Origin: Thermoanaerobaculia bacterium
Lineage (GTDB): Bacteria; Acidobacteriota; Thermoanaerobaculia; UBA5066
Assembly (NCBI GenBank): GCA_038245905.1
Contig: JBBRRY010000037.1
Coordinates: forward strand, 1 to 33,551
Reading direction: 5' to 3'
DNA length: 33,551 nucleotides
The first letter of the stretch is position 1, and each line of letters begins with the position of its first letter. Shown here piece after piece: positions 1 to 33,551 of this stretch. The translations under genes were made by a program, and so were the position numbers. Under the pieces are notes generated by a model. It was not told where the DNA came from and ran no database searches. It was given only the letters and a program-made list of their open reading frames with translations.

Positions 1-116
1 ACGGCGGATGGATGGGGATGGGCGGGATGGGCTCCTACTGGCTCGTCCCGGCCTTGCTGGTCGTGCTCGTGGTCTTCGCCCTTCTCGCTTTCAGGCGCTC
101 CCGGAACGGCCGCTAG
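1..116 (+). CDS. 3' end of a small membrane protein (5'-truncated by window)
   Basis: Frame from base 3 reads GGWMGMGGMGSYWLVPALLVVLVVFALLAFRRSRNGR-stop (TAG 114-116): Gly/Met-rich stretch, one hydrophobic helix, basic tail. Not in ORF track; overlaps the 3' end of the convergent ceramidase-like gene. Confidence 0.6.
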   Translation, partial: GGWMGMGGMGSYWLVPALLVVLVVFALLAFRRSRNGR

Positions 117-837
117 GTGGAGCAGCGGGCCGCCCCGTAGTCTTCTGCGGTTTGCCCTCCTCGTAGCGCAGCTGCCTGAACTGGATGTAGTACTCGAAGA
201 GGAAGTACATCGCCAGTGCATCGAGGAGGTGCCATGCCGCGTGGCCGGAGATCCAGTGATTGGACGGATCGCAGAGAGTCTTTCGGATGTCGAGCGTCCA
301 GAGGGCATAGGCCACGAGGAAGACGGCCCAGTAACCAAGCAGCCACCGGTATCGTATCGTCTTGCCGTACTTGACGAAGAGGATCGCCTCCAGGCCCACG
401 CAGCAAAGAGTCGTCTCGGCAACGTAGTAGACCGTGGGATGGCGAAGAGACTCCGGAACCATGAGCCCCATCCCGACGAGGAAGTTTCCCCAGAAGAAGA
501 GCCGGATGATGTTGCGGGACCGGCCGGAGAGGCGCCGGACGTTCACCGCGAGCATGTACGAGGCGCCGAGATACATGCCCGCCCAGTCGGCGAAGCGGCC
601 GATCAGCGTTTCGGAGGCGTGAAAGAAGGCAGAGCCGAGGCCGGTGGCGATGGCTACGTAGCCGAGGCCGCGAAGATGCTCGGCACCCACGCGTCGAGAC
701 CGATAGAGAATCGCGACGCCCGCGAGCAGGAAGCCGATGTTCGACCAGGTATTTCCCGGCTGTCGAATCCAGCCGCAGAGCGATTCCTCGCAGAATTCCG
801 CGGGCGCGCGGACGAGGCCGTCCCAGGGGCAAGTCAT
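91..837 (-). CDS. Alkaline ceramidase-like CREST-superfamily membrane hydrolase
   Basis: C-terminal 248 aa of ORF 91..1959, from ATG 837 (MTCPWDG). Motifs FCEE, QPGNTWSN, SAFFH (SxxxH) and HAAWH (HxxxH), plus about 7 hydrophobic segments. Confidence 0.8.
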   Translation of the reverse strand: MTCPWDGLVRAPAEFCEESLCGWIRQPGNTWSNIGFLLAGVAILYRSRRVGAEHLRGLGYVAIATGLGSAFFHASETLIGRFADWAGMYLGASYMLAVNVRRLSGRSRNIIRLFFWGNFLVGMGLMVPESLRHPTVYYVAETTLCCVGLEAILFVKYGKTIRYRWLLGYWAVFLVAYALWTLDIRKTLCDPSNHWISGHAAWHLLDALAMYFLFEYYIQFRQLRYEEGKPQKTTGRPAAPPSGRSGSA

Positions 838-866
838 ATCCGCATCATCCTGTTTCCCGTGGAGCC

Positions 867-1952
867 TCAGCGCTTCACGGGAGCACCGGGTGCGGGGGCG
901 GGCGCGGAGGGTGCGCGGGAGGCATCGAGTCCGGCCGTCGCCGGGGCCTTGCCGAGGAGGTAGTTCACCATTTCGTTCACATTCATCGTGGAGACGTTCG
1001 AGCCCGGTACGATGAGAATCTTCTTCTGCGCGAGCTGCTTGGCGACCTGCATCTTCACGTACGCGTCGCCGCCGAGCTTCCCGAGCGCATCGGCCTCCTT
1101 GCGCAGGCCCTCGGCCTCGGCCTGCGCGACGGCGATCGTGGCTTTCGCGAGGTTCGTCTTCGTCTGGTAGTAGCCGTCGGCCTCGTTCTTGATGCGGCCC
1201 GCCTCGCCGAGCGCGTCCTCGAGGCGCCGGTTCCATTCGGAGCGCTTTCCCTCCAGCTCGCTCTGCTTCTGGACGGCGATGTTCTTCTGCTGCTCGACAA
1301 GAGTCTGGACGTCGGCCTCGGCCTGCTTCTGGGCGTTGATCGCCTCCTGATACTCCTTGTCGAAGCGGTGCTGCTGAACCTGGAGCTGGTCGACGAGAAT
1401 TCCGAATGGCGCGAGCTCCTTCGCGACCTGCTCCTTTGCTTTTGCTGCCATCCGGTTTTTCACCGTCACCTGGTAATACTCCTCGCTCGTGATCTCGTTG
1501 AACACGTCGCGGATGGTCGAACGCGAGAGGGGCCGGACGAGGCGCTCCTTGATCTCGAGCGCGGACTGCCCGACGTTCGAGACCAGATAGTCGGCCCGCT
1601 TCGGGTCGATGCGCCACATGACGTTCACGTCGATGTAGACGTTGTTGCCGTCCTTCGTCTTGAACGTGATGTCGTCCCGCCCGAGGCGGTCGCCTTCGTT
1701 CGGATTCGCCGACATGTAGAGGTTCTGCTGCGAGATCGGAAGCGTGTTCCAGGTGTTGATGACGGGCAGGAAGAAGTAGACGCCGCCCGGCGCGTAGACC
1801 TCCTGCGTCCCGCGCTTCTCGAAGAACCAGACGAGGCGGGTTCGGACGCCGACTTCCGTCGACGACGTCGCGCCGCAGCCCGTGAGCGTAAGGACGAGGA
1901 GGAGTGCCGCTCCCGCGCGGAAGGGGCGGGCACGGCGCCCGGATGCGTTCAC
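867..1952 (-). CDS. SPFH/band-7 family protein, probable lipoprotein
   Basis: Lipobox-like LTLTGC; EVGVR, YAPGGVYFF, ITFKTKDGNNVYIDVNVMWRID; Ala/Glu/Lys coiled-coil tail; GTGA overlap with upstream gene. Confidence 0.85.
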   Translation of the reverse strand: MNASGRRARPFRAGAALLLVLTLTGCGATSSTEVGVRTRLVWFFEKRGTQEVYAPGGVYFFLPVINTWNTLPISQQNLYMSANPNEGDRLGRDDITFKTKDGNNVYIDVNVMWRIDPKRADYLVSNVGQSALEIKERLVRPLSRSTIRDVFNEITSEEYYQVTVKNRMAAKAKEQVAKELAPFGILVDQLQVQQHRFDKEYQEAINAQKQAEADVQTLVEQQKNIAVQKQSELEGKRSEWNRRLEDALGEAGRIKNEADGYYQTKTNLAKATIAVAQAEAEGLRKEADALGKLGGDAYVKMQVAKQLAQKKILIVPGSNVSTMNVNEMVNYLLGKAPATAGLDASRAPSAPAPAPGAPVKR

Positions 1953-3049
1953 TTGGCACCCCCGGCCGGGGCCGGCCCCGGATTGACTCCGATGACGCTC
2001 CAGGCGTTGCGGATGAACGCGATGTACTGCTCGGGCGTCATCACCGCGCCCTCGATGTTGTCGAACATCTTCGCGGTCTCGAGGGCGACGACGTAGCGGC
2101 CCCCGGCCTGCGTGAGCGCCTCGGCCTTGAGCCTCTTCGCCTCGGCGCCCGCGACGTTGATCTCCCGGTCGCCTTTCGCGCGCACCTGCGAGGCATACAG
2201 CTCGGCCTCCGCGCGGACTTTCGAGATCTTCGCGGCCACCTCGGATTCGGCGATCGTGATGGACGCGTTTCCCTTCGACTCGATGCGGCCGAGCTTCGCC
2301 TTCTCCTCGTTGACGAGGCTTTCTTTCCGGTTTTTCTCGGCGAGCTGCACGGCGACCTTCTTGTCGTGGAGCGACCTCTCGTAGGCTGCCGCGTAGGCGT
2401 AGTTTCGGAGGAGGAGCTTCTCGACCCGGAAGCCGCGCTCCAAGAACCGCTGCTTGAGCGTGTTCTCGGCCTCGAGGACGGCGGCAATCCGGACCGCTTC
2501 GTCGTAGAACGACTCCGCGTTCATCTTGCCGAGCGTCGTCAGGACGCCGTTCTGGAACGTATTGATGACGAACGACTGGATGTAGAGCGTGCCCCAGCCG
2601 AACTCCCGGGCCACTCTCACGGGATCCGCGATGGAATAGAGAAGCGTCACTTCCGCGCTCACGGCATAGCCGTCGGACGTCTGGACGTTGATGGCCTCGA
2701 TCGTGCGGTGCGTCTCCTTGCCCAGCACTTTTTCGCGCACGCGTGCGCGCTCGACGGACTCGCTCTGGCTGCCGGCCGCCTCGAGGACGTGGATTTCCCG
2801 CGAGAACGTGTGCATCGTCGTGCCGGGCCCGACGACGTAAAGGCCCGGCCCGAACGTCCGCTCGACGATTCCCACTTTGAAGCCGAACTTCCGCTGCTCG
2901 ACGCCCATCTCGTTCGGCAGGACGCGGACCGTGCAGGCCGTGTAGAGAAAGATGATGGCGAGAGTTCCGAGGATGCCCGCGATTCCGAGGCGCCGCACGA
3001 AGCCGGTCAGCGCATCGAGAGCGTTCCTCTTCCCCAGGACTTCGACCAT
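1949..3049 (-). CDS. SPFH/band-7 family protein with N-terminal TM helix
   Basis: VRVLPNEMGV, FGPGLY, INVQTSDGYAVSAEVTLLYSI and coiled-coil C-terminus; start overlaps upstream stop (TGATG). Confidence 0.85.
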   Translation of the reverse strand: MVEVLGKRNALDALTGFVRRLGIAGILGTLAIIFLYTACTVRVLPNEMGVEQRKFGFKVGIVERTFGPGLYVVGPGTTMHTFSREIHVLEAAGSQSESVERARVREKVLGKETHRTIEAINVQTSDGYAVSAEVTLLYSIADPVRVAREFGWGTLYIQSFVINTFQNGVLTTLGKMNAESFYDEAVRIAAVLEAENTLKQRFLERGFRVEKLLLRNYAYAAAYERSLHDKKVAVQLAEKNRKESLVNEEKAKLGRIESKGNASITIAESEVAAKISKVRAEAELYASQVRAKGDREINVAGAEAKRLKAEALTQAGGRYVVALETAKMFDNIEGAVMTPEQYIAFIRNAWSVIGVNPGPAPAGGAK

Positions 3050-3756
3050 CAGGAGCCCTCCTTCAATGCCTTCCGCGTGTCCATCTTCGCCGGCTGTGCC
3101 GCGATGAGCGGCGCGTCAAGGGCCGCGCGCCGCATCGGCTCGGCGCTCATGAAGTAGTGGAAGTCGATCCGGGCGATCTCGTGGTCCGCGTTCGCGACGA
3201 TACGGTTCATCTCCCTTTCGTACTGGCGAATCATCAAGATCCGCCGGATGTCCGGGAACACGAGCCCACCGAGCATGAACGGGATGATCCATTCCTTGGA
3301 CCAGAGCGGAATGAACGGCGCGATGATGACGAGAGTGCCGACGATGATTCCGGCCAGGGCCCATCCGAAGCGCTCGAGGCCGTGGAACGGCTCCGGGACG
3401 AGATAGAAACCGTTCCGTTCCCGCGGCGTGAAACGCGTTGCGAGCCGGATGTACGCGGGCAGAACGACCTTGCGGATCAGGTCATCCACGTTTCGGAAGA
3501 GCTCCGCTTTCGCTGGAGGGTCGAGCAGAGTCGCTTCGCGGTCGATGACGTCGCGGAGGCGCGGGATCTCTTTCTCGTAGAGACCGGTGAAGAATGCCTC
3601 CGGGGTCTCGCCATCCCTCAGGGGCCGGTCCGACAGACCGGGGCGGCAGTTTTCGAACGTCTGCAGCAGCGAATCCACGAAGCCGTCCAATGCGCGCACG
3701 GAGCTCGAGCCAGGGTGTGCAACGAGAGTCAAAATCCGTGCGAGCGCAGAATTCAC
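3049..3756 (-). CDS. Hypothetical membrane protein (2 TM), first gene of SPFH operon
   Basis: ORF 3049..3852; likely start is GTG 3756 (VNSALARIL), 10 nt after TAGAAT (3767-3772). Helical soluble N-part, then hydrophobic hairpin WALAGIIVGTLVIIAPFIPLW...WIIPFMLGGLVF. Confidence 0.7.
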   Translation of the reverse strand: MNSALARILTLVAHPGSSSVRALDGFVDSLLQTFENCRPGLSDRPLRDGETPEAFFTGLYEKEIPRLRDVIDREATLLDPPAKAELFRNVDDLIRKVVLPAYIRLATRFTPRERNGFYLVPEPFHGLERFGWALAGIIVGTLVIIAPFIPLWSKEWIIPFMLGGLVFPDIRRILMIRQYEREMNRIVANADHEIARIDFHYFMSAEPMRRAALDAPLIAAQPAKMDTRKALKEGS

Positions 3757-3842
3757 AGTGCGGGCGATTCTAGCCTTCCAGGCCCGGGGCGCGAACCACC
3801 CGCATCTCCAATGCCGGGAGCACGGGGGTAAGCTGACCCGGC

Positions 3843-4244
3843 ATGACGACAACGTACACGCTCGTCTACGACCGTGACTGCCGGTTCTGCGCGCGCTCGG
3901 TGGACCTCGTGGCTACGTGGGATCGCAGGGGGACGGTGGAAATCGTTCCCTTCCAGCGCGGCGGCGTAAGGGAGCGCTTCCCGTGGATCCCCGAGGCTGC
4001 GTATCACGAGGCCATGCAGCTCGTCGGGCCCGGCAACGAGACGTGGAGCGGCGCGGCCGCCGCCGAACGGCTCGTGAACATCCTGCCGGGCGGGCGCCCT
4101 CTCGGATGCTTGTTCACGCTGCCGTTCGCTCGCCCCATGGCCGACCGTGTCTACGGCCTCGTCGCGCGGAATCGTTACCGCCTCGGCTGCGGCACGCACT
4201 GTGCCGTGCCGCGCCCGAAGGGCAGACCTACTCCGGAAGGATGA
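3843..4244 (+). CDS. DCC-family (DUF393) thiol-disulfide oxidoreductase-like protein
   Basis: N-terminal LVYDRDCRFC (DxxCxxC) and C-terminal YGLVARNRYRLG, both typical of the family. Confidence 0.88.
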   Translation: MTTTYTLVYDRDCRFCARSVDLVATWDRRGTVEIVPFQRGGVRERFPWIPEAAYHEAMQLVGPGNETWSGAAAAERLVNILPGGRPLGCLFTLPFARPMADRVYGLVARNRYRLGCGTHCAVPRPKGRPTPEG

Positions 4245-4905
4245 CTTCCGTCCGGCGGTTCAGCGCGCGGCCCTCGGCCGTCGTGTTCGGCGCAACCTCG
4301 AACTGCTTGCCGAAGCCCTGTGTCTTGAGGCGCGCCGAGTCCACCTTCTGGTTCACGAGGAAGTTCCGCACGGCTTCGGCGCGCTGCAGCGAGAGCTTGT
4401 CGTTGAAGGCGTCGCTGCCGGTCGCGTCGGTGTAGCCGCACACGTAGACGACGGCCTTCGGAAAGTACTGGTTCAGGATCTCGGCCTGTTTGGCGAGGAC
4501 GGGCAGCGCGTCCGGCTTGAGATCGGACTTCGCCGAGTCGAAGCAGACCTTCTCCGCGTATTCGAAGACGAGGACGCGCGTCATGCCGAGCTTCTTCGCG
4601 ACAGGGGAGATCCCGCCCTTGCCCATGCGGAAGATGACCTGCGCCTGGTCGGGCGACACGATCCGGATGCGCTTCTCGACGACCTCGAGATCCGCGCTCG
4701 ACGCCGTGATCGACGAGACGTCCTCGAACGTCTTCACGTTGAGGGATTTTGGTGTCTCGCCGAGGACCTTGCCCTTGTACGTCACGGTGGCCTTCTCCGG
4801 GTCCGAAAGGACGTCGATCGCCATCTTCATCTCGACGCCGCGCGTGCAGCCCGCGAGGAGCGTGGCGAGGGCGAACGGCAGCGCGATGCGGGTGGACTTC
4901 TTCAT
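4228..4905 (-). CDS. OmpA-family peptidoglycan-binding lipoprotein with PEGA-like N-domain
   Basis: Lipobox LLAGC; SDPEKATVTYKGKVLGETP (PEGA-like); GYTDATGSDAFNDKLSLQRAEAV and NRRTEV (OmpA_C); SD GGGAGG upstream. Confidence 0.9.
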   Translation of the reverse strand: MKKSTRIALPFALATLLAGCTRGVEMKMAIDVLSDPEKATVTYKGKVLGETPKSLNVKTFEDVSSITASSADLEVVEKRIRIVSPDQAQVIFRMGKGGISPVAKKLGMTRVLVFEYAEKVCFDSAKSDLKPDALPVLAKQAEILNQYFPKAVVYVCGYTDATGSDAFNDKLSLQRAEAVRNFLVNQKVDSARLKTQGFGKQFEVAPNTTAEGRALNRRTEVILPE

Positions 4906-4959
4906 GGACGGCCTCCCTTCGGGATTTGAGCGGGCATTATCTAACGGATCGACGTTTGC

Positions 4960-6543
4960 TCAGAAACGAATCGAAAGGAGAAAGCGGCCTTCGACGGTTC
5001 GCCCTCTTTCGTCCCGCGCCGCCTTGTAGCGGTTGCGCGCGACTGCCTCGAGGGCGATCGCGTCGCAGTCGGCGGACGCAGAGGAGATCACACGCCTGCT
5101 CTTGAGGCTGCCGTCCTCTCCAACAACGAGAGAGACGCCGACGACCTTGCCGCCGCAAGCACGCTCCTGCGCGGCCGTCAGGGAGATCGTCGCCTCCTCC
5201 GCGACGTCCGGGGGCGTCCTGGCGTGTCGGGTGACGTCCGGCGGTGGCGCCGTCCTGGCAAGCGCTGGGGCGCGCGTCGGAGCCTCGCGGGGGAGTCGCG
5301 TGGGCGCCGGAAGGGCAGTCGGCCTCGCGACGGTCACGAGGGTGGGCACCGCCGTGGGTGCGGGGGCGGTCGAAACGGCGAGCGGAGCGGCCGTAGCGGT
5401 CATGGTGGCGGTAGCGGCCCGAGCGGGAGCGGGTGTCTGCGCGGGTGTCGGAACGGGCGTCGCGACTGGCGCCGGAGCGCGCGTCAGGAACCATCCGCCC
5501 GCGAGGACGGCGACGACGGCGACGATGAGTCCGGCGATGGCCGGCCAGAGCCAGGCCGGGCGCCTGGTCGGCACGGGAGCGCGGGAGGGGAAGGCCGGGG
5601 GCTCATCGGGCGCGCGTGCCGGGCGCGGGACCGCCTCGGGCCGCGCCGGCGCGGCCGGGCTCTCGCTGGAAATCGCGCGCGCTCGCGTAGTCCTGGGGTG
5701 CACCTCGGCGAGGAACGCTTCGAGGTCGTCCCGCATTTCGGCGGCGTTCGCGTAGCGCGCGTCCCGATCCCTCTCGAGAGATCGAGAGACGATGCGTTCG
5801 ATCTCGGGGTGGATGCCCGCACGCTTCGTGGAGAGCCGCGGAGCTTCCTCGGTGAGACGCCGCGCGAGGGCCGACATGTTCTCCGTGCGGTACGGGATGA
5901 CCCCGGCGAGGAGCTGGAACAGCGTGACGCCGAGCGAGTAGACGTCCGTGCGCCCGTCCAGCGGCTGGCCGCGGAGCTGCTCGGGAGACAGATAGGCCGG
6001 CGAGCCGAGAATGAAGCCGGTCTGCGTCTTCACGAGGCTCTCGCCGATCTTCGCGATGCCGAAGTCCATCAGGTACGGCCGCCCGCGCTTGTCGAGAAGA
6101 ACGTTGTCGGGCTTGATGTCGCGATGGACGACGCCGAGCGCATGGCTGTAGTCCAGGGCGTCGAGGAGCGGAACCACGATCCGCGCCGCCGCCTCCGCGT
6201 CGAACGTGCCGCGCTTCGCGAGCTCCTCACTGAGGGAGGGTCCGTCCACGAACTGCATCGAGTACCAGAGCATTCCTTCGACGTGGCCGAAGTCGTAGAC
6301 CTTTACGATGCTCGGATGCTCGAGCGAGGCCGCTACGCGCGCCTCCTGACGGAATCGTCGCGCGAAGTCCGAGTCCTTTCCGTGCGATTCGTGCAGGACC
6401 TTGAGGGCCTCGAAGCGCTCGAGGCTCGTGCTCCTCACCTGATACACGGAGGCGAATCCGCCGCGTCCCAGGAAGCCGAACACTTCATAGCGGTCGCCGA
6501 GGAGCTTCTCCACCATCCGGCCGCGATCGTCGACGGGCTGCAC
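4960..6543 (-). CDS. Hanks-type Ser/Thr kinase - TM - Pro/Thr/Ala linker - TonB C-terminal-like domain (paralog 1)
   Basis: GRGGFA, ALK, HRDIKPDN, DFG, SPE; TM WLWPAIAGLIVAVVAVLAGGWFL; C-terminal VGVSLVVGEDGSL...ALEAVARNRYKAARDERGRTV...SIRF resembles TonB_C. Confidence 0.9.
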   Translation of the reverse strand: MQPVDDRGRMVEKLLGDRYEVFGFLGRGGFASVYQVRSTSLERFEALKVLHESHGKDSDFARRFRQEARVAASLEHPSIVKVYDFGHVEGMLWYSMQFVDGPSLSEELAKRGTFDAEAAARIVVPLLDALDYSHALGVVHRDIKPDNVLLDKRGRPYLMDFGIAKIGESLVKTQTGFILGSPAYLSPEQLRGQPLDGRTDVYSLGVTLFQLLAGVIPYRTENMSALARRLTEEAPRLSTKRAGIHPEIERIVSRSLERDRDARYANAAEMRDDLEAFLAEVHPRTTRARAISSESPAAPARPEAVPRPARAPDEPPAFPSRAPVPTRRPAWLWPAIAGLIVAVVAVLAGGWFLTRAPAPVATPVPTPAQTPAPARAATATMTATAAPLAVSTAPAPTAVPTLVTVARPTALPAPTRLPREAPTRAPALARTAPPPDVTRHARTPPDVAEEATISLTAAQERACGGKVVGVSLVVGEDGSLKSRRVISSASADCDAIALEAVARNRYKAARDERGRTVEGRFLLSIRF

Positions 6544-6581
6544 AGCGCATGTTAACGCCAGGAACGTGGCATCGTCTCCCC

Positions 6582-7451
6582 GTGACGACTCTTACGCTCC
6601 TCGTGGATGCGGACCCGAGCCTCGAGACGGTGGGACTCGACGTCGACGACGACCTCGCGCTCCTCTTCCTCCTCGGATCGCCCGAAGTGGCTCTCCGCGG
6701 TGTCACGACGGTGTTCGGAAATTCGTGGGGCGCCCTCACGCATCTTTCCGCCCGGCGTACGCTCCGGCGCGCGGGACGTGGCGATGTGCCCGTGGTCCGT
6801 GGCGCGGACGCGCCGCGCGACGCGGCCGGCGCGAGGCGCGCGGGCGAGGCGCTCCTTCGCTCCGTTCGGGCACATCCGGGCGCAACGCTTCTCACGCTGG
6901 GGCCGCTCACGAACGTGGCGGCCGCGGCGGACGATCCGGAGTTCGGTGCCCGCCTCGGCGCCCTCGTCGTGATGGGAGGCCGGTTGACGAACGCCGAGTC
7001 GGACTTCAACGTCCGGAAAGACCCGGCCGCGGCGGCCCGCGTCCTCGCGCTCGCCTGTCCGAAGACGTTCGTGACGTTCGATCTCGGCCTCGGGATCGCG
7101 ATCACGCCGGGCGATACGGATGCGCTCTCTGCCGATCCCGCGAGCGCCGTTTCGCGCCGGCGAGGGCGGCTCAAGAGCTTCGCGCGACTGAAGAGAACCT
7201 GGCGGGCGCTTCACGCCGGAGCGCCGGGCGAGGCGGCGGGTGGATTCCACCCGTGGGACGTTCTCGCGGCCGCGGCGGTCACGCACCCCGGACTCTTCGA
7301 ATTTACCGCGGAATCCATCGCGTTCGACGCGCGGGGGCGGACGCACCTCGGACGAGCGGACGGCACCGCCGTCTCGATGACGGCCTCCGTGGACGCGGAC
7401 GGCTTTCGCGCGCTCTTTCTCTCGCGGATCGCGGCCCCGAGGAGTCAGTAG
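6582..7451 (+). CDS. Nucleoside hydrolase (IU-NH family)
   Basis: LLVDAD...DVDDDLAL, VTTVFGN, LGPLTN, VMGG, DFNVRKDP, HPWD. GTG 6582 preferred over ATG 6549 because it gives the usual N-terminal length and follows a -10-like hexamer. Confidence 0.85.
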   Translation: MTTLTLLVDADPSLETVGLDVDDDLALLFLLGSPEVALRGVTTVFGNSWGALTHLSARRTLRRAGRGDVPVVRGADAPRDAAGARRAGEALLRSVRAHPGATLLTLGPLTNVAAAADDPEFGARLGALVVMGGRLTNAESDFNVRKDPAAAARVLALACPKTFVTFDLGLGIAITPGDTDALSADPASAVSRRRGRLKSFARLKRTWRALHAGAPGEAAGGFHPWDVLAAAAVTHPGLFEFTAESIAFDARGRTHLGRADGTAVSMTASVDADGFRALFLSRIAAPRSQ

Positions 7452-9010
7452 CGGACAGAGATCGTGAGTCGCCCTTCGACGGGCCGGTCGTGCTCGTCTC
7501 TCTCGGCGCGGAAGCGATAGCGCGATACGGCGTCGAGGGCAACGCCGTCACATGCCGCCCCCGCGCTCGAGATGACGCGACTGCTCTTCAGGCTTCCGTC
7601 TGCGGCCACGACCACCGTGATGCCGACCGTCTTCCCGCCGCACGTGTCCGCGAGCGACAGAGGGATGTCGACGACCGCCTCTTCCTCCACATCGGCCCGA
7701 ACCCGAGGAACCCGAGGGATGGATGCTCCATCGGAGGTGGAGGCGGCAGCAGGAGCCGGCTTCGTGCCGCGAACTGCCGCCGTGGTGCGGGCCGGTGCCG
7801 GAGACGGCGCCGGGGTCGAAGTCGAAGCGGCGGCCGGCGCGACCGCGGTCGTGGGCGCCGGAGTCGCCGGAGCGGGAGGGCGCAGTCCTGGCGTCTCTTC
7901 TTTCGCGCGCCTCTGCATGACGGAGGCGTAGACCAGGGCGCCGAGGACGAGCGCGACGCCCGCGGCGAGCCAGCGGGCTCCGCGCATCGGACGGCGAGCG
8001 ATTGGAAGGTTCGCCTTTGCGCCTCGGGGAGCCCTCGCTCCGGCGGAGGCCGCGGCGGAGGAAAGAACGCTCGTGCCGCCACCTGTGTCTTCGGCCGGGG
8101 AGGGAGACGCTGGACCGGCCCCGACTCGCGGCATGGCGCCCGAACGCGACCGCGCGGGCGCGCCGCTCGCGTCGAGGAATGCCTCGAGCGCGGCGCGCAT
8201 CTCCGCCGCCGTCGCGAACCGGTTCTCGCGCTCGCGAGCGAGCGCTTTGAGGACGATGCGCTCGAGCTCGGGCGCGAGGTCGTGCGCCTTGGCCGACGGT
8301 GGCTCGGGGTCTTCCGTGAGGCGCCGGGTCATGGTCGCGATGCGGTCGTCCGACCGGAACGGGATTTCTCCTGTGAGCATCTGGTAGAGCGTGACGCCGG
8401 CCGCGTAGAGATCGCTGCGCCCGTCGAGCGAATGTCCGCGAAGCTGCTCGGGCGAGAGATAGCCCGGCGTGCCCAGGATCTTGCCCTCCGCCGTCTCCTG
8501 CACGTCGTCGTCCTGCTTCACGATTCCAAAGTCCATGAGGTAAGGGCGTTCGTCCGCGTCGAGAATGATGTTGTCCGGCTTGACGTCGCGGTGTACGACG
8601 CCGCCCCGATGGACGACCTCGAGCGCCTCGAGGAGAGGCACGAGCAGCCCCGCCGCGTCCCCGCCGAGCATCCGGCCATGGCGTTCGAGCCGCGCCCTGA
8701 GCGTCGGCCCGTCGACGAACTGCATCGAATACCAGAACGTCCCGCTCGCATTCCCGAAGTCGTAGACGCGCACGACGTTCGGGTGCTCGAGCGACGCCGC
8801 GATGCGCGCCTCGCGCTCAAAACGCGCCGCAAACTTCGGATCGCTGCCCCGGGCCTCGAAAAGAACCTTAAGCGCTTCCACGCGGTCCAGCCGAAGATTT
8901 CGCACGCGATAGACGGCCGCGAATCCACCCTGCCCGAGAAAGCCCTCGAAGGCGTAGCGATCCTTGAGCCGCGCCTCCACGGCGCGCCCGCGTTCGTCCA
9001 GCGGAAGCAC
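7445..9010 (-). CDS. Hanks-type Ser/Thr kinase - TM - Pro/Ala linker - TonB C-terminal-like domain (paralog 2)
   Basis: GQGGFA, ALK, HRDVKPDN, DFG, GTPGYLSPE; TM WLAAGVALVLGALVYASVM; C-terminal VGITVVVAADGSL...ALDAVSRYRFRAERDEHDRPV...SVRY. Confidence 0.9.
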   Translation of the reverse strand: MLPLDERGRAVEARLKDRYAFEGFLGQGGFAAVYRVRNLRLDRVEALKVLFEARGSDPKFAARFEREARIAASLEHPNVVRVYDFGNASGTFWYSMQFVDGPTLRARLERHGRMLGGDAAGLLVPLLEALEVVHRGGVVHRDVKPDNIILDADERPYLMDFGIVKQDDDVQETAEGKILGTPGYLSPEQLRGHSLDGRSDLYAAGVTLYQMLTGEIPFRSDDRIATMTRRLTEDPEPPSAKAHDLAPELERIVLKALARERENRFATAAEMRAALEAFLDASGAPARSRSGAMPRVGAGPASPSPAEDTGGGTSVLSSAAASAGARAPRGAKANLPIARRPMRGARWLAAGVALVLGALVYASVMQRRAKEETPGLRPPAPATPAPTTAVAPAAASTSTPAPSPAPARTTAAVRGTKPAPAAASTSDGASIPRVPRVRADVEEEAVVDIPLSLADTCGGKTVGITVVVAADGSLKSSRVISSAGAACDGVALDAVSRYRFRAERDEHDRPVEGRLTISVRY

Positions 9011-9027
9011 GGGGCGATCCTATCCCG

Positions 9028-11793
9028 CTACTTCGCACCCGCCTTCGCGTTCGCGAAGTCTCCCGCGCGGACGACCGTGAGCTTCGCCGGGTCGATCCAC
9101 TTGCGGAAGGCCGCCCCGATCTGATCGGGCGTGAGCGCGGAGACCTTCTTCTCGAGCTCCGCGTCCCACGCGAGCGTCCGCCCGTTGAAGAGGTGGCGTC
9201 CGAGAAGCCCCGTGAGCTCTCCGTCCTGCGAGCGGCTCACTTGGCGGCCCTGAAGCCAACCCGACTTCGCAGCGGCGACCTCTTCTGCCGTGAAGCCATC
9301 CTTGCGGGCCCGCTCGATCTCCTCGCGCACGACGGTCTCGAGCTTCGCCGTGTTCTGCGGGGCGTGGATCGCGAAGATCGAGAAGCGGCCGGAGACGTCC
9401 TGGATGCCGCTCTCGAGCCCGGAGCCGACGCCGTAGCTGAGCCCTTCCTTCTGCCGCACGCGCACCGCGAGGCGCGAGTTCAGGAAGCCGCCGCCGAACA
9501 TGTAGTTGCCGAGGAGGAGCGCCGGGTAATCGGCGTCGTCGTCGCGGAGGGCGAGGTTCTGACCCGCTACGAAGAGCGCATTCGCCTTGTCCGGCGTCTC
9601 GAGATTCAGCGTGTCGGCGGGGACGTCGTTGAAGACGCTCGGGACGCGCGTGTAGGGGCTCGGGCTCTTCCATGAGCCGAAGAGGGCCGCGAGCCGCCCG
9701 GCCGCCTGAGCCTCGTCGAAGTCGCCGACGAACGCGGCCTCCGCGTTCGTCGCCCCGTACGAGTCCCGGTAGAACGACCGCACGGCGTCGAGCGTCACGG
9801 CCTTGTACTCGGCGAGAGACTCGTCGGGCGTCGACGTGTAACGCGGGTCGCCCTTCGGGTACGGGCGCATGTGCCGCAGGAAGGCCGTCTGGGCGACGGA
9901 TTGTGGCTCCGTCTTCGTCTGATCGATCTGGGCAAGGTTCTCCTGCCGCAGGATCTCGAGCTCGGACGCCGGAAAGGACGGGGTCTTGAGAATCTCAGCG
10001 ACGAGGTCGAGGACCTTCGGGAGGTTCTCGCGTGTCGTCTCGATCGAGACGGTCGTGGCGCCAATGCCGCCTGAGATCCCGATTCGGGCCTTGAGGCGAT
10101 CGATCTCGTCCTGGACCTGCTGGCGGGTTTTCGTCGCGGTGCCGCGCTCGAGCATGTCGGCCGTGAGGTCACTGGCCGCGCTCTTGCCCGCGAGCGATGC
10201 GACGTCGCGGAAGTGGAGCGTGATCGTCCCGCGGACGGAGGCTCCGCGCGTCTTCTTCGAAAGGAGCGCGAGCTTCATGCCCGAGGCGAGTGTCGAGCGT
10301 TTCGTGCGGGCCTCGACGTTTGCGGGAGACGGGTCGAAAGCCTCGCCGGCCTGCACCGCGGCCGAGCCCAAGTAGCCCTTGACCATCGCGGCGACGTCTG
10401 AGGGAGGCGGGATCTCGGCCTTGTCGGGCTTCGAAGTCGGGACGAAGAACGCGACCGTGCGGTTCGTCGGCTTGAGGTACGCGGCCGCGACCTTCGCGAC
10501 CCCCTCGGCGGGGTAGGCCTTGAGCCGGTCGCGGTAAAGGAAGAAGAGCCGCCAGTCGCCCTTTGCGATCCACTCGGACAGGTTCAGGCCGAACTGAGCG
10601 GAGTTGTTGAGCGCGAGGTCGATCTGCTTGAGGAGCTGCGTCCGGCCGCGCTCGATCTCCTCCTTCGTGGGGGGGGCCGACGCAGTGGCTTCGACGGTCT
10701 TCAGGAGGATGTCGCGAGCCTCGTCGAGAGACTGTTCCTGTCTCAGCTCGGCGCCGAAAATTGCGAGGCCGGGCTCCCGGAGCTCGAACGCGAACCCAAA
10801 AACGGACGACGCCTTCTTTGTCTCGACGAGGGCCTTGTGGAGACGGCCCGAGGGCGTGTCCCCGAGCGCGAACGCGAGGAGATCGAGGCCCGGAGCGTCG
10901 ACGTCGCTGCCCGAGGGGATGTGATACGCGGCGGCCACGAGCTGCACGTCGCCGACGCGGCGGAGCGTCACCGTCCTCTCGCCATCCTGCGCGGGATCGA
11001 GCGTGTACGTCGGGTAGAGCGTGCGCGAGGGCTTCGGGATCCCCCCGAAGTATTTCTGGACGAGGGCGAGAGTCTTCACCTCGTCGAACTTCCCGGCCAC
11101 GAGGAGGACCGAGCTGTCGGGTTGGTAATACGTCCGGTAGAAGGCCTGGAGCCGCTCGATCGGCACGTTCTCGATGTCCGAGCGCGAGCCGATCGGAAGG
11201 TGGGAGTAGCCGTGCTCGAGGAAGGCGGTTGCGAGGAGGCGCTTGAACATGATCCCGCTCGGGGAGTTCTCGCCCGACTCGAACTCGTTCCGTACGACCG
11301 TCATCTCGCTGTCGAGGTCCTTCTTCGCGATGTGAGAGTTCACCATCCGGTCGGACTCGAGGTCGAGCGCCCACTCGAGGTTCGCGTCCGTGGCGTCGAA
11401 GGTCTCGAAGTAGTTCGTGCGGTCGAAGGACGTCGTCCCGTTCGGGCGCGCCCCGTGGGAGGTCAGCTCCTGTGGGATGTTCGCGTGCTTCGGCGTGCCC
11501 TTGAAGACGAGGTGCTCGAGAAGGTGAGCCATCCCCGTCTCGCCGTAGCCCTCGTTGCGCGAGCCGACGAGGTACGTCACGTTGACCGTGATCGTGGGCT
11601 TGGAAGCGTCCGGGAAGAGAAGCACCTTGAGGCCGTTCGCGAGCCGGTACTCGGTGATGCCCTCGACGGAGGTCACCCTCTCGGGAGCGGCGGGCTTCGG
11701 CGCTTCGGCGGCGGCGAGCGGGGCCGCGCCGGCGAGCAAGACGGCGGCGAGAGCGAGACTTACGCCGGTGGTGGCGCGTCGGACGTACGACAT
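9028..11793 (-). CDS. Exported M16 zinc peptidase (PqqL/pitrilysin-like, 921 aa)
   Basis: Signal peptide; inverted zincin HLLEH; NGTTSFDRTNY; VVRNE; second half NSRL...RQKEGLSY; SD GGAGG. Confidence 0.92.
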   Translation of the reverse strand: MSYVRRATTGVSLALAAVLLAGAAPLAAAEAPKPAAPERVTSVEGITEYRLANGLKVLLFPDASKPTITVNVTYLVGSRNEGYGETGMAHLLEHLVFKGTPKHANIPQELTSHGARPNGTTSFDRTNYFETFDATDANLEWALDLESDRMVNSHIAKKDLDSEMTVVRNEFESGENSPSGIMFKRLLATAFLEHGYSHLPIGSRSDIENVPIERLQAFYRTYYQPDSSVLLVAGKFDEVKTLALVQKYFGGIPKPSRTLYPTYTLDPAQDGERTVTLRRVGDVQLVAAAYHIPSGSDVDAPGLDLLAFALGDTPSGRLHKALVETKKASSVFGFAFELREPGLAIFGAELRQEQSLDEARDILLKTVEATASAPPTKEEIERGRTQLLKQIDLALNNSAQFGLNLSEWIAKGDWRLFFLYRDRLKAYPAEGVAKVAAAYLKPTNRTVAFFVPTSKPDKAEIPPPSDVAAMVKGYLGSAAVQAGEAFDPSPANVEARTKRSTLASGMKLALLSKKTRGASVRGTITLHFRDVASLAGKSAASDLTADMLERGTATKTRQQVQDEIDRLKARIGISGGIGATTVSIETTRENLPKVLDLVAEILKTPSFPASELEILRQENLAQIDQTKTEPQSVAQTAFLRHMRPYPKGDPRYTSTPDESLAEYKAVTLDAVRSFYRDSYGATNAEAAFVGDFDEAQAAGRLAALFGSWKSPSPYTRVPSVFNDVPADTLNLETPDKANALFVAGQNLALRDDDADYPALLLGNYMFGGGFLNSRLAVRVRQKEGLSYGVGSGLESGIQDVSGRFSIFAIHAPQNTAKLETVVREEIERARKDGFTAEEVAAAKSGWLQGRQVSRSQDGELTGLLGRHLFNGRTLAWDAELEKKVSALTPDQIGAAFRKWIDPAKLTVVRAGDFANAKAGAK

Positions 11794-11836
11794 GAAGCTC
11801 CTCCAAGGCGCCCGCGAGGCGCTCGTGCCGAGGAGT

Positions 11837-12073
11837 CTAAGCCGACCGGGATTCGCGTCGAATCACGAGGACCGCTCCGGCCGCAAGGGCCCACGGGACG
11901 AGCATGAAAAGGCCGATGAGCGGCCAGATGTTCGGGTCCTTCGGCGAGGCGGACCCGGCGCACGACGGGCACGCCATCGCGTCCCCGGCAAGGAGGACGG
12001 CGGCGAAGCCGATCGAGAGGAGGGTTGCGCGGACAGCCGGTCTCATGAGTGCCTTTAGTTCCATTCGTGCCAC
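11837..12073 (-). CDS. Small exported CxxC membrane protein, last gene of oxidase operon
   Basis: Signal-like stretch ending AMA, then CPSC, then one TM helix; 7 nt downstream of subunit IV. Start uncertain (12073, 12064 or 12046). Confidence 0.65.
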   Translation of the reverse strand: MARMELKALMRPAVRATLLSIGFAAVLLAGDAMACPSCAGSASPKDPNIWPLIGLFMLVPWALAAGAVLVIRRESRSA

Positions 12074-12080
12074 TCGTGCC

Positions 12081-12443
12081 TCAGTGGTGCGCCCAGGGAA
12101 CCGGCACGCCCCGGAGGAGGTTGAAGGCGTCGAGCATGAGGAACACAGCGTAGAAGCCCGCCAGTGGCAACGGCAGGAACGCGAGCCACTGGAGCGATCG
12201 CTTCTCGTATTTCAGGTGCATGTAGTAGAGGCCGACGAACGACGCCTTCGAAAGCGCAAGCGCGATCATGACGGCCGAGATGATTCGCTTGTCGATCTTC
12301 ATGTACGAGACGCCGACCTCGAGAAGCGTGAGGACGAGGAGCACCCAGAAGATCCGGAAGTAGTCGCGCCGGTGGTCGGCGACCGGGACGTCCGAATCGG
12401 GGGCGGCGGCGTGGGGCAGCGGAGTCGTCGCGTGTTCGGTCAT
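12081..12443 (-). CDS. ctaF: Cytochrome c oxidase subunit IV family protein
   Basis: YFRIFWVLLVLTLLEV and KASFVGLYYMHLKYE motifs; 3 TM; operon context. Confidence 0.85.
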   Translation of the reverse strand: MTEHATTPLPHAAAPDSDVPVADHRRDYFRIFWVLLVLTLLEVGVSYMKIDKRIISAVMIALALSKASFVGLYYMHLKYEKRSLQWLAFLPLPLAGFYAVFLMLDAFNLLRGVPVPWAHH

Positions 12444-12453
12444 GCGAGCCTCT

Positions 12454-13068
12454 TCAGGGAATGAGGTAGACGAGCGTGAAGACGAGGATCCAGATGAGGT
12501 CGACGAAGTGCCAGAAGAGCCCCGTGATCTCGACGAAGTTCGCGCCGTTCTCGAGGTGCTTGCCGCGCCACACGCCGAACGCCGTGATGAGGAGGTAGCA
12601 GACGCCCGTGAAGACGTGGGCGCCGTGGAAGCTCGTGATCACGTAGAACGTCGCGGGGAAATTTCCGGAAGGCAGCGTGAAGCCCTCGTGGATCAGGTGG
12701 CGATACTCGTACACCTGTCCGAACAGGAAGAGGATGCCGCCGCCCGCCGTCGCGACGAGCCACTTCACCGCGCCGAGCCGGTTAGCCCTCTTGGCGTCGT
12801 CCAGCGCCAGGACCATCGTCAGGGAGCTGACGATGAGGACGAACGTCATGACGGCCGTGAACGGGATGCCGAGGACGCTCGTCGGCGCGGGCCATTCCTT
12901 GTTGCCCGCGCGGAGGATTCCGTAGGCCGTGAGGAGACCGCCGAAGGTCATCGCGTCCGTGACGAGGAAGACCCACATCCCCACCTTGCCCGTCGTCGCG
13001 GCGCCGAAAGTGGGCTCCGCATGTGGAGCCGATACCGGGGTGTACGTGGCCTCAGGACGAGCGCTCAT
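12454..13068 (-). CDS. ctaE: Heme-copper oxidase subunit III (CoxP-like, second copy)
   Basis: KVGMWVFLVTDAMTF, FYVITSFHGAHV, GLFWHFVDLIWI. Confidence 0.9.
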   Translation of the reverse strand: MSARPEATYTPVSAPHAEPTFGAATTGKVGMWVFLVTDAMTFGGLLTAYGILRAGNKEWPAPTSVLGIPFTAVMTFVLIVSSLTMVLALDDAKRANRLGAVKWLVATAGGGILFLFGQVYEYRHLIHEGFTLPSGNFPATFYVITSFHGAHVFTGVCYLLITAFGVWRGKHLENGANFVEITGLFWHFVDLIWILVFTLVYLIP

Positions 13069-13695
13069 TCACAGTCCTTCCATGTTCACGAGGAGTCCGG
13101 TGTCGCGCATCATAAGGTCGATCTCTTCGGGCGACGGCGCTCCGATGCGCCGGATGCGGCCGCGGGTGTCCACGAGAAGGAGCCGGCCGGCGAGCGTGCC
13201 CCCCTCGGGCGCATGAAGCGCCTTCAGGGTGGCGGCCTCCAGCGGCTTGACGTCCCCTCCCGCGAGCGTCCAGCGCCAGGCGCCGGCTCCGGCGTTCTTC
13301 GCGAGGGTGGCGAGCGTTTCGGAATCCGGCGCCCCGGAGACGAAGCTCACGAGGTGGACCGCCTCGCCGGTGTTACGCACGCGCCGCTGCAGCTTCGCGA
13401 GAGGGGAGCCCTTGGCGGCGACCGCTTCCGCGGAGGTGAACTCGAGGAAGACGAGATGTCGCCTAAGGTCGGTCTCGCGGACAGGATTGCCGGCCTGGTC
13501 CACGAGTGCGAAAGCGGGAAACGTGCCGAGGACGGGCGGTGCGGGCGGCAGGGCCCGCCGGACCGACCGGACGAGCGGCACCGTGAACACGGCCGCCACG
13601 AACAGCGCCCAGAACCACGGGCTGCCGGTGAGCCGTGCGGCAACGCGCTGCGGGAAGGCAGCCCTGATGTCGCCGGGAACGAGAGACGCGCTCAA
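13069..13695 (-). CDS. SCO/SenC-like thioredoxin-fold protein lacking copper ligands
   Basis: TM anchor, PAFALVDQAGNPV...DL, LAKLQ, WTLAGG and LLLVDTRGRIR match the SCO scaffold; the CxxxC position reads FTSAEAVA and the protein has no Cys. TTG start. Confidence 0.75.
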   Translation of the reverse strand: MSASLVPGDIRAAFPQRVAARLTGSPWFWALFVAAVFTVPLVRSVRRALPPAPPVLGTFPAFALVDQAGNPVRETDLRRHLVFLEFTSAEAVAAKGSPLAKLQRRVRNTGEAVHLVSFVSGAPDSETLATLAKNAGAGAWRWTLAGGDVKPLEAATLKALHAPEGGTLAGRLLLVDTRGRIRRIGAPSPEEIDLMMRDTGLLVNMEGL

Positions 13696-13758
13696 ATTGC
13701 CCTATTACCTTCTAAGAAATCTTCTTCTTCTCTTCTCTTAAGTCTTAAGCAAAACTTC

Positions 13759-14703
13759 TTAATTCGTCTTCGTGTCCCCGTGCGAGGCGGCCAGCTCCGC
13801 GACGAGCTTCGCTCGGCGCGCATCCGCCGCCGGCGTGCCCTTGATGTCGATGAGCGAGCGCACGTAGTACGCCATCGCCCAGATGTCGTCGTCGGGGAGG
13901 GCGCCCTTCCACGTGGGCATGGCCGTGCCGCCGATGCCGGCCGCGATCGTGCGATAGAAGTCCTCGAGGGTCTCGCCCGAGCGGACGTGATCGCGCGTGA
14001 AGTCCGGCGGCATCAGCTTGTAGCCGTAGTCGCTGTCTTTCATCTCGGAGTGGTACGCGTCCGGGCGCAGCGTCGCCTCGCGCTTCGACAGCTCCAGGCT
14101 CGCCGCGTTGATCGTCTCCTTCGTCTCGTACGCCGGGTGGCACGACAGGCATTGCGCCATGCCGTGGTAGACCTTCATCCCGCGCGTGACCGCTTCGGCC
14201 TTCCGCTCCGCGCCCCACGGATCGGGGCCCGGGACGATCGGCTCGCCAGGCGTCTTTTCCGCCCACTTCGGTGAGAGCGTCTTGATGTACTGGACGATGT
14301 CCATGATCTCCCGCTTCGGGACGTCCTTCCAGGGAAGCATCGCGGTGCCGTGGAGGCCCATCTGGATGGTGTTCAGGAAATCGTTGTCGTTCGGCAGCTG
14401 TCCGCTGGACACCGCCGCGAACTTGAACTGGCCCTTCGTGAAGTTCCGCGGCGGGGGACGGAGGCCGATCGCGGCCGGGCCCTTTCCGTCGCCCTTCATG
14501 CCGTGGCACGCGGAGCAGTACGTGACGTAAAGGTGCTCGCCGCTGTTCAACCGTCGAGCCGAGACTTTCTTGCCTCCGAGCGTCATCGTCTTGGTGAAGG
14601 TCCGGCCCGGGCCGGAGCATCCGGTGCTGCCCGCTAGGGCTGCCGCGATCGCCGTTGCGACCCAAATCGTTCCGGCGTCGATTTTCATCCGTCCGACCTT
14701 CAT
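13759..14703 (-). CDS. Di-heme c-type cytochrome, probable lipoprotein
   Basis: CSACH and CLSCH, each followed by PPxxFT...GxxGTAM (distal Met); lipobox-like STGC. Start ATG 14703 (or 14688), not 14919, which overlaps the upstream gene. Confidence 0.88.
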   Translation of the reverse strand: MKVGRMKIDAGTIWVATAIAAALAGSTGCSGPGRTFTKTMTLGGKKVSARRLNSGEHLYVTYCSACHGMKGDGKGPAAIGLRPPPRNFTKGQFKFAAVSSGQLPNDNDFLNTIQMGLHGTAMLPWKDVPKREIMDIVQYIKTLSPKWAEKTPGEPIVPGPDPWGAERKAEAVTRGMKVYHGMAQCLSCHPAYETKETINAASLELSKREATLRPDAYHSEMKDSDYGYKLMPPDFTRDHVRSGETLEDFYRTIAAGIGGTAMPTWKGALPDDDIWAMAYYVRSLIDIKGTPAADARRAKLVAELAASHGDTKTN

Positions 14704-14731
14704 AGGAAATCTCTCTCTCCCTCTTCCGATC

Positions 14732-15322
14732 TCAAACGAGATAAACGGCGACGAACATGACGAGCCAGACGACGTCGACGAAGTGCCAGAACATGGCCGA
14801 GACCCGCACGGCGCTCGAGCGGCCGGAGGTATACCGCCCCGAGAACGCGCCGGGGAGGAGATAGGCGAGCGCGAGGAGCCCCGCGAGGACGTGGAGCGCG
14901 TGGAACACGGTGAGGCCATAGAAGATCGACCCGTAGGTTCCCGTGTTGTCGATCCGGAATCCGCCCTGCCAGAGCGGGATCCACACGGCGAGCTGCAACG
15001 CGAGGAAGAGGATTCCGAGCCCCATCGTTCCGAGGAGAGCGCGCCGGAGCGTGCCGGGTCTCGTTTCCGCTTGTGGGCGCGTGCCGTGGTGGAGAAAGAC
15101 GCTGGATGCGAGAAGGACGAGCGTGTTCAGGAAGGGGAGCGCTTTCGGAAGCGGCGCGAGGCCATCCGGAGGCCATGTCGCGGCGTTCAGCCGGAGGACC
15201 GCATACGAAAAGAAGAGTGCGACGAAGAGCATCGTCCACGACGCGAGCGCCATCACCATCCCGACGAACGAGGTCCGCCGAGACTCTGCGGCATTGGTAA
15301 AGCTCGCGGCCGCGACGCTCAC
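14732..15322 (-). CDS. ctaE: Heme-copper oxidase subunit III (CoxO-like, first copy)
   Basis: GMVMALASWTMLF, NTLVLLASS, YGSIFYGLTVFHALHV, WHFVDVVW; GTGA overlap with subunit I. Confidence 0.9.
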   Translation of the reverse strand: MSVAAASFTNAAESRRTSFVGMVMALASWTMLFVALFFSYAVLRLNAATWPPDGLAPLPKALPFLNTLVLLASSVFLHHGTRPQAETRPGTLRRALLGTMGLGILFLALQLAVWIPLWQGGFRIDNTGTYGSIFYGLTVFHALHVLAGLLALAYLLPGAFSGRYTSGRSSAVRVSAMFWHFVDVVWLVMFVAVYLV

Positions 15323-17076
15323 AAATCGTCGCCGATCGGCTCATCCTGTGCGAGCCAGTCCTTGCCCACGACGGCGGGATTGTTGAACTCGTGGGGACCG
15401 TGCAGGACGACCGGAATCTCGTCGAAGTTGTGGTGCGGCGGCGGGGAGGGGATCGTCCATTCGAGTGTGCCGACCTCCCACGGGTTCTCGCTGGCCTTCT
15501 TGCCCGAGATCATGCTCGAGAGGAAGTTCGCGACGAAGAGGAACTGAGAGGCGCCAAGGAGCAGCGCGGCGCGCGTGATCCACACGTTCACGGGATGGAG
15601 ATGCTTGAGAAACTCGTAGGCCTGGTAGTTGTAAAGCCGGCGCTGCATCCCGGCGTAGCCCACGACGAGCATCCCGCAGAAGACGACGGTGATCGGCACG
15701 ATCGTGAGCCAGAAGTGCCACTTGCCGAGCGTCTCGTTCATCATTTTCCCGAACATCTTCGGGAACCAGAAGTAGATCGCCGCGAACGCGCCGAGCAGCA
15801 CCGAGGCCGCCATCGTGAGGTGGAAGTGGCCGATCACGAAGTACGAGTCGTGGAGGTAGATGTCGGACGAGATCGCGCCGAGGTGGAGGCCCGTGAGGCC
15901 GCCGAGGCCGAACACGAACACGACGCCGACCGCGAAGAGCATGGGCGTTGCGAAGCGGATGGAGCCCCGCCACATCGTCCCGAGCCAGTTCAGGAAGAAC
16001 ACGGCGGACGGTATCGAGATGAGCATCGTGAGCGTCATGAACCCCTGAGAGAGAAGAGGGCTCATGCCGACGACGAACATGTGGTGCCCGTACACGACCA
16101 TCGAGAGCAGGCAGATGACGCTCATCGAGAGCGCCGTCGCCTTGTAGCCGAACGCGGGCTTGCGCGAGAAGAACGACAGGAGGTCGGACACGATGCCCCA
16201 CGCGGGCAGGATGAGGATGTAGACCTCCGGGTGGCCGAAGATCCAGAAGAGGTGCTGGTAGAGGACCGGATCGCCACCGCCCTTCGTGATCGCGGCGCCG
16301 GCGAGGAAGAAGTGGCTGCCGAAGACGCGGTCGAGGAAGAGCAGGAGAACGCCCGCCGCCAGAACCGGGACGAACAGGGCGTTGAGGATCGCGGTGAGCC
16401 AGATTCCCCAGACGGAGAGCGGCATCTGGAAATAGCCCATGCCGGGGGCGCGCAGGCGCACGACCGTCGTGATGTAGTTGACGGCGCCCATGATCGAGGC
16501 GCTTCCCGTCAGGAAGATGCCGAGAACCCAGAGGGTCTGGCCGTGCCCTGGCGAGCCCACGAGAGTCGAGAGCGTCGGATAGGACTGCCAGCCGCCCGCG
16601 GCCGCGCCCATCGGGACGAAGAACGAGACCACCATGCAGAGTCCGGCGAGGACGTTCGTCCAGAACGACATGAGGTTGAGCGTGGGGAACGCCATGTCCC
16701 TCGCGCCGATCATGAGGGGGATGAGCAGGTTCCCGAACGCGCCGATCAGGATCGGCGTGATCGCGAAGAAGATCATGAGCGTGCCGTGCATCGTGAAGAA
16801 CGCCGCGTACGACTGCGGCGGCATCACGCCGCCGCTCTGCGGCCACATGAGCTGGCCGAGCACGGGGAAGGCGGTGCCGGGATACGCGATCTGCCAGCGA
16901 ATCATCATCGCCATGACGCCGCCCATGGCGAGGAAGAAGAGGCCGTACCAGAGGAACTGTTTCGCGATGACCTTGTGGTCGAACGAGAAGATGTATTTCG
17001 CGAGGAACGAGGTCGGCTCGGGATGGATGTGCTGTTCGGCGTGGAAGTCGGGCCCGACGTGAAGGTGCCTCGTCAC
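15319..17076 (-). CDS. ctaD: Heme-copper oxygen reductase subunit I, A1-like
   Basis: DHKVI, TMHG, DMAFPTLN, WIFGHPEVY, GHHM, HDSYFVIGHFH, GMQRR. Likely start GTG 17076 overlapping the subunit II stop (TAGTG). Confidence 0.95.
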   Translation of the reverse strand: MTRHLHVGPDFHAEQHIHPEPTSFLAKYIFSFDHKVIAKQFLWYGLFFLAMGGVMAMMIRWQIAYPGTAFPVLGQLMWPQSGGVMPPQSYAAFFTMHGTLMIFFAITPILIGAFGNLLIPLMIGARDMAFPTLNLMSFWTNVLAGLCMVVSFFVPMGAAAGGWQSYPTLSTLVGSPGHGQTLWVLGIFLTGSASIMGAVNYITTVVRLRAPGMGYFQMPLSVWGIWLTAILNALFVPVLAAGVLLLFLDRVFGSHFFLAGAAITKGGGDPVLYQHLFWIFGHPEVYILILPAWGIVSDLLSFFSRKPAFGYKATALSMSVICLLSMVVYGHHMFVVGMSPLLSQGFMTLTMLISIPSAVFFLNWLGTMWRGSIRFATPMLFAVGVVFVFGLGGLTGLHLGAISSDIYLHDSYFVIGHFHLTMAASVLLGAFAAIYFWFPKMFGKMMNETLGKWHFWLTIVPITVVFCGMLVVGYAGMQRRLYNYQAYEFLKHLHPVNVWITRAALLLGASQFLFVANFLSSMISGKKASENPWEVGTLEWTIPSPPPHHNFDEIPVVLHGPHEFNNPAVVGKDWLAQDEPIGDDL

Positions 17077-17828
17077 TACTGCACCCACTCCCATCCCCAG
17101 AGCTGTTCCTTGTCGGCCGGATCGAACCGGCGCTTCGCGTCGCCTTCGGCTTCAGACATCCACCGCCGGAAATCGGCCTCCGGCTGCACGATGAGGTCGC
17201 CCTTCATCTGGTAGTGCGCCCAGCCGCACATCTGCGAGCACGCAATCTCGAAATTGCCCGGCTGGACGGCCTGAAACCAGGTGCGTGTCACGTTGCCGGG
17301 GTTCGCGTCGTGCTTCAGCCGGAAGTTCGGGATGTAGAAGCTGTGGATGACGTCCTTCGCCTTCAGATTCAGCATCACCGGCCGTCCGACGGGCACGCGC
17401 ATCTCGTTCAGTGTGACGACGTCGTCGGCCGTGTTGAAGATGCCGTCGGGCCCCGCGTACCGGATGTTCCACGCCCACTGCTGCGGCATGACTTCGATCC
17501 TCACGGTGTCGGGCGATACGGGCCAGTTGTAGGTGTACTCCTTGACGTCGGCCTGAGACACCCTCACGAGATTCATGTCGATCGTCACGAAGACGAGGGC
17601 CGCGAGGACGCCCGTGACGAGGAAGCTCTTGCGGTCGGTCCCATGCGTGTACAGCGCTTTGACGCCCGGCCGCGCGCGGTACTTCCACGAGGAATAGACG
17701 AGCGCGAACGTGACGAGCGCAAACGCGATCACGCACATGAGCGTCGTGTACCAGAACAGGGCTTCCGCCCGGTATCCGTCCCGCGAGACGTCCACGGTCG
17801 TCAACCAGGAAAAGGGCCATTGGTGCAT
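17076..17828 (-). CDS. ctaC: Cytochrome c oxidase subunit II (CuA)
   Basis: Two TM; QQWAWNIRY; DVIHSF; CSQMCGWAHYQM CuA motif; SD GAGGGG; no fused cytochrome c domain. Confidence 0.93.
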   Translation of the reverse strand: MHQWPFSWLTTVDVSRDGYRAEALFWYTTLMCVIAFALVTFALVYSSWKYRARPGVKALYTHGTDRKSFLVTGVLAALVFVTIDMNLVRVSQADVKEYTYNWPVSPDTVRIEVMPQQWAWNIRYAGPDGIFNTADDVVTLNEMRVPVGRPVMLNLKAKDVIHSFYIPNFRLKHDANPGNVTRTWFQAVQPGNFEIACSQMCGWAHYQMKGDLIVQPEADFRRWMSEAEGDAKRRFDPADKEQLWGWEWVQ

Positions 17829-17850
17829 TTCGTCCCCTCGCTGGACGGTT

Positions 17851-17878
17851 ACTATAAGGGAACAGAGTCTCAGTTCAA
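17851..17878 (-). promoter_or_regulatory. Candidate sigma70 promoter of the oxidase operon
   Basis: Minus strand TTGAAC (17878-17873) - 16 nt - TATAGT (17856-17851), 22 nt upstream of the subunit II ATG. Confidence 0.6.
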
Positions 17879-17943
17879 GCCGTGTGTGCGTCCCCTTGTT
17901 GCGTTAACATCTCGTCCCGCAACCCGGACAGAGTCTCATTTCA
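17862..17943. repeat. 16-bp direct repeat pair (candidate operator)
   Basis: ACAGAGTCTCAGTTCA at 17862-17877 and ACAGAGTCTCATTTCA at 17928-17943 (15/16 identical). Confidence 0.7.
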
Positions 17944-17958
17944 CACAGGAGGCGAAAC

Positions 17959-18180
17959 ATGAACGACGCGACCTCCCACAAGGGCCACAAGGCGGTGCTG
18001 ATTTTTCTCGTCGCGCTGTGTGCCTACTCGACGCTGCCCGTCTTCGGGATCGGCTTCTACCGGAACGGCTCGAACCAGCTGTTCTTCCAGCTCTGGTACC
18101 TCGTCGGCTTCATGATCATCGCGTTCTTCCTGATGCACGAGCTCATCACGCCGCTGCCGCCGAAGGCGGAGGAGGAGTAA
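17959..18180 (+). CDS. Small 2-TM hypothetical protein divergent from oxidase operon
   Basis: SD AGGAGG (17947-17952), GC3-rich codons, two hydrophobic helices, N-terminal HKGH. Confidence 0.75.
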   Translation: MNDATSHKGHKAVLIFLVALCAYSTLPVFGIGFYRNGSNQLFFQLWYLVGFMIIAFFLMHELITPLPPKAEEE

Positions 18181-18190
18181 GCAGCCCCAG

Positions 18191-18496
18191 TCAGGGCGTG
18201 ACCCGCCTGGGTCTCTTCCCATAACGGCCGATGTCGTCGTGCTTGACGATGTCGAGGAAGAAAACGGTCCCGCCTTCGAAACGGAAGGTCACACGGTCAC
18301 CGCTATTGATGCGCGCTTCGAAGTAGTACTTCTCGGGCTGGATCGGCTTCACCCGAAGGCCTGACGAGAACTCCCTCTTGATGAGCGCCATCGCAGTCTG
18401 GTCGCAGAGTCGCTGGCGATCGCCGCTAAGGGCCGCGTATGCCTGCTTCCAATCCTCGGACCAAACGGCCTGGAGAAAAGTCTGCTTGCCGGCCAC
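18191..18496 (-). CDS. RelE/ParE-superfamily-like toxin (type II TA)
   Basis: 101 aa, basic; WSEDWKQAY...FEARINSGDRVTF...FLDIVKHDDI fits a RelE-fold pattern; 4 nt downstream of an AbrB-type gene. Confidence 0.6.
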   Translation of the reverse strand: MAGKQTFLQAVWSEDWKQAYAALSGDRQRLCDQTAMALIKREFSSGLRVKPIQPEKYYFEARINSGDRVTFRFEGGTVFFLDIVKHDDIGRYGKRPRRVTP

Positions 18497-18500
18497 GCTC

Positions 18501-18812
18501 TTACTTGCGCCGCACTCCGGGGCGCCTCTTCAGTCCGTCCAGGAACGCCTTCGCTTCTTCGGGAGTCCTCGTCGTTGCGGCTCCGCCCGCCGCCAGGCTC
18601 GCCTCGGCCTTCCTGATTCGCTCCTGCATTTTGGGGTGGTAGAACCAGAGCTGGTCCTTGGGGATGAGAGCCGCGGGCACGAGCTCGAACGTTCCGCGCT
18701 CGGTCCGCTCGAGAATGATGAGGTCACCGGCCTCGACGCCGAGGGCCGTGCGGACATCTTCGGGCAGAGTTGCCCGTCCCTTCTTGTCCAGTGTGACGAA
18801 TGCCGAGCTCAT
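18501..18812 (-). CDS. AbrB/MazE/SpoVT-family antitoxin
   Basis: VTLDKKGRATLPEDVRTALGVEAGDLI swapped-hairpin signature; C-terminal DQLWF...QERIRKAEASLAAG. Confidence 0.85.
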   Translation of the reverse strand: MSSAFVTLDKKGRATLPEDVRTALGVEAGDLIILERTERGTFELVPAALIPKDQLWFYHPKMQERIRKAEASLAAGGAATTRTPEEAKAFLDGLKRRPGVRRK

Positions 18813-18821
18813 CGAAAACCC

Positions 18822-18853
18822 CTATGGACCCTCAGGCCCATAGTGGGACTATA
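18822..18853 (-). promoter_or_regulatory. TA promoter/operator with overlapping inverted repeats
   Basis: -10 TATAGT (minus, 18853-18848); inverted repeats CTATGG-N10-CCATAG (18822-18843), CCCA-TAG-TGGG (18837-18847) and ATAGT-GGG-ACTAT (18840-18852). Confidence 0.55.
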
Positions 18854-18856
18854 CCG

Positions 18857-21800
18857 CTAGTCGAACCGCACGCTGACGAGCTTCGAGACCCCGGGCTCCT
18901 CCTGCGTGACGCCGTAGAGGGCCTGAGCGGTCTCCATCGTCCTCTTGTTGTGCGTGATGAGGACGAACTGAGTCTCTTCCGAGAGCTCCACGAGGAGCGA
19001 CGTGAAGCGGTCGATGTTCGCCTCGTCGAGCGGGGCGTCGACCTCGTCGAGGATGCAGAACGGCGACGGCTTGTACTTGAAGATCGCGACGAGGAGGGCG
19101 ATCGCCGTGAGCGCTTTTTCGCCGCCCGAGAGGAGCCCGATCGTCTGGTTTCGCTTGCCGGGGGGCTGCGCCATGATCTCGAGGCCGGAGTCGAGCGGAT
19201 CTCCCTCGTCCAGGAGATGCATCGAGGCCGTGCCGCCGTGAAACAGGCGCTGGAACACCTGGCCGAAGTTGAAGTTCACGGAGGCGAACGCCTCCTGGAA
19301 GCGCTCCGACGACGTGAGGTTGATCGTCTTGATCGTCTCGAGAATCTGGGCTAGCGATTCCTCGAGGTCGACCTTCTGTCCGGACAGCTCCTCGAACCGC
19401 TTGCTCTCGACCTCGTATTCCTCGAGGGCGGCGTGGTTGACGGGGCCGAGCCGCTCGAGTGCGAGAGAGCGCGTCGTCACGTCCTCCGAGAGGACCGCTT
19501 CGAAGTCTTCCTCTTTCATCTCTCGCTCGGCCTCGTTGCGCTCGAGGGCGGGTAGCTCGCCCGGCTGACAGCCGAACTCGTTCCGGCACTGCTCCACGAG
19601 GTGATCCTGATCGGCCTTGCGACGCTCGAGGCCGAGCTCGGCCTCGAAACGCGTCCGCCGAGCGGCGTCGAGGGCCTCGCGCGAGGCGACGGCAGCGGCC
19701 TCGGCGGCGGCGCGCGTGCCGCGGCGGGCGTCGGCCGTCTGGTCGGCTGCGGCCCGAAGGCGCTCCGCCCCGGTTGCGGCGATCGTGGCGGCGGCCTCGG
19801 CGGCCCGGGAGGCCTCTCCCGCCGTGAGAGCCTGCTGGCGGCGGGTCCCGACCTCGACGAGCGCGTCCGCGAGCTCCGCGACCCGGCGGGCCGCGTCCCG
19901 GGCGCGTCCCTCCGCGGCCGACGAAGCGAAGGCGAGGGAGGAGGCGCGTTCCACGAGCACGTCCCGCGCGTTGCGCGCGACCGCGTCGGCTTCCGCGGTC
20001 GCGAGACGCGCCGCGCGCGCCCCGTCGAGGGCGGTCTCGAGCTCCGACAGCGTCCGTTCCACGGTCGCCATCTCGGCCTGGCGCTGGGCAGCGAGGCGCT
20101 GGGCCTCGTGACGGCTCTCGCCGGCCTTCGCGAGATCCTGCCTCAGCGCGTTGTCTTCCTCGCCGAGGACGCGCCGTTCCAAAGCCGCCCGCTCTTCCTC
20201 GGTGCGGGCGGCGGCCGTCTTCGTCTCGGCTTCCGAGTGCGCGCGCTCGGCCGTGCGACTCCTCGCGAGAGCCGCGTCGAGTGTCGTGGCGAATGTTCCG
20301 ACCTGCTCCGCGAGTGAGGCGATCTCGGTCTCCGCCCCGGTGCGCTTCGCGGCGATTCCGTCACGCTCGGCGGCAAGCGTCCTGAGGTCGCGTCTCACCG
20401 TGAACAGGCCCTCGCTCGGAACCTCGGTGCCCGCGGCTTCGACAACGGCGCCGCGAACGACGACGCCGTCCGTCGTCACGAGCGTGCGCTCGGGATGGAG
20501 GGCCGCGAGCGCGAGAGCGTCGTCCACGTTCGCGACGACGACGGCGTCGGGCAGCGCGGAGGACGGCGCCCCGGCGGACTTCGCGGCGAGCAGCTCGCGC
20601 GCGATCCCAAGAACGCGCGGGTCCTTCGGCTTCAGGGGAAACGGCGTCTCCCGGAGCGGGTGGACGAAGCGCGCGGCGCCGAGCTTCTTCTCGCGCACGG
20701 ACGCCAGGGCGGCGTCGAGAGCGGCGCGGGTTTCGAGGACCGGCGCCTCGAGGGCGGCGCCGAGCGCGGCATCGAGGGCCTTCTCGAAGCCCGCGGCGGC
20801 ATCGAAGTGGTCCGCGAGAACGCCGTGCGGCGTGAGGCCCGCGGCCTCGAGCGCGCGGCGCGCGGATTCACCTCCGGCCTCGCGCGCGACGAGAGTCGTT
20901 TCGAGGGCGGCGGCGCGGACGTCCACGGCATGGAGAGCCGCGACGTGAGCCTCGCGGAGAGCCTTGAGCGTCGCGAGGCGGTCCTCGGCGGCGCGGCGGC
21001 CGTGACTCGCCTCTTCGAGGTGCCGCCGCGCCTGCTCGAGGCCCAGAGAAGCCGCGTTCAGAAGCGCGCCGGCTTCGGCGGACGCCTTCTGGCGCTCGTC
21101 GACGAGCGCCGTGGCGCGCGCGCCGCGTTCCTCGAGCTTCGCGAGCGCGAATCCGAGCCGGTCGACGAGGAGAGCGGCCTCGCGTTCGCGGTTCGTGGCT
21201 TCGGCCGAACGCCCCCCGGCCGCGAGAAGATCACGGCGCGAAGCCTCGCGCCGCCCCGTCACGTCGGTTTCGCGCGCGGAGGCTTCGGCGAGGGCCTGCG
21301 CCGCGACGGTGACCGCGGCCGCGGCCTCGGCGAGCGCGGCTTGCGCCTCGTCCCGGGCCTTCAGGGTGCGGCCGGCCTCTTCGACGTACCGGCCGTGATC
21401 CGCTTCCGATTCCTTCCGCTGCCCCTCGAGCAGCTCCTGGCGCGCGAGCGCCTCCTCGGCATCGCGCGCGGCGGCCGCGACAGCGGCGACCGCGGCAAAA
21501 GCAGTCTCGCGCGCGCGGCCGAGGGCATCGCCCGCCTCGCGGACAGCGTGCTCCTCCTCGTCGGCGAGGCGGCGCGCCTCGACGAGCCCGGCCTCGAGGC
21601 GAGAGAGGTCGGACAGGGCCGTGGCCTCTGCATCCGTCGCTTTTGCGAGTGCCGATTCGCCCCCCAGGAAGCCCGCCTGGAGCCGGTCTGTCCGCAGACG
21701 CGCGAGCCGCTTCTTCTGAACAGAGAGGACGTCGGCCTGCTCCTTCCAGCGCGCGGCACGCGAGGCCTGGCGCTTCAGCGAGGTGCAGTTGCGGTCGATC

Positions 21801-22396
21801 TCCGAAACGATGTCCGTGAGGCGCAGGAGGTTCCCGCGCGTCTCCTCGAGCTTCACTTCGGCCTGGCGCTTTCGGATCTTGTACTTCGAGACTCCCGCCG
21901 CTTCCTCGATGAGCCGGCGGCGGTCCTGCGGCTTCGTGGAGAGGATGAGATCGATCTTCTGCTGCTCGATGATCGAATACGCCCGCACGCCGAGGCCCGT
22001 GCCGGTCAGGATCTCCTGCACGTCCTTGAGGCGAGACTTCCTTCCGTTGACGATGTAGTCGCTCTCGCCGTCGCGCGTCACGCGCCTCGTGAGGACGAGC
22101 TCCCCGCCGCTGTCGGCCCATTGGTCGCCGCCGCGGGACTCGAGCGTGATGGCGACCTCCGCCATGCCGAGGGGGCGCCGGTGCGCCGCCCCGTTGAAGA
22201 TTACGTCCTCCATCGTCGTGCCGCGCAGGCTCTTCGCCGACTGCTCGCCGAGGACCCACTGCACCGCGTCGCAGATGTTCGACTTGCCCGAGCCGTTGGG
22301 GCCGACGATCGCCGTGATGCGCGACGGCAGCGTCACCGACGTGCGGTCCACGAACGATTTGAAGCCCTGGATCTCGAGTTTCTTCAGTCGAAACAT
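18857..22396 (-). CDS. smc: Chromosome partition protein SMC
   Basis: MFRLKKLEIQGFKSF, Walker A GPNGSGKSN, long coiled coils, hinge, LSGGEK, ILDEVDAPLD, THNK. Start ATG 22396. Confidence 0.95.
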   Translation of the reverse strand: MFRLKKLEIQGFKSFVDRTSVTLPSRITAIVGPNGSGKSNICDAVQWVLGEQSAKSLRGTTMEDVIFNGAAHRRPLGMAEVAITLESRGGDQWADSGGELVLTRRVTRDGESDYIVNGRKSRLKDVQEILTGTGLGVRAYSIIEQQKIDLILSTKPQDRRRLIEEAAGVSKYKIRKRQAEVKLEETRGNLLRLTDIVSEIDRNCTSLKRQASRAARWKEQADVLSVQKKRLARLRTDRLQAGFLGGESALAKATDAEATALSDLSRLEAGLVEARRLADEEEHAVREAGDALGRARETAFAAVAAVAAAARDAEEALARQELLEGQRKESEADHGRYVEEAGRTLKARDEAQAALAEAAAAVTVAAQALAEASARETDVTGRREASRRDLLAAGGRSAEATNREREAALLVDRLGFALAKLEERGARATALVDERQKASAEAGALLNAASLGLEQARRHLEEASHGRRAAEDRLATLKALREAHVAALHAVDVRAAALETTLVAREAGGESARRALEAAGLTPHGVLADHFDAAAGFEKALDAALGAALEAPVLETRAALDAALASVREKKLGAARFVHPLRETPFPLKPKDPRVLGIARELLAAKSAGAPSSALPDAVVVANVDDALALAALHPERTLVTTDGVVVRGAVVEAAGTEVPSEGLFTVRRDLRTLAAERDGIAAKRTGAETEIASLAEQVGTFATTLDAALARSRTAERAHSEAETKTAAARTEEERAALERRVLGEEDNALRQDLAKAGESRHEAQRLAAQRQAEMATVERTLSELETALDGARAARLATAEADAVARNARDVLVERASSLAFASSAAEGRARDAARRVAELADALVEVGTRRQQALTAGEASRAAEAAATIAATGAERLRAAADQTADARRGTRAAAEAAAVASREALDAARRTRFEAELGLERRKADQDHLVEQCRNEFGCQPGELPALERNEAEREMKEEDFEAVLSEDVTTRSLALERLGPVNHAALEEYEVESKRFEELSGQKVDLEESLAQILETIKTINLTSSERFQEAFASVNFNFGQVFQRLFHGGTASMHLLDEGDPLDSGLEIMAQPPGKRNQTIGLLSGGEKALTAIALLVAIFKYKPSPFCILDEVDAPLDEANIDRFTSLLVELSEETQFVLITHNKRTMETAQALYGVTQEEPGVSKLVSVRFD

Positions 22397-22415
22397 GAAC
22401 GCTCCGAGCCTACCA

Positions 22416-23402
22416 CTACATTTTGAGGTGTCGCCTGCCCGTGGACTCAACCGGATGGGGTTTCGGGGCCGATCGGGGCGCCGTATCGAGAGCCTTAAGG
22501 AGACCTGATCGCGAGCTCACTCCGAGCTTCGAGAAGACGTGCTTGAGGTGATCTTTCACGGTCCATTCCGTGATGAAGAGGCGGCTCGCGATCTCGGCGT
22601 TTCGAAGGCCCTCGAGCACGGCCCCGACGACCTCGGCCTCGCGGCCGGACACGCCGCGTGTCGCGAGCCTCTCCTTCACGTCCTCGTGGGAGAGCGCGGA
22701 CTGGATTCTCAGCGTGAGCACCGCGACGTCGTCCTCTTCGTCGTCGGCGAAGCGCGCGACGGAGGCCTCGAGCGCGCGGCCGTCGGCGAGGGTCGCGCGC
22801 CGCTTTTCGCCCGCGGCGGCCGTCGCGCCGAGGCGCGCGATCCACGCCGGGAGGAAGGCTTCGCGGCCGTCTTCCGGGAGGACGACGAGCGGCTGGCGCG
22901 CCGACAGGAGCGCCGCGGCGGCGCGGTTCGCGTAGAGCACGGAGCCCGATGGCCTTACGAGGAGAATAGGAGTGGACGCGGCCTCGGCGGCGCTCTCGAG
23001 CCGGCGGCGCGCGGCGGCGTGAATCTCCGCGGCGGCCGCGCTCTCGAGGAGCTGGGTGAGGAGAGGCCGGAGAACCTCGAAGCGCAGGATCTCGGGCTCT
23101 GTCCACGGCCGGCGCGGTCCGCGGATCATCGTGAGCGTTCCGTTCAGAAGTCCGGTCACGTGGAATTCGACGGCGAGGGCCTCCGCCGGGCCGGGCCTCC
23201 GCCGGGCCGGGCGTGTCATGCCCGCCGAGAACACGCGGCTGCCGACGGCTCGCCACCGGAAGCGTTGCCCGGAAGGCTCGAAAAGGTACTCCATCTCGAC
23301 CGAGTCCGGGTCGAGGACCGAACGCACGGTGCCGACGATGCGTGTCAGCGTCGCAGTGTGGCGCCCCCGGAAGGGGGGGCCGTCGAGCGGGGAAACCGGC
23401 AT
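22416..23402 (-). CDS. LuxR-family HTH regulator with PAS-like segment
   Basis: VSGREAEVV...GLRNAEIASRLFITEWTVKDHLKHVFSKLGVSSR; PAS-like ILLVRPSGSVLYANRAA. Start uncertain; ATG 23402 lies downstream of TACAAT (23432-23427). Confidence 0.8.
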   Translation of the reverse strand: MPVSPLDGPPFRGRHTATLTRIVGTVRSVLDPDSVEMEYLFEPSGQRFRWRAVGSRVFSAGMTRPARRRPGPAEALAVEFHVTGLLNGTLTMIRGPRRPWTEPEILRFEVLRPLLTQLLESAAAAEIHAAARRRLESAAEAASTPILLVRPSGSVLYANRAAAALLSARQPLVVLPEDGREAFLPAWIARLGATAAAGEKRRATLADGRALEASVARFADDEEDDVAVLTLRIQSALSHEDVKERLATRGVSGREAEVVGAVLEGLRNAEIASRLFITEWTVKDHLKHVFSKLGVSSRSGLLKALDTAPRSAPKPHPVESTGRRHLKM

Positions 23403-23557
23403 GGGTGGCGCTCTGCCCTCGTTCTTATTGTATGCGTTCCGGGTCCTCGGCCCGTCGTCGTTCATTTTGTGTTGACGCCGGGCGGACAGCCCGCGGGGTG
23501 CGTGATAGGCTCATGTCTGTTCAGGAAACTGTCTCCCTCCCGCGGAGGATCCGTTCC

Positions 23558-25477
23558 ATGTTGAGTTTTGAAGTCCGCAAGAGCGGCGGCGAATCGGAAG
23601 TTCGCAAGGTCCATCGGGATGTCATCCACATTGGCGCTTCGACGGGAAATGATCTCGTTGTGCGCGCTCGAGGTGTTCTCGGCCGGCACGCGCGGATTTC
23701 GGTGACGGGCGAAGAGCTGCGCCTCGAGGTCCTCGGCAGCGCGCCGGGATCCGACGTCACGCTGAACGGCTCGGTCGTCAAGTCCGCCGCCCTCGCGGCG
23801 GGAGACCGGATCGCCATCGGCGAAGCCACGATCACCCTCTTGAACGGCCCGGCGCCGAACCCTCACCGGATGGCCGCTCCGCCCCCTCGCGGGCGTGATG
23901 CTCTGTCGCTCGCGGCGGCGGCGCTCGCACCCCTCGCCTCAGTCCCCGCTTCGTTCGCGGCCTCTCAACCGGTCGCGGTCGCCGTGCGTCCCCTCGCGAT
24001 TCCGGGTCCCCGTCCCGCCGCGACTCCTGCGGAAAGCTCTCAACGCCCGGAGGATCGCCCGGTCTCGGACCCGTGGTCCGGTTTCTTCGAGTGCCTCCAC
24101 CGTCCGGTCCCATTCGAGGATCTGCTTCAGGAGATCACGGCCTACGTCGCGTCCTCGACGCCCATCCACAGCCTCGCTTTCGTCTCGCTTCTTCCTCCGA
24201 ACGAGGGCGAGGCGATCGCCGCGCTCTGGAAGGGGACTCTTCCGCGCCTGTCGGCGCGGACGCTCGCGGAGGCGCGTGGGAAGTTCTCGTCCTGGGAGAC
24301 GCTCGAAGCGGGCGCCCGCCTGCGCGTCTTTCCGGTCCCGCGGCCGGGCGGCGATCCGGTTGGCCTCCTCCTCGTGCCGGCCGAGACCGTGACCGATCCG
24401 GCCCTCCTCGACTTCATCGCGCACGCCGCGGCCGCTGTTGGCTTCGTGCACGGCGAAAGGAGCGAGGCGGCGTTCGGCGAGCGGGGAGCCTCCTCCGCGC
24501 CCGCGCCCGCCGGTGTCTCGCTGGAGGATCCGCTCTCCCGTCTGGTCGGCGGCTCCCTGCCTCTGTCGAATCTCAAGGCCTCCCTTTCACGGGTCGCGTC
24601 GGCGCGGGCACCTATTCTTCTGGTGGGCGACGTCGGCAGCGGAAAGACGCTGGTAGCCGAGACGCTTCACGCCCTTTCCCCGCGTCGCGGGCGGCCGTTC
24701 GTGCGCGTCGCCGCCACCGCGGCCAGCCCGCAGGCGCTCGAGGAGGACCTCATCGGCATCGCCGCGATCGCGGGCGACCGGCGCAAGCGGACCGGGCGCC
24801 TCTTCGAGGCCGACGGCGGCACGCTTCTCGTCGAAGAGGTGGGGGACCTGCCGGCACCCACGCAGGCGCTGCTGTTTCGTCTCCTCGAGGCGCGGGAGGT
24901 CACGGCACCCGGCGGACGCACGGTTCCGGTCGACGTGCGCGTCATCGGAACGACCTCTCGCCCGCTGACCCGTGCGGTCGAGGACGGCGCGTTCCGTGAC
25001 GACCTCTACTTCCGCATTTCGGCGCTCACCCTCCGGATCCCCCCGCTCAAGGACCGCAAGGAAGACCTGCCGGCTCTTCTCGACGAGCTCGCGGTCCGCC
25101 ACGGCGGTCCGGCCGCGGAGCAGTTCGACGTCGAGGCGATGAATGCGCTCCTCAACTATCCGTATCCCGGCAACGTGCGTGAGCTCGAGAACGAGGTCCG
25201 CCGGCTGGCCGCACAGGTCGGCGCGGGCGCCATCACGCTTGCCGACCTCGACCAGAAATTCTCGGGCGAGCACGTCGAGCTCGCGCTCAAGGAGAGCGAC
25301 GACCTCAAAGAGATCGTCGAGAAGGTCGAGCGCCAGGTCATCGAGCGCGTCATGCGCAAGGTACGCGGCAACCAGTCCCTCGGCGCCCGGCTCCTCAACG
25401 TCTCGCGCGGCAGCCTCATCGCGAAGATGAAGGAGTACGACATCAAGGACTTCCGCTACCTGAAGCGCGGAGACTGA
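23558..25477 (+). CDS. FHA-like / AAA+ / Fis-HTH enhancer-binding-protein homolog (degenerate)
   Basis: ATG 23558 after GGAGGA; GDVGSGKT, ADGGTLLVEEV, FRDDLYFRI, YPGNVRELEN, HTH GNQSLGARLLNVSR; no GAFTGA. Confidence 0.85.
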   Translation: MLSFEVRKSGGESEVRKVHRDVIHIGASTGNDLVVRARGVLGRHARISVTGEELRLEVLGSAPGSDVTLNGSVVKSAALAAGDRIAIGEATITLLNGPAPNPHRMAAPPPRGRDALSLAAAALAPLASVPASFAASQPVAVAVRPLAIPGPRPAATPAESSQRPEDRPVSDPWSGFFECLHRPVPFEDLLQEITAYVASSTPIHSLAFVSLLPPNEGEAIAALWKGTLPRLSARTLAEARGKFSSWETLEAGARLRVFPVPRPGGDPVGLLLVPAETVTDPALLDFIAHAAAAVGFVHGERSEAAFGERGASSAPAPAGVSLEDPLSRLVGGSLPLSNLKASLSRVASARAPILLVGDVGSGKTLVAETLHALSPRRGRPFVRVAATAASPQALEEDLIGIAAIAGDRRKRTGRLFEADGGTLLVEEVGDLPAPTQALLFRLLEAREVTAPGGRTVPVDVRVIGTTSRPLTRAVEDGAFRDDLYFRISALTLRIPPLKDRKEDLPALLDELAVRHGGPAAEQFDVEAMNALLNYPYPGNVRELENEVRRLAAQVGAGAITLADLDQKFSGEHVELALKESDDLKEIVEKVERQVIERVMRKVRGNQSLGARLLNVSRGSLIAKMKEYDIKDFRYLKRGD

Positions 25478-25522
25478 CGGCCCGCCCGAGTGATGCGGCC
25501 GGAGTCCCGCTAGACTCAGGCC

Positions 25523-26902
25523 GTGTCCGATCCCGAGAGCCGGGCCTTCCGGCGCTCCCTGACCCTCGTGCTCGCGATCCTGGGCCTGCTGACGGCGGGC
25601 GCGGTCGTGCTCTTCGGGCATCTCCTCTTCAAGTCGCTCTCCAGGGACGTCGTCAACGACGCGATCCTTCACACGAAGCTTGACGCGGAGCGCCTCGCGC
25701 GCGGTATCGCCGAGCGCTCGTCCGGCGACCCATACGTGTTGAAGCTGAAACAGACGGAGATCGACCGGCTCGTAACGTCTGGTCTGTCCGAGCGGCAGAT
25801 CCTCACGGAGGTCGAGGTCCTCGACAGCGCGAGAAAGGAAGTCCTCTACGCTTACCGGGGCACTCTCACCGTTCCCGACCGAAAGGCCCAACCCGGCGTC
25901 GAGGGACCGAAGGTCCTCGACATGAAGCCGGTGGAACCCGGGACGAGCGCCCGCATTTCCACGCTCGAGGCCCCCGAGCAGGATCCCTTCAACATGGAGG
26001 TCAACGTCGGAGACTTCGCCGTGCTGCGCTTCGGCGTCTCCCGCCGCGTCCTTGCCGAACGGGTCGAGAAGCTGCGCCGGGAGCTGTACGTGAAGACGTT
26101 CGCCGCCGCGATCGTGTCTCTCCTCGGAATCCTCGCGGCCTCCGCGGCCGTCATCCTCCTGTACCGGCGCACGCGGCGCTTCGAGGCGGCGCACTTCGAG
26201 GCCGAGCGCCGCGCCGAGCTGGGAGAGGTGGCGGCCGGGCTCGCGCACGAGATCCGGAATCCGCTGAACGCGATGGGGCTCAATCTGGAGCTCCTCGAGG
26301 AGAATCTCGCGCAAAGCGGCACAGGCGCGCGTGGCGCCGCCACGGTGTCGGCGGTGGAGCTCGCGCAGGCGGCACGCGTCGAGACGAGCCGCCTCGCCCG
26401 GCTCCTGACGGACTTCCTCTCTTACGCGCGCCCCTCGCCGCTCAGTCCTGTCCCCGCTGACCTGAACGACGCTGCCGGTGAGGCCGTTGCTTTTCTCCAG
26501 CCCGAGGCCGGGCGCCGCCACATCCGGCTCACGTTTGCACCGCAGCCGGGGGGCGCCCCCGCGCGTCTGGACCCGTCGCGCGTGCGGCAGGTCGTTCTCA
26601 ACCTAGTTGGCAACGCGCTCGATGCCGTCGAGGCGGAGGGCGCCGCGGCGCTTGAAGTCGAGACGCGTGTCGAAGACGCGGGACGCTTCTGGCGCCTCAC
26701 GGTCGAAGACCGCGGGCCCGGCGTGCCGGCGGCGAGGACGGCCGACCTCTTCAAGCTCTTCGTGTCGACGAAGCCCGCGGGGACGGGCCTCGGTCTCCCG
26801 ATCGCCGAGCGCATCGTGAAGGCGCACGGCGGGACGCTGGCGCTTTCCTCGTCTCCCGGCGAGCCAACCCGCGCGGTCGCGACGTTTCCGAAGGGAGCCT
26901 GA
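25523..26902 (+). CDS. Membrane sensor histidine kinase
   Basis: Two TM flanking a periplasmic domain; H-box LAHEIRNPL, N-box NLVGNA, DRGPG, F-box, GTGLGL. Confidence 0.92.
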   Translation: MSDPESRAFRRSLTLVLAILGLLTAGAVVLFGHLLFKSLSRDVVNDAILHTKLDAERLARGIAERSSGDPYVLKLKQTEIDRLVTSGLSERQILTEVEVLDSARKEVLYAYRGTLTVPDRKAQPGVEGPKVLDMKPVEPGTSARISTLEAPEQDPFNMEVNVGDFAVLRFGVSRRVLAERVEKLRRELYVKTFAAAIVSLLGILAASAAVILLYRRTRRFEAAHFEAERRAELGEVAAGLAHEIRNPLNAMGLNLELLEENLAQSGTGARGAATVSAVELAQAARVETSRLARLLTDFLSYARPSPLSPVPADLNDAAGEAVAFLQPEAGRRHIRLTFAPQPGGAPARLDPSRVRQVVLNLVGNALDAVEAEGAAALEVETRVEDAGRFWRLTVEDRGPGVPAARTADLFKLFVSTKPAGTGLGLPIAERIVKAHGGTLALSSSPGEPTRAVATFPKGA

Positions 26903-26920
26903 GCGACCGGATCGCCGGCG

Positions 26921-27388
26921 TCAGGCGGGCGGCAGGATCTTCGTCCCGTCCGGTTCGGCGTCTCCGCGCTGGAATGCGAGAACGCGCGCCACGAGCGTCT
27001 TCACGGGCAGAGGGAACGTGAGCAGAAGCTCGCCCTTCGGATTCAGGATCACCTGCTCCGTCGAACCCGTCGCGAGCAGAGTCCTCGTGGGCAGGCGCCG
27101 GATCTCGTAGGTCATCACGAGCTTCGCGGCCTCGGTGGGCGCGAGGACCGCCGACACCTCAAGAAGGTCGTCGAGCTTCGCCGGTCTCTTGAGGCTCATC
27201 TCGACCTTCGTGATCGGCACCTTGTAGCCGTGCGCGAGGGCCTCCGCCGGCGTGAGGCCGAACGCCGCGCAGAGCGCGTTCCGTGCCACTTCGAAGTACA
27301 GCACGTAGTGGCCGTGCCAGACGACGCCGTATGAGTCGACCTCGGGGAAGCGCACCTCGAAGGAGGTGGTGAAGGCGCGTGTCGTCAT
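26921..27388 (-). CDS. Hot-dog fold acyl-CoA/ACP thioesterase (4HBT/YbgC, ApeK-like)
   Basis: VRFPEVDSYGVVWHGHYVLYFEVAR; C-terminal ATGSTEQV...GELLL. Confidence 0.88.
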   Translation of the reverse strand: MTTRAFTTSFEVRFPEVDSYGVVWHGHYVLYFEVARNALCAAFGLTPAEALAHGYKVPITKVEMSLKRPAKLDDLLEVSAVLAPTEAAKLVMTYEIRRLPTRTLLATGSTEQVILNPKGELLLTFPLPVKTLVARVLAFQRGDAEPDGTKILPPA

Positions 27389-28488
27389 GGTGTCGTGAGG
27401 ACAGCCGCGAGGACGTTGCCCCCGGCGCCGAAGGCGTCGAGGAGGATGGCGCCCATTCCGGGATTCGCGCGAAGCTCGGCGGCGGCGAGCGCGAGCTGGA
27501 TCGCGCCGATCGCTGGGTTCTCCCCGAGGGAGTCCTTCACGGCCATCGTGAGCGGAAGGCTCGGGCCGAAGACGTCATGGAGCGCGGCCTCCTCGGCGGC
27601 GTCCGTGAAAGGCGAGCCGTTTTTCGAGAGGTGGATGAGGCCGACGTCCGCGGGAGAGAGCCGCGCCTCGGCGAGCGCCTCCCGGATCGCCGCGGCGAGG
27701 ACGGTGGGATCGGCGCGTCGCACGTGGGGTGAGACGGCCGTTCCGCGCGAGGAGAGCCCGGCGACCCGGGCGTCGATCCGGGCCCCGCGCGAGCGGGCGG
27801 CGGCTTCGTCTTCGACGAGCACGACTCCCGCGCCCTCGCCGAGAACGAACCCGGGACGTCCCGCGGTGCGCGTGGCGCGCACGCTTTCGTACCCGCGGTG
27901 ATAGACGAGGTTCCATTCGTCTGCGGCGCCCACGAGGAGGGCGTCGGCGCGGCCGTCCGCGAGGAGCATCCGGCCGTAGAAGAGCGCGTTCAGAGCGGCG
28001 GGGTCCTTCTGAATGATCGTCACGTTGGGACCCTTGATGCCCACGTCGATCGCGGCCTGTGAGGCGGGCGCGTTCGCGACCGTGTTCGGAAAGAGGAACG
28101 GCGACCCGGCGTCGGGCGACTCGACGGCCATCTGGCGTTCGAACTCGGTCAGCGGGCCCGCGCCGGCCGAGCCCGTGCCGAGCAGGATCCCCGTCCGTTC
28201 CTCGCGTCCTTCGAGCGAATAGCCGGCGTCGGCAAGAACCTGTCGGACGGCGACGACGGCATATTGGCTGCCGCGGTCGAGGCGGCGGGCCTTGCCCTTC
28301 GCGAGCTCCGGTTCCGTCGTGAAGACGCCGATGCGCGCTGCGGGCGACCGGTCGGCGGCCTTCCGCGTGCCGTCTTCCTCGACGGGAGCGATCGCCGAGC
28401 GCCCGGCGGCAAGCGCCGCCCGCGTCTCCGCGAGCGTGCGGCCGAGCGCGGTGACCGCGGAGGCTCCCGTGATGACGGGCGCCTTCAC
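27385..28488 (-). CDS. Catalytically inactive ketosynthase homolog (chain-length-factor-like)
   Basis: Thiolase-fold motifs (SPFLFPNTVANAPA, GEGAG), but Cys is replaced (TIIQKDP versus TITTACS) and both His are lost (SKNG, GEN). GTG 28488 overlaps the KS stop. Confidence 0.82.
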   Translation of the reverse strand: MKAPVITGASAVTALGRTLAETRAALAAGRSAIAPVEEDGTRKAADRSPAARIGVFTTEPELAKGKARRLDRGSQYAVVAVRQVLADAGYSLEGREERTGILLGTGSAGAGPLTEFERQMAVESPDAGSPFLFPNTVANAPASQAAIDVGIKGPNVTIIQKDPAALNALFYGRMLLADGRADALLVGAADEWNLVYHRGYESVRATRTAGRPGFVLGEGAGVVLVEDEAAARSRGARIDARVAGLSSRGTAVSPHVRRADPTVLAAAIREALAEARLSPADVGLIHLSKNGSPFTDAAEEAALHDVFGPSLPLTMAVKDSLGENPAIGAIQLALAAAELRANPGMGAILLDAFGAGGNVLAAVLTTP

Positions 28489-29696
28489 GCGGCCCCGAAC
28501 GCCACGACTGTCGAGTTCCCCCCGAACGCGAAGGAATTCGAGAGCGCGACCTTCACGCGCGTCTCGCGCGCCACGTTCGGAACGTTGTCGAGATCGCACT
28601 CGGGATCGGGCTCCTCGAGGCGGATCGTCGGAGGGATGAGGCCGGTCTCGATCGTGCGGACGGTCGCGACGGCCTCGATCGCGCCCGCCGCGCAGAGACA
28701 GTGGCCGAGCATCGACTTGATCGAGGAAAGCGGGATCTCACGGGCTCGATGTCCGAGGGCTCTCTTGATCGCGGCGGTCTCCGCCGAGTCGTTCTGCGGG
28801 GTGGCCGTGCCGTGGGCGTTCACGTAGTCGACGTCCTCGGGGTTGAGCGAGGACGCCCGCAGGCAGGCCGCGATCGTGCGGGCTCCGGCCTCGCCGGTGG
28901 GCTCGGGCTGCGTCATGTGGTGGGCGTCGGACGTCACGCCATAGCCCAGAAAGCGGCCGCGAAGGCGCGCGCCCCGGCGGCGCGCATGCGCTTCGTCCTC
29001 GAAGACGAGGAGGCCGGCCGCCTCCCCGATCGTGAGTCCCTTGCGGCGGCGGTCGAACGGGCGGCAGGGCTCGGGATCGACCGAGCGAAGCGCGTTGAAT
29101 CCCCCGTGCGTGAGCCGCGCGAACGTGTCGGCGCCGCCCGTTACGACCACGTCGCAGAAGCCGTGGCGGATGAGATCCGCCGCGTAGCCGAGGGACGTGG
29201 CCGAGGACGAGCATGCTGTCGTGATCGTCGAGCGCGGCCCGAGGAACCCCCAGCGCTCGGCGATGCGGTCGGTGGTCTGGTCGGGCGGATGGTTGAGCAC
29301 TTTCGTGGGACGCGCGCGGTGCACCCCCCCGGCGAGAAGATCGCGGAAATAATTCTCGCTGTCGAGGAGACCGGACACGCCCGCGCCGAGGACGACGCCG
29401 ATCCGCGAGGAATCCTCGCGCGAGAGGTCGAGGCCCGAGTCCGCAAGGGCTTCCGCCGCCGCGGTCAGGCCGATGACGTCCGTCCGCGAGAGGCGGCGCG
29501 CGAGGCGCGGCTCGAGACCCGCGGGCAGCTCCTTGATCTCGGCCGCGAGCTGGGTCCGGAAGGCGGTCGCGTCGAAGAGTGTGATCGGGCCGATTCCCGA
29601 GCGGCCCGCGACGAGGCCTTCCCAGGTCGACGCGAGGTCGTTCCCGAGGGAGGTCACGGCTCCCAGTCCCGTCACGACGACGCGGCGATTGGCCAT
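28485..29696 (-). CDS. Beta-ketoacyl-ACP synthase (FabF-like KS)
   Basis: Intact triad TACSS, NAHGT, MLGH; PFD, GEAAG, SNSFAFGG. Confidence 0.93.
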   Translation of the reverse strand: MANRRVVVTGLGAVTSLGNDLASTWEGLVAGRSGIGPITLFDATAFRTQLAAEIKELPAGLEPRLARRLSRTDVIGLTAAAEALADSGLDLSREDSSRIGVVLGAGVSGLLDSENYFRDLLAGGVHRARPTKVLNHPPDQTTDRIAERWGFLGPRSTITTACSSSATSLGYAADLIRHGFCDVVVTGGADTFARLTHGGFNALRSVDPEPCRPFDRRRKGLTIGEAAGLLVFEDEAHARRRGARLRGRFLGYGVTSDAHHMTQPEPTGEAGARTIAACLRASSLNPEDVDYVNAHGTATPQNDSAETAAIKRALGHRAREIPLSSIKSMLGHCLCAAGAIEAVATVRTIETGLIPPTIRLEEPDPECDLDNVPNVARETRVKVALSNSFAFGGNSTVVAFGAA

Positions 29697-29706
29697 CCGC
29701 GGGATC

Positions 29707-32157
29707 TTAACGACTCGGGGCCGCGGCGGGCGCCTGCCGGTTCTTCGATCCTCCGAGCGCGGACTCGCAGCGCGCGAGGGCCTGTGCGTTTTCGTCCGCG
29801 AGGAGGCGGTTGCCGGGAGAGAGCCTGCCGGAAGCCTCGAGGGACGAGAAGTCGTCGCGGGCCCTCTCGTACCAGCGGAGCGCCTCGCCGCATTCCTTGC
29901 GGGCCGCGTGGGCGTCCCCGACGAACTTCTTCGTGAGGGCGGCGTCGCTCGCGATAGCCGCGTTCGACGGGTCAGCGGCCCGCAGGTCCGTGAAGATCAG
30001 GAGTCCTTCTTTCAGCGTCGTGAGCGCGGCGCGCGCGTCTCCGGAAGCGACCTGTCCCTGGCCGAGACCCTGGTACGCGCGTGCGAGCGCATAGCGCGTC
30101 CCCGCGCTTTTCGGATCCGCGGCGACGAGCTCCTTGCGCAGCGCGATCGCGCGGTCGTAGTCCGCCAGTCCCTCGGCACTGCGGCCGACCCTGTAGAAGA
30201 CCTGGCCGCGGCCCGCGAGGCTGTGCGAGAGATCCCGCTTGTAGAGCGCGTTCGTCGGGTCTTCCACGACAAGCGCGTCCTCGATCTCGAGCGACCGGCG
30301 GTAACCGTCCAGAGCGGACTCGTAGTCCTTGGTGAGGCGCACGTCCTCGATGAGCGCGCTCGCGATGTACTTGTTGCAGAGCGCGACGGCGCGGCGCAGC
30401 CCGACGTCCCTCGGCAATTCGGCCCGAAGCCCTTCATAGAGCGCGAGCGACTTCCGCATCTCCTCGATGCACCCCGCGTTGTCGCTTGCGCTCGAAAGGC
30501 GGTTGCTCAGGAGAAAGTGCGCGAGCGCGACTCTGCGCAAGAGCTGCGCGTCCTTCGGCTTCTGCGCGACGGCCGCTTCGAGGAGCTCGACGGCGCGCCG
30601 CGAGGCCGCGACGGCTCCCGCCATGTCCCCGCTCGTCGCGAGCGCGGACCCCCAGACACCGAGCGCCTTTGCGAGGAGGCTGCGGTCCGAGACGTCCGCT
30701 GGGACGGATGCGACGAGACCCTCACGGATCTGCACGGCCGCCTTCATGCTCGCGAGGGCTCCCGGCGAGTCGCCGAGTCCGGCCCCGCCCGGCAGCCCCT
30801 GGACGTCGGCGAGCTTCTCGTAGGCCTCAGCGAGATCGCGCTGGAGCGCGCGGTCCCCGCTGACCTCCTTGGCGAGCGTCCCGAGATATTCGAGGGCGCG
30901 CCTCACGATCAGCTCCCGCGCCGGAGTCGATCCCGGAAGGTTCCGGATCGAGTCATGGAATTCGAACAGGAACGAGCTCGCGAGCTTGCGGACATCTTCG
31001 AGGCGGCGTTCGGCCCGCGCGTGCTCGGCCTCCGCGATCCTCGCCTGGCGCGCCGTTGCGACGATCCCCACAACGAGCGAAAGGGCGACGAGCGCCGCGG
31101 CCACGACGCCGGCCTTGTGGCGCTTGAGGAATTTTCCGGAGCGGTAGGGGAAGGTGTCGCGGCGCGCCTTGACAGGAAGCCCGTCGAGCCACCGGCGGAG
31201 GTCTTCGGAGAGCTGCTCGGCCGACGCATAGCGCCGCGCCGGCTCTTCGCGCGTCGCCATCGCGACGATCGTGTCGAGGTCGGCGGGCAGGATTCGCTTC
31301 GTCCGGTCCGCGTCGCCCGAAGGCCGCCGGCCCGTGAGGATCTCGTGGAGGAGGACGCCGAGCGCGTAGACGTCGGTCGCGGTCGTGATGCGCTCGCCGC
31401 GGATCTGTTCGGGGCTCGCATACTCGGGTGTGAACACGCGCACACTCGCGCCCGTGAGGTCGAGCGTCTGGCCGGAGACCTCCGGGTTGAGGAGCTTGGC
31501 GACTCCGAAGTCGAGAAGCTTCGGCGCGCCGCCTTCGTCCACAAGGATGTTGCCGGGTTTGAGATCCCGGTGGACGACGAGATTCTGGTGCGCGAACTGG
31601 ACGGCGGCGCAGATCGCTCGGAAGAGCGCGACGCGCTCGCGGAGCGCGAGAGAGTGCCGGTCGCACCACGCCGTGACGGGCTCGCCTTCGACGTGCTCCA
31701 TGACGAGGTAGGGAAGGCCCTCCTCCGTGTTGCCGCCGTCGAGGAGGCGCGCGATGTTCGGGTGGTCGAGGCCCGCGAGAATCTGGCGCTCCTGCCGGAA
31801 GCGCCTGATGACGGCCTCGGTGTCCATCCCGCGCCGAACGACCTTGATCGCGACGCGCTTCCGGAACTGCTCGTCGGCCCGCATCGCGAGATAGACCGTT
31901 CCCATTCCGCCGTGACCGATCTCTCGCACGACGTCGTACGGACCGATCCGCGCCCGCGGCGCTTCCGGTGGCGGACCCGCCGGCGTCTCGAGGAATCCCT
32001 CGTCCGTGTCGGCCGACGCGAGGAGAGTCGCGACCTCGGCCTCGAGCTCCGCGTCCCCGGCCGCTGCGCCGGCCAGGAAACTCGCCCGCTCGCCGGCTGG
32101 CCGTTCAAGAGCCTCGTGGAAGATCCGCTGGACGGCCTGCCAGCGTTCAGGAGTCAT
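29707..32157 (-). CDS. Ser/Thr kinase with TM and TPR-like C-terminal region (ECF-associated)
   Basis: MTPERWQ N-terminal extension, GHGGMG, VAIK, HRDLKPGN, DFG, TPEYASPE, TM, helical repeats; ATGA overlap with the sigma factor. Confidence 0.92.
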   Translation of the reverse strand: MTPERWQAVQRIFHEALERPAGERASFLAGAAAGDAELEAEVATLLASADTDEGFLETPAGPPPEAPRARIGPYDVVREIGHGGMGTVYLAMRADEQFRKRVAIKVVRRGMDTEAVIRRFRQERQILAGLDHPNIARLLDGGNTEEGLPYLVMEHVEGEPVTAWCDRHSLALRERVALFRAICAAVQFAHQNLVVHRDLKPGNILVDEGGAPKLLDFGVAKLLNPEVSGQTLDLTGASVRVFTPEYASPEQIRGERITTATDVYALGVLLHEILTGRRPSGDADRTKRILPADLDTIVAMATREEPARRYASAEQLSEDLRRWLDGLPVKARRDTFPYRSGKFLKRHKAGVVAAALVALSLVVGIVATARQARIAEAEHARAERRLEDVRKLASSFLFEFHDSIRNLPGSTPARELIVRRALEYLGTLAKEVSGDRALQRDLAEAYEKLADVQGLPGGAGLGDSPGALASMKAAVQIREGLVASVPADVSDRSLLAKALGVWGSALATSGDMAGAVAASRRAVELLEAAVAQKPKDAQLLRRVALAHFLLSNRLSSASDNAGCIEEMRKSLALYEGLRAELPRDVGLRRAVALCNKYIASALIEDVRLTKDYESALDGYRRSLEIEDALVVEDPTNALYKRDLSHSLAGRGQVFYRVGRSAEGLADYDRAIALRKELVAADPKSAGTRYALARAYQGLGQGQVASGDARAALTTLKEGLLIFTDLRAADPSNAAIASDAALTKKFVGDAHAARKECGEALRWYERARDDFSSLEASGRLSPGNRLLADENAQALARCESALGGSKNRQAPAAAPSR

Positions 32158-32714
32158 CGGGTCATTTCCCGGTGCAGCCACGCCTTCGCGGCCGCCCAGT
32201 CGCGCTTGACCGTCTTCTCGGAGACGCCGAGGGCCTCGGCCGTTTCCTCGACCGTGAGGCCCGCGAAGAACCGCATCGTGACCATCTTTGCCTGCCGCTC
32301 GTCCAGCGCCGCGAGCTTCTCGAGGGCGACGTCGAGGCGCACGAGGTCGACCTCGTTGCTCTCTTTTGCCGCGACGTCCGCGAGCGTCACGCGCAATTCA
32401 TCCCCGCCGCGCTTGTGCGTTGCTTTGCGCCGCGCGTGGTCCACGAGGATGCGCCGCATCGCCTGCGCGGCGACGCCGAGGAAGTGCGCCCGGTTCTGCC
32501 ACGGCGCGCTCTGGTCGGCGAGCTTCATCCACGCCTCGTTCACGAGGGCCGTCGACTGGAGCGTGTGGCCCGTCCGCTCGCGCCGCAGGTAGCTCGCCGC
32601 GAGCCGGTGCAGCTCGCCGTAGACGATCGGAAGGAGCCGGTCCGCCGCGGACGGGTCCCCCGCGCTCCACTCCTGGAGCATCCGCGTCACGTCGGAGGAC
32701 GGATCAGTCGCCAT
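32154..32714 (-). CDS. ECF sigma factor, ECF43/TIGR02999-like
   Basis: LLPIVYGELHRLA, HTLQSTALVNEA, AAQAMRRILVDHAR...KRGG, TVKRDWAAAKAWL; coupled to a kinase gene. Confidence 0.92.
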   Translation of the reverse strand: MATDPSSDVTRMLQEWSAGDPSAADRLLPIVYGELHRLAASYLRRERTGHTLQSTALVNEAWMKLADQSAPWQNRAHFLGVAAQAMRRILVDHARRKATHKRGGDELRVTLADVAAKESNEVDLVRLDVALEKLAALDERQAKMVTMRFFAGLTVEETAEALGVSEKTVKRDWAAAKAWLHREMTR

Positions 32715-32803
32715 CGTCTTGTTCCTGCGCTACAGATTCTAGCCGCGGCCGTGACCCCTTCGGACGGCAAGTCGCGCGTTCATGAAGGAAGGAGCCCACG
32801 CCC

Positions 32804-33551
32804 ATGACCAACCGCGCCTCGCTTTCAGCCTTTCTCGCAGCTGTTCTGGCGATTCCGGCCGTCGGATTTGCCGGAACGCCCTGCGATCTGCTCCCGACCA
32901 CGAACAAGAAGGTCGTCTCTCCGTCGAAGGTCGAAGACGTGCTCTGCAACGTCTGCGGGTCTGGGGTCCCCGTCCATGGAGCGAGAGATCAATTCGGGAA
33001 CGGGCTCGATTACAACGACGGAGCGAAGCACTTCGAGTGCGAAGTACACGTGAGGAACCGGGGAAACGGGCAGTGCAAGAACCAGACGACGTGTCGTCCA
33101 GGCGGGGAGCGCTTCTTCGACAACGGTACCTACAGGTGTCGATACCCGGAAGTCGCCGTCACCCTGCCCGGTCCGTCAAACCCCCGGGACAACTGCGAGC
33201 GCAATCTGCCGCTCTCGATCTCCGAAGTCCACGACGACCGCGAGCTCAACAACCCGCTGCTCTACGTGGGGCAAAACTACCTGTTTATCCACGGGGAGGG
33301 CGCCGCGAACGCCACTTCAGGCGAGATGACCGGGGGAATCGCCGTGACGTTGGGCGAGGCCGCACGGCGCCTCGGGACCAGCACGGTGTGCGCCCCGCCG
33401 AATTGTCAGGTCGCGAAGCTCCAGATCCCGCCCGCGGCCATCGATTCGAACCAGACGCTCAAACTCTACACGCCGCATCGCTATCGCTCGGCGACCGCCA
33501 CGCTCCTCGTCACCCATCCGACCGCACCGACTGGCGGGGGAGGGCGCATCG
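32804..33551 (+). CDS. Secreted Cys-rich hypothetical protein (3'-truncated; absent from ORF track)
   Basis: SD GAAGGAG (32788-32794), ATG 32804, open to the window end: MTNRASLSAFLAAVLAIPAVGFA-GTPCDLLP...LCNVCGSG...; signal peptide and 10 Cys in 249 codons. Confidence 0.8.
   Translation, partial: MTNRASLSAFLAAVLAIPAVGFAGTPCDLLPTTNKKVVSPSKVEDVLCNVCGSGVPVHGARDQFGNGLDYNDGAKHFECEVHVRNRGNGQCKNQTTCRPGGERFFDNGTYRCRYPEVAVTLPGPSNPRDNCERNLPLSISEVHDDRELNNPLLYVGQNYLFIHGEGAANATSGEMTGGIAVTLGEAARRLGTSTVCAPPNCQVAKLQIPPAAIDSNQTLKLYTPHRYRSATATLLVTHPTAPTGGGGRI

Follow-up and report, generated by a model that had tools for sequence, protein, structure and literature searches.

Can a cytochrome c oxidase of family A dispense with the lysine of its K-path and still reduce oxygen? 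In textbook models of cytochrome c oxidase this lysine is essential for reducing the O2-binding site. The question is raised by a gene cluster of a Thermoanaerobaculia bacterium (assembly GCA_038245905.1, contig JBBRRY010000037.1, positions 1-33,551; this whole 33,551-nt stretch is referred to as the window), in which both the lysine of subunit I and the channel-entry glutamate of subunit II are replaced. As judged from the sequences, the cluster probably (at roughly 0.85) encodes an O2 reductase that is functional and belongs to a conserved A1-type subfamily with no K-path lysine. Its genes are:

17076..17828, minus strand: coxB, subunit II (250 aa), two TM helices and a CuA cupredoxin domain (PF00116)
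15319..17094, minus strand: coxA, subunit I (591 aa), A1-type (HPEVY), 12 TM helices (PF00115, 467.5 bits)
14732..15322, minus strand: coxC, a short five-helix subunit III (196 aa; PF00510)
13759..14703, minus strand: dihaem cytochrome c (314 aa; CSACH and CLSCH) with an N-terminal signal or anchor and a possible lipobox
13069..13695, minus strand: SCO-like thioredoxin-fold protein (PF02630, 20.4 bits, under the cut-off)
12454..13068, minus strand: second subunit III-like protein (204 aa; PF00510)
12081..12443, minus strand: subunit IV, COX4_pro, caa3 subunit IV subfamily (TIGR02229, 43.5 bits, above the cut-off of 37.25)
11837..12073, minus strand: 78-aa membrane mini-protein with a CPSC motif, the last gene of the cluster (ORF)

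The start of the dihaem cytochrome c gene was placed at the ATG at 14703, downstream of a purine-rich stretch, and the SCO-like protein lacks both cysteines of the CxxxC copper site. The mini-protein is conserved among Thermoanaerobaculia loci and gave no matches in profile searches against Pfam and NCBIfam. The set coxB-coxA-coxC, dihaem cytochrome c, SCO-like protein, second COX3 and COX4 is conserved across phyla, with the dihaem cytochrome c gene found in 56 of the 59 K-less loci, and this cytochrome is likely the dedicated electron donor of the oxidase. The two PF00510 genes (14732-15322 and 12454-13068) recall, in gene content alone, the CoxMNOP-type alternative aa3 oxidase of Bradyrhizobium, whose operon presumably also holds two subunit III-like genes.

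The initial annotation had listed the catalytic motifs of subunit I and read its K-channel lysine as phenylalanine, and both readings were reproduced. In the ORF translation, FTMHG starts at residue 100, GAFGN at 118, DMAFPTLN at 133, GAVN at 203 and GHPEVY at 287, followed by YGHH (335), IPSAVFF (361), LHD (414), GHFH (422) and MQRR (483). These contain the six His that bind haem a, haem a3 and CuB (His103, 288, 337, 338, 423 and 425), Glu290 and the cross-link Tyr292 of helix VI beside His288, the Mg-site residues His415 and Asp416, and the pair Arg485 and Arg486. The change of WAHH to YGHH, also pointed out earlier, is Tyr335. A HMMER search of CoxA against PDB chains matched 59 distinct sequences (best 8hcr_F, E 1.4e-122), and 'ipsavFflnw' was aligned gaplessly to the mycobacterial 'vptgiKffnw', which means that the lysine is replaced by Phe366. 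In subunit II, 'hgtdrkSflvt' was aligned to 'hgndrlEvvwt' of the Thermus caa3 oxidase (2yev_B), so that the entry glutamate (R. sphaeroides E101, P. denitrificans E78 in the numbering of the papers cited below) is replaced by Ser68, as had been claimed. The two replaced positions are:

15997..15999, minus strand: codon of Phe366, at the K-channel Lys position (R. sphaeroides K362), from the HMMER alignment
17625..17627, minus strand: codon of Ser68, at the K-channel entry Glu position, from the HMMER alignment

Ser68 is immediately preceded by Lys67. The N-terminal alignment to R. sphaeroides subunit II is weak (domain E 4.2) and shifted by one residue; with the conserved Thr after the motif as an anchor, it also gives Ser68 as the counterpart of the entry Glu. 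The CuA ligands are retained (H..., C-x3-C-x3-H-x2-M; His162 and CSQMCGWAHYQM), and the CuA bridging Glu is Gln in the window's lineage.

An AlphaFold model of CoxA (pLDDT 92.1) has 12 long TM helices, the first of which starts at residue 40. Foldseek searches of this model against PDB gave TM-scores of 0.92-0.96 (normalised to the target) for A-type chains, with 0.92 and an rmsd of 2.3 for R. sphaeroides 1m56_A; as modelled, the fold is that of a canonical A-type subunit I, and the comparison confirms the family fold. Oxidases of family B (Thermus ba3) are very distant in sequence from CoxA (E ~1e-13 versus 1e-122 for A-type chains) and lack the D-channel, which is intact here. Canonical A1 aa3 enzymes (R. 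sphaeroides 1M56, P. denitrificans 1AR1/1QLE and mycobacterial CtaD) share with the window's oxidase the fold, with TM-scores of 0.92-0.94 and ~38-41% identity in Foldseek, as well as the redox ligands, the Tyr-His site, the helix-VI Glu, the D-channel, the Mg site and CuA. The window's enzyme differs from them in lacking the K-path Lys and the subunit II Glu, in carrying Tyr instead of Trp before the CuB His pair and Trp instead of Phe/Met in helix VI, in having two subunit III-like genes, and in scoring below the NCBIfam equivalog cut-offs (coxA against CtaD_CoxA TIGR02891, 586.4 bits, cut-off 670.75; coxB against CoxB TIGR02866, 143.4 bits, cut-off 147.7).

Replacements of this kind could stem from a decaying paralogue, from a sequencing or assembly error, or from a one-off mutation, and the canonical oxidase encoded in the same genome and the split copies seen in a few relatives (G006, in two pieces, L054 and L070) would fit such an origin. 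In the query and its 120 closest homologues (the 120 top scorers among 8000 candidates, at 67-94% identity), the Lys position is nevertheless occupied by Phe in 109 and by Leu in 12 of the 121 rows, and by Lys in none, F or L being present in 120/120 homologues. The two subunits change together. Among the query and 80 related loci, those with the lysine combined K/E in 18 cases, K/gap in one and K with no CoxB recovered in one, while the K-less loci, excluding 13 rows with no CoxB recovered, were F/S (22), L/D (14), F/H (9), F/Y (2) and I/Q (1). Lys in subunit I is thus paired solely with Glu in subunit II (18/18), and F, L or I solely with S, D, H, Y or Q (47 loci and the window), position 68 being polar in all 48 K-less rows and never Glu. 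Pairwise dN/dS against 14 same-class loci was 0.05-0.26 for coxA and 0.06-0.40 for coxB, the frames are uninterrupted, all 11 same-genus loci read carry identical motifs, and an orthologue is present in 21 of 24 same-genus genomes. Such identity within the genus, together with the clade-wide counts, is more than chance or error would produce. The K-less proteins are monophyletic in FastTree (local support 100; 20 rows) and in IQ-TREE quick (SH-aLRT 100; 15 rows), and their clade spans Acidobacteriota, Myxococcota, Bdellovibrionota, Planctomycetota and Omnitrophota. Decay, error and a one-off event are refuted by these counts, the K/E coupling, the dN/dS values and the same-genus motifs, and their probability is negligible. 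The initial suggestion that the enzyme is an evolved variant, altered in a matched way in both genes and kept by selection, which was to be checked by the co-occurrence of K->F and E->S in a clade under purifying selection, holds; retention of Lys by all close homologues would have spoken against it, and none of the 120 closest has Lys.

The same annotation called the lysine near-invariant in family A, and this was overstated. K-less family-A oxidases with a matching change in subunit II were described by Degli Esposti et al. 2020 and 2021 (10.1101/2020.03.01.968255; PMC8239418) in acidophilic Fe(II)-oxidisers, relatives such as Thioclava, and archaeal COX1, and in our representative tree at least four changes between the K and non-K states are required by branches with good support. 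As presented in the main texts of these papers, the published enzymes resemble the one studied here in the exchange of Lys (P. denitrificans K354) for a hydrophobic residue, in the retained D-channel and in the non-conservative substitution of the subunit II entry Glu (E78). They differ in being A2-type and basal, with one or two TM helices added at the N-terminus, whereas the window's oxidase is A1-type (HPEVY) with 12 TM helices and no extra ones. They are also encoded in rus-like operons with rusticyanin and Cyc1/Cyc2, of which the window's operon has none: Pfam searches of its eight ORFs returned only COX1, COX2, COX3 (twice), COX4, cytochrome c and a weak SCO match. In addition, the clade has a signature of its own (Trp299, Thr320, Ser331, Tyr335 and Ser360) and, unlike the acidophile lineages, is found in neutrophilic members of its five phyla. 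None of these phyla is tied to the K-channel in the main texts of the Degli Esposti papers, whose supplementary tables (~twenty COX1 subclades, K-channel variants) may list the clade; these papers were the only precedent for K-less A-family enzymes found in literature searches. Lysine-less oxidases are therefore already known, and the clade is an interesting variant, not a new kind of enzyme.

The nearest relatives with the lysine are sister A1 oxidases ('PSAIKTFNW', 'HGNxxLEIIWT'; 48-54% identity to the window's enzyme) from Acidobacteriota, Gemmatimonadota, Planctomycetota and further groups, among them other families of the window's order. They keep Lys, the Met316 equivalent, Trp before HH and the Ala360 equivalent (20 rows) along with the subunit II Glu, and several of their loci also have two COX3-like genes and COX4. 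In the window's order the K-type operon occupies a different locus, and the window's genus carries the K-less operon in its stead; a search for signs of in-situ divergence from the sister locus did not find the SMC/M16 flanks within ~11 kb, and the gene order differs.

If the lysine is missing, the enzyme might act on something other than O2, and the initial annotation named H2O2 and NO. A cytochrome c peroxidase or NO reductase could do without K-path protons; laboratory K362M mutants retain peroxide-driven turnover, and O2 respiration could be carried by a second, canonical A2 caa3 oxidase and a bd oxidase of the same genome. No pointer to such a substrate was found, and we consider the shift improbable. 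The active site has the make-up of an O2 reductase: among the 60 K-less rows the six His are kept in 58-60, and the three CuB His, Tyr292, Glu290 and Asn206 in all. In the haem-copper NO reductases (cNOR, qNOR, eNOR, sNOR, gNOR and nNOR), either the Tyr cofactor is missing or the ligand set is altered, according to PMC11214002, whereas Tyr292 and the three CuB His are retained here. The genome already carries a separate qNOR on contig C25, and in the Bacteriovoracaceae the K-less enzyme is the only A-family COX1 in 5/5 genomes searched, three of which also encode cbb3 CcoNO. In line with a role in O2 respiration, the window's genome encodes a haem A synthase and has two actD genes of ACIII. 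A proton-pumping D-channel would, moreover, serve no purpose in a detoxifying enzyme, and it is kept in the K-less rows, with Asp133, Asn122 and Asn140 in 58/60 (2 gaps) and Ser200 in 53/60 (in R. sphaeroides numbering the channel is Asp132, Asn121, Asn139, Asn207 and Ser201). Also conserved are Arg485 (59/60), Arg486 (60/60), His415 (60/60) and Asp416 (59/60). The K-less family is probably expressed. Weak evidence comes from metatranscriptome contigs (four runs, each from a different study; 88-99% alike) that cover coxA, the region around codon 366 among it (X15, 15938-16497; X17, 15883-16141; X18, 15689-16096), a presence in RNA libraries that is short of proof of transcription and in which uncovered parts of the window carry no meaning.

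How, then, would protons reach the binuclear centre? Beyond the exchange of Lys362 for Phe/Leu, the established changes are that of the facing helix VII Met to Thr and the gain of Thr/Ser/Cys328, Ser331 and Tyr335 (helix VII), Ser360 (helix VIII) and Trp299 (helix VI), at:

16198..16200, minus strand: codon of Trp299, helix VI, seven residues past Tyr292 (60/60 K-less rows; K-type sisters M19/F1)
16135..16137, minus strand: codon of Thr320, helix VII (T53/S4/Q3 of 60 K-less rows; K-type M18/20)
16090..16113, minus strand: helix VII stretch Cys328-Tyr335, from clade residue counts (position 328 T41/C9/S8 of 60 K-less rows, Cys in the window, K-type A16; Ser331 60/60, K-type G18; Tyr335 58/60, K-type W20)
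16015..16017, minus strand: codon of Ser360, helix VIII (60/60 K-less rows; K-type A17/G3)

In an ungapped alignment (offset +4), Thr320 takes the position of R. sphaeroides M316, which faces K362 across the channel. PMC9687966 names Y288, S299, T359, K362, S365, H96(II) and E101(II) as channel residues and measures the channel width by the M316-K362, P358-A319 and P315-S365 distances, so that Thr320 and Ser323 fall in the wall of the channel. Taken with helical periodicity, the alignment and these pairs suggest that the new hydroxyls sit around the channel; DSSP of the model shows helix VII broken at 331-334, so that placing 331 and 335 on one face is approximate. At the channel bottom, the K-less rows keep Asp304 (60/60), Asn369 (58/60) and Ser303 (51/60). 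The equivalent of R. sphaeroides Thr359, by contrast, is kept as Ser in only 38/60 (A13, G9), a point against a rebuilt path. No compensating clade-specific Lys, Arg, His or Glu was found in subunit I at >=80% conservation.

One reading of these residues is that the K-path is closed by Phe366, Phe367 and Trp299 and that every proton, chemical or pumped and also those needed to reduce the binuclear centre, is taken up by the Asp133-Glu290 route, a mirror image of the B- and C-family enzymes that use the K-analogue alone. Bulky hydrophobics are indeed nearly invariant in mid-channel (Trp299 60/60, Phe367 59/60, F/L/I at 366 60/60), the D-channel and Glu290 are conserved across the clade, and one-channel haem-copper oxidases exist (PMC11214002). 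We regard this reading, the main rival, as the less likely one: it leaves unexplained five or six hydroxyls fixed around an abandoned channel, a subunit II position 68 that stays polar in 48/48 rows, and the kept Asp304, Asn369 and Ser303, the last of which is lost in other K-less lineages (S in 15/35). Furthermore, laboratory K362M mutants are not known to reduce the binuclear centre through the D-channel.

Tentatively, and at slightly less than even odds, we favour a hydroxyl relay in a rebuilt, lysine-free K-path. The loss of the K channel, as it was first described, is borne out for the Lys and the Glu and is probably too simple as a description of the whole, given the hydroxyls gained on helices VII and VIII and the polar entry residue (Ser in the window). 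The enzyme would be a cytochrome c oxidase with CuA and haem-copper centres that works, pumps through the D-channel and is supplied with electrons by the operon's own dihaem cytochrome c, and its textbook K-path of helix VIII Lys and subunit II Glu would be rebuilt, not merely lost, the hydroxyls and bound water carrying reductive-phase protons to the Tyr/CuB site. By analogy, such a relay would resemble that of B-family oxidases (Thermus ba3), whose K-path analogue consists of Ser, Thr and Tyr and contains no lysine. It is possible, and here our confidence is lower still, that a cross-phylum A1 subfamily swapped the K-path lysine for a helix-VII/VIII relay (Thr320, 328, Ser331, Tyr335 and Ser360) and converged on the B-family solution with the full D-channel kept. 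A convergence test over 6 independent K/non-K contrasts was not significant: S/T at 360 accompanied loss of K in 3.6 contrasts on average, with 0.0 in the opposite direction (median p 0.125), and Ser331 gave no signal (1.9 vs 0.5). Also against the relay, among nine representatives of the clade's more distant half only five have T/S at position 320 and six have S at position 331.

A conserved family manages without the K-path lysine, with defined co-evolved replacements. If the relay is real, the clade would be a culturable natural test bed showing that the lysine is one of several solutions for gating reductive-phase proton delivery. Its members include predators that can be cultured (loci carrying the label Bacteriovorax stolpii), in which the enzyme is apparently the sole aa3-type oxidase, and the question is therefore open to direct tests by biochemistry and mutagenesis.

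NCBI records name the K-less clade proteins "cbb3-type cytochrome c oxidase subunit I"; the "cbb3-type" label is wrong, and these records should serve as a warning to annotators.

The oxidase cluster in the window consists of eight genes, all of which lie on the minus strand:

17076-17828, minus strand, coxB (subunit II, 250 aa)
15319-17094, minus strand, coxA (subunit I, 591 aa)
14732-15322, minus strand, short subunit III
13759-14703, minus strand, dihaem cytochrome c
13069-13695, minus strand, SCO-like protein without the copper-binding cysteines
12454-13068, minus strand, second subunit III-like protein
12081-12443, minus strand, subunit IV
11837-12073, minus strand, CPSC mini-protein (78 aa, membrane), the final gene of the operon

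Genes for an M16 peptidase and two Ser/Thr kinases follow downstream on the same strand, while upstream there are two small ORFs and then a 1197-aa ORF that appears, from reading its sequence, to be SMC-like.

The initial annotation had proposed a coordinated loss of the K proton channel in this oxidase, and every motif that it quoted was found in place. A HMMER comparison of CoxA with all PDB chains aligned 'ipsavFflnw' with 'vptgiKffnw' of mycobacterial CtaD, ungapped in helix VIII, and hence the K-channel lysine (K362 in R. sphaeroides) is replaced by Phe366 (codon 15997-15999). In CoxB, 'hgtdrkSflvt' aligned with 'hgndrlEvvwt' of the Thermus caa3 oxidase, and therefore the entry glutamate of the channel (E101 in R. 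sphaeroides, E78 in P. denitrificans) is Ser68, which adjoins Lys67; the CuA ligands of this subunit are retained. The AlphaFold model of subunit I (pLDDT 92.1, 12 transmembrane helices) superposed on the R. sphaeroides and bovine subunits I with target-normalised TM-scores of 0.92-0.96, and a different structural register is unlikely. Below, A-family oxidases with a residue other than Lys at position 366 (Phe, Leu or Ile in the window's clade) are called K-less, and the sister A1 oxidases that keep the lysine are called K-type. A separate substitution was seen in the CuA loop, usually C-x-E-x-C, the glutamate of which bridges CuA and the Mg site: in CoxB this residue is Gln199 (17232-17234, minus strand) and the loop reads CSQMC. 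The whole Thermoanaerobaculia lineage shares this loop, as does one K-type locus (L094); elsewhere in the clade it is CAEMC or CAELC.

The changes in the two genes proved to be matched, as had been proposed. Among the query and 80 related loci, Glu at position 68 of subunit II was found only with Lys at position 366 of subunit I, and K-less rows with CoxB recovered had neither Glu nor a hydrophobic residue at position 68.

Residues at subunit I position 366 / subunit II position 68 in the query and 80 loci
K / E: 18 rows
K / alignment gap: 1 row
K / CoxB not recovered: 1 row
F / S: 22 rows
L / D: 14 rows
F / H: 9 rows
F / Y: 2 rows
I / Q: 1 row
F, L or I / CoxB not recovered: 13 rows

One K-less sub-branch (loci L046, L055-L068, L072, L074 and L075, from Planctomycetota and some Myxococcales) has a glutamate, Glu364, in helix VIII ('P(A/G)EI(L/F)F'). 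Its Planctomycetota members with CoxB recovered have Asp at subunit II position 68, and database homologues with Glu364 often have His at position 372 ('NWLHT'). This may be a different, acidic answer to the absent lysine.

At position 366, the query and the best 120 of 8000 scored candidates (67-94% identity) have Phe (109) or Leu (12) and no Lys. The K-less proteins around the query formed one clade with a support of 100 in two trees, built from 124 and 62 representatives, and the record titles place its members in the Acidobacteriota, Myxococcota, Bdellovibrionota (Bacteriovoracaceae and Halobacteriovoraceae), Planctomycetota and Omnitrophota. Orthologues of coxA (81-98% identity) were present in 21 of the 24 same-genus genomes; no match was found in G012 and G019 (74% and 82% complete, respectively), and in G013 (97% complete) the query matched a canonical oxidase only. 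Helix VIII, YGHH, LPAWG and the subunit II motifs were identical in all 11 same-genus loci read, except for one conservative subunit II position, and pairwise dN/dS against 14 related loci was 0.05-0.26 for coxA and 0.06-0.40 for coxB. Decay or accident is excluded by the clade-wide conservation, by dN/dS values well under 1 and by these identical motifs, which bear out the earlier proposal of an evolved variant. In genome G006 the coxA orthologue is in two pieces (contig C13, 127787-129525), in locus L054 it has a short open frame and in L070 it was recovered as several tblastn pieces; either frameshifts or errors of assembly explain these cases.

In other families of the window's order, a K-retaining A1 oxidase (approximately 52% identity) is encoded at another locus (11 regions from 11 of 16 such genomes), and among the genomes of the order that were searched the K-less operon was found in the window's genus only. 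The K-less operon therefore forms a gene family of its own, with a patchy distribution. Both CoxA and CoxB score under the NCBIfam equivalog cut-offs, and public records label clade members 'cbb3-type cytochrome c oxidase subunit I', which is a misnomer for this A-family clade.

A residue comparison of 60 K-less rows with 20 K-type sister rows revealed that the six His ligands, Tyr292, Glu290 and Asn206 are present in all K-less rows, as are Arg486 and the Mg-site His415, while Arg485 and the Mg-site Asp416 are present in 59 each, and the D-channel residues Asp133, Asn122 and Asn140 in 58 (two gaps). Judged on its residues by the criteria of PMC11214002, the K-less active site is that of an O2 reductase and not of an NO reductase, and the earlier suggestion that the enzyme acts on another substrate (H2O2 or NO) is therefore unlikely. 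The enzyme is conserved and belongs to a distinct A1 subfamily of cytochrome c oxidases without the lysine; it probably functions as an O2 reductase.

In five Bacteriovoracaceae genomes (MAGs of unstated completeness) the K-less enzyme is the sole A-family subunit I, and three of the five also encode a fused cbb3 CcoNO. The window's own genome carries a canonical A2-type caa3 oxidase on contig C76; this enzyme has the YSHPAVY motif and retains the lysine, and its subunit II has the Glu and is fused to a cytochrome c. The genome also has genes for a qNOR, a bd oxidase and a haem A synthase, as well as two ACIII ActD genes and, elsewhere, four other (ordinary) SCO genes. Metatranscriptome contigs (four runs from four studies; 88-99% alike) map to coxA and coxB, including the region of codon 366, and are weak evidence for the expression of close relatives.

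The surroundings of the old K-channel also differ between the K-less and K-type rows.

Residues in 60 K-less and 20 K-type rows
Trp299, helix VI, 7 residues past the cross-link Tyr: K-less 60; K-type M19, F1
Thr320, helix VII: K-less T53, S4, Q3; K-type M18
Position 328: K-less T41, C9, S8; K-type A16
Ser331: K-less 60; K-type G18
Tyr335: K-less 58; K-type W20
Ser360, helix VIII: K-less 60; K-type A17, G3
Asn238, helix V (with Phe241 at 16372-16383, minus strand): K-less 60; K-type V6, Q6, others (including L)
Phe241, helix V: K-less 60; K-type A19

Asn238 and Phe241 are clade-invariant and lie away from the K-path. At the channel bottom, Asp304, Asn369 and, mostly, Ser303 are kept in the K-less clade; in the other independent K-less lineages of the sample, Ser303 tends to go too (Ser in 15 of 35). 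According to a molecular dynamics study of the R. sphaeroides enzyme (PMC9687966), the channel residues are Y288, S299, T359, K362, S365, H96(II) and E101(II), and the channel width is given by the M316-K362, P358-A319 and P315-S365 distances. Carried over to CoxA with an ungapped offset of +4, these pairs place Thr320 opposite the old lysine across the channel. Since the Lys/Met pair has become Phe/Thr, with more hydroxyls above it that reach the CuB histidines, the region is read as rebuilt, not abandoned. The likeliest mechanism, with a probability of about 0.45, would be a hydroxyl/water relay in place of the lysine. The main rival, which is less likely, is an enzyme that would use the D-channel only; the retained D-channel residues agree with it, and the rebuilt K-region speaks for the relay. 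Three results limit the relay reading: in the distant half of the K-less clade the hydroxyls are less strictly kept, a phylogenetically corrected test of hydroxyl gain with Lys loss, comprising six contrasts only, was not significant, and the AlphaFold model has a break in helix VII at 331-334. In subunit II, a five-residue insertion in TM2 (83-87) relative to the K-type sisters holds Asp84 (17577-17579, minus strand), which is invariant (47 of 47 K-less rows).

K-less COX1 proteins are described in the main texts of the Degli Esposti papers, and therefore the phenomenon is already known. Among acidophilic Fe(II)-oxidisers and their relatives (e.g. Thioclava), COX1 has a hydrophobic residue, for instance Ile, in place of the lysine, and the glutamate of subunit II (E78) is substituted, with the D-channel kept; this was termed 'a rare case' (main text of 10.1101/2020.03.01.968255). 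For archaeal family-A oxidases, repeated K-channel losses follow from one scenario, which was then rejected (main text of PMC8239418). Unlike those K-less oxidases of Degli Esposti, the window's clade is A1-type, has no extra N-terminal helices, lies in a different operon and has a residue signature of its own. It is unnamed in the main texts of the preprint and PMC8239418; the supplements, which in the latter tabulate about twenty bacterial COX1 subclades and classify K-channel variants in a figure, may list it. No biochemical work on the clade was found in the literature searched. Since carriers such as Bacteriovorax stolpii or a myxobacterium can be cultured, the K-less enzyme merits biochemical study.

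As for the other genes of the cluster, the dihaem cytochrome c is present in 56 of 59 K-less loci, and most K-less loci also have both COX3-like genes together with COX4 and the SCO-like gene. Both CxxxC copper-site cysteines of the SCO-like protein are gone ('FTSAEAVAA'), as they are in every locus of the K-less clade from Thermoanaerobaculia and Planctomycetota; Bdellovibrionota and Myxococcota members have the canonical CxxxCP. The CPSC mini-protein shares 36-85% identity among Thermoanaerobaculia loci and has no family in Pfam or NCBIfam. The two adjacent Ser/Thr protein kinases (4960-6543 and 7445-9010, minus strand) each have a C-terminal TonB_C domain. The two small ORFs (18191-18812, minus strand; 101 and 103 aa) that separate the oxidase operon from the SMC-like gene have overlapping ends; the start of the second resembles an AbrB/SpoVT-type antitoxin, and the pair may be a toxin-antitoxin system.
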